From assembly GCA_963666275.2 (NCBI GenBank), contig CAXXOA010000001.1, positions 1,376,001 through 1,440,000 of the forward strand: DNA of 64,000 nt, read 5' to 3'. Positions 1-64,000 of this stretch are shown piece after piece (within the stretch, counting starts at the first letter, position 1; each line of letters begins with the position of its first letter). Origin of the DNA: Oceanispirochaeta sp. (lineage in GTDB: Bacteria > Spirochaetota > Spirochaetia > DSM-2461). Under the pieces are notes generated by a model, which saw only the letters and a list, made by a program, of their open reading frames with translations, was not told where the DNA came from and searched no databases. Position numbers and translations under genes: made by a program.

Positions 1-125
1 TCCTGCTGGGGGATGGACGTTCTGTCTTTAGGTTTCAGCCCGGACAATCCTTCCGGCAGATTCAGATCCCGGATAAGAGTCTCCGCTTCTTCTACAAGTA
101 TTTCAGGTTCTTTATAGGCAATCAT
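1..125 (-). CDS. nfnB: 5' end (partial) of probable NfnB / GltD-like oxidoreductase large subunit
   Basis: ATG at 125 overlaps the nfnA stop (TGATG); reads MIAYKEPEILVEEAETL...KPKDRTSIPQQ to the window edge; identity rests mainly on position after nfnA. Confidence 0.65.
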   Translation of the reverse strand, partial: MIAYKEPEILVEEAETLIRDLNLPEGLSGLKPKDRTSIPQQ

Positions 126-985
126 CAAAGGGCTCCTGTCTGTAAGAGTTTTCCTGCTGCCGCATCCATCCGGCAGCGGTGATCAAGTTCATGATCCGTG
201 TAGGATTTCATACGGGTCATCATGGAATCAAAATCCACAAGATGTCCGTCAAACTCAGGGCCGTCCACGCAGACGAATTTTGTGTCTTCTCCCACGGTCA
301 CACGGCAGCCTCCGCACATACCGGTTCCGTCAACCATAATGGTATTCAGAGATACCACGGTGGGGACTTTAAAAGGACGGGTGGTCTCACTGCAGAACTT
401 CATCATAATCGGAGGGCCGATGGCTACCACTTCCGCAGGAGGATTGTCAGAGCCGCAGATCTCTTTCAGAGGTTCCGTAACCAGGGCTTTCCGGCCACGG
501 CTTCCGTCGTCTGTACAAATGATCAGTTCGTCCGACAGGGCCGTCATTTTATCTTCCAGTATAAGAAGATCCTCATTCCGGGCGCCCATTATGGTAATGA
601 CTCTGTTTCCCGCCTTTTTGAAGGCTTCCACAATAGGGTGGAGGGGGGCAACACCGATACCGCCGCCCACGCACACCACAGGAGCGTCATATTTCTGAAT
701 ATGCGTCGGGGCTCCCAGAGGGCCCAGGAGGTGGGCAATCTCTTCACCTTCAGTTTTCCGGCTCAGCTGCAGGGTAGACCCCCCTACAGCCTGAAAAATA
801 ATGGTGATGGTTCCTTTTGCCTCATCTGCATCGGCTATGGTCAGAGGGATTCTCTCTGCCAGATCATCGTCCAGCATGACAATCACAAACTGTCCCGCCT
901 GCCGTGACGAGGCTATATGGGGGGCGGCAATTTCCATCTGAAAAACATCAGAAGACAATTGAATCTTTTTGACAATCCGGTTCAC
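125..985 (-). CDS. nfnA: NfnA / SudB-like FAD/NAD-binding 2Fe-2S subunit
   Basis: ERIPLTIAD, GGGIGVAP, DGTGMCGGCR and CVDGPEFDGH motifs. Confidence 0.9.
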   Translation of the reverse strand: MNRIVKKIQLSSDVFQMEIAAPHIASSRQAGQFVIVMLDDDLAERIPLTIADADEAKGTITIIFQAVGGSTLQLSRKTEGEEIAHLLGPLGAPTHIQKYDAPVVCVGGGIGVAPLHPIVEAFKKAGNRVITIMGARNEDLLILEDKMTALSDELIICTDDGSRGRKALVTEPLKEICGSDNPPAEVVAIGPPIMMKFCSETTRPFKVPTVVSLNTIMVDGTGMCGGCRVTVGEDTKFVCVDGPEFDGHLVDFDSMMTRMKSYTDHELDHRCRMDAAAGKLLQTGAL

Positions 986-3012
986 TTTGAAACTCCTGCC
1001 GTCTCTTTTATCCCCAGCAGAGATTCCACTTCTTTAACAACCTCTTCCATTGATGTTTTATGGAGTTTCTTCTCTCCGACAGTTACGGTGGGACCATGGC
1101 TGCAGTTTTCACTGCAGAAGGTCGCTTTTACAGACAGTCTCTCTTTCCAGCCTTCTCTTTCCACAAGGGAGTTCATTCCGGAAAGGATCTCCTGAGACCC
1201 TTTGAGAAAGCAGCTTGTTCCCACACAGACATTGACTTCCACAGGAGCCTCATGGGCTGTTTCTGTCAGGGCCAGATGATCATGATCGATCCTTTTACGG
1301 CTCTGGTAGCTTGTATGGACCATATCATGGGCTTCGTGACTCCCTGTTTTGTTCCCCAGCATCTTTTCATAAATCCTCTGAATGTAGGGATTGTCTTCGG
1401 GGGAGTGAATGGGAGAAATCCTTCCGGCGTCTTTCAGGGCCGCAGTCCGTTTGGCTATGACTTTGCTGTCGTAGGTGACGGGCTGTCCCCCTCCGGCAAC
1501 ACAGCCTCCCGGACAGGCCATAACTTCCACAATATCGTATTCCACTTCACCGGCCTGGATCTTTTCAATAAGCCTTTCCGCATCTTTCATCCCCGCTGCC
1601 ACGGCCATCCTGAGTTTCAGATCTCCCTCTTCGATAATGATCTCTTTCCAGCTGGGATCATCTTCGTAGGGCACAGGATCGAAGGATTTCAGTTCTTTGC
1701 CGTTGATGGTTCTGGCGGCATACCGGGCGACCGCTTCGGAGACCCCCTGGGTGCTTCCGAATCCCAGTCCCGCTTCCGAATAGAGTCCGAAGGGCAGATC
1801 TGCAGCGGCCGGAGCCAGTTCTTCAAAGACAATTCCCGCTTCTTTTATCATTTTTCCCAGTTCCTGGGTTGTCAGGACATAGTCCACATTGGGAACACCG
1901 TCCCGGCTCAGCTCGGGTCTCTCTTTTTCATACTTCTTGGCTGTACAGGGCATGATGGATACCATAACCACATCGCTTTCCGGAATCTCACAGGTCTGGC
2001 TCAGCAGTTTTTTGCCCAGTGACCCTACCATTCCCTGAGGAGACATACAGGTGGAGAGCTGAGGAAGCAGTTCCGGATGAAAATGCTCGGCATATTTGAC
2101 CCATCCGGGGCAGCAGGAGGTAAACATGGGGCCTTTCATCCCTGATTTTTTCCGTTCCAGAAACTCATTTGTCTCTTCAAGCACAGTCAGATCCGCACCG
2201 AAAGAGGTATCGTACACCTCTTTGAATCCCAACATTCTCAGGGCATTCATGATTTTTCCTACAGTCACAGCCGATTCGGGAAGGTTGAACATCTCTCCGA
2301 TGGAGGAGCGGATCGCCGGAGCAATCTGAGCTACAACAGTCTTTTTCTCATTTCCCAGAGCGTCCCATACCTGACTGACTTCGCTGCGGGGCATGATGGC
2401 ACCGGTGGGACAGACCGCGGCACACTGACCGCAGTTGATACAGTCTACCTGTCCGAGGCTTTTATTGAAGGCGGGAGTGACAACCACATCTTCGCCTCTG
2501 TAGGCAAAGTCAATGGCGCCGACGCCCTGAATCTCATGACAGTAGCGGACACAGTCTCCACAGAGCACGCACTTGTCGGGATGACGGACCAGGCTGGGTG
2601 AGAGGAGGTCCGGTTTCCGGGGTTCCCTTGTTTTTTTGTAGGGAATCCTTGTGACACCCAGAGAGGACGCCAGCTCTTTGAGCTTACAGGCAGAAGACTT
2701 TTCACAGGTAGTACAGCTGTTGTCATGATTGGCTAGAAGGAGCTCAATCAGATTTTTCCGCATTTTCCTCAGTTTCGGAGTGTGAGTTTTAATCACCATC
2801 CCGTCTCTGGGAGGGGTGGAACAGCTTGTATCGATGCCTTTTCCTTCTATATCCACAATACAGAGCCGGCAGGCGCCGTAGACACTCAATTCGGAGTGAT
2901 AGCAGAATGTGGGCATTTCGATACCCGCTTTGCGGATGACTGACAGAAGGTTTTTTTCTCCTTCCAGGGGGACGGCATTGCCGTTTATTGTAATAGTTCC
3001 TTGCTTGTTCAT
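982..3012 (-). CDS. hydA: [FeFe]-hydrogenase group A catalytic subunit with C-terminal thioredoxin-like 2Fe-2S domain
   Basis: H-cluster motifs TSCCPGW, MPCTAKKYE, EVMACPGGCxxGGGQP; N-terminal FeS clusters; C-terminal CVGTSC...CSENC. Confidence 0.95.
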   Translation of the reverse strand: MNKQGTITINGNAVPLEGEKNLLSVIRKAGIEMPTFCYHSELSVYGACRLCIVDIEGKGIDTSCSTPPRDGMVIKTHTPKLRKMRKNLIELLLANHDNSCTTCEKSSACKLKELASSLGVTRIPYKKTREPRKPDLLSPSLVRHPDKCVLCGDCVRYCHEIQGVGAIDFAYRGEDVVVTPAFNKSLGQVDCINCGQCAAVCPTGAIMPRSEVSQVWDALGNEKKTVVAQIAPAIRSSIGEMFNLPESAVTVGKIMNALRMLGFKEVYDTSFGADLTVLEETNEFLERKKSGMKGPMFTSCCPGWVKYAEHFHPELLPQLSTCMSPQGMVGSLGKKLLSQTCEIPESDVVMVSIMPCTAKKYEKERPELSRDGVPNVDYVLTTQELGKMIKEAGIVFEELAPAAADLPFGLYSEAGLGFGSTQGVSEAVARYAARTINGKELKSFDPVPYEDDPSWKEIIIEEGDLKLRMAVAAGMKDAERLIEKIQAGEVEYDIVEVMACPGGCVAGGGQPVTYDSKVIAKRTAALKDAGRISPIHSPEDNPYIQRIYEKMLGNKTGSHEAHDMVHTSYQSRKRIDHDHLALTETAHEAPVEVNVCVGTSCFLKGSQEILSGMNSLVEREGWKERLSVKATFCSENCSHGPTVTVGEKKLHKTSMEEVVKEVESLLGIKETAGVSK

Positions 3013-4916
3013 TCGTTTCCTCCAAAACTGATGGCATCAAAACGGCAGGTATCCACACAGGCACCGCAGCTGATACATTTCTCTTCATCAATCACGTGAG
3101 CTTCTTTTCTCTCTCCCGAGATGGCTCCCACAGGGCAGACTCTGGCACAGGCGGTACAGCCCTTACAGGCCTCCGCAATGATGCTGTAGCTCACCAGATC
3201 CTTGCAGTTTCCGGTGGGACAGGTCCTATCCTCCACATGGGCTACCCACTCGTCCCAGAACTCTTTCATGGTACTGAGAACAGGGGAGGGCGCGGATTTT
3301 CCGAGTCCGCAGAGGGAGGATTCCTGAACGGTTTCGCACAGTTCCTTCAGCAGATCCAGGGTTTCCATAGTTCCCCGGCCCTGGGCAACGTCGTCGATCA
3401 GTTCCAGGATCTGCCTGGTACCTTCCCGGCAGGGAACGCACTTCCCGCAGCTTTCAGACTGGGTGAACTTCATAAAAAACCGGGCAATCTGGATCATACA
3501 GGTGCTTTTGTTCATCACAACAAGCCCGCCGGAGCCGACCATGGCGCCTACTGATTTAAGAGAGTCGAAGTCCAGGGGAATATCCAGATGTTCTTCTGTC
3601 AGACAGCCTCCCGAAGGACCGCCTATCTGGACAGCTTTGAATTCGCTGTTATCAATTTTTCCTTTGCTGTTGAGAACACCGCCGCCGATGTTGAAAATGA
3701 TTTCCCTCAGGGTCGTCCCGAAAGGAACTTCGATCAGTCCCGTATTGGCCACATGGCCTGTCAGGGCAAAGGTCTTGGTTCCCGGAGATCCGGCGGTTCC
3801 TGTCTTTTTATAGGCGTCTTCCCCCATGCGGATGATAAGAGGAACACAGGCCAGGGTTTCCACGTTGTTTACAACCGTGGGTTTTCCCCAGAGACCTTTC
3901 TCCGCTGTCCGGGGCGGTTTGACCCGGGGCATTCCCCGGCGTCCCATGATACTTTCGGTCATGGCGCTGGCTTCCCCGCAGACAAAGGCTCCGGCACCTT
4001 CCATAACAAAAATGTCAAAACTGAAATCAGAACCGAAAATATTTTTTCCCAGAAAGTTTTTGGCTCTGGCTTCGATTATGGCTTTATTGATGCGCTCAAC
4101 CGCCAGGGGATACTCCATTCTCACATAGATCTGGCCTTCCGTACCGCCGCAGGCTTTGGCCGCAATGATCATACCCTCCAGGACACTGTGGGGATTTCCC
4201 TCCATAACAGATCTGTCCATAAAGGCTCCGGGGTCGCCCTCGTCACCATTACAGATGATATACTTGGCATCGCTTTCCTGGCGGAGAGCCAGTTCCCATT
4301 TACGTCCGGTGGCAAAACCGCCGCCGCCGCGGCCTCTCAGTCCGGCTTCTTTGATTTTGTCACAGACTTCCTGGGGTGTATTGTTCAGAACAACCTGACG
4401 GGCTCCCTCATAACCGCCGTCGGCGATGTAGTCGGAGATATCTTCAGGGTCAATATTGCCGCAGCCTTTCAGTACTGTACGGGCCTGTCTTTTGTAAAAG
4501 GGTATTTCATCATGATTCCGGCAGGTATCGCCGTTTGCCGGGTTTTTATAGAGGAGGTCTTCCAGAACTTCCCCTTTCATAATGGTTTTTTCAATTATAT
4601 CCTGAGCATTTTCAGGTTTTACTTTGATATAGAGGATCTGTTCGGGTTCAATGGTCACCAGGGGACCGACCTGACAGAATCCCTGGCATCCGCTCTTGCT
4701 GAGAAGTACGGAACCTTCCCGGGGGGGCTCTTCTTCCTTCAGGGTCAGGGTCAGAGGAATGTTATTCTCTGTGATATATCGGCTCAAAGCCTCATGGACT
4801 TCCATGGCACCGTTGGCAATGCAGCCTGTACCGGCACAGATCACAATCCTGTGAGCCAGGGCGGCTTTTTTGTTTTTATATTCTTCTACGACTTTTTCCA
4901 GAATAGCAGTTTCCAT
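3009..4916 (-). CDS. hydB: NuoF-like NADH/FMN-binding hydrogenase subunit
   Basis: GLRGRGGGGF, CNGDEGDPGAFM, SCGKCVPCREG, C-terminal 2x[4Fe-4S]. Confidence 0.95.
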   Translation of the reverse strand: METAILEKVVEEYKNKKAALAHRIVICAGTGCIANGAMEVHEALSRYITENNIPLTLTLKEEEPPREGSVLLSKSGCQGFCQVGPLVTIEPEQILYIKVKPENAQDIIEKTIMKGEVLEDLLYKNPANGDTCRNHDEIPFYKRQARTVLKGCGNIDPEDISDYIADGGYEGARQVVLNNTPQEVCDKIKEAGLRGRGGGGFATGRKWELALRQESDAKYIICNGDEGDPGAFMDRSVMEGNPHSVLEGMIIAAKACGGTEGQIYVRMEYPLAVERINKAIIEARAKNFLGKNIFGSDFSFDIFVMEGAGAFVCGEASAMTESIMGRRGMPRVKPPRTAEKGLWGKPTVVNNVETLACVPLIIRMGEDAYKKTGTAGSPGTKTFALTGHVANTGLIEVPFGTTLREIIFNIGGGVLNSKGKIDNSEFKAVQIGGPSGGCLTEEHLDIPLDFDSLKSVGAMVGSGGLVVMNKSTCMIQIARFFMKFTQSESCGKCVPCREGTRQILELIDDVAQGRGTMETLDLLKELCETVQESSLCGLGKSAPSPVLSTMKEFWDEWVAHVEDRTCPTGNCKDLVSYSIIAEACKGCTACARVCPVGAISGERKEAHVIDEEKCISCGACVDTCRFDAISFGGNE

Positions 4917-4921
4917 CCTTC

Positions 4922-5422
4922 TCAGTCCTCCTTGGCCTTGTATTCATCGATCAGTTCTTTCATCTGTTTGTTTGAAACCTGACCATAGACTTTGTCATTG
5001 ATAACAACTGCCGGAGCCAGACCGCAGGCGCCCAGACAGGAAACGGTTTCCAGAGTAAAAAGAAGGTCCTCTGTGGTATGTTTTTTTTCAGACAGTCCCA
5101 GTTCTCTCTGGATTATATCTATAAGTCCGGAAGAGCCTTTAACATGACAGGCTGTTCCATCGCAGACTTTAATTACGTATTTTCCTTTGGGATCCAGGGA
5201 AAAGTGGCTGTAGAATGTGGCAATACCGAAAACCCTGGCCGGAGAGATCCCCAGGCTGGTTGCAACAAAAGTCATGATCTCTTCGGGCAGGTATCTGTAC
5301 TCTTCCTGGACTTCCTGCAATATGGGAATAATTTTTGAAGGCAGTCTGTCATACTTGTCCAGTATGTCGCAGACTTTGCTGAAATTGTTCAGTTTCTCAG
5401 CTGTCACGCTTTGGGTAGCCAT
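4922..5422 (-). CDS. hydC: NuoE-like 2Fe-2S hydrogenase subunit
   Basis: CDGTACHVKG and CLGACGLAP; AGGAG RBS upstream. Confidence 0.95.
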   Translation of the reverse strand: MATQSVTAEKLNNFSKVCDILDKYDRLPSKIIPILQEVQEEYRYLPEEIMTFVATSLGISPARVFGIATFYSHFSLDPKGKYVIKVCDGTACHVKGSSGLIDIIQRELGLSEKKHTTEDLLFTLETVSCLGACGLAPAVVINDKVYGQVSNKQMKELIDEYKAKED

Positions 5423-5442
5423 AGTTTTAAACGCTCCTATTT

Positions 5443-5496
5443 TTATCGATATGGTGATATCGATAATAAAATATCCAATATGCGTTTTTTTGGCAA
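5443..5496 (-). promoter_or_regulatory. sigma70-type promoter of the hyd-nfn operon followed by a palindromic operator candidate
   Basis: TTGCCA-17-TATTTT (5496 to 5468), then perfect inverted repeat TTATCGATAT-N4-ATATCGATAA at 5443-5466. Confidence 0.6.
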
Positions 5497-5527
5497 TACC
5501 TTTACAACAAATTTCTTTTATTATTCT

Positions 5528-5558
5528 AAAAAAAAGACCACCCCGCAGGATGGTCTTT
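5528..5558 (-). terminator. intrinsic terminator
   Basis: AAAGACCA-TCCTGCGGGG-TGGTC followed by T8 on the minus strand, after the 5578 gene. Confidence 0.8.
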
Positions 5559-5577
5559 CATGAAGAATAAAAACCTT

Positions 5578-6915
5578 TCAGTCTCTCTTTTTTCTTAAAT
5601 TATTTCTGATCCTGTCCAGATACCCTATAAAGAGAATAAGCACCGTGATAAATGAAAGAGAGAGCAGGGCTATTGTGGATATAGCCCCGATTCTGTCATT
5701 CAGATCAAAATAGTCATTAGCAACTCCCAGCAGAGCCAGAAGCTGCACTATAGCAATGACAAAAAGAAGGTTATTCTGCCGGTTGTCCGAACTGGTCTGT
5801 ATTATATCCATTTTCTGATCCAGTGACAGACGGCATCTTTCCAGATCTTTTTCAAATGTGAATAGATTCTCTTCCATCTCCCAGTATTTCCACAAGGCAG
5901 TGTAAATCTGCTGCTGATCGGGTTTCAGGTTGGAAAGGAATATTCGCTGGATATGTCTTAGTTTATGAATAAGAAGCGACATCCTTTCAGATCTCAGGAT
6001 CTGTGTATTCAGTTCGATTCTATCCTGGTAGAAAATCTGATCATATAGACGGTGAATATGATATTGAACTGTCTGGGTCAAAGTGTAATAAAGATTCTGA
6101 ATATTGATAAAAACAGGAAATATCCGGGAAGTCGTATCTCTGTCTACCCCCCAGAAGGTGGAGGACTGCCATCCCAGGAATACCTTTGTATTTTCGCTGT
6201 AGACCGAGAGTTCTTTCATCTGTTCAGACTGCTGGTCTATCCTGTCCAGGCAGTGTGACTGCTGAATAAAATCCTCCGGGAAATCTGAAGATGCAAAATC
6301 CTGGAATTCAGGAAAAAATGAAATCAAATAACCGAAGCTTCTCTCTATATGAACTTCTGGTGCGCCATTAAATAGGGATTTTATTTCGTTTTTGACAAGA
6401 TTTATACAGTGCTGTTTTATCTTATCCGCCCAGGTGGAAGAAGGTTTTTCGTACATATCATCATCCACAAGCATATTTCTTATATGGCTGTAGAGAGAAT
6501 TAAAATAGGACGTCTGACCCGGAGAAAAGGGATCGTTTGAAGATAGTGTCAGGCAGAAATGGATATAAAAAATCCTTAGAGTTTTATCAAATAGAAGAGC
6601 GTAGCCGCTCTGGTTCAGGTTAATGATAAAGCCAGGCAGATAACAGAATGATCCGTCACACATATACTCCTGCAGATGACCGTTGAAATCATCACCTGGG
6701 AGAGGGTAGTAGAGGCAGTTGTAATTCAGATAATTCAGCTGGGAGTATTCCGCCTGAAGAGGAGCGGGAATATGTTCGGTATTCTGTAGATTCTGCCATT
6801 TTCCGGAATCTTCAATTCTTTGAAAGTAAAACTGAAGCAGCCAGTTATGATCGATCTCAAGCGGATACAGGCAGTGAAAAGTAATGTTGTAGGGTTTAGA
6901 GATATGTGTTTCCAT
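5578..6915 (-). CDS. hypothetical protein with two C-terminal TM helices (CorA-like topology)
   Basis: Long AT-richer ORF; helical stalk then two hydrophobic segments and a basic tail; start uncertain (6915 or 6972). Confidence 0.7.
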   Translation of the reverse strand: METHISKPYNITFHCLYPLEIDHNWLLQFYFQRIEDSGKWQNLQNTEHIPAPLQAEYSQLNYLNYNCLYYPLPGDDFNGHLQEYMCDGSFCYLPGFIINLNQSGYALLFDKTLRIFYIHFCLTLSSNDPFSPGQTSYFNSLYSHIRNMLVDDDMYEKPSSTWADKIKQHCINLVKNEIKSLFNGAPEVHIERSFGYLISFFPEFQDFASSDFPEDFIQQSHCLDRIDQQSEQMKELSVYSENTKVFLGWQSSTFWGVDRDTTSRIFPVFINIQNLYYTLTQTVQYHIHRLYDQIFYQDRIELNTQILRSERMSLLIHKLRHIQRIFLSNLKPDQQQIYTALWKYWEMEENLFTFEKDLERCRLSLDQKMDIIQTSSDNRQNNLLFVIAIVQLLALLGVANDYFDLNDRIGAISTIALLSLSFITVLILFIGYLDRIRNNLRKKRD

Positions 6916-7330
6916 GTCCTTGCAGATACTCCTGTGGCAGCGGTTCTTTTCGATAGTCCAGAAACAGTTCACAACCTTTCGGTAAATCAGACAGAACTAC
7001 GATCCTGAGGGGATTATACTGTAAAGACACATTGGGAGTGCGGCTGTGATTGATGTAATAGTACTTGGTTTTGAACGGGCGGATAATAACACCCTCTTCT
7101 ACGGCATTCCACTCAGACGCAACAGTTTCTCTGGACCAGTAAAGATCCCATGAGATTTTCTGGCCGTCCAGTTCTCCCAGAACTGTTCCTTTTCTTACCG
7201 GTTCGGTTAAAAAAAGGCCATACCCATGAACAGAACTGATTCCTGTTGTTGTGTAACAGAGATTATCGATGAGTTCTTCCGGTGGAGGTTCCGGAATACC
7301 GTTATCCTTATTATTGAGTGTATCTGCCAT
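6896..7330 (-). CDS. SET-domain protein (putative protein-lysine methyltransferase)
   Basis: SSVHGYGLF, YINHSRTPNV and GCELFLDY SET motifs. Confidence 0.85.
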   Translation of the reverse strand: MADTLNNKDNGIPEPPPEELIDNLCYTTTGISSVHGYGLFLTEPVRKGTVLGELDGQKISWDLYWSRETVASEWNAVEEGVIIRPFKTKYYYINHSRTPNVSLQYNPLRIVVLSDLPKGCELFLDYRKEPLPQEYLQGHGNTYL

Positions 7331-7442
7331 TTCAAGTCTTCTTCTCTGTCTTCAGTAGATATCCCGAGAGTATCCGCCTTTATCTTATGATACTATAATT
7401 TAGGCTGTAATGACAAATCAAAGACATTTCCAATCAGTCAAT

Positions 7443-7655
7443 TTAAACAGCCGTCCTGACTTTTCTGACTTTCTGGGGCTCTACTTTCTTCTTGAGCGGG
7501 ATACCGCAGAATCGGCATTTAGCCCGTTCGTCGCTGCAGGAGGGGCAGACATGAAAGTACTTGTCGCAGTGGGAGCAGTAGTACCTTTTTGAAGCTGCCA
7601 TAAAAACTCTGCCGCAGCTTTCACAGGTCGCTTCGATGACATTTGTTTTATCCAT
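7443..7655 (-). CDS. small protein with four CxxC pairs (double zinc ribbon-like)
   Basis: CESC, CSHC, CPSC, CRFC; AGGAG RBS upstream. Confidence 0.75.
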   Translation of the reverse strand: MDKTNVIEATCESCGRVFMAASKRYYCSHCDKYFHVCPSCSDERAKCRFCGIPLKKKVEPQKVRKVRTAV

Positions 7656-7793
7656 TATTCAACTCCTGTTGATGTGAGTATTTTTTTATTATCGAATGGC
7701 TGTTTCTTAAACTGAATAGACCGTTTGGTATAATTCAGATCTCTCAGCGATTTTTTGAGTTTTTATGCCCTTCTGCCGATAATCGAAAGAGTT

Positions 7794-8759
7794 ATGAATA
7801 GAATTATTCCGGTAGCCAGCGGAAAAGGCGGCGTGGGAAAGTCCATGCTCACAGTCAATCTGGGTGTCACTCTAGCCTCAATGGGAAAAACAGTCATTCT
7901 GATTGATCTGGATCTGGGCGGCTCCAATCTCCACACTTTTCTGGGAATCCGGAACAGCAAAACCGGTATCGGAAATTATCTGAATAAACAGGCCGACTCC
8001 CTGGAATCACTTATTATCCCCACACAGGTGGATCGTCTTTTTCTTATTCCCGGTGACGGGCTTTTTGCCGGTACAGCTCATATGCACTACTTTCAGAAAA
8101 TGAAAATACTGAAGGAAATTCCTGCTCTTGTGGCCGATTTTATCCTTCTGGACCTCGGGGCTGGCACCGCAAATAATGTGGTGGATTTTTTTATTCCCTT
8201 TCCCCAGGGCCTCATAGTCACCATGCCGGAAACCACATCCATACTCAATGCCTACTCCTTTCTGAAAACAGCCCTCTATCGGGCTTCCTACAGGATGTTT
8301 CCTCCCAAAAGTGATGAAAGGGAACTCATTCATGATTTTTTCAGGCATCGGCTGGAAGGATCGGGTAACAGCCTTTTTTCTCTGGCTGACCGCCTGGGTG
8401 ATATCTCCCATGATTCAGCGGCAAAAATCAGGAACCTTATCGATGTATTCTATCCGGGGGTGATCATCAATATGGGACGGACCCAGGAAGACCGGGATCT
8501 GGGGAAAAAGCTCCGAATGGTGAGCCGGAAAAATCTGGGAATCTCTCTGGAATATATGGGATACATTCCCTATGAAAAGGCTGTCTCCCGATCGATCCTC
8601 AACAGAAAACCCTACGTGGTGGACCACAAAACACCCCTGGCATCAGGACTGGAAACTGTGGCGAAAAGAATTCAGAAACTGATTCCCGATGCGGGCATTC
8701 CCCTTTATGAAGGAGATGAGGACCTGGATCAGCTGAATTGGGAGGGGATAGAACAGTAA
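7794..8759 (+). CDS. MinD/FlhG-family P-loop ATPase
   Basis: SGKGGVGKS deviant Walker A, IDLDLGGSNL, DLGAG; likely start MNRIIPVAS at 7794. Confidence 0.85.
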   Translation: MNRIIPVASGKGGVGKSMLTVNLGVTLASMGKTVILIDLDLGGSNLHTFLGIRNSKTGIGNYLNKQADSLESLIIPTQVDRLFLIPGDGLFAGTAHMHYFQKMKILKEIPALVADFILLDLGAGTANNVVDFFIPFPQGLIVTMPETTSILNAYSFLKTALYRASYRMFPPKSDERELIHDFFRHRLEGSGNSLFSLADRLGDISHDSAAKIRNLIDVFYPGVIINMGRTQEDRDLGKKLRMVSRKNLGISLEYMGYIPYEKAVSRSILNRKPYVVDHKTPLASGLETVAKRIQKLIPDAGIPLYEGDEDLDQLNWEGIEQ

Positions 8760-8760
8760 T

Positions 8761-9579
8761 ATGGCCAGAGTATATGCTGCAGTATGTATAGCTTTTTTCC
8801 TTTTTCACGGCCTTGCCGCTCAGGAAAACGTTATCAATGACGGAATGATCTTTGTGGAAGGAGGAACCTTTCAGATGGGTTTTAATAAGGGGGATTTCTT
8901 TGAAAAGCCAGTTCATCAGGTAACACTGGGCAGCTTCTACATCTCTCCCTATGAAGTGACACAGGGGCTCTGGCAGCAGGTTATGAGAAAAAATATAAGC
9001 CATCAGAGAGCAATGAAAAATCCTCCCGGCCGGATCAAAGGAGAAGGCTACAGCTATCCTATCTATTACGTCTCCTGGTACGATGCTGTTGAATTCTGCA
9101 ATGAACTGTCCCGGCTGAACGGTCTTGAGCCCTGCTATTCCGGAGAAGGGGAGAATATTCGCTGTAATTTCGAGGCAAACGGCTACAGACTTCCCACAGA
9201 AGCGGAATGGGAATATGCCGCACGGGGCGGTATCAGGAGCGGTGGAAATCAGTATGCGGGCTCCCGGTTTATAGACAAGATAGCCTGGTATCAGAATAAC
9301 TCATCGGTCAGAACGAATGAAGTGGGATTGCTGGATCCCAATGAGCTGGGCCTTTATGATATGAGCGGAAATGTGAATGAGTGGGTATGGGACAGTTTCT
9401 GTCTGTATAAGGCCCTGTCGGCAGTAGATCCGGTTGTCTCGGACTGTATGGATTACAGAGTTTACAGGGGTGGTTCCTGGTCTCATAGCGCCGAATACAG
9501 CAGAGTCACCTACCGCATGGGAGATGTACCGGAGACAAGACTGAATAATCTGGGTTTCAGAATTGCCCGTTCCCGGTAA
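8761..9579 (+). CDS. exported formylglycine-generating-enzyme (FGE-sulfatase) family protein
   Basis: signal peptide; RLPTEAEWEYAARGG, GLYDMSGNVNEW, RGGSW, GFRIAR. Confidence 0.9.
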   Translation: MARVYAAVCIAFFLFHGLAAQENVINDGMIFVEGGTFQMGFNKGDFFEKPVHQVTLGSFYISPYEVTQGLWQQVMRKNISHQRAMKNPPGRIKGEGYSYPIYYVSWYDAVEFCNELSRLNGLEPCYSGEGENIRCNFEANGYRLPTEAEWEYAARGGIRSGGNQYAGSRFIDKIAWYQNNSSVRTNEVGLLDPNELGLYDMSGNVNEWVWDSFCLYKALSAVDPVVSDCMDYRVYRGGSWSHSAEYSRVTYRMGDVPETRLNNLGFRIARSR

Positions 9580-9590
9580 AAACGAATTTG

Positions 9591-9761
9591 CTATTTTGTC
9601 TTTTTTTCGAGGGAGTTCTTCTGCTGATCTGCTGAACTGGACAGTAAGTCAGCGGCCAGGCCGTCCGTTTCAAGTTCCACAAGGAACCGGAGGGTTTCGG
9701 ACCACTTTTCCAGAGTCATTTCTTTTTCGTCAACAACTGAATATTCCGGTTCTTTTTCCAT
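9591..9761 (-). CDS. small acidic hypothetical protein (56 aa, below ORF-track cutoff)
   Basis: MEKEPEYSVVDEKEMTLEKWSETLRFLVELE...KKTK; TTGAAA-18-TATTAT upstream. Confidence 0.5.
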   Translation of the reverse strand: MEKEPEYSVVDEKEMTLEKWSETLRFLVELETDGLAADLLSSSADQQKNSLEKKTK

Positions 9762-9937
9762 AATCAACATTAATAATAAGGTATCATCGGATCATCTTTC
9801 AAGTCTTTTTTAAGGAAAACCCCATTTCCCCTGTATACGGAAAAGGGGGCTTCTACCTGCAATTTCCCTTTTCAACCCCTCCTGAAACTGTGAATCGCAT
9901 TGACACTACATATTTATACAGGTATAAAAGTAAGATC

Positions 9938-10219
9938 ATGGAAAAGAATGATTTATTCATCACAGCCTCCCTTGCCAGACTCGAACTGGAAGAGGATGAA
10001 GCACAGACACTGGGGAAAGAAGTTTCCCGTATGCTCACGTATTTCGAGAAAATGTCAGAAGTCGATGTGGAGGGATTAGAACCTACAACTCATGCCCTTC
10101 AGAAGGAGAACCGCCTGCGTGAAGACCGCAGGCATCCTAATGAAGCCCAGCCGGATGAACTGCTGGAATGCGCGCCGGATCTCGAAGACCGGTTTATCCT
10201 TATTCCTAACGTTCTCTAA
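9938..10219 (+). CDS. gatC: Asp/Glu-tRNA amidotransferase subunit C
   Basis: LARLEL...VEGLEPT...LRED...PNVL; precedes gatA; TTGACA-17-TATAAA at 9900-9928. Confidence 0.92.
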   Translation: MEKNDLFITASLARLELEEDEAQTLGKEVSRMLTYFEKMSEVDVEGLEPTTHALQKENRLREDRRHPNEAQPDELLECAPDLEDRFILIPNVL

Positions 10220-10287
10220 TTTCATAACTGTTACTATTTTTATCTTTACTTAAATTCAAACCGGGGTGACAGCCGGGAAGGTATGAT

Positions 10288-11676
10288 ATGTCAGAAATCG
10301 AAAAGAAATGGGCGGGGCTTCTCAAGGACAGTTCCCGTTTAAAAGCTTATAAAAAATACGTTACCGATTGGGAAGAGAAAATCGGCAGCTTTCTGGAGTT
10401 CGACACAAACCGTGTGGTAGAGGACTCGGCTGCCGAAGGCCCCCTGGCGGGGATCCCCTTCGGTGTAAAAGATAACATTGCTGTAAAAAACTTCAAGCTC
10501 ACCTGCGGTTCCAGAATGCTGGAGCATCTGGTTTCTCCCTATACAGCTACAGCTGTAAAGAATCTTCAGAAAGCCGGCGCGGTTCCTGTAGGGAAATGCA
10601 ACCTGGATGAGTTCGGAATGGGGTCTTCCACGGAAAACTCCGCTCTGGGCAAAACCAGTAACCCCTGGGATACCGCAAGGGTCGCCGGCGGTTCCTCCGG
10701 AGGGAGCGCCGCTGCGGTTGCCGCCGGTCTTGTCCCCTTTGCCCTGGGTTCCGATACAGGGGGATCTGTCAGACAGCCAGCCTCTTTCTGCGGTGTCTAC
10801 GGACTGAAACCCACCTATGGTGTGGTATCCCGTTACGGCCTGACAGCCTATGCTTCCTCTCTTGAAGTCATCGGCGTACTGGCGAGAACCACAGAGATGA
10901 CAAAGAAGGTGTTTGAAGCCATGAAAGGGAAGGATCCCATGGATCATACCTCTCTGGATCACACACCCGCCGGGGGAGACGTTAAAACCGTTGGTGTCCT
11001 CAAACTGGCACCGGGTGCCCTCAAGCCGGAAGTGGAAGGCTCCTATAAGACTTCCATTGAAAGACTGAAAAAACTGGGATACCAGATTATTGATATTGAA
11101 CTGCCCATGCTGGAATATGTTGTTCCCGCCTACTATACAATCGCTACAGCCGAAGCCAGTGCCAACCTGGCCCGGTACAATGGAATCCGTTACGGCCATG
11201 CCCCTGTTTTTGCTGAAAATCCGACGGAGCTTATGAAAAAGTCCCGTCATGAGGGATTCGGTGATGAGGTCAAACTCAGGGTCCTTCTGGGAACCTATGT
11301 TCTGCGGTCGGGATTTCAGGATCAGTACTACGTAAGAGCCCAGAAGATCCGGACAGCCATCCGGAATGACGTGGAACGATGGTACGATCAGGCGGATGTG
11401 CTGATGATGCCTGTTTTCCCCACACCCGCGTTCCATCACGGCAATCAGGAAATGGATGAGTTTCAGCAGAAACAGGCTGACCTTTATACCTGCACAGCCA
11501 ACCTGGTGGGCCATCCGGCTCTTTCCGTTCCCTCTACAGTAGAAGAGGGGCTGCCCGTAGGAGTTCAGTTTATGGCTCCTCCTTTTGAAGAAGAGCGTCT
11601 GTTTAAGGTCGCTTCCAGTCTGGAGAAGGAGTTCCAGGCTCCCGAACCCACCGGTTATACCATGGAATGGAGTTAA
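10288..11676 (+). CDS. gatA: Asp/Glu-tRNA amidotransferase subunit A
   Basis: amidase signature GGSSGGSAAAVAAG, GSDTGGSVRQPA, ANLARYNGIRYG. Confidence 0.97.
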   Translation: MSEIEKKWAGLLKDSSRLKAYKKYVTDWEEKIGSFLEFDTNRVVEDSAAEGPLAGIPFGVKDNIAVKNFKLTCGSRMLEHLVSPYTATAVKNLQKAGAVPVGKCNLDEFGMGSSTENSALGKTSNPWDTARVAGGSSGGSAAAVAAGLVPFALGSDTGGSVRQPASFCGVYGLKPTYGVVSRYGLTAYASSLEVIGVLARTTEMTKKVFEAMKGKDPMDHTSLDHTPAGGDVKTVGVLKLAPGALKPEVEGSYKTSIERLKKLGYQIIDIELPMLEYVVPAYYTIATAEASANLARYNGIRYGHAPVFAENPTELMKKSRHEGFGDEVKLRVLLGTYVLRSGFQDQYYVRAQKIRTAIRNDVERWYDQADVLMMPVFPTPAFHHGNQEMDEFQQKQADLYTCTANLVGHPALSVPSTVEEGLPVGVQFMAPPFEEERLFKVASSLEKEFQAPEPTGYTMEWS

Positions 11677-11679
11677 GTT

Positions 11680-13098
11680 GTGTATCAGTCATTTATCGGT
11701 CTAGAAATTCATATACATCTGGCTGCGGAAACCAAAGCGTTCTGCAGCTGCAAAGCCAACTACGGCGATGAAGAAAACACCAATGTCTGTCCCGTCTGTA
11801 TGGGGTTTCCCGGTGTTCTTCCCACTCTGAATGAAAAAGCCATTCAGATGTCCTACGTGGTTGCTCGGGCTCTGAACTGCGAGCTCAGCAGAAAAACCAT
11901 TTTCGAACGGAAAAACTACTTTTATCCGGACATGCCCAAGAACTACCAGATCAGTCAGTTTACCGATCCGGTAGGAGTCAACGGATATATTGATATTGAA
12001 GTAGGGGATGAGATCAAAAGGGTCAGAATCCACGATGTTCACTTTGAAGAGGATGCGGGAAAAATGATCCATGCGGGCGATATGTCTCTGCTGGACTATA
12101 ACAGAGCGGGATATCCCCTTCTTGAGATCGTAACCGAACCGGATCTTGTTGTGGGATCCGATGCGGAAGCCTTCCTGAGAAGTTTCAGAAGGATGGTCCG
12201 TTATCTGGGTGTCTGCGACGGTAACATGGAAGAGGGATCTCTCCGCTGTGACGCCAATGTTTCCATCAACCATCCCGGTGCCGGCCTGGGAAGCAAAGTT
12301 GAGATCAAGAACCTCAACTCCTCCCGGTTTGTCCGGAAAGCCCTGGACTATGAAATTGTCAGGCAGTCCGCCATGATGGATGAGAAGAAAGAAATCATTC
12401 AGGAAACAAGACTCTGGAACGAAAACAGGGATATCACTGAAAGTATGAGACGGAAGGAAGCGGCCAATGATTATCGCTATTTCCCCGAACCCGACCTTCC
12501 TCCTTTCATGCCTTCCGATGAATTCCTGAAAACAGTGGAAGACAGTCTTTGTGAACTGCCCTTTGCCAGAAAACAGCGTCTTATGAGCGGTCATGGCCTC
12601 AATTCTGAACAGGCTGAGTACGTCCACGACGAAAAATTTGTAGCCGATTTCTTTGAGCAGGCTGTTTTTCACGGAGCCGATCCTGTCCAGGTCTATTCCT
12701 GGCTCTCTTCGGATGTGAAAAAAATGCTCAACCGGACAAATATTTCACTGGAAGAGTCTCCTCTTTCAGCAGAACGTCTGGCCCGGCTGATTGCTCTGAT
12801 TGAAGAGGGACAGATCAGCGGAAAAATTGCCAAAACAGTTCTTACTCATATCTTCGATGAAGACAAGGATCCTGATGTGATCACCAGGGAGAAGGGACTT
12901 GTTCAGATTTCCGACAAAGGAGCAGTAGGTGAAATTGTCGGGAAGGTCATAGCCGAAAACCCTCAGGTTGTCGAGGCTATTAAAGGCGGAGATATGAAGC
13001 AGATGGGATTTCTTGTGGGACAGGTTATGAAAGCTTCCGGCGGAAAAGCCGCCCCTCAGGTGGTTCAGACTGTACTGAAAGAAAAAGTCCTGGGTTGA
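11680..13098 (+). CDS. gatB: Asp/Glu-tRNA amidotransferase subunit B
   Basis: IGLEIH, RKNYFYPD, LRCDANVS, YRYFPEPDLP. Confidence 0.97.
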   Translation: MYQSFIGLEIHIHLAAETKAFCSCKANYGDEENTNVCPVCMGFPGVLPTLNEKAIQMSYVVARALNCELSRKTIFERKNYFYPDMPKNYQISQFTDPVGVNGYIDIEVGDEIKRVRIHDVHFEEDAGKMIHAGDMSLLDYNRAGYPLLEIVTEPDLVVGSDAEAFLRSFRRMVRYLGVCDGNMEEGSLRCDANVSINHPGAGLGSKVEIKNLNSSRFVRKALDYEIVRQSAMMDEKKEIIQETRLWNENRDITESMRRKEAANDYRYFPEPDLPPFMPSDEFLKTVEDSLCELPFARKQRLMSGHGLNSEQAEYVHDEKFVADFFEQAVFHGADPVQVYSWLSSDVKKMLNRTNISLEESPLSAERLARLIALIEEGQISGKIAKTVLTHIFDEDKDPDVITREKGLVQISDKGAVGEIVGKVIAENPQVVEAIKGGDMKQMGFLVGQVMKASGGKAAPQVVQTVLKEKVLG

Positions 13099-13115
13099 AG
13101 AGAGGAGAAGTAAAA

Positions 13116-14387
13116 GTGCGCGTTTTAGCGAAAGATATAAAAGAGTATGCAGGAAAAGAGATTGTCCTGAGCGGATGGATTCATAGAATCCGGGAGCTGG
13201 GTGGAGTCAACTTCATTATCCTCCGGGACAGGAGCGGACAGGTGCAGCTGGTTACCAATGATGAAGTCGATCTGACTCTGGAATCTGTTGTGAATGCCAA
13301 AGGTACTGTTCAGGAGAATGATAAGGCTCCGGGAGGATATGAATTACAGCTTACAAGCCTGGATATCCTGTCTGAAGCCGCCTCGGATCTTCCCTTTCCT
13401 GTCAACCAGGATCCTGAGAATACGGGTATTGATACCATTCTGGATAACAGAATTATTGCTCTGCGCAACCCTAAAATCCTCTCTATTTTCAGGCTGCAGG
13501 CCGGTCTTGTCCGATATTTTGCCGAGTTCCTCAGGTCAAAAGATTTTACAGAGATCAAAACCAGTAAAATTGTCAGCGGCGGAACCGAAGGGGGATCAAA
13601 CCTCTTCCGTGTCGACTATTTTGACGATAAAGTCTGCCTGGCCCAGTCTCCCCAGCAGTATAAACAGGCTATGGTTTCCAGCGGACTGGAACGGGTTTTT
13701 GAAATAGGTCATGCCTACAGAGCGGAAAAACACGATACACCCCGGCATATCAATGAATATGTTTCTCTCGATATTGAGATGGGTTTTATCGAATCCGAGA
13801 AAGATCTGATGGCTCTGGAAGCGGAAATGATGGGCTTCATATTCCGTAAAGTCCGGGAGAATCATCAATCTGATCTGGAAGCCTGGGGAGCTACCACTCC
13901 CGATCCCGATAAATGCAAGGATATCCCCATCATTCCCCATGATCAGGCAAAGAAGATCGTCAGCGAAAGGATCGGACGCAGGATTTTCGAAATTAATCCA
14001 GAAGCGGAAAGAGTTATCTGTGAATGGGCGGAAGAGGAATATGGTATTCCCATGGTATTTATCAATGCTTTCCCCCGGAAAAAAAGACCCTTCTATACCT
14101 ATCCTGACGGTCTGAAAACCATGAGTTTCGACCTTATTTTCAGAGGTCTGGAAATTACAACAGGCGGCCGCCGTATCAATGAATACAAGATGATGAAAGA
14201 AACTCTGCCCAAATTCGGCATGACCGAAGAAGAGCTGGGTGACTATATCAAAATTTTCAAATACGGCTGTCCTCCCCATGGGGGTTTTGCCATCGGTCTG
14301 GAAAGGCTGACTCAGAAAATCCTGGGACTGGCGAATATCAAGGAAGCTTCCATATTCCCCCGGGACAGAAAAAGAACCACTCCCTGA
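13116..14387 (+). CDS. aspS: short archaeal-type, probably non-discriminating aspartyl-tRNA synthetase
   Basis: class IIb motifs LAQSPQ, YRAE, PPHGGFAIGLERL; no bacterial GAD insertion; GWIH and KAPGG; GTG start after AGGAG. Confidence 0.9.
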   Translation: MRVLAKDIKEYAGKEIVLSGWIHRIRELGGVNFIILRDRSGQVQLVTNDEVDLTLESVVNAKGTVQENDKAPGGYELQLTSLDILSEAASDLPFPVNQDPENTGIDTILDNRIIALRNPKILSIFRLQAGLVRYFAEFLRSKDFTEIKTSKIVSGGTEGGSNLFRVDYFDDKVCLAQSPQQYKQAMVSSGLERVFEIGHAYRAEKHDTPRHINEYVSLDIEMGFIESEKDLMALEAEMMGFIFRKVRENHQSDLEAWGATTPDPDKCKDIPIIPHDQAKKIVSERIGRRIFEINPEAERVICEWAEEEYGIPMVFINAFPRKKRPFYTYPDGLKTMSFDLIFRGLEITTGGRRINEYKMMKETLPKFGMTEEELGDYIKIFKYGCPPHGGFAIGLERLTQKILGLANIKEASIFPRDRKRTTP

Positions 14388-14406
14388 TCCGGTAAATCGA
14401 ATATCT

Positions 14407-14434
14407 GCCGGCTGTTTATTCAGCCGGTTTTTTT
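14407..14434 (+). terminator. intrinsic terminator of gatCAB-aspS
   Basis: GCCGGCTG-tttatt-CAGCCGGT plus T-run. Confidence 0.85.
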
Positions 14435-14749
14435 ATGCCCTTTCACTTTTCTAACTATCAATGAAATCATGAGTACCTTCTCAGAAGCTCTCTCTCAGAT
14501 AAACCCGAAATAATTATCAAATCTTGTATTTCTCTTTCAGTATCATTAGGACCGGTTAACCCATTTGTCAGGGGGGGCAGATTTTTTCCATCCCCCTCAG
14601 GGGCAGAATCTTTCCAGATAGGGTTTTAGAATATAACAAAAAGATATATATAATAAAATAATATGGGGGTATACAGGAATACTAATTAATAATATTGCAT
14701 ATAGATATTTCTGAAGATAATATGTTAGAAAAATGAAAGAGGTATTGCA

Positions 14750-15001
14750 ATGACAACGGAAGAACGCGCTTTTGAAGAGAATTTCAGGGAAACCACTGAC
14801 TATCTGACAGTCCGGTCAATGGGAGCCGATTTTTCAATAGAGACTGTCAGTAACGAACTGGAAGCCCTTTACAAATTCGAAGGTCTTGACTGGGTCGGAA
14901 GGGGGGAACTGGCAAATGCGGAAATTCAGGGATCCATTGTGGCGTATCAGATTTTTTTAAGAAACTGGATGGGCCGGGAAAAAAACAGGAAAACTGCCTG
15001 A
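14750..15001 (+). CDS. hypothetical protein (83 aa)
   Basis: GAGG RBS and AT-rich promoter region upstream; no recognised motif. Confidence 0.7.
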   Translation: MTTEERAFEENFRETTDYLTVRSMGADFSIETVSNELEALYKFEGLDWVGRGELANAEIQGSIVAYQIFLRNWMGREKNRKTA

Positions 15002-15066
15002 TTGCCCTCCATCTCTATTTAAAAAAGCTGGCCCCCTCCGGGACTCCAGTTGTGATGTTTTCAGGG

Positions 15067-15759
15067 TCAGTTCTGCAGGGGGGAGAGTATCGTCTGGATA
15101 ATTCCTTCTGCAGTATCATCAGCAAGAGGGTGAATGATCAGCTCTACCCTGGCAGGAGATATTTTGCCGCTAGCTTCAAACATCTGTGCTGAATCCTTAA
15201 TTGTCACAGGTAGGAGAGGAACGCCTTTTTCCAGAGCCAGGCGAATACCGGCCGTATAAAACTTTCCTGGACCTTTTCCTCTGCTCCTGGTGCCTTCGGG
15301 AAAGAGCACCATAGACTGACCATTTTCCACTTTTTCAACAGCCTTTTTCAAACCTGAAATCGAACTTTCCAGGCTTTTCCGTTTTATGTAAATACATCCC
15401 AAAGCATTCATCCAGGTGCTGAGAAAAGGAACATGGGCCATTTCCATTTTACTTATAAATCCCAGCTTCCGGGGAATGCGGCTCATAAGAAGGGGGATGT
15501 CAAAATTGCTGTTATGGTTGGCAATCAGACAGAATGCTCCGTCTGAGGGGATATTTTCCTGTCCGGAAACCAGAATCTCGGATCCCGAGGTCCATATAAG
15601 ATGACGGGCCCAGAGCCTTGTGACAGAGAGCGTATATCTGTCTGTTTGAGCCGGGGCCAGCAGTTTCAGAAACATGAGAGGAATGAGAAGAAGAAGTGAA
15701 ATGGCCAGGAGAACCCACATCCAGCTGAAAAAAAGTATAGTCCGTCCCAGGTTTTTCAT
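15067..15759 (-). CDS. plsC: 1-acyl-sn-glycerol-3-phosphate acyltransferase
   Basis: NHNSNFD (HX4D) and FPEGTRS. Confidence 0.92.
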   Translation of the reverse strand: MKNLGRTILFFSWMWVLLAISLLLLIPLMFLKLLAPAQTDRYTLSVTRLWARHLIWTSGSEILVSGQENIPSDGAFCLIANHNSNFDIPLLMSRIPRKLGFISKMEMAHVPFLSTWMNALGCIYIKRKSLESSISGLKKAVEKVENGQSMVLFPEGTRSRGKGPGKFYTAGIRLALEKGVPLLPVTIKDSAQMFEASGKISPARVELIIHPLADDTAEGIIQTILSPLQN

Positions 15760-15767
15760 AGTTCTCC

Positions 15768-16418
15768 TTATCTTTCCCTGCGTTTCAGGGAAATCCTGTT
15801 TTCGCTTCCCTGAAGAAGCCTTTTGATGTTCTTATAATGGAGCAGTGTTATGATAATAGCAACTACAATGTAAAAAGAAAGATAGACAGGATTCACTGTT
15901 ATCACATCTAAAGCTCCCAGGACACTATAAAAAAAGGGAAGAGCCCAGGCGGCGCTTAAAGATGCCAGTGATACAAATTTAGTGACCAACGTGACCAGTA
16001 GAAAAACCCCCAGGCAGAAGAGGGCTCCTACAGGAAAGAGGACCGTTATTCCTCCGGCGCCGCAGGCTACGCCTTTTCCCCCTCTGAAACCGAACCAGAG
16101 GGGAAACATATGCCCTGTCATGATTGAAAGCAGCAGCACCAGGGAAAGATAGGTCTCTCCCTGATCTGCCATTTTCACAGAGGACGCAAAAAAAGGAACA
16201 AAGAGAAGAGGGATCATCCCTTTCAGAAAATCCATCAGGAGTACAGTCAGGCCGATTCCCTTTCCCAGTACTCGCAGCGCATTGGTTGCTCCGGCATTGC
16301 CACTGCCTTCTTCTCGTATATCAATCCCCCGGATGAGCTTACCCGCCATGATTGACCAGGATAGAGACCCCCATAGATAGGAAATGAGAATCGCTGCAGA
16401 AACAGGAAAAAATATCAT
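15768..16418 (-). CDS. plsY: acyl-phosphate:glycerol-3-phosphate acyltransferase
   Basis: [22 protein letters not shown]...GGKGVA, HYKNI. Confidence 0.95.
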
Positions 16419-17197
16419 TTTTTCACCGGAAGTAGCAGAAGCAGGTGAGTGCGTTCTTTGTATTTCCTGAACTCAGGATCTTTCCCGTAACGTTCTTCAG
16501 AACTTTTTTCCAGAAGAGGGATTCCACTGACAAAAAGAAGGAGCAGGGTTATGGCGACAGGTCCCAGTACGGTCAGCCATGCCAGTCCTTTCAGAGCCGG
16601 TACTGCAATGATGAAAAGTCCCCACCAGACAAGGATCTCACCAAAATAGTTGGGATGACGGGAGTACTTCCATAATCCCTGATCCATCCAGTGGCCCTTG
16701 TTGCGGGGATTCAGTCTGTACCGGAACTTCTGTCTGTCACTGATAGCTTCTATGATCAGCCCTATCAGGTAGATCACAGCTCCTGATAGGACGGGGATAC
16801 TGATTCCTATGGCGAAGGGTCTTGTAAGATAATAGGTAAAGGGCAGCATTATTACCCAGACTGCTGTTGCCTGGAGGATCCAGAACTTCAGAAACTCAAT
16901 TGGATTTCCCCTTCTCTCATCAAATCTGTGATCGCTTTTTATAGTAAGTATCCTGTAAAAGAGGTAGCTTCCCAGCCTGACGGCCCAGAGAAGAATTCCC
17001 AGGGTTACAATAATTTTTCCGGGGCTCAAAGCCTTGTCTGTTCCTATGAAAAGTATCCCCGTAATGAGGAAGAAACTCAGACTGTAGGTAAGGTCTGTTA
17101 CCTTGTCTGTTTTGAACAGGGCGGCGAAAGCATAAAAAAACATGTTGATTCCAAAACTCAATAGAAGCGTGAATAGAAAGGGGTAGGTAATCAGCAT
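16415..17197 (-). CDS. DUF1295 / steroid 5-alpha-reductase-like membrane protein
   Basis: polytopic; [29 protein letters not shown]. Confidence 0.9.
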
Positions 17198-17207
17198 TAT
17201 TTTCTCC

Positions 17208-17924
17208 TTAAAAGTAATTGTAATATATCTGGGTGTCCACAGTGGTTTTTTTTCTGCTGCTGTAGGGGTCGGGAAGAATGGTCGGTCCGTGGATTTCCAT
17301 AACCCGGCCGCTGTCTGTGTCTATTAGAAACTCAACCGGGTCAATGAACATCCCGAGAAACAGATTTTTCAGTTTCATTTCCACGCTGATCAGACCTTCA
17401 GGAGCATCGTTTCTCCCGGGGATCAGCTGAAACGGAATGATCGTCTGTCTTTCCAGGAAGGGCAGGTGAAAATCAAGAACCTCTCCTCTGATAAGCCTGT
17501 TCCTGTTCTGCTGTATAAAACCGGGAAGCTGTGGTCCAGTGAGAAGGGATGTTTCATAGGGGATCTCTCTTGATTTCTCTTTTTCATTCTGTCTGAAATA
17601 GAGGCGGAGGGAGTCTCCTTCTCTGATTATGCTTCCATAACTGTCAAGATCATTTATGGCCACTTCATAGAAATCCAGTTTTCCCTGGCTGACAGTCACT
17701 TTTTCAAAGGCTGCCTCCAGCTGGTTTTCCTTGAAATAAACATGCGAAATTTCAGATGTGTTTCCCATGCTGCGGAAAAACTCCTTCTGAACATACAGCA
17801 GCTCCCTTTCACCGTCTTTTCTGAATATCCTTCCCTCAACTGTCTGTTCCGTAGCGGCCAGGGAAAGGAGAGGGATAAGAAAAAATATGGAAATGCTAAC
17901 TATGTTATATAAAACTACTTTCAT
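17208..17924 (-). CDS. exported hypothetical protein
   Basis: signal peptide ending SLA-A; first gene of the DUF1295-plsY-plsC operon. Confidence 0.75.
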
Positions 17925-18002
17925 ATTTCATATTGTAATCAATAAAACAGAAAAATCAAATTTATTTGGAAATATAATATCATAATGATATATAATGAGC
18001 TT

Positions 18003-18887
18003 ATGGATGAGAACAAATTCGGCTATAACCTGAAATTTCTACGAAAGAAAATGGGAATGACCCAGAAGCAGCTGGGAGAACAGATCGGTGTCGGTCAGGT
18101 AGCGATAGCCAATTACGAGAAGGGACAGAGATTTCCCGGTGAAAAGAACCTTATGGATCTTGTAAAAGTTCTGGATGTCTCTCTGGACAGGTTAATGGGG
18201 CTGGACGGGTATCCAGGCGGTGTCTCTGAAGATTTAATGGAGTTTTCTGCAGAGCAGCTGTGGAACAGGCTTTTAAAGGATTCCGCAGATAGGGTTCTGG
18301 ATTACCTCCTTGCCTGGCAGAAGGACAAATCCTGGGAACTTCCCGTCCTTTATGAAAAAGTTATAACCCCTTTGCTTCTGTCTCTGGGACAGCTTTGGCT
18401 CGGGGGAAACCTGACCATTGCGGAAGAACATCTGTTAACAGGAAAAATACGCACCCTCATTATTCTCCTGTCCCATTACACATCCGACCGCAGAAAGCAT
18501 TTGAGGGAAGGGAGACGCTGGCTGGGATTATGCCCCCCCGGAGAGGATCATGATCTGGGACTTCTTATGCTTGCAGGAACTATGGAGTATGCCGGATGGG
18601 ATGTCAGAAATCTGGGAATCAATATCCCGGTTTCAGATCTTCTGCAGATTGTAGAAAGTTTCCGGCCACGGGTGGTGTCCTTTTCCTGTATCAATCCTCA
18701 CTGCCTCAACGGACTGGACAGCTATATCCGGGCTTTGAGGGAAAAATCCTCCTATTCTTTTCAGATCCAGGTGGGAGGGAGCGGAATCCATAGGGACTTC
18801 AGGGAGGAGGATTCGGTGGTGTATGCGGAAAATCTATTTGAAAGTGTAAGGCTGGCAGAAGAAACTATAGGCGGAGGTACTGTATGA
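18003..18887 (+). CDS. XRE-HTH regulator fused to a CarH/LitR-type cobalamin-binding module
   Basis: N-terminal LRKKMGMTQKQLG...IANYEKG; W-x9-EH (WLGGNLTIAEEH); EDHDLG B12 motif; Rossmann-type tail; start 17985 or 18003. Confidence 0.88.
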   Translation: MDENKFGYNLKFLRKKMGMTQKQLGEQIGVGQVAIANYEKGQRFPGEKNLMDLVKVLDVSLDRLMGLDGYPGGVSEDLMEFSAEQLWNRLLKDSADRVLDYLLAWQKDKSWELPVLYEKVITPLLLSLGQLWLGGNLTIAEEHLLTGKIRTLIILLSHYTSDRRKHLREGRRWLGLCPPGEDHDLGLLMLAGTMEYAGWDVRNLGINIPVSDLLQIVESFRPRVVSFSCINPHCLNGLDSYIRALREKSSYSFQIQVGGSGIHRDFREEDSVVYAENLFESVRLAEETIGGGTV

Positions 18888-19423
18888 AAGCAAAGGTGTT
18901 TCTCTTTTTACTTCTGGGCAGTTTCTCTCTTTTTGCGGGGGGGAAAACAGAGGTTGTTCATCAGACCGTAGACTACGTTGATCTGGAACAATTTTCCGGA
19001 GACTGGTATGTGATAGCCCTGATTCCCACGGCTTTTGAGAAAAAAGCGGTCAACGGGGTTGAAAATTATACCCTCAATCCCGATGGAACCATCCGGGTCA
19101 GATATACTTTCCGCAAAGGCAGTGTCCAGGGAAAAGAAAAGACAATGTTCCAGAAAGGCTGGGTCTATAACAGCGAAACAAACGCCGAATGGCGAGTCCG
19201 GCCTTTGTGGCCTCTGAAACTTCCCTACTATATCCTGGATCTGGCAGAGGACTACTCCTACACTATAATCGGAACAGATAACTACGATTATCTGTGGATT
19301 ATGGCAAGAGAACCGATCATGGACAAATCCCTTCTGGAAAATCTGATCGAGAAAATGGTTGAAATCGGCTATGAAAAAGATAAAATTTTATACATGACAC
19401 AATCCTGGGGAGAAGCACAATGA
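18884..19423 (+). CDS. Blc-like lipocalin
   Basis: DLEQFSGDWY (GxWY), YYILDL, YLWIMAR; signal peptide without lipobox Cys. Confidence 0.9.
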   Translation: MKAKVFLFLLLGSFSLFAGGKTEVVHQTVDYVDLEQFSGDWYVIALIPTAFEKKAVNGVENYTLNPDGTIRVRYTFRKGSVQGKEKTMFQKGWVYNSETNAEWRVRPLWPLKLPYYILDLAEDYSYTIIGTDNYDYLWIMAREPIMDKSLLENLIEKMVEIGYEKDKILYMTQSWGEAQ

Positions 19424-21234
19424 CTTCAAGCATCAATGGGTATCATCTCTATCACAGTTTTTTAGCAGGTTATATCAGTGTTCTTGAAAAAAAAGCCGAG
19501 ATGAACAGGATCAATGTTTTTCCTGTGGCTGACGGAGACACAGGCAATAATATTACAAGGACCATCCGTTCGGTTGTTCAGGGGGCTTCCTCCCGGAAGT
19601 CCGTTGATATTATGCTCAAAGATTTTGCTGATAAATCTCTGGAGGGAGCCAGAGGGAATTCAGGGATGATCCTTTCCCAGTTTATTACAGGTTTCTCACG
19701 GACCGGCAGGGGAAAAAGCCGTATGACCCTGAAGGAGTTCGGTCATGGGGTTAATGAAGCGGTAGATTATGCCTACACGGCACTTGAGGAGCCTCAGGAA
19801 GGAACGATTCTGACTGTTCTCAGGATCTGGGCCAATGCGGTTTATGAGAAGAGTCTGAGTGAAAATTCCTTCAAAGAGGTGATGAGCCACGGTTTTGAAG
19901 CGGCCAAACAGGCCCTGAGAAAAACCACGGAACAGCTGATTGTACTCAGGGATAATCATGTGGTTGACGCAGGTGCCCTGGGTTTCGTGAGTTTCCTCGA
20001 GGGGATCGAGAGGTTTCATCAGAAAGGGCCTGTTCCTCAAAAACTGCGAAAGAGTCTTAAATCGGAAACCCTTACAGCCGGAACAGTACTCAGTCATAAG
20101 GAAAAAGCCGTTTCCAGTACTCTGACCTACAGGTACTGTACGGAACTCCTGCTGGAGAATCCCCGGATAGAGGCTTCCAGACTCCGGAAGAAGCTCAAAA
20201 CCTACGGAGACTCTCTGATCGTCGGAGAGGGGGACAGCAGGATAAGGGTTCATATCCATACGGATGATCCGCCCTCTCTGGCGGCCTGTCTGAACCGGTA
20301 CGGCAGCATCATCCAGCAGAAAGTGGACGATATGTTCAGGCAGCAGCAGATTGTGAACAGCCGGAGAGGAAATGTGGCAGTAGTCACGGATTCCATCGCG
20401 GATATTCCCCTCTCTCTTCAGGATGAGCTGCAGATTCACAGGATCCCGCTCTCTCTCCTGTGGGGGGAAGAAGAGTACCTGGACAGACTGACAATCTCTC
20501 CCGAGGAGTTCTACAGGCAGCAGCAGATCCGTTCGGACTTTCCCGGCAGCTCCCTGCCGGATCTGCAGAGGATCGACGCTCTCTTCTCCTATCTGGCGGA
20601 GCATTACGATCATATCCTTGTCCTTCCCGTGGCCAGTGCCTTGAGCGGTACCTTTCAGCAGATGCTTCAGGGAGCGGAACCCTATAATCGGGATGGGAAA
20701 AGAATTGCCGTGGTAGATACAAGGCTCAATTCTGCCGCTCAGGGACTGCTTGTGGCGGAAGTCGCCCGGGAAGCTCTGAAAGGCGCCTCTCTGGAGGAAC
20801 TGATATCTCTGGCTGAAAACCTCCGGGAGAGGGTCAAAATCTATGTAAGCCTGAGTACCTTCAAATTCATGGTCAAAGGGGGGCGGGTCAGCCCTCTGAA
20901 AGGTTTTATTGCCACAGCCCTGAATCTGAAACCTATTGTAACCCTTGATGAACAGGGCAGGGGAAAGGCCATGGATAAAGCATTTTCCAGGCAGGGCCTT
21001 CTGAAAAAAATAACCCTCCTTCTCAAAGAAACCCAGAAAACCCGGGGCATAGAAAAATACTGTGTCGTCCATGCTCTTTCTTCTGATAAAGCCGAAGAGT
21101 TTGCCCGGATTGTCAGGGGTATTGCCGACAGGGAGCCCGAGTATATAACCTCCATCTCTCCGATTGTGGGGATGCATTCCGGGAAAGGTGCTGTGGCTAT
21201 CGGTGTTATAGAGGGGGTCAGGAAGTCATCCTGA
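19420..21234 (+). CDS. DAK2 (FakA-like) plus DegV (FakB-like) fusion, putative fatty acid kinase
   Basis: [25 protein letters not shown]; then VTDSIAD, LSGT, GGRV, GMHSG. Confidence 0.9.
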
Positions 21235-21293
21235 ATCCCGATTTCTGCAACCCTCTATTGATCAGAGGGAAAGACAGGTTTATAATGCCTCTC

Positions 21294-22676
21294 ATGATGC
21301 CAGATACGATAAAACAGATTCTTCAGCAAAATGATAAAATAGGAGAGACCCTTACTGTTCAGGGATGGGTCCGGACCAAACGGGATACCAAAGAGATCGC
21401 TTTTATAGCTCTGAATGACGGTTCCTGTCTGGGAAATATACAGATTATTGCCGACAAGACAGTCATTCCGGAAGATGTCCTCCACAGATTAACCACCGGG
21501 GCCAGCTGTTCCGTACAGGGAATCCTGGTGGAGTCACCGGCCAAAGGGCAGTCTGTGGAAGTACAGGCTTCGTCCATTGAGATCCTGGGCGACTGTCCGG
21601 GGGACTATCCTCTCCAGAAAAAACGGCACTCCATGGAATTCCTCAGGGAAATCGGACACCTCAGGGCCAGAACAAATACTTTCGGTGCCGTAGGTCGAAT
21701 CCGGAATGCCCTGACCCAGGCTGTTCACAGCTACTTTCAGGAGAATGGATTTTTCAATGTGCATACACCGATTATCACGGCCAACGACTGCGAAGGGGCG
21801 GGGGAGATGTTTCAGGTAACCACTCTCCCTTTTGAAACTTTTGACAGCTCAAAGGGAGTGGACTACAGCCGGGATTTCTTCGGTAAAAAAGCCTCTCTCA
21901 CGGTCAGCGGACAGCTTTCAGCCGAAACCTATGCCACCGCTCTGGGAAGGGTCTATACCTTCGGTCCCACCTTCCGGGCGGAGAACTCCAATACCTCCCG
22001 GCATCTGGCCGAGTTCTGGATGATCGAACCGGAAATGTCTTTCTGCGATATCAACGGCGATATGGATCTGGCCGAAGAGTTTCTCAAGTATGTTCTGGCC
22101 TATGTGCTGGAAAACTGTGCAGAAGATATGGCTTTTTTCAATCAGTGGGTTCAGAAGGGAATCATCGACGATATGAAGGCTGTTATAGCCGCGGATTTCA
22201 CAAGGATCAGCTATACAAAAGCCATTGAAGACCTGGAGTCATCAGGGCAGACATTTGAATTCCCCGTTTCCTGGGGGATAGATCTGGCATCGGAACATGA
22301 AAAATACCTGACAGAGCATGTGTATAAAGGCCCGGTGATCATCACGGACTATCCCAAAGAGATCAAAGCCTTCTATATGAAGCTCAATGCCGATGGAAAG
22401 ACAGTCCGCGCCATGGATGTTCTGGTTCCGCGGCTGGGTGAGATCATCGGAGGAAGTGAACGGGAGAATGATTACGATACTCTTGTGAAACGCATCCGCG
22501 AAATGGGACTGAATGAAGAGGACTACTGGTGGTATCTGGACCTGAGAAAATACGGATCCGTCCCCCATGCGGGATTCGGTCTCGGTTTTGAAAGACTTAT
22601 TCAGTATGTGACAGGAATGGGTAATATCCGGGATGTCATTCCCTATGCCCGTTCTGCCAGGAACTGTGAATTTTAA
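21294..22676 (+). CDS. asnS: asparagine--tRNA ligase
   Basis: [40 protein letters not shown]. Confidence 0.97.
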
Positions 22677-22694
22677 AAGGACAGTTCAGGGAAA

Positions 22695-23789
22695 TTGTTA
22701 GAACTTCTTCAGTATACCTATGACGAACTGACCGCTTCTGTGGAGGAGCGATTCAGTGCCAGTCCCTATTACGGTGATGCCCTGTTCCGGCATATCTACA
22801 GGAAGGGAGATCTGGATCTGGAGGGGGATGAGGGATTCGCATTGAATCCGACCCTTCGGAAGGCTCTCTCCGGAGCTTTTTCCCGGGATCTTCCTGAAAT
22901 TCAGGAACTCCTCCATGAGGGGGAAACCGCAAAGTTTACTCTGGACTATCACTCCCGGGTGAACTGTGAATCCGTGCTGATCCGTATGAAATCCTACGAT
23001 ACCCTCTGTGTCTCTTCCCAGCTGGGCTGCCGCTGGAACTGCGCTTTCTGCGAGACAGGGAAGCTGGGCCTGAAGAGGAATCTTCAGACCCGGGAAATCA
23101 TTGCCCAGGTCATGACGGCCCGTTTCCGGCTGGGAGCGGACAGGCTGCGGAATCTTGTTTTTATGGGGATGGGGGAACCTTTTGAAAATCTGACGGAAGT
23201 CCTGAGGGCTGTGGATATTGTCACAGATCCCCGGGGACTGAACATTCCCGCCAAATATATCTCCCTTTCCACGGCAGGATACATCCCGGGGATCCGGGAA
23301 CTCTCCCGTCTCTGCGGGGAGAGCAGGGAGAAGAACTATCATAAAATGCATTTAAGCCTCTCCCTCCACTCTGCCGATCAGGAGACCCGGAATCGTCTTA
23401 TGCCCATCAACCGGGCCTATCCTCTGGAGGATCTTGGACAGTGCCTGAGGGACAGTCCCTACAGCCGGGTCAAAGACGGCCTGTATATTGAGTATCTTGT
23501 TCTTCCCGGAATTACCGATACGGAGGAGCAGATCGATAAATTGCTCTTTTTTCTTAAGGGAATGGAAGCCAAAATCAATCTTATCCCGTATAATCCAGGA
23601 AAAGATCCTCTGTTCCGAAAACCGGAAAAGGAAGAAATGGACCGATTGTGGCAGAGGCTGAAAGAGAGCGGGTATCATTGCCGCACAAGATTCAGTAAGG
23701 GAGAGTCCCTTATGGCGGCCTGCGGTCAGCTGGGCGGAAAAAAAGAAGATCTTAATACAGAGAAAAAAGGGAGCTCACATTATGAGTAA
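22695..23789 (+). CDS. rlmN: RlmN-family radical SAM RNA methyltransferase
   Basis: CVSSQLGCRWNCAFC, MGMGEP, AACGQL; may be a paralogue. Confidence 0.8.
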   Translation: MLELLQYTYDELTASVEERFSASPYYGDALFRHIYRKGDLDLEGDEGFALNPTLRKALSGAFSRDLPEIQELLHEGETAKFTLDYHSRVNCESVLIRMKSYDTLCVSSQLGCRWNCAFCETGKLGLKRNLQTREIIAQVMTARFRLGADRLRNLVFMGMGEPFENLTEVLRAVDIVTDPRGLNIPAKYISLSTAGYIPGIRELSRLCGESREKNYHKMHLSLSLHSADQETRNRLMPINRAYPLEDLGQCLRDSPYSRVKDGLYIEYLVLPGITDTEEQIDKLLFFLKGMEAKINLIPYNPGKDPLFRKPEKEEMDRLWQRLKESGYHCRTRFSKGESLMAACGQLGGKKEDLNTEKKGSSHYE

Positions 23790-24423
23790 TCAGGATAATA
23801 CCTTCAATAAAATGAGACAGACCTATCCTCAGCACAGTGTGATTTTTTCAGAAGGCGAACAGGGACGTACCATGTATGTCATCATGGACGGAGAAGTGGA
23901 AATCCGTAAAAAAACAGGAAAGAATTCCTATAAAATCCTTGTGACTCTGAAAGCGGGGGATTTTTTCGGGGAAATGGCGATAATCGAGAACAAGCCGAGG
24001 ACGGCGACGGCGGTGGCCAGGGTTTCCAGTACGCTGATAACCCTGGATACGGACGCCTTTTACACAATGGTGGAAAAAAGCTCGGACTTCGCTGTTAAAA
24101 TGATCAAAACCCTTTCCTCCCGTCTCAGAAAAGCGGATCATCTGATTGAATATATCCTGGGTTCCAACGATGAAAAGCAGGTTGTCTCGGGCATAGCGGG
24201 ATATGTGAAGAGTCATCCCGAATGCGATAACGGCAGCGGGGAGTGCAAAATTATCCTGAGGGATTATCTGAGATGGTCCAGTCAGAATCTGGGACACCCT
24301 GACGAGATGGTATCCCAGACTATCAAACGGCTGATTGTCAGGAAGATCGTTAAGATTTACGATCCCCCTGAAAAAATTACCGAATTCTACATGGACAAGA
24401 GGCTTCTACTCCGCCTTCTGTGA
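23782..24423 (+). CDS. cyclic-nucleotide-binding (Crp/Fnr-like) protein
   Basis: GDFFGEMA...PRTATA phosphate-binding cassette. Confidence 0.85.
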   Translation: MSNQDNTFNKMRQTYPQHSVIFSEGEQGRTMYVIMDGEVEIRKKTGKNSYKILVTLKAGDFFGEMAIIENKPRTATAVARVSSTLITLDTDAFYTMVEKSSDFAVKMIKTLSSRLRKADHLIEYILGSNDEKQVVSGIAGYVKSHPECDNGSGECKIILRDYLRWSSQNLGHPDEMVSQTIKRLIVRKIVKIYDPPEKITEFYMDKRLLLRLL

Positions 24424-25326
24424 CTCTTCAATAAAGAGAAGGTGTTTGTAGAGCATCCAGACAGAGCGCATTTCATACCCTTTTCCGGCTGCCTCTTCCA
24501 GAGGCCGCCGATAGATGTACTCCAGTTCCATGGGGCGATTATTGTCGTAGTCCAGCTTCATGCTCGGTTCGTAGGGAGTCATTTTGTCGGTAAAAGCCAT
24601 CATTTTGGCCACAGCTTCCTCTTCTATGGTGATCCCGCAGGCTGCGGCTCCGGCTACCACTTCCTCCATGAGACGCTGAATGATCTCTCTTGAGGAGGGG
24701 GTTTTCATGATCCTGTCTGTATTGCAGTCAAGCTGGACACACAGGCCGTTGTAGGGAATATTCCAGAGGAGTTTCCGCCAACGCGCCTCAGGGAGATCTT
24801 TGACAATATCGGCGGGAATTTCCGAACCGTTCATATCCGAGGCAATCTCTTCCACCATAGGGGCATCTTCCTTTTTCAGACTGCCTATGGTGATCCGGCC
24901 GTAGTCCTGATGGATCACATGGCCCGGTCCGCCTTTGCGGCTGCAGATAAAACACATTCCCCCCAGTACGGGATTGTCCGGAAAGGATGCCTGCAGTTCC
25001 TCTTCTATGCCCAGGCCGTTCTGCAGGATCAGTATGGCCGTGTTTCTGCCCACCATGGGGGAGATCATTTCCTTCAATCGTCCGTTCCCTGTGGTTTTCA
25101 GAGCAATAAGGAGCACATCCGCCTGTGGCATTTCCCGGGAAGAAGAGAAAACACTGACCTTTGCAAGATGAAAATCACCCAGGGGAGAATCCACTCTCAG
25201 GCCCTTTTCTCTGATAAAACTGTAGTCGCTCCGTGCCAGAAAGTGCACTGTATGGCCGTGCTGTGCCAGCTTGCTGCCGTAATAGCCTCCGACAGCTCCG
25301 GTTCCGATAACTGCATAACTTTTCAT
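24406..25326 (-). CDS. panE: 2-dehydropantoate 2-reductase family
   Basis: GTGAVGG, LQNGLG, WRKLLWN, SMKLD...ELE. Confidence 0.88.
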   Translation of the reverse strand: MKSYAVIGTGAVGGYYGSKLAQHGHTVHFLARSDYSFIREKGLRVDSPLGDFHLAKVSVFSSSREMPQADVLLIALKTTGNGRLKEMISPMVGRNTAILILQNGLGIEEELQASFPDNPVLGGMCFICSRKGGPGHVIHQDYGRITIGSLKKEDAPMVEEIASDMNGSEIPADIVKDLPEARWRKLLWNIPYNGLCVQLDCNTDRIMKTPSSREIIQRLMEEVVAGAAACGITIEEEAVAKMMAFTDKMTPYEPSMKLDYDNNRPMELEYIYRRPLEEAAGKGYEMRSVWMLYKHLLFIEESQKAE

Positions 25327-25445
25327 TTTACATCTCCTGTTTAAGCATGGTTTCGCTTTTTCTGTTCTAAAAAAAGCGGAACCTTCGGGTGAATCAGATA
25401 GGGATTCGTATTTATTAATATTCAGGTAGGAACAGAATGGTCTGA

Positions 25446-26324
25446 TCAAACCTCCAGTAGTTCACAGATCGAGAGATTTTCCGGAGTCATGAGCTGATAG
25501 AGCGATTTCTCCAGAAGAACCCCTTCTCTCTGGGGTGTATTGTGGCCAAAAGTATTTTTTATGGCATGAATTACAAAATTCACAGCCCTGTCTATGGCGG
25601 CGGGGAGGCTGTCTCCCAGGAGGAGCCTCCCTGTGATTACGCTTGAAAACATATCTCCCGTACCGGGATAGACCGCCGGAATATGATTGGTTTCCACTTT
25701 CCAGAAACGGTCATTCCTCTTCTCATAGGCAATAACCGCATTGGTGGTCTGCCGCTTCTCCAGGGGAACGCTTGTAATGACAACCTTGTCGGGACCGAAA
25801 GAGGAGAGTTCTTTGAGAATCTTTACGATTTCATGGATGGAGACGGATTTTTTATGGGACCGTCCCAGCAGGAAGACCGCTTCCGTGTAGTTGGGCGTTA
25901 TAAGATGGGCCCGGGATACAAGGTTTTTCATGCCCTGTATCATCGAGCTGTCCAGGGGGCCGTAAAACTCTCCGTCATCACCCATCACGGGATCAACGGT
26001 AATGAGCTGGTCCGGCAGTTGAAAATGGTGGATCAGGTCCTCCACAAGCTCTATCTGACTTATGGAGCCCAGAAAACCGGAATAGATGCTGTCAAATTGA
26101 AGCGGCAGGGTTTTCCAGTGACGGATAATCTCCTCCATGGCAGAGGTCAGATCCTGAAAAAAATAGTCCTCAAAGCCGCTTGTCTGGGTAGACAGTATGG
26201 CCGTCGGAAGAGGGCAGACATTGATGCCCATGGCAGAAAGAACCGGAAGGACCACTGTCAGGGAAGATCGTCCATAGCCTGAAAGATCATGAACCGCAGC
26301 AACGCGGGGAATCGGATTTCTCAT
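25446..26324 (-). CDS. pdxK: pyridoxal/pyridoxamine kinase
   Basis: HDLSGYGRSSL, VDPVMGD, TPNYTEA, PGTGD. Confidence 0.88.
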   Translation of the reverse strand: MRNPIPRVAAVHDLSGYGRSSLTVVLPVLSAMGINVCPLPTAILSTQTSGFEDYFFQDLTSAMEEIIRHWKTLPLQFDSIYSGFLGSISQIELVEDLIHHFQLPDQLITVDPVMGDDGEFYGPLDSSMIQGMKNLVSRAHLITPNYTEAVFLLGRSHKKSVSIHEIVKILKELSSFGPDKVVITSVPLEKRQTTNAVIAYEKRNDRFWKVETNHIPAVYPGTGDMFSSVITGRLLLGDSLPAAIDRAVNFVIHAIKNTFGHNTPQREGVLLEKSLYQLMTPENLSICELLEV

Positions 26325-26435
26325 ATAAAAGAAATAATAGTATAATTGGGAAGTATTGAAAATACTTTAAAAAAATCCCGCTCTGTCGATTATAATGATA
26401 ATAGAGTGTACGGGAGGAATGGGGTGAATCTTACA

Positions 26436-27242
26436 ATGTCGAGGGAAGAAGAAAAGGCTCTGCTGCTTTTAATGGGTGTCACTGCCGCATTTGATGAACA
26501 GAGTCTGAAAAAAGCCTACCGCCGCAAAGTCATGGTGTCCCATCCCGACAGGGCTTCCTCTCTGGGCAAAGACCCCGCCCTTATGCAGATTCAGTTTCAG
26601 GAGATCAATGACGCCTTTCAGCTGCTCCTGGATAAAATTCGGAAAGATAACAGTCAGATCAGCAGGAACTCCTACAGAAAAAACAGGGCCGGAGCCTACA
26701 AGCATCCTTCGGGAACCGGCAGAAAACAGCAGACCCGCAGAGGGCCGTCTTCTTCGGCGGGAGCCTACAAAACCAGGCAGAGTCAATCCGCCAGACCTGA
26801 AAGCAGCGCCAGAAAATTTCATAGGAGAACCACAGCAACAGGACAGTTCTATAAGGGCATCCTCCCCGCCAGAATTCTCCGGTTTGCCGAATACCTCTAC
26901 TATACGGGAGAAATTTCCTGGGAGGAACTGATCCATGCCATTGTCTGGCAGTACCGGAACCGGCCCAAACTGGGAGAACTGGCAGAATCCATGGGGTTCC
27001 TGGATAACAGGCAGGTCCTTCATATAATCAAAAACAGGCAAATGTCCGAAACCTTCGGTCATGCCGCGGTAAGACTGGGACTGGTAGAAAGAAAAACCCT
27101 GGATCAGCTTGTCAGGGCTCAGCGAATGATAGGCCTCCCTATCGGTAAGTATTTTACAGACAGGGAAATCCTTTCAGAAGAGCAGCTCCAGCAGAAACTT
27201 ATGTCTTTCCGCCGGCACAATTATCTTCATCATCCGTCCTGA
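26436..27242 (+). CDS. J-domain protein with C-terminal MshEN-like repeats
   Basis: LKKAYRRK...HPD...FQEINDAF; low-complexity basic linker; repeated (R/K)(L/F)G-x6-G(L/F)(I/V/L)-type units. Confidence 0.8.
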   Translation: MSREEEKALLLLMGVTAAFDEQSLKKAYRRKVMVSHPDRASSLGKDPALMQIQFQEINDAFQLLLDKIRKDNSQISRNSYRKNRAGAYKHPSGTGRKQQTRRGPSSSAGAYKTRQSQSARPESSARKFHRRTTATGQFYKGILPARILRFAEYLYYTGEISWEELIHAIVWQYRNRPKLGELAESMGFLDNRQVLHIIKNRQMSETFGHAAVRLGLVERKTLDQLVRAQRMIGLPIGKYFTDREILSEEQLQQKLMSFRRHNYLHHPS

Positions 27243-27244
27243 TC

Positions 27245-27802
27245 CTATTTCCGAATCAGGCTCATAAACTCCTCTCTTGTGGCCACAGAGTCATGAAAAC
27301 TTCCCAGTACTGAGGAGGTCACCATACTGGAGTTCTGTTTCTCCACACCCCGCATCATCATGCACATGTGGCGGCATTCCATAACAACTCCGACCCCTTC
27401 CGCATCGACCTCGTCTTTTACGGTCCTGGCTATTTCGGCAGTGAGTCGCTCCTGTATCTGGAGTCTTCTACTGTAGTAGTCTACGATCCGGGCCAGTTTG
27501 CTGACCCCGATAACCTTGTTTTTTGCTATATATCCGATATGGCAGGTCCCGAAGAAGGGCAGCATGTGGTGTTCGCAGAGACTGTACACTTCAATATCCC
27601 TGCAGAGAATCATATTGTTGGCTGCAGATTCAAAAACGGCTCCGTTGATGACCTTATTCAGGTCCATCCTGTAGCCGCTTGTCAGAAAGTTATAGGCCTC
27701 GGCGACCCGTTCAGGAGTTTTCAGCAAACCCTCTCTTTCCGGGTCTTCTCCGATTTCAATCAATAATTCTTTTATCAGTTCACTGACTCTTTCCTTATTC
27801 AT
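27245..27802 (-). CDS. folE: GTP cyclohydrolase I
   Basis: SLCEHHMLPF, RRLQIQERL, HMCMMMRG. Confidence 0.97.
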   Translation of the reverse strand: MNKERVSELIKELLIEIGEDPEREGLLKTPERVAEAYNFLTSGYRMDLNKVINGAVFESAANNMILCRDIEVYSLCEHHMLPFFGTCHIGYIAKNKVIGVSKLARIVDYYSRRLQIQERLTAEIARTVKDEVDAEGVGVVMECRHMCMMMRGVEKQNSSMVTSSVLGSFHDSVATREEFMSLIRK

Positions 27803-28289
27803 TAATCATACTCCTCAATTGGTTTGTATATTCATTCAGAGGGGATAAATCTCTGGTATCCGAGGTATTCACTCTCTCTGCCAGGATCGTTCCGTCACAG
27901 AGGATAAGTTTACAGTTGAGTTCCAGCAGGGGAAGGTAGACAAAGTTCCTTGTCAGAATATCTTTGTGAAAACCCGTTACCTCCGGGTCGATCAGAATAT
28001 CAAGATCGATCGTTCTTGACGCATACCGGTCCACCTGCTTTTTCCTTCCCAGAGCTTTTTCGATCTCCGAAAGGCTCTGTTTCAATTTTTCCGGCCCGAG
28101 GGAACAGGAGAGCTGCCAGACGCCATTGATATAGGAGGGATTGTCCCTGTGCTTGACAGGGAGGGTCCTGTAATGGGTGGAAACCGAAACGACACGGATC
28201 CCCTGATCGAGTAACTGTCTGAGAGCCGCCCTGACATTGTATTCCGGTTCAATGTTTGAACCCACAGACAGATAGACATCCCTAGTCAC
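27795..28289 (-). CDS. folK: 6-hydroxymethyl-dihydropterin pyrophosphokinase
   Basis: YLSVGSNI, YING, SRTIDLDIL; GTG start inferred at 28289. Confidence 0.9.
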   Translation of the reverse strand: MTRDVYLSVGSNIEPEYNVRAALRQLLDQGIRVVSVSTHYRTLPVKHRDNPSYINGVWQLSCSLGPEKLKQSLSEIEKALGRKKQVDRYASRTIDLDILIDPEVTGFHKDILTRNFVYLPLLELNCKLILCDGTILAERVNTSDTRDLSPLNEYTNQLRSMINE

Positions 28290-28653
28290 GGGACTCCCTG
28301 AAAATTTCCACACCCACCGAGCGGGCAAAACGGAGAGCCGTCGGCTTTTCAACCTGAACTTTCACTGCCCTGACTCCCCGGCGGTCCAGGCAGAGAGCGG
28401 CTATTTCCTCGGTCAGTTTTTCCACAAGGAGAAACGATGAGTTTTCCGCCAGATCGATCACCGCCAGTTTGAGTTCCTTGTAGTTCACCGTGTCATTGAT
28501 ATCCTCTGAAGCGGCAGCCCGGGAAAAATCGCTGTAAAGGGTGAGATTGATTACAATATCCTGTTTATTCACCCTCTCATCCGGATTGATTCCGAGAATA
28601 CAGCGGACCAGAAGGTCCTTTATAAAAATTTTATCCATTTTTTCATAGTCCAT
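28282..28653 (-). CDS. folB: dihydroneopterin aldolase/epimerase (FolB/FolX family)
   Basis: LGINPDER..KQ, VNY, FLLVEKL, VEKP. Confidence 0.85.
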   Translation of the reverse strand: MDYEKMDKIFIKDLLVRCILGINPDERVNKQDIVINLTLYSDFSRAAASEDINDTVNYKELKLAVIDLAENSSFLLVEKLTEEIAALCLDRRGVRAVKVQVEKPTALRFARSVGVEIFRESRD

Positions 28654-29386
28654 AAAAACTTCCTTTCAGATGCCTTCCGCCATCTACAAATAGTATCTGG
28701 CCTGTCATAAATTCATTGCGAATAAGAAATAACAGACTCTCTGTTATATCTTCCAGCGAGCCTGTTTTTCGAAGCAGGTTGGTATCCACTCTTGCTTTGA
28801 GGTACTCTTCGGTTTCTCCCGGCGGGGGAAGTATCAGCCCCGGGGCTATGGCGTTCACCCGGATTTTCGGAGCCAGTTCGCTGCTGAGAAGGCGGGTGAT
28901 TGTAAGAAGGGCTCTTTTGCTGAGGTGGTAGGCCATATGATCGCTGCCGTTTTCAGTGATTGTAGAATCCAGGAAATTGATGATGCACTCTCCATGGTCC
29001 TTCTGGCAGGCGAACTCTCTGGAGAGAACAAAAGGAGAAAAGGCATTGATGCGGAAGTTCTCCTCAAAGTCATTCCAATCCGAACTCTGCCACTTCCCCG
29101 GGGAAAAGATAGAAGCCGAATTGACAAGGATGTCGATGCCGCCGCACTTTTTCAGTGCCTCTTTCATCAGTTCCTCTGCACTCCCGGGACGGGACAGATC
29201 CGCCTGGATCAGCCAGGCATTCCTTCCGTGCATCCTTATGGAACGTGCCAGTTCGTCAGCTTCATCCCTGGATGTATTGTAATGGATGAGGATATCCATT
29301 CCCTCTCTGGCCAGTTTCAGGGCACAGGCCCTTCCGATTCTTCTGGCGCTGCCTGTTATTAAAGCTGTTTTACCGTTTGTGCTCAT
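28643..29386 (-). CDS. pteridine reductase-type SDR (FolM/PTR1-like)
   Basis: TGSARRIG (Arg in the Gly-rich loop), IHYNTS, YHLSK, VNAIAPG. Confidence 0.85.
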   Translation of the reverse strand: MSTNGKTALITGSARRIGRACALKLAREGMDILIHYNTSRDEADELARSIRMHGRNAWLIQADLSRPGSAEELMKEALKKCGGIDILVNSASIFSPGKWQSSDWNDFEENFRINAFSPFVLSREFACQKDHGECIINFLDSTITENGSDHMAYHLSKRALLTITRLLSSELAPKIRVNAIAPGLILPPPGETEEYLKARVDTNLLRKTGSLEDITESLLFLIRNEFMTGQILFVDGGRHLKGSFYGL

Positions 29387-29433
29387 ATGACTATTCTAAA
29401 CTATTCCCCCTGTTTTACCAGGAGGGAACAAAA

Positions 29434-31074
29434 CTAATCCTGGCTGATCTCATCCACAACTCTGAGGACTTCCGGAAGCAGCTGCTTTTTCCGGGAAAGA
29501 ATTCCCGGCAGATCATAAAGGTTGTCCTGAAGCTTTTTGTAGATAAGGGACTCTTCCCCTTCGGGAAAGCTTGTGCACAGAAGATAGCTGTACTCTTTCA
29601 TCACATTGGTAATGAGGATCATGGTCCAGTCCAGATGATTCTCCCTGCGCAGCTGTTCCAGAGCATCCAGGAAACTCTCTTTCATCTCCTCCACGTCCTC
29701 CAGGGTCATCACTTCCGCCTGGGATATTCCTATATTGATGGGGCCCCTGTAGGTTTTGAAGTCGCTCTTCAGAACAGTCAGAGGGTCACCGTCGCTGAGG
29801 GAGGAGTTCTGGCTGAACAGCTCCCGTCCGAAACTCTCCAGATCCACTTCGGCTATTGCCAGCAGCTCTTTCACGGTTTCCCTGTCTGTATCTGTTGTGG
29901 TGGGAGATTTGAGGATCACTGTATCCGAAAGGATCCCCGAAAGGAGAAGCTGGGCTATTTCCTTGTCCACGGGAATGGAAAACATCTTGTAGTGGACATA
30001 GACAATGGTACAGGTGCTTCCCACAGGGCGGGCGTAAACATAGATGGGTTCTCTGGTACTGCTGTTTCCCAGTCTGTGGTGATCCAGGATCTCCAGGATC
30101 TCGGTCTGATCCGCCCCGGGAATGCTCTGACTCAGTTCATTGTGGTCCATCAGGATCAGCTTCTTCCGGGGTTTCTCTATAAAGCAGCGTCTTGTGACTA
30201 TCCCGGCAAACTGATTGTCCGAAAAAACCGGCAGACCTCTGAGGGTGGAATTGACAAGTGTCTTTTTCGCATCATCATAGCTCTGATCACTGCTGACCCT
30301 CATGGGATTGGTATTGATCACATTCTTCAGAGGCGTACTGAGTCTCAGCAGCCGGATTGTTTCAGCCGTATCGCTATGGGAGATAAAAAGGGTACCCTTG
30401 TATTCGCTGAAATCCAGGGGGATTTCCTCATCCTTTGCCATTCCCGTCAGGATGATCCCCGGGAACTGCTCTTTTATGGCATATTCCAGGATATCCTCTC
30501 TCAGGCCAATGACAAGAAGGGGTTTCAGGGGGAGCAGTTTATTGATCCTGTCCCGGCTGATCTCATAGGGCATGGCGCCGGTCATGATGGGCGCTTCAAA
30601 CTCCTGATCATCTCCTCTGCGATAGAAATAACCGGGAAGAACCCTTTTAAAGTTGTTGATTCTGAACAGATAGGTGGGTCTGTTCTGCAGATTGTCGTTG
30701 ATAAGGAAGCCCGAGATCTCGTGGAGGCTTATGGTTCCCTTGAAATCCGCTTCATCCCTGAAGACAGGGATAAGGCTGAGGTTCTCTTCATCCAGCCGTT
30801 TTATGGCGGAGAATACAGGATCATTTTCATCCAGTGTGGGTATATCTCTTTTGGCTACATCCGAAACCTGCGGCGTGATATCCCTCATCAATCGGGGAGG
30901 TGTAATCCCCAGGTTCTGGAATACCATTTTTGTCTGATTGTTCAGACGGCCGCAGCGAATGGGGATGTAATGGTTTGAACTGTCTATCTGATTTTTCAGA
31001 ACACTGTAGCAGTAGGCACTGCATACCGAATCCATGTCCGGGTTTTTATGTCCTGTAATATATATGTCTGCCAG
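29434..31074 (-). CDS. ppaC: family II Mn-dependent inorganic pyrophosphatase with CBS and DRTGG domains
   Basis: GHKNPDMDS, DHN, DHH, GSTCTI, ILSDT, SRKKQ plus central insert; start uncertain (31074 or 31095). Confidence 0.92.
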   Translation of the reverse strand: MADIYITGHKNPDMDSVCSAYCYSVLKNQIDSSNHYIPIRCGRLNNQTKMVFQNLGITPPRLMRDITPQVSDVAKRDIPTLDENDPVFSAIKRLDEENLSLIPVFRDEADFKGTISLHEISGFLINDNLQNRPTYLFRINNFKRVLPGYFYRRGDDQEFEAPIMTGAMPYEISRDRINKLLPLKPLLVIGLREDILEYAIKEQFPGIILTGMAKDEEIPLDFSEYKGTLFISHSDTAETIRLLRLSTPLKNVINTNPMRVSSDQSYDDAKKTLVNSTLRGLPVFSDNQFAGIVTRRCFIEKPRKKLILMDHNELSQSIPGADQTEILEILDHHRLGNSSTREPIYVYARPVGSTCTIVYVHYKMFSIPVDKEIAQLLLSGILSDTVILKSPTTTDTDRETVKELLAIAEVDLESFGRELFSQNSSLSDGDPLTVLKSDFKTYRGPINIGISQAEVMTLEDVEEMKESFLDALEQLRRENHLDWTMILITNVMKEYSYLLCTSFPEGEESLIYKKLQDNLYDLPGILSRKKQLLPEVLRVVDEISQD

Positions 31075-31136
31075 AGTTTTCTCCTTTAGTTTCATTTTAT
31101 GGGTAAAATCATACCGGGAATAAGGCCATCTGTCTA

Positions 31137-31781
31137 TCAATCAGGGATCTCATAAGCCCTGGCTTCCTCTTTGAGCAGATGACTGGAAAGCCAGCGGGGA
31201 GCATGCCCCTCTTCGGCGTTTCTTGCTCTCATGGGATCATTCACATCGAGGTCGTCGGGCTGCAGGAGGTTCATTTTGGCCAGGATGATTCCCTTTCTGT
31301 AATTGTGATGGATATAGCGGATATTCCCCAGGGAGTCGGTGCTGACGACCATTCCCACATGGGTCAGTTCATCATTGATCCTGCCGTCTCCGTTGTGGTC
31401 ATAGGTGTCATCCCAGAAGAGAAGATCTCCCGGACGGGGGTAATCGGTTCTGTAGAGAAGGTCAAGATCGCCCATATAGGCATAGAGCCTCTGAACACCC
31501 CCGCCCTGATACAGGTTGAAACTTTCTGCCAGATCGATACCGGAGCGGTAGTAAATGGCAAGGACAACCCCTGTACAGTCCAGATTGAACTGTCTGTCCC
31601 TGACTCTGAGGGTATTTTTTCCCAGGGCCCACTGGGCGGAGTCTATCAGTTTCATCTGCACCGGGCTGACAGTGCCGTCCGGAACGGAGGCTTCCGGAAT
31701 ATTCCTCTCCGGCAGAGCACCCCCGGTGGCACAGGCTCCCAGGAGGAAAATCAACAAAGGCAAACTCATGAGCTTTTTCAT
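31137..31781 (-). CDS. NlpC/P60-family lipoprotein
   Basis: lipobox LLGAC; DCTG, PGDLLFW, THVGMV. Confidence 0.8.
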   Translation of the reverse strand: MKKLMSLPLLIFLLGACATGGALPERNIPEASVPDGTVSPVQMKLIDSAQWALGKNTLRVRDRQFNLDCTGVVLAIYYRSGIDLAESFNLYQGGGVQRLYAYMGDLDLLYRTDYPRPGDLLFWDDTYDHNGDGRINDELTHVGMVVSTDSLGNIRYIHHNYRKGIILAKMNLLQPDDLDVNDPMRARNAEEGHAPRWLSSHLLKEEARAYEIPD

Positions 31782-31875
31782 CTGACCATCCTTTCCTTAA
31801 AAGGGGGTTGGGAAATACTGGTATCTATTGTAGTTTTACTCATAACCAGTGTAAAGAGTTGCCAGGAGGATCAGA

Positions 31876-32670
31876 ATGGATTACAGGGTCAGTCTAAGGA
31901 AAATGTCTACCGCTCCAGGACATCCCATACAATATAGGATGGAAAGCGATCAGGGGGAGATTCTGATCAATGAATGGATAGGCCGGGAGATCTCACTCTT
32001 TTTCGACGGGACCATCCACTGTGTGGTCTGCGGAAAGAGAATTCCCAAAACCTTTGCCCAGGGGAGCTGTTACGACTGTTTCAGAAATGCGCCGGAAAAT
32101 GCCGAGTGCATTATCCGGCCTGAACTCTGCCGTGCCCATCTGGGAGAGGGGAGGGACCCCGCCTGGGAGGAGAAACACCATAACCGGCCGCACTTTGTCT
32201 ATCTGGCCCTTTCCAGTGCCGTAAAAGTCGGAGTGACCAGGGAAGATCAGATCCCCACCCGCTGGATCGATCAGGGAGCCAGTGAGGGACTGATTCTGGC
32301 CCGCTGCCCCAACCGTTATGAGGCGGGAAAGCTGGAAGTCTATCTGAAGGACTTTTTTACAGACCGTACCAACTGGCGCAGGATGCTGAAAAATGAAGTA
32401 TCCGGTCAGTCCCTGTCTGAAGTGAAAAAGGATCTGATCCCCCGGATAGCCGGAGACTTCCGGACCTTCATTTCAGAGGACAGCGAACCGGTTGTTCTGG
32501 ATTTCCCGGTGGAGGCCTATCCTGAAAAAGTGAAATCTCTGAATCTTCTGAAATCACCTGTATTTCAGGGAGTCCTGTCCGGTGTGAAGGGACAGTACTT
32601 TCTGTTTGAGGACGGGACCGTATGGAATGTCCGTTCCCACAGCGGATTTGAAGTTCTTTTCAGGCTCTAG
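31876..32670 (+). CDS. DUF2797-like zinc-binding protein
   Basis: CVVCG...CYDC, HFVYLA...KVGVTR...RWIDQGA. Confidence 0.8.
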   Translation: MDYRVSLRKMSTAPGHPIQYRMESDQGEILINEWIGREISLFFDGTIHCVVCGKRIPKTFAQGSCYDCFRNAPENAECIIRPELCRAHLGEGRDPAWEEKHHNRPHFVYLALSSAVKVGVTREDQIPTRWIDQGASEGLILARCPNRYEAGKLEVYLKDFFTDRTNWRRMLKNEVSGQSLSEVKKDLIPRIAGDFRTFISEDSEPVVLDFPVEAYPEKVKSLNLLKSPVFQGVLSGVKGQYFLFEDGTVWNVRSHSGFEVLFRL

Positions 32671-32758
32671 TGGGGGTTTTAGGGGCTTAAAAAGGGAGTC
32701 CCATAAAAAATAGTTGACCCTTTATCAAAAACAGGTGAGTATGAATTGAAGGACTCTC

Positions 32759-33970
32759 ATGACAGCTCAGCAAATGACAGAAAAACCGAAGGATACTATC
32801 AATTTCTCTGCCAGTTATTTCAGTGAATCCCGGCAGCCCCTGGATCTACCGGTCAATCTGGTGCTGAATACCATGGGGCTGGATATCATGAATATCCGGG
32901 AGTCCCGGAAAGAGACATCCCCCTCGGGGTATGAGATCCTTCTGAAAGAGTATAAACCCGATCTTATACAGAAACTTATGGTCCAGAACTGCCTTCATCG
33001 GATTGATATCTCCCTGGATGATATCAGAACGGCCCGCAAAGAGGTTCTTGACCTGACCAAACTTGTTCTGTTTTCCCAGCTGTATAATCAGTTCCGCAGA
33101 GAAGTCTTTGAAATGACAGTCTCTTCTCCGCTTATCCTTCAGTGGAACCGGCAGAACCCCCGTAAACAGATCGATTCCCATTCGGACCAGTCTCTTATGA
33201 GGATGGAAGACTCTCTCAGCAAACGGACCGGTGAAGTGAATCTGTTCCGTCAGGAGATCATGAAAAGGCTCTGGGCCGATCACGGCTATCTCTTCAAGGG
33301 GGATGACGACCATCAGAAAAGGATGGGCATGGCAGGAAAGCTGCTCAGTCATATTCACCCCTTCACTCAGACTGTCCTTCTCGATTATGCCAAGATGGAG
33401 GATGTGATAAAACTCCGGGCCCGGATAATCGATACGATTGCCCTCTATCTGAAACGCTACTGTCTGCCCGAATACAATGCTCTGGTCCTTCTGGAGTATC
33501 TGCAGTGTTCCGAAAGAGAGAATCTGACCGCCCAGTACAGAAGGATCATGGAATCCAACGGCAGAGAGGTCTCCGAGTTTCCCATGAACGGGATGATCCG
33601 CAAAGAGCTTATACGGAGAAAAATATCTCCCCGGACCCGGTTCAGTTTCCTTTTTGAAAACCGCAGCAGTCAGTCCCGTGGCAGGATAAGCCGGGTGAGG
33701 ATGGTTGTTCTCAGCGGTGAAAGGGAAATCCGCCGGGTGAATGACATTCTTTTCAACAGAAAAACCGCACTGACTCTGAAAAAAAGTATCAAAGATTACC
33801 TGATGAGAAACGAAAGCACTTCGGGAGAGGCCTTTAATCCTGAAATACTTCACTACTATATGAATCACCTGAAAGAGGAGTGCAGAGAGACCGGCTGCGG
33901 TTTTACCTCTTTTGTCAATTATGACGATGACCATACAGTCTCTCTTACCCATCTAATCTTTGATTGCTGA
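32759..33970 (+). CDS. hypothetical protein (403 aa)
   Basis: long ORF with AAGGA RBS; no motif recognised. Confidence 0.7.
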   Translation: MTAQQMTEKPKDTINFSASYFSESRQPLDLPVNLVLNTMGLDIMNIRESRKETSPSGYEILLKEYKPDLIQKLMVQNCLHRIDISLDDIRTARKEVLDLTKLVLFSQLYNQFRREVFEMTVSSPLILQWNRQNPRKQIDSHSDQSLMRMEDSLSKRTGEVNLFRQEIMKRLWADHGYLFKGDDDHQKRMGMAGKLLSHIHPFTQTVLLDYAKMEDVIKLRARIIDTIALYLKRYCLPEYNALVLLEYLQCSERENLTAQYRRIMESNGREVSEFPMNGMIRKELIRRKISPRTRFSFLFENRSSQSRGRISRVRMVVLSGEREIRRVNDILFNRKTALTLKKSIKDYLMRNESTSGEAFNPEILHYYMNHLKEECRETGCGFTSFVNYDDDHTVSLTHLIFDC

Positions 33971-34056
33971 AAACCTGTTTCTGCTTGGCAGGCTCCGCTA
34001 TAATTGCTATCTTGGTAAATAATCACACAACTAAAAAATCAATCAGGGAAGTTAAC

Positions 34057-35877
34057 ATGCAAAAAAAGGAAATAAGACGTGCAATCATAATGGTCTTCAT
34101 TCTTCTCGGAGCCTCTCCTCTCTTTGCCAGCGGCGCTGTCGAAGCGGGGCTGACTGAGTTGATGACAGAGCTTGTTTTTAATATCGGGGTCATACTGTTC
34201 GCCGCCCGTCTGGGTGGGTATCTTATGAAAAAGATCAATATGCCTTCCGTCCTGGGAGAGCTTATGATGGGTGTCATTATAGGCCCCTATCTGCTGGGGG
34301 GGATCGCTTTGCCCGGTTTTCCTGAAGGACTGTTCCGGGTTGCCGACGGCAGTATCCCCATCTCTCCGGAACTCTATGGTATCGCCACCATCGCCTCGAT
34401 CATCCTGCTGTTTCATGCGGGTCTGGAAACGGACCTTTCCCTGTTCCTCAGGTTTTCCATCAAAGGAGCGGTCATCGGTATCGGCGGTGTTATCGTTTCC
34501 TTTCTGTCCGGTGCCTGGGCGGGAAGCCTTATCACAGGGACATATATTTTCGGTCCGGTCAACCTCTTTCTGGGGGTCCTTTCCATTGCGACGTCCGTAG
34601 GAATCACGGCCAGAATCCTGTCGGATCAGAGGAAGATGGATTCTCCCGAAGGTGTTACCATCCTGGCGGCGGCGGTTATCGATGATGTGCTTGGTATCAT
34701 CATCCTGGCTATCGTTCTCGGAATTACTTCGGTTATCGCCGATAACGGCGGAAGTATTCACTGGGGGCATATCGGCAGGATTGCTCTGAAAGCCATAGGC
34801 GTCTGGCTGGGAACCACCGCTGTGGGCCTTCTGTTTGCCAGAAAAATCGGAAACACCCTTAAGGTTTTCCGTTCTGAAACGACCATTGCCATTATGAGTC
34901 TGGGACTGGCTCTTCTCCTCTCGGGTATTTTCGAAAAGGCGGGACTGGCAATGATCATCGGTGCCTATGTTATGGGGCTCTCTCTCTCTCGGACAGATCT
35001 GAGTTTTGTCATTCAGGAGAAGCTCCACCCTCTGCAGGAATTCTTTGTTCCCGTCTTCTTCTGTGTTATGGGTATGCTCGTCAATATTCATGAAGTCCTT
35101 AAACCCGAGATTCTGACCTTCGGACTTCTCTTCTCATTGGTGGGGATTCTGGCCAAAATCATAGGATGCGGATTTCCCTCGCTTTTTATGAACTTCAATA
35201 TGAGAGGCGCTCTGAGAATCGGTGTCGGCATGGTTCCCAGAGGGGAAGTGGCCCTGATCATCGCCGGTATAGGAATTGCCAACGGGATCCTCAATGACAG
35301 CCTTTTCGGTGTGGCCATTTTTATGACTCTCTTTACGACCCTTGTCCCGCCGCCCCTGCTCACATTCCTGCTGAAAAACGGGAAGAAAGGAACTAAAACG
35401 GAGATGAAGGGATCTGATTCGGTCAACACGGTCTTCCATTTCCCCTCCCGGGAAATGACCCAGATGGCCATTGAAAATGTAATCCAGTCATTGAAGGATG
35501 AGGGCTTTTATGTCTTTGAAATCGACGTGGAGGATCATCTTGTTTTCCAGGTACGGAAGGATGATATCTTCTATGTCTTTCATGAGTATGAAAGCCATCT
35601 GGATGTCAACTCGGATCCCGTGGATGTACACTATCTGAAAACCATTGTCTATGAGTCTCTCCTTGAGATGCATGAAACCATCAATAAGCTCAAAGACCTT
35701 GCCAGGCCGGAAACCCTGAAAGAGGGAATGCTCGACCTCGGTTCCGATCAGGTAACCCGGGTCCAGGATGATCATCTGAAAAATATCCATGAGAGCTGTA
35801 TCAAGCTGAATCTGGAAAGCAATGACAAGGACAGCCTCTTATCGAAATGGTTCAGCTCCTCAGTAATTCCGGGCTGA
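34057..35877 (+). CDS. CPA2 cation:proton antiporter; N-terminal part of a probably frameshifted antiporter-PTS EIIA fusion
   Basis: AGLETD, ATSVGIT, AAVIDDV, GMVPRGEVA. Confidence 0.88.
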   Translation: MQKKEIRRAIIMVFILLGASPLFASGAVEAGLTELMTELVFNIGVILFAARLGGYLMKKINMPSVLGELMMGVIIGPYLLGGIALPGFPEGLFRVADGSIPISPELYGIATIASIILLFHAGLETDLSLFLRFSIKGAVIGIGGVIVSFLSGAWAGSLITGTYIFGPVNLFLGVLSIATSVGITARILSDQRKMDSPEGVTILAAAVIDDVLGIIILAIVLGITSVIADNGGSIHWGHIGRIALKAIGVWLGTTAVGLLFARKIGNTLKVFRSETTIAIMSLGLALLLSGIFEKAGLAMIIGAYVMGLSLSRTDLSFVIQEKLHPLQEFFVPVFFCVMGMLVNIHEVLKPEILTFGLLFSLVGILAKIIGCGFPSLFMNFNMRGALRIGVGMVPRGEVALIIAGIGIANGILNDSLFGVAIFMTLFTTLVPPPLLTFLLKNGKKGTKTEMKGSDSVNTVFHFPSREMTQMAIENVIQSLKDEGFYVFEIDVEDHLVFQVRKDDIFYVFHEYESHLDVNSDPVDVHYLKTIVYESLLEMHETINKLKDLARPETLKEGMLDLGSDQVTRVQDDHLKNIHESCIKLNLESNDKDSLLSKWFSSSVIPG

Positions 35878-36245
35878 TTACAAACTTTGATGAATGTGTT
35901 CAGGCTGTAAGGGAACGGGAAGCCTCCATGAGTACGGGTATGCAGCATGGAATCGCGATCCCCCATGGGAAAACAGACGGCGTTAAAAGCCTTGCTGTTG
36001 CTATCGGACTGAAAAAAGAGGGGGTAGAGTTCAATGCCCTGGACGGTCAGGACTCCAAAATCTTCATTATGACCATTTCACCCAAAAATGCGGCTGGTCC
36101 CCATATTCAGTTTCTCTCGTCGATCAGCGCCATTATGAATAAACCCGGTTTTACCGAAGAACTGCTCAATTGTGCTTCCGAAGCGGAAGTGAAGGAACTT
36201 CTGGTTCAGGCCGGAAAGGAAAGCAGCAAAGAGAAAACTCTCTGA
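35847..36245 (+). CDS. PTS EIIA (Fru/Ntr-type) domain
   Basis: REREASMSTG...GIAIPHGK; domain start appears to lie in the upstream frame. Confidence 0.85.
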   Translation: MVQLLSNSGLITNFDECVQAVREREASMSTGMQHGIAIPHGKTDGVKSLAVAIGLKKEGVEFNALDGQDSKIFIMTISPKNAAGPHIQFLSSISAIMNKPGFTEELLNCASEAEVKELLVQAGKESSKEKTL

Positions 36246-36271
36246 TATTGAAGGGAATTCCCCCTGAAAAT

Positions 36272-36305
36272 AAAAAAGCCTCCGGACCAGATCCCGGAGG
36301 CTTTT
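36272..36305. terminator. bidirectional intrinsic terminator
   Basis: AAAAGCCTCCGG-accagatc-CCGGAGGCTTTT between convergent genes. Confidence 0.85.
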
Positions 36306-36329
36306 CTTTATTCGACACCCGGCAGGAAA

Positions 36330-37028
36330 TTAATCCTGCACATCTTCAGGGATGCGGCCTCTTTTTTTGAGAGACACAGCCCAGTAGATAAACGGGGTAT
36401 CCATGGCAGCGACAATCCATTTAATCACATAGGTGGAGAGGAGTATCTCTATCAGCACGGGAACCGGAAAAGAACCGGCAAAAGCAACCAGAGTGAAAAC
36501 AACCGAATCCAGAAGCTGACTCACCATGGTGCTGGCATTATTTCTGAGCCAGATCAGTCTGGTGGAGGGCCATTTCTTTTTCCAGAACTGGTAAGCCCAG
36601 ACATCGTGGGTCTGGGAGACTCCGAAGGCCAGAAGGCTGGCAAAAGCAATCCTGGGCATGAAGCCGAAAATATCCTTTAAAGGACTGTTGGCCCAGTCAT
36701 CGCCGGCGGGAATGAACCACAGGGCAAACTGGAAAAGCAGGGTTGAGGCAATCAGAGCCATAAATCCCATAAGCACCGCTTTGGACGCTGATTTCTTTCC
36801 ATAGTTTTCCGACAGTATATCCGTCACCAGAAAGGATGAGGCATAGACAATATTTCCCAGGGTGGCACTGATGCCGAACAGGTCGATCAGTTTGAGTACC
36901 TGTATGTTGGCAACAATAACAGCCAGGGGAATCCAGATGTAGAGCCCGGTCTTTCCCAGGACTCTGTAAAAAAGTAGAATTGAGAGGAAGTTCACCAGCA
37001 GCATGGCGAACCATAGAAGTTCATTCAT
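36330..37028 (-). CDS. queuosine precursor transporter (YhhQ/VUT family)
   Basis: ANIQVLK, TDILSENYGK, RIAFAS, WLRNNASTMVSQLLDS, DTPFIY. Confidence 0.9.
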   Translation of the reverse strand: MNELLWFAMLLVNFLSILLFYRVLGKTGLYIWIPLAVIVANIQVLKLIDLFGISATLGNIVYASSFLVTDILSENYGKKSASKAVLMGFMALIASTLLFQFALWFIPAGDDWANSPLKDIFGFMPRIAFASLLAFGVSQTHDVWAYQFWKKKWPSTRLIWLRNNASTMVSQLLDSVVFTLVAFAGSFPVPVLIEILLSTYVIKWIVAAMDTPFIYWAVSLKKRGRIPEDVQD

Positions 37029-37127
37029 TATAGAATATCTCCCAGTTTTGATTCTGAACCGGAGCCCTGGGGCCCGGAGCAAAAGGCGGGTAAAATCTGG
37101 CACCGCCTGTGCGGATTAACAATCCGA
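37029..37127 (-). ncRNA. candidate preQ1-III-like riboswitch leader
   Basis: two hairpins whose loops can pair downstream, the second over the RBS; controlled gene is a Q-precursor transporter; promoter TTGCCA-17-TATTAT at 37162-37134. Confidence 0.55.
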
Positions 37128-37336
37128 GGATCCATAATAATGACTCTCTCAGGGTCTGGCAAGAGTCAGATGAGGGCTTTTGGGGAGGAATCGGTATAAA
37201 AATATGCCCTGAACCGAGGGGGCCGGGCCCTCCCGGCCGTTATCCGGATCCTGTCTCAGGGAGAAACCCTTCCCGCCAAGACCCGTTCCCGGGCATCTGT
37301 CAGGTAATTATTTTTTCCTATAGCACTTATGTGCCT

Positions 37337-37365
37337 TTGACAGAGAGCCTTGATTCTCATATGAT
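37337..37365 (+). promoter_or_regulatory. sigma70-type promoter of the DEAD helicase
   Basis: TTGACA-17-TATGAT. Confidence 0.75.
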
Positions 37366-37425
37366 ACAGGGATATTTTGTGCCAGCTACCCACAAATCGA
37401 ACTATTTATATTTTAAGGAAAATTA

Positions 37426-39189
37426 TTGAAATTTACAGAACTGAATCTGAATGAGGCCATTCAGAAAGCAATTGCTGGTATGGGTTTTGAAGAACCCACG
37501 CCCATTCAGGCAAAATCCATTCCGACGGTATTGGAGTCGGAAAATGATATTATCGGTCTGGCTCAGACCGGAACAGGAAAAACCGCAGCCTTCGGACTGC
37601 CTCTCCTTCAGAAAACCGATCTTCAGAGCTCTGCAACACAGGGAGTTATCCTCTGTCCCACAAGAGAACTCTGCCTTCAGATTTATAATGAAATGTCCAA
37701 CTTTGGAAAGTATTCCAAAGGTTTGAATATGACCCCGGTTTACGGCGGTCAGGATATGGGAGCCCAGATCCGATCCATTAAAAGGGGAAGTCAGATTCTG
37801 ATAGCCACCCCGGGTCGCCTTGCAGACCTGATTAAACGGGGTGTCGCCCGACTTGAAGATGTCCGCTATCTGGTTCTGGATGAAGCAGACATCATGCTGA
37901 ATATGGGGTTCCGGGATGAACTGGATCAGATCCTCTCATCTCTTCCCAGAGAAAGACAGACCCTGCTTTTTTCTGCCACCATGCCGAAAGAAGTCGCCCG
38001 GATCGCCAGAGAGTACATGCAGGATCCCTCTGAAATAACGGTGGGCGATAAAAATGTCGGAACAGACACGATTGAACACTACTACTATCTTGTCCAGCAG
38101 AGAGACAGGTACAACGCTCTGAAACGGCTTGTGGATTTCAATCCGGATATATACGGACTGATTTTCTGCCGGACCCGGGCGGATACCCAGATCATTGCGG
38201 ATAAAATGCTCAAAGACGGGTATAACGTGGATGCCCTCCATGGTGATATGTCCCAGCAGCAGCGGGAATATGTGATGAAGAAATTCCGTGATCAGAGCCT
38301 CCAGCTCCTTGTGGCTACGGATATTGCCGCCAGAGGACTGGATGTGAACAATCTGACTCACGTTATTCACTATGAACTTCCCGATGAAACAGAAGCCTAT
38401 AACCATAGAAGCGGCAGAACCGGACGTGCCGGTCGCAGGGGAACTTCCTGTGCCATCATCAATATGAGAGAAAAATACAAGATCAAAAGGATTGAAAACA
38501 TCCTGGGTCGAAAAATTCTCCAGGCACCCGTTCCTCTGGGTGAGGATATCTGTGAGCAGCAGCTGATGCATCTGATTGACCGTGTGCATAACGTAGTGGT
38601 TGACGAAGAGCAGATCGCTCCCTTTGTGGAAATCATCGAGGATAAGCTGAAAGGTCTGAACAGGCAGACCCTGCTGAAACATTTTATCTCTCTGGAATTC
38701 AACCGTTTTCTCCAGTATTACGGTAACGAACCGGATCTGATGCCTATCAGGGCTGAAAGGACAAGAGACTCCCGTGACAGGGACGGCGGCAGGAGAGGAA
38801 ACAGCCGGGACGGTGACTGGAAGAAGAGGGATGATAATATCCGCTATACCCACATCAATCTGAATCTGGGTCATAAAGACAGGATTACGCCTCCCCATCT
38901 GATCAGTCTCATCAACCGCAATACCAAAGGAACTCAGGTTCCCATCGGTCGGATTGATATCGGTCCCACCAAGTCGTCTATCCAGGTGGCTTCCGAGTTT
39001 GCTTCGCTGGTGGAAGAGTCTCTGAAGAGAGTTCCCTTCGGAGAAAAGAGGATCAAGCTCTCTGTTCATCAGTCAGACGGTCCCTCTAGGCCCTCCTCCC
39101 ATAGCCATCCCGGATCCTTCAAAAATAAGAATGGACGCCGCAAGGGCGGAGCAAAACCCAGAAAAAGCAGTCCCGGTCGGAAATCCTGA
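37426..39189 (+). CDS. DEAD-box RNA helicase (DeaD/CsdA-like)
   Basis: AQTGTGKT, PTREL, DEAD, SAT, HRSGRTGRAG; C-terminal RNA-binding domain; TTG start. Confidence 0.95.
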   Translation: MKFTELNLNEAIQKAIAGMGFEEPTPIQAKSIPTVLESENDIIGLAQTGTGKTAAFGLPLLQKTDLQSSATQGVILCPTRELCLQIYNEMSNFGKYSKGLNMTPVYGGQDMGAQIRSIKRGSQILIATPGRLADLIKRGVARLEDVRYLVLDEADIMLNMGFRDELDQILSSLPRERQTLLFSATMPKEVARIAREYMQDPSEITVGDKNVGTDTIEHYYYLVQQRDRYNALKRLVDFNPDIYGLIFCRTRADTQIIADKMLKDGYNVDALHGDMSQQQREYVMKKFRDQSLQLLVATDIAARGLDVNNLTHVIHYELPDETEAYNHRSGRTGRAGRRGTSCAIINMREKYKIKRIENILGRKILQAPVPLGEDICEQQLMHLIDRVHNVVVDEEQIAPFVEIIEDKLKGLNRQTLLKHFISLEFNRFLQYYGNEPDLMPIRAERTRDSRDRDGGRRGNSRDGDWKKRDDNIRYTHINLNLGHKDRITPPHLISLINRNTKGTQVPIGRIDIGPTKSSIQVASEFASLVEESLKRVPFGEKRIKLSVHQSDGPSRPSSHSHPGSFKNKNGRRKGGAKPRKSSPGRKS

Positions 39190-39299
39190 TATTTTAAAGA
39201 CTCCCGGTTAAGAAAAATTTTCAGATTCCGATGATGTAATTAGGAACAGCAGCCCTTGTGCTGCTTTCCTGATACAACATTCAGGGAGAATCTGAGAAC

Positions 39300-40154
39300 A
39301 TGATTCGCGGACTATACACAGGCGCCAGCGGAATGCAGGCTCAACAGCATAGAATGGATGCCCTTGCCAATAACCTGGCAAATGTCGATCTGACCGGTTA
39401 CAAACGGGATACATCAGTACATAAGGCTTTTCCGGAAATGCTGATCCGTCGATTCAATGATGACGGTGTTCATCAGTTTCCCATAGGCAGTGTGGATTCC
39501 GCACCCATCGTGGGAAAACTGGGAACAGGGGTTGAATACAACGAATCCTATACTGTTTTCGAACAGGGAGCTCTGAAAGAGACTTCCAATCCCTTCGATC
39601 TGGCCCTGGACGGAGACGGTTTTTTCACCATAAAAACCAACCAGGGAGAACGGTATACCCGGAACGGAACATTCATTCTGGGTAAAGAAGGATACCTTCT
39701 TACAAAAGAGGGTTACCAGGTTCTCGGTGAAAACGGTCCCATCCAGATAAAACTCAACAACTTTACCATAGATAAACAGGGAAGGATCTTCCAGAACGGA
39801 GAGCTTTCCGAAAATCCCAGGCGTCTTGTTTCCATGAATGAGAATGACTGGGCCGATACAGAGCTTGTGGATAATCTCAAAATTGTCCGGTTTGAAGGGA
39901 ACGGTAACAGGTTCCTCAAAAAACAGGGCAGTTCCCTCTGGACGGATACTCCCGAATCCGGAGCCGCCTATGTAGCAGAAACAGGCGGCAGACCGAAAGT
40001 TCTGCAGGGGTTCCTGGAAGCATCCAATGTGAATCCTGTCAGAGAAATGGTGAATATGATTGAAGTGAACAGAGCCTATGAAGCCAATCAGAAGGTGATC
40101 ACTTCTCAGGACAGTCTTTTGAATAAACTGATAAATCAGGCGGCCAGGTACTAA
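39300..40154 (+). CDS. flgF: flagellar basal-body rod protein FlgF-like
   Basis: ANNLAN, YTRNG, LEASNVN...YEANQK. Confidence 0.85.
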   Translation: MIRGLYTGASGMQAQQHRMDALANNLANVDLTGYKRDTSVHKAFPEMLIRRFNDDGVHQFPIGSVDSAPIVGKLGTGVEYNESYTVFEQGALKETSNPFDLALDGDGFFTIKTNQGERYTRNGTFILGKEGYLLTKEGYQVLGENGPIQIKLNNFTIDKQGRIFQNGELSENPRRLVSMNENDWADTELVDNLKIVRFEGNGNRFLKKQGSSLWTDTPESGAAYVAETGGRPKVLQGFLEASNVNPVREMVNMIEVNRAYEANQKVITSQDSLLNKLINQAARY

Positions 40155-40177
40155 GAGGCCCCTAGGAGTATAGCATT

Positions 40178-40972
40178 ATGATGAGATCATTATGGACAGC
40201 CGCATCAGGAATGAACGGCCAGCAGTTCAACATCGATACAATTTCCAACAACCTGTCAAATGTGAATACCACAGGGTATAAGCAGGTCCGTGCGGATTTT
40301 GAAGATCTGATTTATCAGACAAGCCGCATAGCCGGGACCCCTGCCACAGAAGATACTGTGGTTCCCACGGGAATTCAGGTGGGTCATGGAGTTAAAGTGG
40401 CTGCCACTCAGAGGATGTTTACCCAGGGATCTCTTCAGAATACAGGGAATGATTCGGATATAGCCATCATGGGGGAAGGTTTTTTCAGAACCCTCCAGAT
40501 CGACGGTACCTACGGCTACACAAGAGACGGAGCGTTTAAAATCGACTCGAATGGACAGATTGTTACATCCAATGGAAACAAGCTTCTGCCGGAAGTGATC
40601 CTGCCCGAGGGATTTATTCGGGATTCTCTTGCCATCAGTCAGGACGGAAGGATCAGTGTAAAACTGCCCGGCGGAGATGACCCTGTCGATGTGGGACAGC
40701 TCCAGCTTTTCCGCTTTGTGAACCCCGCAGGTCTTCAGTCTGTAGGAGAAAATACATTCAAAATTTCCAGTGCCTCCGGAGATCCTATCGGAGGAAGACC
40801 CGGCTTTGAAGGAATGGGTAAGGTTTACCATAAGTTCCTTGAAAACTCCAATGTCTCTGTTGTAAAAGAGATGGTCAGCATGATCGTGGCCCAGAGGGCC
40901 TATGAGCTCAATTCCAAGGCGATCCAGACTTCTGATTCCATGCTGCAGATCGCCAACGGGCTGAAAAGGTAA
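40178..40972 (+). CDS. flgG: flagellar distal rod protein
   Basis: MRSLWTAASGM, SNNLSNVNTTGYK, AQRAYELNSK. Confidence 0.95.
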   Translation: MMRSLWTAASGMNGQQFNIDTISNNLSNVNTTGYKQVRADFEDLIYQTSRIAGTPATEDTVVPTGIQVGHGVKVAATQRMFTQGSLQNTGNDSDIAIMGEGFFRTLQIDGTYGYTRDGAFKIDSNGQIVTSNGNKLLPEVILPEGFIRDSLAISQDGRISVKLPGGDDPVDVGQLQLFRFVNPAGLQSVGENTFKISSASGDPIGGRPGFEGMGKVYHKFLENSNVSVVKEMVSMIVAQRAYELNSKAIQTSDSMLQIANGLKR

Positions 40973-40987
40973 TAGGAGGATCCCTGA

Positions 40988-41335
40988 ATGAGTGAAAATA
41001 TAAGTACTGCCGGCCAGTTTTACTATCAGAACAACAGCAGGTCTGTTCTGGAATCCACGCTGAACAGACAGGGATCCAAAGCCAATCAGTCCGAGATGGA
41101 TAAACTCAAAGACGCCTGTATGAATTTTGAGTCCCTTTTTGTCAAACAGATGCTGGATTCCATGAGAAAGACAGTCAATAAATCGGAACTGCTTGAAAAG
41201 AATATGGGAGAAGATATCTTTGAAGATATGCTCTATGATGAATATGCCAAAAAAATGACCCAGACTTCCCGCCTGGGAATCGGGGAAATGATGTACAATC
41301 AGCTTTCCCGGCAGCTCCCCTCAGAAATCCTTTAA
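40988..41335 (+). CDS. flgJ: short FlgJ-like rod-binding protein without muramidase domain
   Basis: FESLFVKQMLDSMRKTV...MLYDEYA...LGIGEMMYNQL. Confidence 0.85.
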   Translation: MSENISTAGQFYYQNNSRSVLESTLNRQGSKANQSEMDKLKDACMNFESLFVKQMLDSMRKTVNKSELLEKNMGEDIFEDMLYDEYAKKMTQTSRLGIGEMMYNQLSRQLPSEIL

Positions 41336-41355
41336 ACCAAAACCGGCTTTAAAAG

Positions 41356-43097
41356 GAGGCCGCTGAAAAAGTCCTGAAGGGCTAAATGAATGACATGGTT
41401 GCATAAAATTGTAGCCATGTCTTTTTTTTATGTTAAAATTTCCTAACTGCTTACCAGGAGAAGCTAAATGGTTCAAAAGCAAATGGAAATGTTATTAAGT
41501 CCCCACAGTGAACTTTATGATCTGTTGATCCCCAAGGATCATCTCCTCCGACGAATAAATGAGCTGATTGATTTTTCTTTCATCTATGATGAACTCTTGA
41601 GGAACTACTGCCCAGACAACGGAAGGAATGCCATTGATCCAGTCAGGCTCTTTAAATATCTCCTGCTGAAGGTTATCGACAATCTATCAGACGTGGATAT
41701 TGTGGAGCGTTCCAGATACGATCTTTCCTACAATTTTTTTTTGGGAATGGCTCCTGAAGATCCAGTGATCAACCCAAGCTCCTTGACCAAATTCCGGAAG
41801 TTACGTTTAAAGGACTCAAACCTGTTGGATTTACTGATTGGTAAGACAGTTCAAATAGCTCTGGATAAAGGTATAATAAAGTCGAAGTCTACCATTGTCG
41901 ACGCGACTCATACCCGGTCCCGCTACAATCAGAAAAGTGCTGTAGAAATACTTCGTGAGATTTCAAAACGCCTTCGTAAAGCTGTATATAGTATTGATGA
42001 ATCAATCAAAGAAAGCCTCCCTCCTAAAGCCGTAACCGGAACTCTTGAAGACGAGATCGATTATTGTCAGAAACTCGTTGAAGCCGTTCAAAAAGTCCCG
42101 GTAGTAAGCGAATATCCGAAAGTCAAAGAGAAATTGAATCTATTACAGGAGAAAATTACTGACGATCTAGAGCGTTTAGAAGAGGGAAATGATAAAGATG
42201 CCCGTGTCGGGCATAAAAGTGCAGACACCTCTTTCTTCGGGTATAAAACTCACATCGCAATGACTGAAGAGAGAATTATTACCGCAGCAGTCGTTACCAG
42301 TGGTGAGAAAACCGATGGAAAGCAGCTTCCTGAATTATTGGAAAAGAGTAAGTCTACAGGTATGGAGATAGACACCATTATCGGAGATGCAGCTTACTCA
42401 GGGAAAGATAACATTGATATGACAAAGAAGCAGAATCTTCAACTGGTATCGAAGCTTAACCCAAGTGTTTTGGATGGATGCAGGAAGCCCAATGAGGTTC
42501 TGGATTTCAATAAAGACGCTGGGATGTATGTGTGTAAGGCTGGGTATCTGGCTTTCCGAAAGGCAGTACAGGGAAAGAAAAGTGGTGGAAAGAACCAAGT
42601 CATTACCTACTATTTCGATGTTGAGAAATGTAAGAAATGTCCTATGAAAGAAGGCTGCTACAAAGATGGTGCAAAATCAAAATCATATTCGGTAAGTATA
42701 AAATCCGACTTACATAAAGAGCAGGCATCGTTTCAGGAGAGTGAATACTTCAGATTGAAGGCCAGGGAAAGATACAAAATCGAAGCCAAGAACAGTGAAT
42801 TGAAAAATCGTCATGGATACAATGTTGCCGTCTCAAAGGGGCTTGAGAATATGCAGCTACAGGGAGCAGTCTCAATGTTTGTTGTAAATCTGAAAAGAAT
42901 CCTGAAAATAACGATGTAAATCCAATCATAACCGACTTTAACTCACCCTAGATGATAAAACCCCATTAACCGGGAGAAATCAAAGGTCAGAAATGCTCGA
43001 AGTTAACTATATTGGAGTCAAAAACTGATTTATCCCCACAAAAGAAAAAAGGCCACAAAATCCTAAATAGAATTCTGCAACCTTTTTCAGCGGCCTC
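41356..43097 (+). mobile_element. IS1182-family insertion sequence, apparently intact
   Basis: 16-bp perfect terminal IRs GAGGCCGCTGAAAAAG (41356-41371 and 43082-43097); flanking 8-bp direct repeat TTTAAAAG. Confidence 0.92.
41468..42919 (+). CDS. IS1182-family DDE transposase
   Basis: HLLRRI, IVDATH, GYKTH, GDAAY, Cys-rich insert, RYKIEAKNSELK. Confidence 0.93.
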   Translation: MVQKQMEMLLSPHSELYDLLIPKDHLLRRINELIDFSFIYDELLRNYCPDNGRNAIDPVRLFKYLLLKVIDNLSDVDIVERSRYDLSYNFFLGMAPEDPVINPSSLTKFRKLRLKDSNLLDLLIGKTVQIALDKGIIKSKSTIVDATHTRSRYNQKSAVEILREISKRLRKAVYSIDESIKESLPPKAVTGTLEDEIDYCQKLVEAVQKVPVVSEYPKVKEKLNLLQEKITDDLERLEEGNDKDARVGHKSADTSFFGYKTHIAMTEERIITAAVVTSGEKTDGKQLPELLEKSKSTGMEIDTIIGDAAYSGKDNIDMTKKQNLQLVSKLNPSVLDGCRKPNEVLDFNKDAGMYVCKAGYLAFRKAVQGKKSGGKNQVITYYFDVEKCKKCPMKEGCYKDGAKSKSYSVSIKSDLHKEQASFQESEYFRLKARERYKIEAKNSELKNRHGYNVAVSKGLENMQLQGAVSMFVVNLKRILKITM

Positions 43098-43273
43098 TTT
43101 AAAAGAGCCGGTTTTTTTATTTATAACTACTATTTATGAGTCTTAAAATATCAGGGTGTATAAAAAAATAGACATATTCAATACCTCTTTAATAGTCTAT
43201 ATTTTTCTAAGATATTTTTTAAATCCATATAATATAACGTAATAAATGTGTTTTACCGATACTGGCCGGTATT

Positions 43274-43290
43274 TGGCCCCAATATTGCAT
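43274..43290 (+). promoter_or_regulatory. sigma54 (-24/-12) promoter candidate
   Basis: TGGCCCCAATATTGCAT = TGGC-N7-TTGCA with canonical GG-N10-GC spacing. Confidence 0.7.
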
Positions 43291-43314
43291 ATATATCTGC
43301 AGGGGGTGAATACT

Positions 43315-44157
43315 ATGAGACGACGTTCATCAGATACCAGTTATGAAACAAGTATGAAATTTTATCTTGATGAGATCTCCCGTTATCCACTACTGACATT
43401 TGAAGAAGAAATTGAACTGGCAGAGAAAATTGCATCCGGCGATATGGCCGCACGGCAGAAAATGATAAACTCAAATCTCCGGCTTGTGGTGAAACTGGCC
43501 AGTGCCTATAGAATTGCAGGTGTCAGCCTGATGGATCTTGTTCAGGAAGGGAATCTCGGTTTGATAAAAGCCGCGGAACGCTACGACTATCAGAAAAAGG
43601 TCCGGTTCTGCACCTATGCCGCCTGGTGGATTAAACAGGCGATTACACGCTACCTGACAGACCGGAGCCGGTCTATCAGACTTCCCTACAGAAAAGAGGA
43701 AGCTCTGCGTCATATGCAGGATTTTATTACTACTTTTACAAATGATCAGATGCGTTCTCCTTCGCTGAAGGAAATCTCCGAAGGAACGGGAATCAAATAC
43801 AGCGATGTCCTTTCCATAATGGAGTTTTCAAGCAATCCCGTGTCTCTCTATTCAGAAACGAATATTGAAAACGGAACACTCATCGATTTTCTCGAAGACA
43901 CCAGTTTTAATCCCGACGAGGCTCTTTTCAGGAAATGCGCTCTGGAAGATACAAGAAAATCCCTGGCTGAACTGAAAGAGAAGGAAAGGGATATCCTGAA
44001 ATTCCGCTACAATTTCGTAGACGGGAAGAAGCATACTCTGAAAACCATCGGAGAACAGATGGGAATCTCTCCCGAGACAGTCAGGCAGATTGAGATCCGG
44101 GCTTTGAAGAAACTGAAGGATCAGGCTGTGGATTTACAGGAATATATGTACTCCTGA
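43315..44157 (+). CDS. alternative sigma70-family factor (RpoS-like, no region 1.1)
   Basis: YLDEISRYPLL, NLRLVV, DLVQEGNLGL, TYAAWWIKQ, ETVRQIE; GGGGGTG RBS. Confidence 0.9.
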   Translation: MRRRSSDTSYETSMKFYLDEISRYPLLTFEEEIELAEKIASGDMAARQKMINSNLRLVVKLASAYRIAGVSLMDLVQEGNLGLIKAAERYDYQKKVRFCTYAAWWIKQAITRYLTDRSRSIRLPYRKEEALRHMQDFITTFTNDQMRSPSLKEISEGTGIKYSDVLSIMEFSSNPVSLYSETNIENGTLIDFLEDTSFNPDEALFRKCALEDTRKSLAELKEKERDILKFRYNFVDGKKHTLKTIGEQMGISPETVRQIEIRALKKLKDQAVDLQEYMYS

Positions 44158-44203
44158 TTCGATTCGTTATTGACCAGCACCGGAATATTTCTTTACATTC
44201 TAT

Positions 44204-44236
44204 AAAGCAGAACCTGCGGGTTCTGCTTTTCTTTTT
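44204..44236 (+). terminator. intrinsic terminator-like hairpin
   Basis: AAAGCAGAACC-TGCG-GGTTCTGCTTT followed by TCTTTTT. Confidence 0.75.
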
Positions 44237-44251
44237 AACCGGGAGCTTTAA

Positions 44252-45265
44252 ATGAAAGTATTGGGAATTGAAACTTCCTGTGATGAATGTGCCGCTTCAA
44301 TTGTCGAGGACGGACGGATCATTCACAGTAACGTGATAGCAACACAGTTGGATCTGCATCAGCCGTATCAGGGAGTCGTTCCGGAAATAGCATCCCGTCT
44401 CCATACGGAATGGATACAGTCCGTGGTAACCCGGTCTCTCAATGATGCGGGGATGACCGTAACAGATCTGGATGCGGTGGCCGCGGCTAACCGGCCCGGT
44501 CTTGTGGGGTCCCTGCTGGTGGGGCTTTCCTATGTCAAAGGTCTGGCATTTTCTCTGGGAATTCCTTTTGTGGGGGTGGATCATGTGAGAGCCCATCTTT
44601 ATGCTCCCCATCTGGAGCAGGATATTCCCTATCCCTATCTGGGTCTGCTTGTTTCAGGCGGTCACTCGGTGATCTCCATTGTCCGGGGTTTTGATGATAT
44701 TGAAGTGCTGGGGACAACCATCGACGATGCCTGCGGAGAGGCCTTTGACAAGGTTGCCAAATACTACAACCTGGGGTATCCCGGGGGTGTTTCCATCGAT
44801 AATCTGGCCCGGAAGGGAAATCCGAAGGCATTCAACTTTCCCACCCCCAATCTGCATAAAGGGGATCATGAATACGATGTCTCCTATTCGGGGCTGAAAA
44901 CAGCTGTGATTAATCAGCTGGATCAGTTCTGGAACCGGGATTATGAAAAAACGCCGGAAAATATTGCCGCGGCTTTTCAGAAGAGGGCTATAGGAATCCT
45001 TGTCAAAAAGCTCAAAAAAGCCATAAAAAACACAGGGATAAGCCGGGTTGTGGCCGGAGGGGGTGTGTCGGCCAACTCCTATCTGAGGTCGGAGCTCAGC
45101 AGCATGAGGGGTGTGGAAACCTATTATCCTTCACTGACACTCTGCACCGATAACGGAGCCATGATTGCAGGGATTGCCTATCACTATCTGCAGAGGGGTG
45201 ACCGGGATGATCTGTCGCTGACTGCAAAAGCCCGTGTTCCCTCTTTTAAAAGGTCATACCCCTGA
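44252..45265 (+). CDS. tsaD: tRNA threonylcarbamoyltransferase
   Basis: LGIETSCDE, HVRAH, VSGGH, DDACGEAFDK, TDNGAMIA. Confidence 0.97.
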   Translation: MKVLGIETSCDECAASIVEDGRIIHSNVIATQLDLHQPYQGVVPEIASRLHTEWIQSVVTRSLNDAGMTVTDLDAVAAANRPGLVGSLLVGLSYVKGLAFSLGIPFVGVDHVRAHLYAPHLEQDIPYPYLGLLVSGGHSVISIVRGFDDIEVLGTTIDDACGEAFDKVAKYYNLGYPGGVSIDNLARKGNPKAFNFPTPNLHKGDHEYDVSYSGLKTAVINQLDQFWNRDYEKTPENIAAAFQKRAIGILVKKLKKAIKNTGISRVVAGGGVSANSYLRSELSSMRGVETYYPSLTLCTDNGAMIAGIAYHYLQRGDRDDLSLTAKARVPSFKRSYP

Positions 45266-45412
45266 TTAATAAACTTGCATAATCAGCCCCTGAGCGGTTA
45301 TTGTAATAGGGTTGGGAGCATAGAGCCGGTTCTTGTTTATGGATGAACTGCCCTCTGGAATCCGAACCATCTGAATAAATCCGTATAATACCGTAATAGT
45401 TAGGAGAATATA

Positions 45413-45949
45413 ATGAGTACTTTTAATCTGGATGATTCTATAAGAAAAATTCCTGATTTCCCCCACAAGGGAATACTGTATTTTGATATTACCAGTATTC
45501 TTACCAACCCGGAGGCCTTTTCCTGGTGTATAGATCAGATGTGCGAATATTACAGGGATAAAGAAATTCACGCCGTAGCGGCAATCGAATCCCGGGGATT
45601 TATCTTTTCCGCTCCCTTTGCCAAAGCCATGGGGATCCCTCTGATTCTGGTGAGAAAGGCGGGTAAACTTCCGGGGGTTACCCTGAAGAAAGCCTATCAG
45701 CTTGAATATGGAAAGGCGGAAGTGGAGATCCATCAGACAGATGTACCCCAGGGAAAGAATGTCCTCCTTGTGGATGATCTGCTGGCTACGGGCGGAACCA
45801 TGAGCGCTTCTGTGGAACTTCTGACCATGGGGGGAGCCAATGTGAATCATATCTTTGGTGTCATTGGTCTTCCTTTCCTCGGTTATGCGGAGAAACTGCC
45901 GGGAATGGACATAAAAACTCTGGTGGAATATAACAGCGAAAAAGCCTGA
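45413..45949 (+). CDS. apt: adenine phosphoribosyltransferase
   Basis: PDFPHKGI, RKAGKLP, LEYG, VDDLLATGGT. Confidence 0.96.
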   Translation: MSTFNLDDSIRKIPDFPHKGILYFDITSILTNPEAFSWCIDQMCEYYRDKEIHAVAAIESRGFIFSAPFAKAMGIPLILVRKAGKLPGVTLKKAYQLEYGKAEVEIHQTDVPQGKNVLLVDDLLATGGTMSASVELLTMGGANVNHIFGVIGLPFLGYAEKLPGMDIKTLVEYNSEKA

Positions 45950-46097
45950 TTCTGCTAAATCTGCAGGGGGAAAATCTAAAGTATTGAAAAAGTTTTTCTA
46001 TCGTATTGACAGAAAATCTCAATCATTATATTATCCCCTCAGATTGAAGCAGCAAGGCAGACGCCAAAGCGGAAAACCTTGCTGAATCATGAAATAT

Positions 46098-46169
46098 TTC
46101 CCGATAGTGTAATTGGTAACACTGCAGATTCTGGTTCTGCCTTTGGGGGTTCGAGTCCTCCTCGGGAAG
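46098..46169 (+). tRNA. tRNA-Gln (CUG)
   Basis: acceptor TTCCCGA/TCGGGAA; anticodon arm GCAGA-TTCTGGT-TCTGC; GGTTCGAGTCC; promoter TTGACA-17-TATTAT at 46006. Confidence 0.95.
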
Positions 46170-46184
46170 ATAGCAAAATACAGA

Positions 46185-46256
46185 GGTCCCTTCGTCTAAC
46201 GGCTAGGACAGGAGATTCTCATTCTTCAAATAGGGGTTCGATTCCCCTAGGGACTA
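46185..46256 (+). tRNA. tRNA-Glu (CUC)
   Basis: acceptor GGTCCCT/AGGGACT; anticodon loop TTCTCAT; GGTTCGATTCC. Confidence 0.95.
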
Positions 46257-46257
46257 T

Positions 46258-46284
46258 AACCGGCTAAGCTAAGCCGGTTTTTTT
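46258..46284 (+). terminator. terminator of the tRNA operon
   Basis: AACCGGCT-aagcta-AGCCGGTT plus T-run. Confidence 0.85.
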
Positions 46285-46355
46285 GTAAATAAAACCATTT
46301 AGCGATGTATATTTATTTACAAAAGCTGTATAAATATTTATCTGAGGGGTATTAT

Positions 46356-47507
46356 ATGCAGGAAAAAGCATACCTCATACTGGAAGACGGAACAGTCTTT
46401 CCAGGTAAGGGGTTTGGCGAAGCGGCACCCAGGGTCTCTAAATTAGCAGGAGAGCCTGTGAAACCTTTCGGAGAAGTAGTTTTTAATACGGGTATGTCGG
46501 GGTATCATGAAATACTGACCGATCCTTCCTATACCGGACAGCTTGTAACAATGACTTATCCCCATATTGGAAACTATGGAACCGAAGACGACTGGTCTGA
46601 AAACGGCCCGGAACCGGATTCACGAAAAGATGTGAAAGTATCCGGTTTTATTGTCCGATCCCTGTATGACGGCCCCATCCCGGAGGGTCGAAAATCCCTT
46701 CATTCATTTATGGCTGACAATGGTATTTCCGGAATTACAGGAATAGATACCAGAAGACTGACCCTCCGTCTGAGGGATCTGGGCAGCTGTAACGGTGTTA
46801 TCGTAAGGACAGACAGCGAAAACGCTCCTCTCACAGAAGAAGATGTCAACACAGTTAAAGAGTACCTTGAAACTCTTCCTTCCATGGAAGGCCAGAACCT
46901 TATCGGCGGCGTGGGAACAGAGGTTCCTTATGAAATCGACGGCGACGGGCCTCATGTGGCTCTTCTGGACTGTGGAATTAAAGCCAATATCATCAGAATC
47001 CTGGAATCCAGGAACTGCAGGGTCACACTTTTTCCGTCGGACAGTACTTTTGAAGAGATTCAGAAAGTCAAACCCGACGGTCTGTTCCTGTCAAACGGCC
47101 CCGGTGATCCCGGTGTTCTCAAAAAACAGGTTCAGCTCACAAAAGATGCGCTGGGAAAACTGCCTGTGGTCGGTATCTGTCTGGGACATCAGATCCTGGG
47201 GCAGGCCATCGGAGCGGAGACCTATAAAATGAAGTTCGGTCATCACGGTATCAACCATCCTGTCCGGGATGAAGAGACAAAAAAAGTTTTTGTCACCTCC
47301 CAGAATCATGGATTTGCCGTCAACGAAGAGACTCTCCCCGAGGGTGTCACCGTCCGCTTCAGAAATGCCAACGATCAGTCTGTCGAAGGCCTGGAATGGA
47401 AAGAGAAAAAACTTCTCTGTGTACAGTTCCATCCTGAAGCGGCACCGGGACCAGTGGAATCCAGTTGGATTTTTGATGCCTTTCTTGAGACTATTAAGGA
47501 GAAATAA
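46356..47507 (+). CDS. carA: carbamoyl-phosphate synthase small subunit
   Basis: [32 protein letters not shown]. Confidence 0.97.
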
Positions 47508-50500
47508 TGCCTGCCAGAACAGATATACATAAAATCATGATAATCGGGTCGGGACCCATTATTATCGGACAGGCCTGTGAGTTTGACTATTCGGGAACTC
47601 AGGCTGTAAAAGCTTTGAAAGAAGAGGGTTATGAAGTCATACTGGTGAATCCCAATCCGGCGACTGTGATGACCACTCCCGGTATTGCCGACAGGATCTA
47701 TGTAGAGCCTCTCACAGTAAAATATGCCACTGAAATTATCCGGAAGGAGAGGCCTGATGCGATCCTTTCCACCATGGGCGGCCAGACAGGACTCAATCTG
47801 ACTCTGGATCTGGAAGCCGCCGGGGTTCTTGAAAAATACAATGTGGAAGTGATCGGTGCCAGAACCGAATCCATCCATAAAGCCGAAGACAGGGGTGCCT
47901 TTAAAAAGGTCATTGAATCCCTTGGTTTGGAATCGCCCAGATCTATTACGACCAAAACCGTAGCCGGGGCTCTCAAGCTGGAAAAGGAAGTCGGACTTCC
48001 CCTGGTTATCCGGCCCAGTTTTACCCTGGGAGGTATGGGGGGCAGTATCGCCTATTCCCACGAGGAACTGAAAGATCTTGTAGAAAAAGCCCTTCTGGAA
48101 AGTCCTGTAGGGGAAGCTCTGATTGAAGAGTCCCTGATCGGCTGGAAAGAGTTTGAGCTTGAAGTCATGAGAGACAAAGCGGACAATGCCATCATTGTCT
48201 GTTCCATAGAAAATATTGACCCCATGGGAGTCCATACGGGAGACAGTATCACCATTGCTCCGGTTCAGACCCTTTCGGACAGAGAGTATCAGGTCATGCG
48301 GACAGCGGCGATCGATATTCTCAGAGCCATCGGAGTAGACTGCGGCGGTTCGAATGTACAGTTTGCTGTAAAGCCAGATACGGGGCGAATGATTGTCATC
48401 GAAATGAATCCCAGAGTTTCCCGTTCCTCCGCTCTGGCCAGTAAGGCCACAGGGTTTCCTATCGCCCGGGCCAGTGCGAAACTGGCGGTCGGTTATACAC
48501 TGGATGAAGTTACCAATGAAATCACAGGGAAAACAGCCTCCTGTTTTGAACCGGCTCTTGATTACTGTGCGGTAAAGGTTCCCCGGTTTGAAATGGAGAA
48601 GTTCCCTACCGGATACGGTGCACTGGGAACCCAGATGAAGTCGGTCGGTGAGGCTCTGGCTCTGGGTAGGACTGCCATTGAGGCCCTGAACAAGGCCCTC
48701 AGAGCCTCTGAAACCGGTTTTGACGGTCTCACTGAGCTGCAGGGTGTTGATGATAAAGGTCTTGAAACCGTCCTGACCACAGCCCATCCCCGGAGACTGC
48801 TGGGAGCTTATACCTGGCTGAAAAGGAATCCCGAAGGGGATATTCAGATGCTCTCTGATATGACAGGCTTCAATGCATGGTTTCTCTACCAGATCAAACA
48901 GCTTGTGGATCTGGAAAAGAGGGTGGTCCAATCGGGAACACCCGATAAAGAGCTCCTTCTGGAAGCCAAGCAGGCCGGGCTGTCTGATGAAAAAATCGGA
49001 GAGTATACAGGAAAGCCGGCCGGTGAAATCAAAAAACTGAGAGAATCTCTGGGAATTGAGCCTGCCTATCACTTTGTGGATACCTGTGCGGGAGAAATCA
49101 ATGCGGAGACCCCCTATTTCTACTCAACCTGGGGAGAGATCGATGAAGGGACTCCTACAGGGGAGGAAGGGGTTATTATCCTGGCCTCCGGGCCCAACAG
49201 GATCGGTCAGGGTCTTGAGTTCGATACCTGCTGTACCCTGGCATCCCTGAGTTACAGGGAACTGGGTAAAAAGACAATCATGATCAACTCCAATCCCGAG
49301 ACTGTTTCAACAGACTTCAATATTTCCGACAGACTCTACATGGAGCCTCTCACAGCAGAAAGCGTTATTCAGATCATGAAAAAAGAGGATGTCAAACGGG
49401 TTGTCGTTCAGCTCGGCGGACAGACGCCTCTGAATATGGTGGAGGAGCTTGAAGAAGCGGGCGCCGAAATTATCGGGACTTCAGTGGATAATATCAATAT
49501 GGCGGAAGACAGAAAACTTTTTTCTGAAGCCATGAATAAACTGGGGCTGAACCAGCCGGACAATAAAAGTGCGGTCACTCCCGAAGAGGTAGCGCTCTTT
49601 TCCAAGGATATCGGTTTTCCCGTACTCCTGAGACCCTCCTTTGTTCTGGGCGGAAGAAGCATGTTCATTGCCTATTCGGAAAAAGAACTGGAGATCTTCC
49701 TCAGTAAGGGAATCCCCATCTCAAAAGAGAGACCTGTTCTGGTCGATCAGTTTCTGGAAGATGCTTTCGAGTATGATCTGGATGCTGTCTCAGATGGGAA
49801 GAATGTCTATATCGGCGGCATTATGCAGCATATCGAAGCGGCGGGAGTCCATTCCGGCGATTCGGCCTGTGTCTTCCCTCCCTATAAATCGACTCCAGTG
49901 ATCCTGGAGGAGATGGTAAGCGCTGCGGCCTCTATCGCCCGGGAGTTTCAGGTCAAAGGATTTCTGAATATTCAGTTTGCAGTCAAAGACGATGTCCTTT
50001 ATATCCTGGAGGTTAACCCCAGGGGGTCCAGAACTGTTCCCTTCCTTTCCAAGGCTTCCGGAGTCAATCTGATCGAAGCGGCTGTGAAAGTATGGAATGG
50101 TGTGGATCTGAAAGAGCAGAAACTTGTGGATGATTCCGGTATCGGTCAGGGGGCCTGTCAGACAGGCTGGGCTGTGAAAGAGGCTGTTTTCTCCTTTGAC
50201 AGGTTTGCCGGACTGGATCCTGTTCTGGGGCCGGAAATGAAGTCTACAGGAGAAGCCATCGGAATCGGAGAGACCTACGGTGAGGCCTTTGCAAAGGTGC
50301 AGGCTGCGGTCGGTTCCTACCTCCCCACAAAGGGGAGGGTGTTTGTCTCGGTCAACGACAAAGATAAGGAAACGATTCTGCCTATCATCAAAGACCTTCA
50401 TGATATGGGATTCGATATAGCCGCTACCAGAGGGACAGCGGATTTCCTCTACAAACATGATATTTTTGCTGAGGTGATCCTGAAGCTTCATGAAGGGCAT

Positions 50501-50728
50501 CCCAATGTGGTGGATCATATGAGAAGCGGCAGGATAAACCTGCTCATCAACACCCCTCTGGGAAGATTCTCCCAGATACAGGATGAAGATATAAGAACCG
50601 AGGCGGTCAGAAGGAAAGTTCCCTATTCAACAACAACCAGTGCGGCCCAGGCGGCAGTGGTGGGTATACGGTACCTGAGAGATGAAAAAATCTCTGTTGT
50701 GCCTCTTCCCGAGACCCTCAAAAGATAA
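47507..50728 (+). CDS. carB: carbamoyl-phosphate synthase large subunit
   Basis: [11 protein letters not shown], duplicated ATP-grasp domains, MGS-like C-terminus. Confidence 0.98.
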
Positions 50729-50748
50729 TCCTGTCAGACAGGATCAGG

Positions 50749-50777
50749 CCCTGCAGGATGACTGCAGGGTTTTTTTT
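50749..50777 (+). terminator. terminator of carAB
   Basis: CCCTGCAG-gatga-CTGCAGGG-T8. Confidence 0.85.
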
Positions 50778-51495
50778 ATTTCCGGGAGACACTCCCCAGA
50801 CCGCTTACTGTAATGCTGTTCCGTTCTACAGGCCCGCTGTATTCTATGCTGCCCAAACCGGCCAGGGAGCCCGAAAGATCTCCCCCGGCCATGCGAATGG
50901 AGATGCTTCCGGCACCGGAGAGCTGAATATCCGCATTAGTGACCTGGGATGAGGAGAAATCAATGGCACCCGCTCCGGGCATCTGAATCTTCAGGTTTTC
51001 AATGCGATTGTTTCTACCCTGTATGTCTCCCATGCCATTGCTCAGAATAGAGAGTGAATCTGTCTCAAAATCCTGAATTTCCACATGGGCCAGACCCGTA
51101 TTGCTGAGATGTGTCAGTTCCGGCAGGGTTATCCGGGTTTTTATATCCTCCCGGTTCTGCTTCTTTTCACTGGAGCTGTGGAGTCTCAGTGTCGTGTTCT
51201 CAATCTGACTCTGAAAATTGGCCGGATCACTACCCTCGGGTATGAGAATCTCCAGAGAAGCCTTGTCGGAGCGGAGGATTTCCACATCCCAGACACCGTC
51301 GAGAACAACCCTGCTGATTGTATCCGGCAGGTTTTCCTTCCGGCCCTGATAGGCTGTGAAATCGGAAAAGCCCCTTTCGTCGTCCCCGGGAAGAGAGGGG
51401 GCCAGGCGTAATGTAAGCAGTCCTCCTGTCAGCAGAAGTATGAGGAAGGCTAACAGTCCGGCAAGGATGGCAGTACTTGTTCTTATTCTTTTCAT
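50776..51495 (-). CDS. membrane-anchored GIN/DUF2807-like beta-helix protein
   Basis: N-terminal TM; repeated SGAGSI-type units. Confidence 0.75.
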   Translation of the reverse strand: MKRIRTSTAILAGLLAFLILLLTGGLLTLRLAPSLPGDDERGFSDFTAYQGRKENLPDTISRVVLDGVWDVEILRSDKASLEILIPEGSDPANFQSQIENTTLRLHSSSEKKQNREDIKTRITLPELTHLSNTGLAHVEIQDFETDSLSILSNGMGDIQGRNNRIENLKIQMPGAGAIDFSSSQVTNADIQLSGAGSISIRMAGGDLSGSLAGLGSIEYSGPVERNSITVSGLGSVSRK

Positions 51496-51860
51496 GGTTT
51501 TTTCCTCCTGTAGGCCTCATAGTAGTCGATGATGGTTTCGCTGCTGATTTCCAGCAGCTCCATGTTTCTGAAGAGCTGGGGCAGTTCTTTTTCAAGGAAT
51601 TGTGTTCTCATAATCTCAGTAATTTTCTCTGACGCATTCTCGGTGGGGAAGTAGCCTATTCCCCTTTTATTCCAGATAATGCCCTGATCCTGAAGGCTGT
51701 TATAGGCTCTTACGACTGTATTGGGGTTTACTTCGAACTCAGAGGCTGTTTCTCTGACAGAAGGGATCCTGTTCTGGAGACCGAGTTCCCCTCTGAGGAT
51801 CCTTTCGCAGATATTGTCGGCAATCTGCAGGAAAATGGGCTTGTTCTCTTTAAATTCCAT
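51492..51860 (-). CDS. GntR-family (YtrA subfamily) regulator
   Basis: PIFLQI, PSVRE, VNPNTVVRAY, RGIG; short C-terminus. Confidence 0.92.
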   Translation of the reverse strand: MEFKENKPIFLQIADNICERILRGELGLQNRIPSVRETASEFEVNPNTVVRAYNSLQDQGIIWNKRGIGYFPTENASEKITEIMRTQFLEKELPQLFRNMELLEISSETIIDYYEAYRRKKP

Positions 51861-52626
51861 CTTTTACCTGTATCTCCCTGAGTCTGAAATAGGAGGCAGT
51901 CCAGCAGCTGAGGGGGATAATTCCCTGGACAAGGATTCTTGCCATTATCACCAGACCTCCTGAAGAGAGTCCAGTGCTCTGGAGTATCCGGAAGAAGGCA
52001 GGAGGGAAGGTGTCGGTTTCAAAAAAACGGAAGAGGATCATATAACCCAGTCCACCTGTGATCAGACCAAGCAGTATATTCAGAAGGAAAAGGGCCAGGA
52101 GTGTTTTAATGAGATTATTTTTTCTGAACCAGAGCGCCCCCAGAAAAAAGGGAACCTGAAGAACTGCATATCCCTGTAGAGCGTACCACAGCTCTTTTTC
52201 TGTAAAAGGATTAAATATAACCATGGGAGACCTGTAGAGAATACCGTTTATCAGGGATGTCAGAAGAGATCCCGCCAGGACGGTTCCACCGGCTATAAGA
52301 ATTATTCCGAAAAGAGAAAAAAGAAAGCGTGTCAGAAATTTTTCCAGAGTTGAAGCCGGAAGCATCAGGAAATTATGAATGCTGCTGCTGTTGTGGCTGT
52401 CCCGGAAAAGGAGGGAAATTGATATGGGACCTCCCAGAAAGAGGATCGTTACAAAAACGCCCTGGTAGAATTCGTTCAGAACAGAGCCTGTTCTGCCTGA
52501 TATCATTCCGATCATAAGTATAAAGGCACAGATCATGCCCGGAGCCAGGATCATCTGTTTTCTGACCGTGTACAGGTCTTTTCTGGCCAGCAGGATAAAC
52601 CGGGACCAGCTGAAATAGTTATTCAC
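51850..52626 (-). CDS. ABC transporter permease (putative)
   Basis: about 6 TM segments; LPASTLEKF; lies between ATPase and YtrA-like gene. Confidence 0.8.
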   Translation of the reverse strand: MNNYFSWSRFILLARKDLYTVRKQMILAPGMICAFILMIGMISGRTGSVLNEFYQGVFVTILFLGGPISISLLFRDSHNSSSIHNFLMLPASTLEKFLTRFLFSLFGIILIAGGTVLAGSLLTSLINGILYRSPMVIFNPFTEKELWYALQGYAVLQVPFFLGALWFRKNNLIKTLLALFLLNILLGLITGGLGYMILFRFFETDTFPPAFFRILQSTGLSSGGLVIMARILVQGIIPLSCWTASYFRLREIQVKDGI

Positions 52627-53443
52627 TGATTTCCTCCTCTTTGCGGGTTATGAAATTGAAAAGGATCTCCAGATCGATGGCTGTCTCCTCTTCATCCTCT
52701 GCTCTGGGGCGGACAATGACTTCCCCTCCCGGTACAGCTTCTCTGTAAAGAGCGCTGCCGCTACTCCCTTTGGGCTGGAATTCGATCACGTATTTCCTTG
52801 AAAACTCCTCCAGAGAGGCGTTCATTCTGAGTTCTCCCCGGTCCAGAATTATCAGGGGGTCAATCAGGTTTTCCATATCTCGTACCTGGTGGGTGGAGAT
52901 GAGGATGATCTGATCTTCTCTGAGAGCGGAAGCCACAGTGCGGCGGAACTGTGTTTTTGAGGGTATATCAAGGCCGTTGGTCGGTTCATCGAGCAGCAGC
53001 AGGGAAGTGCCCGAAGCCAGGCCGAAGGCCAGAAGGAATTTCTTCTTCTGTCCGTAGGAGAGTTTCGCCAGAGAGGTTTTCTCCTCCTGGAGTTCAAATT
53101 CTTTCAGGAATTTCTGAAACTGTCCGTTTTGGAATTTCGGATAGAAAGGAGCGTGGAGTCCCAGGTATCTATCAATGTTCATTGAGGGAAGGGTGAATTC
53201 TTCGGGGATATAAAAAATATCTGAAAGAAAACAGGGATCCCTCCGGGAAGGGCTGTGGTCCAGAACCGACACTGTACCGCTCTGGGGGAAAAGCTCTCCG
53301 CTCAGGAGTTTGAGAAGGGTTGTTTTTCCCGCACCGTTGCGGCCCAGCAGGCCGTAGATGCTTCCTTTGTTCAGATTCAGTGACAGCTGATCCAGAACGG
53401 CCTTTCTGTCATATCGGAAATTCAGATTTTGTACTGTTACCAT
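52619..53443 (-). CDS. ABC transporter ATP-binding protein
   Basis: GRNGAGKT, LSYGQ, LLLDEPT, STH. Confidence 0.95.
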   Translation of the reverse strand: MVTVQNLNFRYDRKAVLDQLSLNLNKGSIYGLLGRNGAGKTTLLKLLSGELFPQSGTVSVLDHSPSRRDPCFLSDIFYIPEEFTLPSMNIDRYLGLHAPFYPKFQNGQFQKFLKEFELQEEKTSLAKLSYGQKKKFLLAFGLASGTSLLLLDEPTNGLDIPSKTQFRRTVASALREDQIILISTHQVRDMENLIDPLIILDRGELRMNASLEEFSRKYVIEFQPKGSSGSALYREAVPGGEVIVRPRAEDEEETAIDLEILFNFITRKEEEISE

Positions 53444-53459
53444 GTGTACCTCCATATTG

Positions 53460-53481
53460 GTGTACTATCTATCTAATACAC
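53460..53481. promoter_or_regulatory. YtrA-type operator overlapping the -10 of the ABC operon
   Basis: GTGTA-N12-TACAC palindrome; minus-strand promoter TTGACT-17-TAGTGT (53506-53478). Confidence 0.8.
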
Positions 53482-53507
53482 TAATAGACTATTCGGGACA
53501 AGTCAAT

Positions 53508-53535
53508 AAAAAAAGGCGGAAGTCAATCTTCCGCC
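53508..53535 (-). terminator. terminator of cimA
   Basis: GGCGGAAG-attga-CTTCCGCC-T7 on the minus strand. Confidence 0.85.
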
Positions 53536-53557
53536 CTGTTACTGTCTCCTGGGAGGT

Positions 53558-55129
53558 CTATTCCAGTATGAAATTGTTATAATAGTAGTTGATCGCATCA
53601 ATAAGGGCTTCCCAGGAGGCTTCAATGATATTTTCAGACACTCCCACAGTATCCCAGGACTGATCATTGTCCGAATAGGTTATGAAAACCCGTACCTTGG
53701 CAGCTGTCGCATCTTCCGGGTTGAGTACTCTTACCTTGTAGTCCGTCAGATGGAGATCTTTCAGAAAAGGGAAACTGGGGATCAGGGCATCCCGTATGGA
53801 AGCGTTCAGAGTGTCCACAGGGCCCTCTCCGACAGCAGCTCCCATGTGTTCGACCCCCTTGGCTTTCAAAAAGAGCCTTCCCACTGTTTTGCTTTTGCTT
53901 TCCATGGTTTTGTAGGTTTCAAGATGGTAGTTCTGCAGCAGGAACAGAGGTTCGAATTTGCCCAGGGCCTTTCTTATGATTATATCAAATGAGGCTTCCG
54001 CCGCTTCGTACTCGTATCCTGCCATCTCTTTCTCTTTCAGGCTTCTTGTCAGAGCGTTTACAACTTCGGATTTTTTATCATACTCTCCGTATTTTGCCAG
54101 CTTGGGAACAATAGTGGATTTACCCGCCAGTTCCGACAGGAGGACCTTCCGGGAGTTCCCAACCAGGGCGCTGTCTATGTGCTCCATCAGTTCCGGGGCT
54201 TTCAGTATGACATCCGCATGCTGCCCCGCTTTGTGACTGAAGGCGGCTTCTCCCACATAGGGCTGATTTTTGTCGGGTATGATATTGGCCTTTTCCGCAC
54301 AGAAGCGGGACAGCTGGGTCAGTTCTTCCAGATTCTTGCTGCAGCTGAGGTTCTTTTTCATTTTCAGGGCAAGGTTCGGGATGATGCCGCAGAGATTGGC
54401 ATTTCCGGATCTTTCACCCCAGCCGTTGATGGTTCCCTGAACGTGAATGGCTCCCGCATCGATGGAGAGGAGCGAAGCCGCAATAGCTGTGCCTGTGTCG
54501 TTATGAAAATGAACTCCCAGGGGCGCCAGACTCTTGGTACCCAGATCCTGTACAATCGCCGATGCCTCCTGGGGAAGGGTTCCCCCGTTGGTGTCGCAGA
54601 GCACAAGGCAGTCTGCTCCGGATTCCGTGGCTGTCCGAAGTACCTTCAGAGCATATTCAGGATTTTTCTTGTAACCATCGAAAAAATGCTCCAGATCGAA
54701 GATGATCTCTCTTCCTTCGCTTTTAAGGTAGCTGATGGAGTCGTGTATCATGGCCAGGTTCTCTTCCAGTGTGGTGCCCAGGACACTGGTCACATGGGCA
54801 TCCCAGCTTTTTCCCACCACGACGACAGCAGGAGTTTCCGCCTGAAGAAGAGCATTGATATGGGCATCCTGGGAGGCAGTCCCTCCGGGTTTTCTTGTTG
54901 AGCCGAAGGAGCAGATTTTGGCGTTTTTCAAATTAAAGGACCGGATCTGTTTGAAGAAAGCAGTTTCTCTTTCAGATGCCAGGGGAAATCCTCCCTCAAT
55001 GTAGTCTATTCCGAAATTATCCAGGAATTCAGCAATTTCCAGTTTATCCTTAAGGGTAAAATTGATTCCTGTTCCCTGTGTTCCGTCACGCAGAGTGGTG
55101 TCGAATACGGCAATATCGGTCTTTTTCAT
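53558..55129 (-). CDS. cimA: citramalate synthase (CimA, LeuA family)
   Basis: DTTLRDGTQG, GKSWDAHV, EHFFDGYK, HFHND, WDTVGVSENIIEASW. Confidence 0.9.
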   Translation of the reverse strand: MKKTDIAVFDTTLRDGTQGTGINFTLKDKLEIAEFLDNFGIDYIEGGFPLASERETAFFKQIRSFNLKNAKICSFGSTRKPGGTASQDAHINALLQAETPAVVVVGKSWDAHVTSVLGTTLEENLAMIHDSISYLKSEGREIIFDLEHFFDGYKKNPEYALKVLRTATESGADCLVLCDTNGGTLPQEASAIVQDLGTKSLAPLGVHFHNDTGTAIAASLLSIDAGAIHVQGTINGWGERSGNANLCGIIPNLALKMKKNLSCSKNLEELTQLSRFCAEKANIIPDKNQPYVGEAAFSHKAGQHADVILKAPELMEHIDSALVGNSRKVLLSELAGKSTIVPKLAKYGEYDKKSEVVNALTRSLKEKEMAGYEYEAAEASFDIIIRKALGKFEPLFLLQNYHLETYKTMESKSKTVGRLFLKAKGVEHMGAAVGEGPVDTLNASIRDALIPSFPFLKDLHLTDYKVRVLNPEDATAAKVRVFITYSDNDQSWDTVGVSENIIEASWEALIDAINYYYNNFILE

Positions 55130-55218
55130 AAACTTCATTCCTTTTAAAAAAAACTCAAACAGGGCTTCCCGAAAAGGAAACCGTTGCTTATATAAATAAA
55201 TCACAATAAAATGTCTTT

Positions 55219-56937
55219 ATGGGTAAAGATAATGTATTTGACAGGCTTGTAAAAGACCTTTCTGATGGCGAACGGCTAAAAATGCTGGAAAAAATTGAAG
55301 AAAAAGTGCGTATCAGTCAGGATCCGATGGAATTTCATGTTGAAAATGGGGCGGTTAAATCATTAGATCAGGAATATAATGAGTTATCTTGGTTAGATAA
55401 GGTTGTTATTTTTATCAAAACTCTGTTTTTGGGTAAAGATAAGTCTGAATTGACAAAAAACTATCTTATCAGAAGGATTCAGAGGCAGATTCAATATATG
55501 AACTCCCAGTATTTCAATATGAAAACTGAATCTGCAACAAAAGAATTTTTTGAAGTTCTCTCTGATATCAGTAAATCTGTTGAGTTTATCAAACAGCCTC
55601 TGGCTGATTGCTTTAATATAGATAAGGAATCCTTCTATATCCTTTTAGGAAAGCTGGAATTCCCCGCTGTTTACGAAGAACTGCTGGATGTTGCTGATCC
55701 GGAAAAGGTGAGCAGTAGAAATCCCTCACTGGAAACACAGCAGATCCGAAAGATTCTCTACGGAAAACTGGAAGAAACCATTGCCCGTCTCTCTCCCGAC
55801 GACAGGGTCAGGATGATGGAAACCACGGGGATCCTCTTTCATATGTATCAGCTCAGCTCTTTTCCCTTTTCCAAAATTCTGGGGCATTTTCCTGTCAATC
55901 AGAACGGGGAGGTCCTTCCCGCCAGTCTTTCTGTGCTGGAGAAATCTCTGGAGGATCTGGGTGCCGTCCTCAACTCATTCCTTACACCTCCGGGTCTGAA
56001 ACTCGTTGAGGCTGTATTTCTGACGGAATATGCCAAACTGAACCAGTCCGAGCTGGTGCTGGAGGAGTATCTGAAAACTTCCATGGTCAAGACAGAGCAC
56101 CTGATGGGGCGTATCCGGGAGTTCAACCGGAATATCCCCGTTCTCGATGTTCTGAGGATAATAAAGAAAGATCCCTTCTATCTGCCTGAAGATATAGGAG
56201 GAGGAGAGGACTGGTTTTATTATTTCAATCTCTACTGGCAGAATATGGCGGCCGGAAAGATGAAGGTTTTCAGTCGGAAAAGGACCATCGAGGCGGAAAA
56301 GAATGAATTGATCCGTCACTGGGAGATAGATGATATTTCCATTCTGAATAACTACAATACAGGACGGGCATTCTGTTATTTCTCCACAACCATGGCCCTG
56401 CTCAAAACTTTTTTCAAGGAAATCATCCAGAAGAAAATGTTCTATCCTCTGAAGATCATCCATGTAGACGGGGAGTTCTATAAAAAGAACAACCGGGCCG
56501 AGTTTAATGAATCTTTTGAAAATCTCATGAAAATCGGCGACAAAATCAAATGGTTCGAGCGTTATCTGGAGCCGGATGGTGAAGGGGGGATGAGAATACG
56601 GGAAGCCATTCATAATTCCGGTGGAAACAGGGAGACCGAACAGGAACTTCTGGAACCTGTTTTCAAGATTGTCAACAGAGAATCCCTGAATCTTCTGGAG
56701 AACTCACTGAATACTCTTTTCTCCATAGGGAAGCTTCTCAACGGAATCCTCCTGGGGAACGGCGGCACCTATGATACCCTGGCGAATTTTCCCGATCTGG
56801 GAGGGCGTAAAAATGCGGAACTGAGGGTTACCGTACAGGAAGCGGCGGATCATGTGAATAAATTCTCCCACACTCTGCAGGATATTCTGAATCTTGAAAA
56901 GGAAGGTGCCCGGGAGGAAGAAGCCCAGGCCTTTTGA
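55219..56937 (+). CDS. DUF5312-like spirochaete protein
   Basis: FDRLVKDLS..ER..ML, GGGEDWF, YDTLAN; family recalled from memory. Confidence 0.7.
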   Translation: MGKDNVFDRLVKDLSDGERLKMLEKIEEKVRISQDPMEFHVENGAVKSLDQEYNELSWLDKVVIFIKTLFLGKDKSELTKNYLIRRIQRQIQYMNSQYFNMKTESATKEFFEVLSDISKSVEFIKQPLADCFNIDKESFYILLGKLEFPAVYEELLDVADPEKVSSRNPSLETQQIRKILYGKLEETIARLSPDDRVRMMETTGILFHMYQLSSFPFSKILGHFPVNQNGEVLPASLSVLEKSLEDLGAVLNSFLTPPGLKLVEAVFLTEYAKLNQSELVLEEYLKTSMVKTEHLMGRIREFNRNIPVLDVLRIIKKDPFYLPEDIGGGEDWFYYFNLYWQNMAAGKMKVFSRKRTIEAEKNELIRHWEIDDISILNNYNTGRAFCYFSTTMALLKTFFKEIIQKKMFYPLKIIHVDGEFYKKNNRAEFNESFENLMKIGDKIKWFERYLEPDGEGGMRIREAIHNSGGNRETEQELLEPVFKIVNRESLNLLENSLNTLFSIGKLLNGILLGNGGTYDTLANFPDLGGRKNAELRVTVQEAADHVNKFSHTLQDILNLEKEGAREEEAQAF

Positions 56938-57051
56938 TTGACTATTCGTCTGAATTCTGGTTAAATCCCTTTAACAGAAAAGGTTGTCTCCGTCTTCGGA
57001 CTCTCCGGAAGTATGGCAGGATAATCGAGACCCTTTAAGAGGTAGAACAGA

Positions 57052-58806
57052 ATGGATAGTGTAAAATCCCAATGGATATCAATCATAGCCCGCGGCCTTT
57101 CTCTGGCGGCGGAAGAGAAGGGGATCTCCCTTGAAAATATAGAAGAGAAAATAGTCGTGGAAAGGCCTCCCCGGGCGGAACTGGGGGATCTGGCATTTCC
57201 CATGTTCCCATTCGCCAGGGATTTTAAAATCGCCCCGCCGGCTATTGCCTCCCTGGTTGCTCAGGCTCTGGGAGATCTTCAGGAGGGAAGCCTCAAAATT
57301 GCAGGTCCCTATCTGAATGTCTTTCTGGACAGATCTGCCGTAACGGAAGATCTTCTCAAAGAGGTTGTTGCACGGGCGGACGGCTACGGCAGATCGGATC
57401 TTCTTGCGGGGCAGAAAGTGATGGTTGAATTTTCCTGTCCCAATACCAATAAGCCTCTTCATCTGGGGCATCTGAGAAATGACGCCATCGGAGAGAGTAT
57501 CTCCCGGATCCTTAAAGCCGCCGGTGCGGAGGTGCAGAAGGTTAATCTCATCAACAACCGGGGTGTTCACATCTGTAAGTCCATGCTGGCCTATCAGAAG
57601 TTCGGGGAAGGAAAGACTCCTGAAAGCACCGGAATCAAGGGCGACCATCTTGTGGGAGACTTCTATGTGAAGTTCAACCAGTGGTCCAAAGAGGATTCCA
57701 CTGCGGAAGAACAGGCTCAGGAGATGCTCCGCCAATGGGAAAAAGGGGACCCCGCCGTCAACGAGCTGTGGGAAACCATGAACCGCTGGACCATTGAGGG
57801 CATCAAAGAAACCTATGAGAAAACGGGAATTTCCTTTGATACCTATTATTATGAAAGCAATACCTATCTGTCCGGCCGTGATCAGGTCCTGAAGGGTCTT
57901 GAAAAAGGGGTATTCTATAAGGATGAAGACGGAAGTATCCGTCTGGATCTTTCCGATATCGGTATGGATACGAAGGTCATGCTCAGAAGCGACGGGACTT
58001 CGGTATATATGACCCAGGATCTGGGAACTGCCATTGCCAGGCATGAGGATTTCCCCTTTGACAGGCTCATCTATGTTGTGGGGGCCGAGCAGGAGTACCA
58101 TTTTAAAGTGCTCTTCCATGCGCTGAAACAGCTGGGATTCTCCTGGGCGGATATGCTGTATCACCTCTCCTACGGGATGGTGAATCTCCCCGAAGGAAAG
58201 ATGAAATCCCGGGAAGGAACTGTGGTGGATGCGGATGATCTTCTTGAGGATCTTTCCCGGATGGCCAGGGAGGAGATTGTTGCCAAAGAGAGGGCCGAAG
58301 CTGTGGGGGATGTCGACACCACAGCCGGTAAGATCGCCCTGGCGGCACTGCACTATTTTCTGCTTCAGGTTTCACCTTATAAAGATATGGTTTTCAATCC
58401 TCAGGAATCCCTTTCGTTCAATGGGAACACAGGTCCCTATCTTCAGTATATGAGTGCCAGGATCAACAGTATGCTGGATAAATACAATGAGAGAGCCCAG
58501 GAGTTTGAAGGGGCCGTCCTGGACAGTTCTCTTTTAAACAGCGAGGCAGAGTGGGATCTTGTGAAGCTCATCTCCTCCTATCCTTCCCAGGTTAGGCAGG
58601 CCGCATCGGAACTGAATCCCTCCATTGTAGCGGCTCATCTCTATGATACGGCAAAGGCTTTCAGCCGGTTCTATCATGACTGTTCCATCCTGGGCAGCGG
58701 AGATAAAAATTTGACTAAATCAAGAGTGGCCCTCTCGGAAGCTGTCCTTCAGGTTCTGAAAAACGGTTTTGATCTGATAAACATTCCGTTTCTGAGTAAA
58801 ATGTAG
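57052..58806 (+). CDS. argS: arginine--tRNA ligase
   Basis: PNTNKPLHLGHLRN, KMKSREG, GNTGPYLQY. Confidence 0.97.
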   Translation: MDSVKSQWISIIARGLSLAAEEKGISLENIEEKIVVERPPRAELGDLAFPMFPFARDFKIAPPAIASLVAQALGDLQEGSLKIAGPYLNVFLDRSAVTEDLLKEVVARADGYGRSDLLAGQKVMVEFSCPNTNKPLHLGHLRNDAIGESISRILKAAGAEVQKVNLINNRGVHICKSMLAYQKFGEGKTPESTGIKGDHLVGDFYVKFNQWSKEDSTAEEQAQEMLRQWEKGDPAVNELWETMNRWTIEGIKETYEKTGISFDTYYYESNTYLSGRDQVLKGLEKGVFYKDEDGSIRLDLSDIGMDTKVMLRSDGTSVYMTQDLGTAIARHEDFPFDRLIYVVGAEQEYHFKVLFHALKQLGFSWADMLYHLSYGMVNLPEGKMKSREGTVVDADDLLEDLSRMAREEIVAKERAEAVGDVDTTAGKIALAALHYFLLQVSPYKDMVFNPQESLSFNGNTGPYLQYMSARINSMLDKYNERAQEFEGAVLDSSLLNSEAEWDLVKLISSYPSQVRQAASELNPSIVAAHLYDTAKAFSRFYHDCSILGSGDKNLTKSRVALSEAVLQVLKNGFDLINIPFLSKM

Positions 58807-58949
58807 GCATTGACGTCAGGAGGCGGAGGCGGGGAAACTTCTCCCGCCCTCGGCTCTCTGAGTTTAGATAAATCTTGGTACTTGACCATCTTACGCTATA
58901 AATGGTATACCCACATAGTGCCAAAAAAATGATTGTTGAGGTTAAGTGA

Positions 58950-59264
58950 ATGTACGCACTTGTAGAAATCAAAGGTAAGCAGTATAAAGCTGAAAAAGGC
59001 GCTGTGTTAAGAGTTGACAAGTTCAGCAACGAAGCAGGCGAAAAAGTGGAATTCGATTCCGTGCTGTACCTTTCCGGAGAAGGAGATCCTAAAGTGGGAG
59101 CTCCCTATGTGGAAGGTGCTAAAGTAACCGCCGTCGTGAAAGATACTTTCAAGGACAAAAAAGTCAAAGTCTTCAAATTCAAAAGAAGAAAAGGCTACAA
59201 GAGAACACAGGGTCACAGACAGCAGTATACGCTTCTTCAGGTAGAGGATATCCTCGGGGCCTGA
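58950..59264 (+). CDS. rplU: 50S ribosomal protein L21
   Basis: MYALVEIKGKQYK...GHRQQYT. Confidence 0.98.
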   Translation: MYALVEIKGKQYKAEKGAVLRVDKFSNEAGEKVEFDSVLYLSGEGDPKVGAPYVEGAKVTAVVKDTFKDKKVKVFKFKRRKGYKRTQGHRQQYTLLQVEDILGA

Positions 59265-59265
59265 T

Positions 59266-59604
59266 GTGATCAGGATTGTCCTTACCTTCGCGGATTCCGG
59301 TCTTCTTGAGACCCTGACATCCCAAGGTCATGCAAACAGGGCAAATGATGAATTGAATGAGGCCTGCGCAGGTGTTTCCATCCTATTGAGGACAGCTGCC
59401 AGGCTATTCAGCCATACAGACGGCATCACTACTGATGGCGGGGCTGATGAGCCGGGACACCTGAATCTGTCAGTGGAAGGTGTTTCGTTGGAGCGTCTGG
59501 ATTGGTACCGGGGAGCGGTTGATTCGCTTCTTCTGGGGCTGCGGGATCTCGCAGAAGAGTATCCGGACAGTATAAAAATTGATGTAGTACGAAGGAAGCA
59601 ATAA
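59266..59604 (+). CDS. prp: Prp/YsxB ribosomal-processing cysteine protease homologue
   Basis: GHA...ACAGVS and EEYP; located between rplU and rpmA. Confidence 0.85.
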
Positions 59605-59861
59605 TGGCTCATAAGAAAGGTGGAGGAAGCTCAAAAAACGGCAGAGACTCCAATGCTCAGAGACTGGGTGTTAAAAGATTCGGCGGACAGCTTGTGAAAG
59701 CCGGAGAAATCCTTGTCAGACAGAGAGGTACTAAAATCCATCCTGGTGAAAATGTGGGAATCGGAAAAGATGATACCCTTTTCGCCAAGGAAGCTGGAAA
59801 CGTTCTCTTCCACGTAAAGAAAGGAAAAAAGCGGGTTTCTATAGTAGAAGCCGGTAATTAA
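59604..59861 (+). CDS. rpmA: 50S ribosomal protein L27
   Basis: [16 protein letters not shown]...RQRGTK. Confidence 0.98.
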
Positions 59862-59869
59862 AGGACAAT

Positions 59870-60856
59870 ATGCAGGGTTTTATTGATGAAACTCGCGTAG
59901 AAGTCTATTCCGGGGATGGCGGCGCAGGATGCGTCTCATTCCGAAGAGAGAAATACGTCCCTAAAGGCGGGCCCGACGGCGGTGACGGCGGGCGCGGCGG
60001 GGACGTTGTTTTTCAGGTGAAGAAAAACCTGAAAACCCTATCCCATCTAAATCACAAACACGTATTTAAAGGTAAAACCGGGGAACAGGGCCGGGGCCGG
60101 CGTATGCATGGCAAGAACGGAGAACCCGTGGTTATTACCATCCCTCCCGGGACAATTATCCGGGACTATCAGACAAATGATATTTTAAAGGATTTTTCCG
60201 AAAATATAGACGGTGAAGAGTGGGTCTTTCTTAAAGGTGGCGAAGGGGGGCTGGGCAACTGGCACTTCAGAACTTCCCGGAAACAGACTCCCCGATATGC
60301 CCAGCCGGGCAAACCGGGGCAGTACGCAGAGTTGAAACTGGAGTTGAATGTAATCGCCGATATCGGATTTGTCGGATTCCCCTCGGTGGGTAAATCGAGC
60401 CTGCTGAAGGCTCTGACAAATGCCAATCCCAAGGTAGCGGCCTATCCTTTCACAACAAAAATTCCCAATCTGGGAATGTTGCGGCTGGGAGAAAAAGATG
60501 TGGTTCTCGCGGATATCCCCGGTATTATTGAAGGGGCTTCCCATGGACTGGGGCTGGGCTTCAAATTTCTGAAGCACATATCCCGAACAGCCTGTCTGGC
60601 GTTCCTTATCGATCTGGGTGAGCCGGAATTTACTGATACCTACGCCAAGCTTCTGGTGGAGCTGGAAGCGTATAATCCGGAACTTCTCCACAAGAAACGG
60701 CTTCTTGTGGGAACAAAACTGGATATGGACGGGGCTGAAGAGAATCTGGCTAAGTTGAAGGAAATGCATCCAGGGCACGAAGTCATTGCCGTTTCCGTGT
60801 TCTCCCGTGAAGGGTTGGATGATTTGAAGCTGGCAATGCTGAAACTGGCAAAATAG
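59870..60856 (+). CDS. obgE: GTPase Obg (no C-terminal OCT domain)
   Basis: FRREKYVPKGGPDGGDGG, GFPSVGKS, YPFTT, DIPG. Confidence 0.97.
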   Translation: MQGFIDETRVEVYSGDGGAGCVSFRREKYVPKGGPDGGDGGRGGDVVFQVKKNLKTLSHLNHKHVFKGKTGEQGRGRRMHGKNGEPVVITIPPGTIIRDYQTNDILKDFSENIDGEEWVFLKGGEGGLGNWHFRTSRKQTPRYAQPGKPGQYAELKLELNVIADIGFVGFPSVGKSSLLKALTNANPKVAAYPFTTKIPNLGMLRLGEKDVVLADIPGIIEGASHGLGLGFKFLKHISRTACLAFLIDLGEPEFTDTYAKLLVELEAYNPELLHKKRLLVGTKLDMDGAEENLAKLKEMHPGHEVIAVSVFSREGLDDLKLAMLKLAK

Positions 60857-60862
60857 ATCTCT

Positions 60863-61432
60863 ATGAAACTGGTAATGCTGGGCGGGACTTTCAACCCGCC
60901 CCACAAAGGTCATCTGGCAATGGCGGATCAGGTCAGAAGGAGCTGCGGGTATGATAAAGTTGTACTCGTGCCCTCTTTTCAGCCTGCCCATAAGAGTGTT
61001 TCCATGGGAGTTTCCCCGGATCAGCGCCTTAGAATGACAGAACTGGCATCCCGTGAAATTGAAAAGGCTTTTGTTTCGGACTGTGAAATCCGGCGCAAAG
61101 GCGTCTCCTACAGTCTGGATACGATCCGGTATCTGAAGAATCATTACGAGATTGAGGGCAGGCCCGGACTGATAATCGGGGATGATCTTGTTCCGGGGTT
61201 CTCCCGTTGGCACAAAGCGGAGATTCTGGCTCAGGAAGCTGATATTATTATTCTTCACAGGGACGACTCGGGGGATCTGGATTTTCCCTATCCCCATAGG
61301 TATGTATCCAACTCAATGGTAAACCTGTCCTCCTCTCTAATACGGGAGAAGATCGGGGCCGGGATCAGTGTGAAGGAGGATCTTCCTCTCTCTGTGATTG
61401 AGTATATTCGAAAGGAAGGACTGTACCTTTGA
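60863..61432 (+). CDS. nadD: nicotinate-nucleotide adenylyltransferase
   Basis: GGTFNPPHKGH, LSSSLIR. Confidence 0.93.
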   Translation: MKLVMLGGTFNPPHKGHLAMADQVRRSCGYDKVVLVPSFQPAHKSVSMGVSPDQRLRMTELASREIEKAFVSDCEIRRKGVSYSLDTIRYLKNHYEIEGRPGLIIGDDLVPGFSRWHKAEILAQEADIIILHRDDSGDLDFPYPHRYVSNSMVNLSSSLIREKIGAGISVKEDLPLSVIEYIRKEGLYL

Positions 61433-61989
61433 ATCGTCAGTTCTATATAGATGCCCTGGAAAAAATGCTGAAGCCCCCCCGGTTTCAGCACTCTCTCAGG
61501 AGTGCGGATACGGCGGTGGAGCTGGCAGAACGCTATGGGGCGGATACAGAAAAAGCCTGGCTGGCGGGTCTTCTTCATGACATCTCCCGCGGGCAGGACA
61601 GAGACACTATCACATCCTGGGCCCTGGCGGACAAAGGGGCTCTGACTGATTATGACACAGAGCATTTCAATGTACTCCACAGTTATGCCAGTGCCTGGTA
61701 CTGCCGGCAGAATCTGGATATCAGTGATAATTCTGTCCTGAATGCCATCCGTTTTCATACCACCGGTTCCCCCGGCATGGATCTGCTGGCAAAAGTTGTG
61801 TTTGCCGCAGACTATATGGAGCCCGGAAGAGATCATCTGTCTCAGATTCTACTGAAACAGCTGAGAAGTCTGTCCATTGATGATCTTGTTCTGGTGATAC
61901 TTGAAAAAACAGAGATCTATTTGCTCGAAAAAAATATTCCCATTGCGCCGGAAAGCAGGGAGTTGTACAGACAGTTGTCAAAACGGTAA
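61429..61989 (+). CDS. yqeK: YqeK HD-domain Ap4A hydrolase family
   Basis: RFQHS, LLHD, LHS, HTTG, ADYMEPGR. Confidence 0.9.
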   Translation: MNRQFYIDALEKMLKPPRFQHSLRSADTAVELAERYGADTEKAWLAGLLHDISRGQDRDTITSWALADKGALTDYDTEHFNVLHSYASAWYCRQNLDISDNSVLNAIRFHTTGSPGMDLLAKVVFAADYMEPGRDHLSQILLKQLRSLSIDDLVLVILEKTEIYLLEKNIPIAPESRELYRQLSKR

Positions 61990-62001
61990 GATAGCAGGTG
62001 T

Positions 62002-63180
62002 ATGAAAGAGACTAGAAGGATTGACTTTTCCCTTGTGTTATTGTTGCTTATTTTTCTCATTCTCATTGGATTGGGGGTTTTTGTCCTCTTTTCCATGAAA
62101 ATTGATGATTACAAAGAGATGGTCAATGACAACAGACTGATTTCCATTGCTCTTATTATTGAAGAGGACGAGCGGCCTCTGGTGACGGAGCTGTTCTATT
62201 ATCATCCCCAGACCCGGAAAGGCGCCCTTCTGAACCTTCCCGAAAATACAGGTTCCATCATCAGATCTCTCAATCGGGTGGACCGTATTGATGTTGTATA
62301 CGATACAGACCAGCGAAGCGAGTATCTCAGGCAGGTAGCCACTCTTACGGGGATAGAATCGGACTTCCATCTGGTCCTTTCAACGGAGCAGCTCAGAAGA
62401 CTGGTGGATTATCTGGAAGGCGTAGAGATCTTCCTTTCCAATCCTGTGGATCTCGAAACCCCCTCCGGCAGGATCCTTCTTCCTTCGGGCAGTGTTACTC
62501 TGGATGGGGACAAAGCCCTGGAGTACCTTGGGTATCAGGTGGAAGGAGAGTCCGTCAGCGACAGGATCCGCCGGGAACATGAACTTGTCCTCGGAATACT
62601 GAGAAAGATCAATCAGCTCTATTCTCCGGCCTTTGCGGACAATCTGATGACCTATCTCTATCCGGACTTCAAGACGGACATGGATGAAAAATCCTTTCTC
62701 TCCTTTCTTTCGGAACTTTCTTCACTGGAAGTGGACAGAATGGTTTTTCAGGAAGTGCTGGGAACCCGGAGGAGGGTGGATGATCAGATTCTGCTCTTTC
62801 CCCATTACGATGGCAAGCTTCTGAAAGAAACTGTGAAGCAGATGGAGGACTCTCTGTCGGACTTCGATGTTCTGAAGGATGAGCAGCTTGTTGTCTCCCT
62901 TGAGATTCAGAATGGAACGAACAGGAGTGGTCTGGCGGGCAGGACCGCAGAGATTTTCAAGAGTTACGGTTATCAGATAGCTTCGGTAAAGAATGCCGAT
63001 TCAAATAAATACGAATCCACTGTGATCCTTGATAAAAAGGGTGATCCCGCTGCGGTTCAGCGGGTTGCGAATCTTATCAAATGCACAAGGATCCATACAG
63101 AAGTGGATCGCAACAGAGATGAAACGGTAGATATTATAGTTATTTTAGGAAAGGATTTTGATGGAAGATATGTCAAATAA
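62002..63180 (+). CDS. LCP-family protein with LytR C-terminal domain
   Basis: N-terminal TM; LDGDKALEYL..RIRR; NGTNRSGLA...ILGKDF. Confidence 0.85.
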   Translation: MKETRRIDFSLVLLLLIFLILIGLGVFVLFSMKIDDYKEMVNDNRLISIALIIEEDERPLVTELFYYHPQTRKGALLNLPENTGSIIRSLNRVDRIDVVYDTDQRSEYLRQVATLTGIESDFHLVLSTEQLRRLVDYLEGVEIFLSNPVDLETPSGRILLPSGSVTLDGDKALEYLGYQVEGESVSDRIRREHELVLGILRKINQLYSPAFADNLMTYLYPDFKTDMDEKSFLSFLSELSSLEVDRMVFQEVLGTRRRVDDQILLFPHYDGKLLKETVKQMEDSLSDFDVLKDEQLVVSLEIQNGTNRSGLAGRTAEIFKSYGYQIASVKNADSNKYESTVILDKKGDPAAVQRVANLIKCTRIHTEVDRNRDETVDIIVILGKDFDGRYVK

Positions 63181-63532
63181 GAGTGTGTGGCAGGATATTG
63201 TTGATGTAGTGCTGGATGCCAAAGGCGTGGATCCGGTTGTTCTGGATATGAGCCATCAGTGCTCCTGGGGGGATTACATGGTTATTGTGACCGCCGGCAG
63301 CAGAATGCATATGAAGGGTATATACGGTCGAATAACAGAATACCTGAAAGAAAGGGATGATATCGCAATGCATAATCATCCGGAAACAAAGCAGGAGGAC
63401 CGCTGGATTCTGGTTGATATGGGATCAGTGGTCGTTCATATCATGACAAGTGAAGCCAGAGAGTATTACAGTCTGGAAGATGTCTGGTTTGAATCACCGG
63501 TGCTTTTCAGAGAACAGGCACCGGCAGGATAA
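63158..63532 (+). CDS. rsfS: ribosome silencing factor
   Basis: WILVDMGSVVVHIM...REYYSLEDVW. Confidence 0.93.
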   Translation: MMEDMSNKSVWQDIVDVVLDAKGVDPVVLDMSHQCSWGDYMVIVTAGSRMHMKGIYGRITEYLKERDDIAMHNHPETKQEDRWILVDMGSVVVHIMTSEAREYYSLEDVWFESPVLFREQAPAG

Positions 63533-63539
63533 GCAGGTT

Positions 63540-63812
63540 TCAGTCTTCCAGGTCGTCGTAGTCTTCCAACTCGTCGGCGGACTCGTTAACAGGGATTTCC
63601 CTGTCCTGGAAGTCTTCCTGGTCATGGTCGTCTGATAGATCCTCATCATAACTGTCATCAAGTTCTGAATGAGCAATCCCGTCGTCATAATCACTGTCCA
63701 TTGCCTGGTCGAATTCGTCTATATTCTCTTCGAATATATCGTCTTCATCAAAATCAAAATAACAGGACTCGTCTTCGGATAGTGTGTCTATACCGGAATC
63801 GGACTGGTACAT
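63540..63812 (-). CDS. very acidic hypothetical protein (90 aa)
   Basis: about 41 of 90 residues D/E by manual count; start MYQSD inferred. Confidence 0.65.
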   Translation of the reverse strand: MYQSDSGIDTLSEDESCYFDFDEDDIFEENIDEFDQAMDSDYDDGIAHSELDDSYDEDLSDDHDQEDFQDREIPVNESADELEDYDDLED

Positions 63813-63917
63813 TAAAATCGTAACCCTCTGAATTTTTTGTAGAAATGGAATAATCGATTCATAGCATTTTTTTCCCTTATTGCCAACCGTCGACGAATAA
63901 TTTAGAATAAATTTATT

Positions 63918-64000
63918 ATGAATGATGCAAATTTTGATCAACTGTTGAAACTGGCATTGAGTGAAGATCTGGGTGATGTGGGCGATGTGACATCCAGAGC
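63918..64000 (+). CDS. nadC: 5' end (partial) of probable nicotinate-nucleotide pyrophosphorylase
   Basis: MNDANFDQLLKLALSEDLGDVGDVTS matches the ALxED...GDxT N-terminus. Confidence 0.75.
   Translation, partial: MNDANFDQLLKLALSEDLGDVGDVTSR

Follow-up and report, generated by a model that had tools for sequence, protein, structure and literature searches.

A regulator with a predicted cobalamin-binding domain is encoded in one of two divergent operons with lipid-metabolism genes in a 64,000-nucleotide stretch of DNA from the marine spirochaete Oceanispirochaeta sp. (the window), and the question raised is what such a protein would control there, and to what end. With somewhat better than even confidence, and judging from sequence, the genes would form an accessory module for free-fatty-acid salvage that the B12-loaded regulator likely represses in the dark and that light likely sets free, so that photo-damaged membrane can be rebuilt, pointing to protection from light via membrane repair rather than pigments. 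Carotenoid genes were absent from the locus, as the preliminary description had noted, and phytoene synthase was likewise not found anywhere in the source genome (5.27 Mb, 97% complete).

Layout of the locus and its gene products

The seven open reading frames, their strands, the two tightly packed divergent operons and, in the right operon, the overlaps of 4 nt beginning at 18884 and at 19420 were all as first described (Table 1). The left operon lies on the minus strand and the right on the plus strand, with a divergent gap of 60 nt; a third 4-nt overlap was found at 16415-16418 in the left operon, and the remaining gaps within operons are 8 and 10 nt. An identical divergent seven-gene arrangement occurs in the relative G003. 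Four operator-like palindromes and the gene for an 83-aa protein had been overlooked earlier.

Table 1. Features of the locus, positions counted from the first nucleotide of the window
Feature	Positions	Strand	Evidence and remarks
Operator-like palindrome ATATAAC-N5-GATATAT	14631..14649	.	Predicted sigma-70 promoter spacer, 83-aa gene
Operator-like site, second and weaker	14692..14710	.	Rank 21; 61 nt downstream of the 14631..14649 site
83-aa conserved spirochaete protein	14750..15001	+	Homologues in relatives; no Pfam
PlsC-type acyltransferase	15067..15759	-	PF01553, 99.5 bits; optional module member
PlsY, acyl-phosphate:glycerol-3-phosphate acyltransferase	15768..16418	-	TIGR00023, 163.5 bits (cut-off 137.2)
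DUF1295 membrane enzyme	16415..17197	-	Pfam match, 222 bits
Exported all-beta protein, 238 aa	17208..17924	-	No Pfam; predicted model
Operator-like site, weaker	17923..17941	.	Over predicted -10 box and start codon, left operon
Operator-like palindrome	17975..17993	.	Spacer and -10 box of predicted right-operon promoter
XRE-cobalamin-domain regulator	17985..18887	+	HTH_3 and B12-binding
Exported Blc-like lipocalin	18884..19423	+	Lipocalin_2, PF08212, 118 bits
FakA-FakB fusion	19420..21234	+	Dak2, FakA-like_M and DegV

By profile matches, the regulator has a DNA-binding domain of the XRE type followed by one for cobalamin (PF02310 over cut-off). The signature GxxW, EH, GxxH, GxxxP, published for light-responsive cobalamin-binding domains in the SignatureFinder set (PMC11796333), was complete (G135-W138, E148-H149, G186-H189, G211-P215), which agrees with the earlier call of a B12-photoreceptor type, and G135, W138, E148, H149, H189, G211 and P215 were invariant across 16 aligned sequences. 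Also invariant in the 16 was the Wx9EH motif (W138...E148 H149), which according to PMC8156234 caps the adenosyl group in CarH and class I LitR; the E/DxHxxG cobalamin-binding motif was present as GEDHDLG at 186. The closest PDB match was CtMerR (8JBS), an experimentally tested photoreceptor, and NF052513 scored 52.4 bits (cut-off 400), covering residues 123-284 only. Relatives begin about 7 nt past the palindrome, which favours the ATG at 18003 over position 17985 as the true start. Two cobalamin adenosyltransferases were found in the source genome; a 350-genome phylum sample gave cobalamin-domain matches only, with no full-length XRE-B12 protein. By these residues the cobalamin-domain protein carries the hallmarks of a light sensor; it likely keeps the gene set off in the dark.

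Like CarH and class I LitR (Thermus thermophilus CarH, 5C8D; CtMerR), the regulator combines a four-helix bundle with a Rossmann cobalamin domain, has Wx9EH and ExH, and shows an operator on the promoter and an autoregulated layout. Unlike them, it begins with an HTH_3/XRE domain and not a MerR winged helix, is paired with a 19-bp inverted repeat in place of tandem 11-bp direct repeats, has Leu139 at the bis-His position, and has lipid-salvage genes as its predicted targets.

The fusion was the only DAK2 or DegV gene found in the source genome. Its DAK2 nucleotide site was complete (N32, D38, D40, T41, N80, D183) and matched the residues named for FakA (Asn32, Asp38, Asp40, Thr41, Asn82, Asp185; PMC9136124), and the Cys-His-His catalytic triad of FakA was found at C240, H278 and H280. 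All of these and R489 were invariant in 17 aligned sequences, except N80, which was kept in at least 90%. Residues 319-598 form a full DegV domain (227 bits; TIGR00762 240 bits, cut-off 99.7) with GGR at 487-489, where R489 corresponds to Arg173 of FakB1, an equivalence read off alignments to other DegV chains. FakA-like_C reached only 25.7 bits, and NF038248 and TIGR03599 stayed under cut-off. The protein is thus a predicted FakA-FakB fusion and not a canonical FakA, the separate C-terminal docking domain for free FakB being absent; it is predicted to be a one-chain fatty acid kinase, with FakA nucleotide and catalytic domains and a FakB/DegV carrier.

PlsY is encoded once in the source genome, and its three cytoplasmic motifs lie at 38, 111 and 194. 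The PlsC-type protein has HxxxxD-type motifs (NHNSNFD and FPEGTRS) and scored 102.7 bits with TIGR00530, just below the cut-off of 102.95. The route had been called complete to phosphatidic acid, a claim that did not hold: PlsC uses acyl-ACP, and acyl-phosphate gets to position 2 only via PlsX (PMC12594616); PlsX was not found in any of 25 family genomes, the source genome included, and plsC was at the locus in only 3/17 module genomes.

The predicted DUF1295 model (pLDDT 87.8) had the steroid-reductase/ICMT fold. It matched PbSRD5A over its full length (Z 15.1, rmsd 4.0, 214 aligned), a sterol reductase (Z 15.0, rmsd 4.3, 237 aligned) and ICMT (Z 12.5), and weak sequence matches were to reductases only; the modelled protein likely reduces an activated C=C of some lipid. 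The exported protein (model pLDDT 89.9) matched an axonemal chain best (Z 13.7), followed by DUF1849 (Z 11.9), DUF1089 (9.1) and LolA (9.0, rmsd 4.7), barrels other than LolA matching equally or better; its Atlas matches were DUF3108-like clusters. The modelled LolA/LolB-like shape makes a periplasmic lipid carrier possible. The match of the lipocalin to the Blc model was under cut-off, and its gene adjoins the fusion in 11/17 genomes.

Operator-like palindromes and the 83-aa gene

A 19-bp palindrome, WWATAWC-N5-GWTATWW (7-5-7 inverted repeat), lay on three predicted promoters, one for each operon and one for the 83-aa gene. With a matrix of 11 checked sites from relatives only, the source genome being excluded from training, the locus sites took ranks 1, 3, 21 and 42 across the whole 5.27 Mb. 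The first (14631) scored 20.0 bits, which 0/1000 shuffles reached, within a sigma-70 promoter match at 14625-14654; that of rank 3 (17975) scored 15.5 bits (2/1000 shuffles; promoter match 17967-17996), and that of rank 42 (17923) scored 10.5 bits (minus-strand promoter match 17959-17932). Among relatives, the palindrome sits between the TTGAC box and the -10 box in G003, G009 and G023, and it was present at module promoters in G012, G013, G017 and G019, where the regulator does not adjoin. By the shuffle test, module promoters were without it in G001, G002 and G015, where the regulator was not found, and in G006, which has the MerR type. With matrices trained without the genome under test, 10/20 regions were at or below 2/1000 shuffles, the positive regions having been picked after matches were already known. 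The operator as predicted is supported as the tie between the regulator and both operons.

The degenerate pattern occurred 4-5 times per genome against 2-7 for the reversed control, with no excess, and the rank-2 site (C1:871646) was rejected as a regulon member, since a comparison with 11 loci of 9 relatives showed no conservation; a high score alone is thus no proof. A strong match in G008 was likewise set aside, as the TetR-like gene beside it is unrelated and the surrounding stretch is rich in G+C. In the source genome itself, the genes for photolyase, RudS, RND and the barrel-like protein showed no operator.

Homologues of the 83-aa protein occur in 11/37 family genomes. It had no Pfam match, and its Atlas matches were unnamed Spirochaetota clusters. 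The operator stands upstream of its gene in G004, G012 and G017 (not in G014, G019 or G023), and in G004 two such sites precede it, again 61 nt apart; from this pattern the gene is likely a member of the regulon. A role as antirepressor was set aside, as homologues occur also in a genome in which no regulator was found (G014).

Distribution, light-related neighbours and rival readings

The module core (fusion, PlsY, DUF1295) was present in 17/25 family genomes. PlsY and the fusion occur in the same 17, and synteny was conserved: in 15 of them no more than 7 kb separates plsY from the fusion, and in the other two contig ends interrupt the locus. With the matching layout in G003, this is more conservation than chance would give. 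A likely housekeeping acyl-ACP glycerol-3-phosphate acyltransferase (GPAT-like) was found in 24/25, all but G004; the candidate came out of a permissive PF01553 search, and the evidence for its role is a weak match (E 0.01). A search with PF14829 (plastid-type GPAT) gave no signal even in controls. Eight of the 24 relatives are without both plsY and the fusion, and all eight retain the GPAT-like gene, which rules out the module as the housekeeping route and makes it accessory. The concern that these were the only constitutive copies thus stood in one part, plsY being the sole copy in the genome, and fell in the other, as eight relatives do without.

In 14 of the 17 fusion-bearing genomes the fusion was linked to a CarH-type protein: ten have the XRE type inside the module, three are linked through the operator, and one has a canonical MerR-CarH at the operon head. 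G001, G002 and G015 (the last only 74% complete) retain all three core genes, and neither regulator nor operator was found in them; since G001 and G002 are sister to the regulated G009 (100/99), the core outlasts loss of control. Such genomes would suit a nutritional reading, in which the core proteins give the cell an economical way to use environmental fatty acids that a photoreceptor merely tunes, repair not being the purpose. Fak is known for salvage (PMC12594616), about 25 full-length fusions were counted in a 351-genome phylum sample, and at 19 fusion loci in other spirochaete families the surrounding 5.5 kb or so showed neither a B12 regulator nor a photolyase. This reading is nevertheless unlikely, given the link to CarH-type regulators through two distinct DNA-binding domains, the operator retained after the regulator moved away, and the photolyase that shares the operon in two genomes.

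That photolyase, of class II, follows immediately after the fusion in G019 and G023, and RudS or fasciclin adjoin in G007, G008, G015, G019 and G023; in G033 an XRE-B12 homologue lies within a crtI/lycopene cyclase cluster. Photolyase, carotenoid, tocopherol-cyclase or pyrimidine-dimer-glycosylase neighbours were found at 17/60 metagenome loci of the regulator, nine of the 17 being one closely related group, and at 0/20 weaker HTH-only loci, a small control set. Heliorhodopsin was found in 0/25 family genomes (2/41 overall), and de novo synthesis of furan or cyclopropane lipids was not found either, with DUF1365 in 0/41 genomes and no CMAS in the source genome.

In ten genomes, genes for RND pumps lie next to the module or the regulator (G003, G012, G013, G017, G019, G021, G022, G023, G025, G030), as expected if detoxification came first, the lipocalin binding, DUF1295 reducing and the pump exporting photosensitisers and oxidised lipid fragments upon light induction, while fusion and PlsY would do no more than reuse acyl chains that the cell itself has released. 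The enone-reductase fold modelled for DUF1295 fits, as do its induction by singlet oxygen in Chlamydomonas (PMC4067076) and the reported heme binding by Blc (PMC8177097). The module, however, is without a lipase, the source genome's RND pump lies on a different contig with no operator, and the lipid-building genes are the best conserved, so that this reading is quite doubtful. Very unlikely is a B12-availability switch, in which the regulator, bound to DNA only with adenosylcobalamin, would sense cobalamin in dark sediment and leave the module on when B12 is scarce: the cofactor is required for CarH-type repression (PMC8156234), the source genome's photolyase is without operator and some metagenome homologues lie near chemoreceptors (6/60) or RND pumps (4/60), but no metabolic link of B12 to acyl-phosphate is evident, two adenosyltransferases are encoded, and homologues adjoin photolyase and carotenoid genes.

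Proposed circuit and its relation to known systems

For the favoured reading, light-released membrane repair, adenosyl-B12 would let the regulator form oligomers on the palindrome pair and so shut down both promoters, its own included, and light would break the Co-C bond and free both. Thermus CarH falls apart efficiently only with oxygen; if the spirochaete regulator acted alike, it would report light and oxygen jointly. The lipocalin and the LolA-like protein may carry fatty acids or lysolipids through the periplasm. From family knowledge and intact active sites, the fusion would make acyl-phosphate and PlsY would load it onto position 1 of glycerol-3-phosphate; as no PlsX was found and the fusion is the only known acyl-phosphate source, the route would bypass the acyl-ACP pathway and be limited to position 1. 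Position 2 may be filled from acyl-ACP or acyl-CoA by a PlsC, local or encoded elsewhere. In the weakest step, DUF1295 might reduce an activated double bond in oxidised or incoming lipid.

The module shares with Firmicutes FakAB and PlsX/PlsY/PlsC the FakA nucleotide site, Cys-His-His, the FakB catalytic Arg and PlsY. It differs in its single chain, with FakB where the docking domain of FakA stands, in the missing PlsX, in being accessory beside a likely acyl-ACP GPAT, and in its diderm host with predicted periplasmic carriers and a photoreceptor-type regulator in charge. Fatty acid kinase, nutritional in Gram-positive bacteria, would here have a role in a diderm that is likely regulated by stress.

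No description of the full gene combination was found in the non-subscription literature searched; Dataset S3/Fig. S10 of the heliorhodopsin preprint and the SignatureFinder network may list XRE-B12/plsY neighbours. The earlier statement that the combination had no precedent was too strong, given LitR-family control of the lipid gene ufaM (PMC9758184) and the DegV, Dak2-DegV fusion, DUF2177 and DUF1295 neighbours of heliorhodopsin, for which bioRxiv 10.1101/2021.02.16.431466 offers a membrane-repair hypothesis. Class II LitR of Pseudomonas is likewise a CarH-family regulator, with photolyase, RudS and a gene for membrane lipid under its control and no carotenoids involved. By contrast, its B12 domain is not full, a LOV protein does the switching, and the protective lipid is made de novo by the furan fatty acid synthase UfaM, whereas DUF1365 and CMAS were not found in the spirochaete searches. 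Heliorhodopsin loci are alike in associating a light sensor with DegV or Dak2-DegV and DUF1295, and in the idea of light-dependent membrane repair; they differ in that the spirochaete locus has, in place of heliorhodopsin, a transcription factor whose operator can be defined, with PlsY as downstream step and a diderm host.

A bolder extension from these sequences is improbable: an anaerobe without carotenoid or furan-fatty-acid synthesis might use the B12 photoreceptor as a light-and-oxygen coincidence detector for importing its neighbours' protective fatty acids (e.g. furan) and placing them at position 1 of its lipids by the PlsX-free bypass, Fak/DegV-DUF1295 having been wired independently to XRE-B12, MerR-CarH and heliorhodopsin as a widespread, unrecognised photoprotection pathway. 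The predicted circuit is defined and testable (protein, cofactor, 19-bp operator, targets), and its putative B12 photoreceptor, whose DNA-binding domain and symmetry are unlike those of CarH, bears on how photoreceptors work and on green-light optogenetics. The circuit also gives an independent handle on the unexplained link of DegV and DUF1295 to light at heliorhodopsin loci, because PlsY and the absence of PlsX fix the destination of the acyl chain.

A putative operator at both operons of the locus

The main new result is a putative operator, a 7-5-7 palindrome at the promoters of both operons and before the gene for an 83-aa protein. The left operon (-) encodes an exported protein, DUF1295, PlsY and PlsC, and the right operon (+) an XRE-B12 regulator, a lipocalin and a Dak2-FakA-like_M-DegV fusion. 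These seven genes, their strands and the 4-nt overlaps agreed with the preliminary description when profile matches and coordinates were checked; the divergent gap between the operons was 60 nt. The palindrome was common to the regulator promoters of relatives, about 7 nt 5' of the start codon, and in G003, G009 and G023 a TTGAC box preceded it and the -10 box followed it (G numbers denote genomes and L numbers inspected loci, including metagenome contigs). With a matrix trained on 11 relatives, the locus sites ranked 1, 3, 21 and 42 among 63 sites >10 bits in the 5.27 Mb genome, and 3 of the 4 overlapped predicted promoters. Seven of the 13 promoters examined had a second site at a distance of 39-41 nt, a pairing that would fit a dimer of dimers.

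Twenty regions were compared with 1000 dinucleotide shuffles each, using matrices trained without the genome under test. Ten of them reached ≤2 of 1000 shuffles, these positive regions having been chosen after hits had been seen. They comprised both window regions, the G004 regulator, the 83-aa gene in three relatives, and the module promoters of G012, G013, G017 and G019, none adjoining a regulator. The other 10 regions, which did not reach this level, were the module promoters of G001, G002, G015, G006, G030, G035 and L088, and those before the 83-aa gene in G014, G019 and G023. The pattern showed no genome-wide enrichment, conservation of the rank-2 genome site was not found in relatives, and in the window genome no operator was found at the genes encoding photolyase, RudS and RND proteins. 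The regulon is small.

The 83-aa protein is conserved in spirochaetes and of no known family, and its gene carries the genome's top-scoring putative operator; in G004 it adjoins a second regulator copy. Before the MerR-B12 gene in G007, three TGTATAAT repeats with 11-12 nt spacing resembled the CarH direct-repeat operator.

Coordinates of features at the locus and in related loci (plain positions are those of the window)
Feature	Position	Strand	Remark
XRE-B12 regulator	17985..18887	+	
Dak2-FakA-like_M-DegV fusion	19420..21234	+	
83-aa protein gene	14750-15001		
Class II (Asp/Asn) tRNA synthetase genes	13095-14387; 21258-22676		bracket the module
300-aa acyltransferase	G000:C2:1679312-1680211 (L120:1186-2088)		window genome; resembles plastid GPAT, below Pfam cut-off
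TGTATAAT repeats, G007	L035:6020-6145		5' of MerR-B12 gene
HAD phosphatase genes	L080:7945-8655; L155:9309-9950		two module versions
Separate degV/fakA/plsY module	L037:12666-18301; also L081, L082		with ferredoxin-reductase-like gene
Regulator with convergent genes	L169:6998-11186		kin in L167-L201
Barrel-like exported gene	C1:2240296		window genome copy

Enzymes of the locus and the first acylation step

The enzymes of the locus look intact. The fusion (604 aa) retains the FakA nucleotide-site residues N32, D38, D40, T41, N80 and D183 and the Cys-His-His triad (C240, H278, H280), both named in PMC9136124, together with a full DegV domain with R489, which takes the place of the FakA C-terminal docking domain; all of these residues except N80 were invariant across 17 aligned fusions. 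The fusion was the sole DAK2 or DegV gene found in the window genome, and plsY was single copy. PlsX was found neither there nor in 24 family relatives (the search control gave a match in 9 of 14 genomes). From what is known of these families, the sole acyl-phosphate source would therefore be the fusion. PlsC is reported to take acyl-ACP (PMC12594616), so salvaged chains would reach position 1 only. With PlsX not found and PlsC dependent on acyl-ACP, the locus is thus no self-contained route to phosphatidic acid, and its earlier designation as 'complete' was dropped. A candidate housekeeping acyltransferase of 300 aa was found elsewhere in the genome, with a single, weak PDB match (E 0.01) to chloroplast glycerol-3-phosphate acyltransferase. 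Of the 24 relatives, 23 carried it, among them all 8 without fusion and PlsY, and G004 was the one where it was not found; counting the window genome, this makes 24 of 25 in the family. It is likely the housekeeping first acylation step. The window genome also encodes FabF-type synthases, an acyl-CoA ligase and a second PlsC scoring above the TIGR00530 cut-off.

The DUF1295 model gave full-length matches to steroid 5-alpha-reductase and sterol reductase and a poorer one to ICMT; a similar fungal protein is reported as an ene-reductase (PMC8597850), and a Chlamydomonas DUF1295 gene as induced by singlet oxygen (PMC4067076). The exported protein was modelled as an open beta-barrel, with likeness to DUF1849 and LolA, none decisive. 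Fatty acids and lysolipids are ligands of Blc-type lipocalins. The locus is flanked by aspS on one side and an asnS-type synthetase gene on the other, with gatCAB-like genes upstream; its GC content is in line with that of the genome, which is 97% complete.

Distribution of the module and neighbours of the regulator

Judging from its distribution, the module (core: fusion, PlsY and DUF1295) is accessory. Fusion and PlsY occurred in the identical 16 of 24 relatives, and DUF1295 in 16, of which 15 carried fusion and PlsY. Among the 17 fusion-bearing family genomes, window genome included, plsY lay ≤7 kb from the fusion in 15; DUF1295 did so in 14, and in one more it was on a split contig. The lipocalin adjoined the fusion in 11 genomes; the exported protein gene was present in 9, and plsC in 3. 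Flanking genes varied between most genomes. The XRE regulator was inside the module in 10/17; in 3/17 its gene was away from the module, next to an RND pump, and the module retained the operator, in 1/17 a canonical MerR-B12 protein headed the module operon, and in 3/17 neither link was found. In a tree of 29 fusions, the absence of the regulator from G001 and G002 reads as loss, since they were sister to regulated G009 (100/99) with flanks in common. L155, a metagenome locus with the whole module gene set, was the deepest branch in a 19-row group (94/98) under a midpoint root, which does not give the order. At 19 fusion loci outside the family, DUF1295 adjoined in 4 and plsY in 4, and no photoreceptor was found nearby.

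A class II photolyase followed the fusion in G019 and G023, RudS, assigned to light-responsive operons (PMC11417400), adjoined in five genomes, and in G033 the regulator lay among carotenoid genes. In the better 60 of 80 regulator-matching metagenome loci, photolyase, carotenoid, tocopherol-cyclase or pyrimidine-dimer-glycosylase neighbours were present at 17 (nine of them close kin), module genes at 4, RND pumps at 4 and chemoreceptors at 6; light genes were found at 0/20 of the remaining loci, which were HTH-only matches and much shorter in total.

Several further arrangements were recorded. The HAD phosphatase, between lipocalin or DUF1295 and plsY, could convert phosphatidate to diacylglycerol. 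The separate degV/fakA/plsY module occurs in G005, G007, G009 (abutting the fusion module) and G015 (with a CrtI-like oxidoreductase). In G004 (L048, L075) the fusion is broken up, reading as several separate frames, and the starts of two contigs each hold part of the module, which may be assembly error. Chemoreceptor genes adjoin the regulator on low-GC metagenome contigs (L165, L166, L191, L193, L194, L195), hinting at light-controlled chemotaxis. In L169 and kin the regulator gene converges on genes for a tocopherol-cyclase-like protein, a class II photolyase and a barrel-like exported protein, the last of these genes also adjoining module or regulator in G003, G012, G017 and G021. In L177, L189, L190 and L196 it is transcribed away from a gene for pyrimidine dimer DNA glycosylase and adjoins carotenoid genes, and L177 holds a tandem pair of regulator copies.

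The regulator protein and readings of the circuit

In the regulator, which probably starts at 18003, HTH_3 is joined to a cobalamin domain whose closest solved structure was the tested photoreceptor CtMerR. Wx9EH and ExH, described as marks of CarH homologues (PMC8156234), were both present, as were the four light-signature elements described in PMC11796333. The regulator fell outside CarH on its DNA-binding domain and operator type, and Leu139 replaces the bis-His residue of Thermus CarH, a position reported to differ among working photoreceptors (PMC11796333). Effective monomerisation of Thermus CarH is reported to require oxygen (PMC11796333); Oceanispirochaeta members are described as anaerobic fermenters (PMC11129491), and anaerobic Firmicutes also carry the XRE-B12 architecture. 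Two adenosyltransferases are encoded in the window genome.

Light-released, B12-repressed fatty acid salvage into the membrane is, on balance, the best reading. From the observed gene content, motifs, operator conservation and distribution, we infer each functional step: the adenosyl-B12-bound regulator would repress in the dark, light, possibly with oxygen, would release repression, fatty acids would be carried across the periplasm and phosphorylated by the fusion, and PlsY would acylate at position 1 as the membrane is rebuilt. Nutritional salvage appears unlikely, and detoxification in which the cell would recycle acyl chains of its own is more doubtful still; B12-availability sensing is the least probable.

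Comparative evidence gives good support to the proposed circuit, in which a CarH-like type of regulator would serve a new output. HTH-fused light-responsive cobalamin domains are catalogued in PMC11796333, with zero occurrences of 'XRE' and 'Spiroch' in its main text, and B12-independent LitR is reported to control photolyase and furan fatty acid synthase (PMC9758184). No published account of an XRE-B12 regulator, its palindrome or a Fak-PlsY regulon was found in the open-access main texts searched. The preliminary description had called the gene combination undescribed, which was too strong: DegV, Dak2-DegV fusions, DUF2177 and DUF1295 are reported beside heliorhodopsins, with light-dependent membrane repair proposed, in a preprint (bioRxiv 10.1101/2021.02.16.431466) whose available text mentions neither plsY nor transcriptional control. 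A spirochaete heliorhodopsin was recorded two genes from a photolyase at L271 (G035:C18); the module of fusion, plsY and DUF1295 is present in G035 as well.
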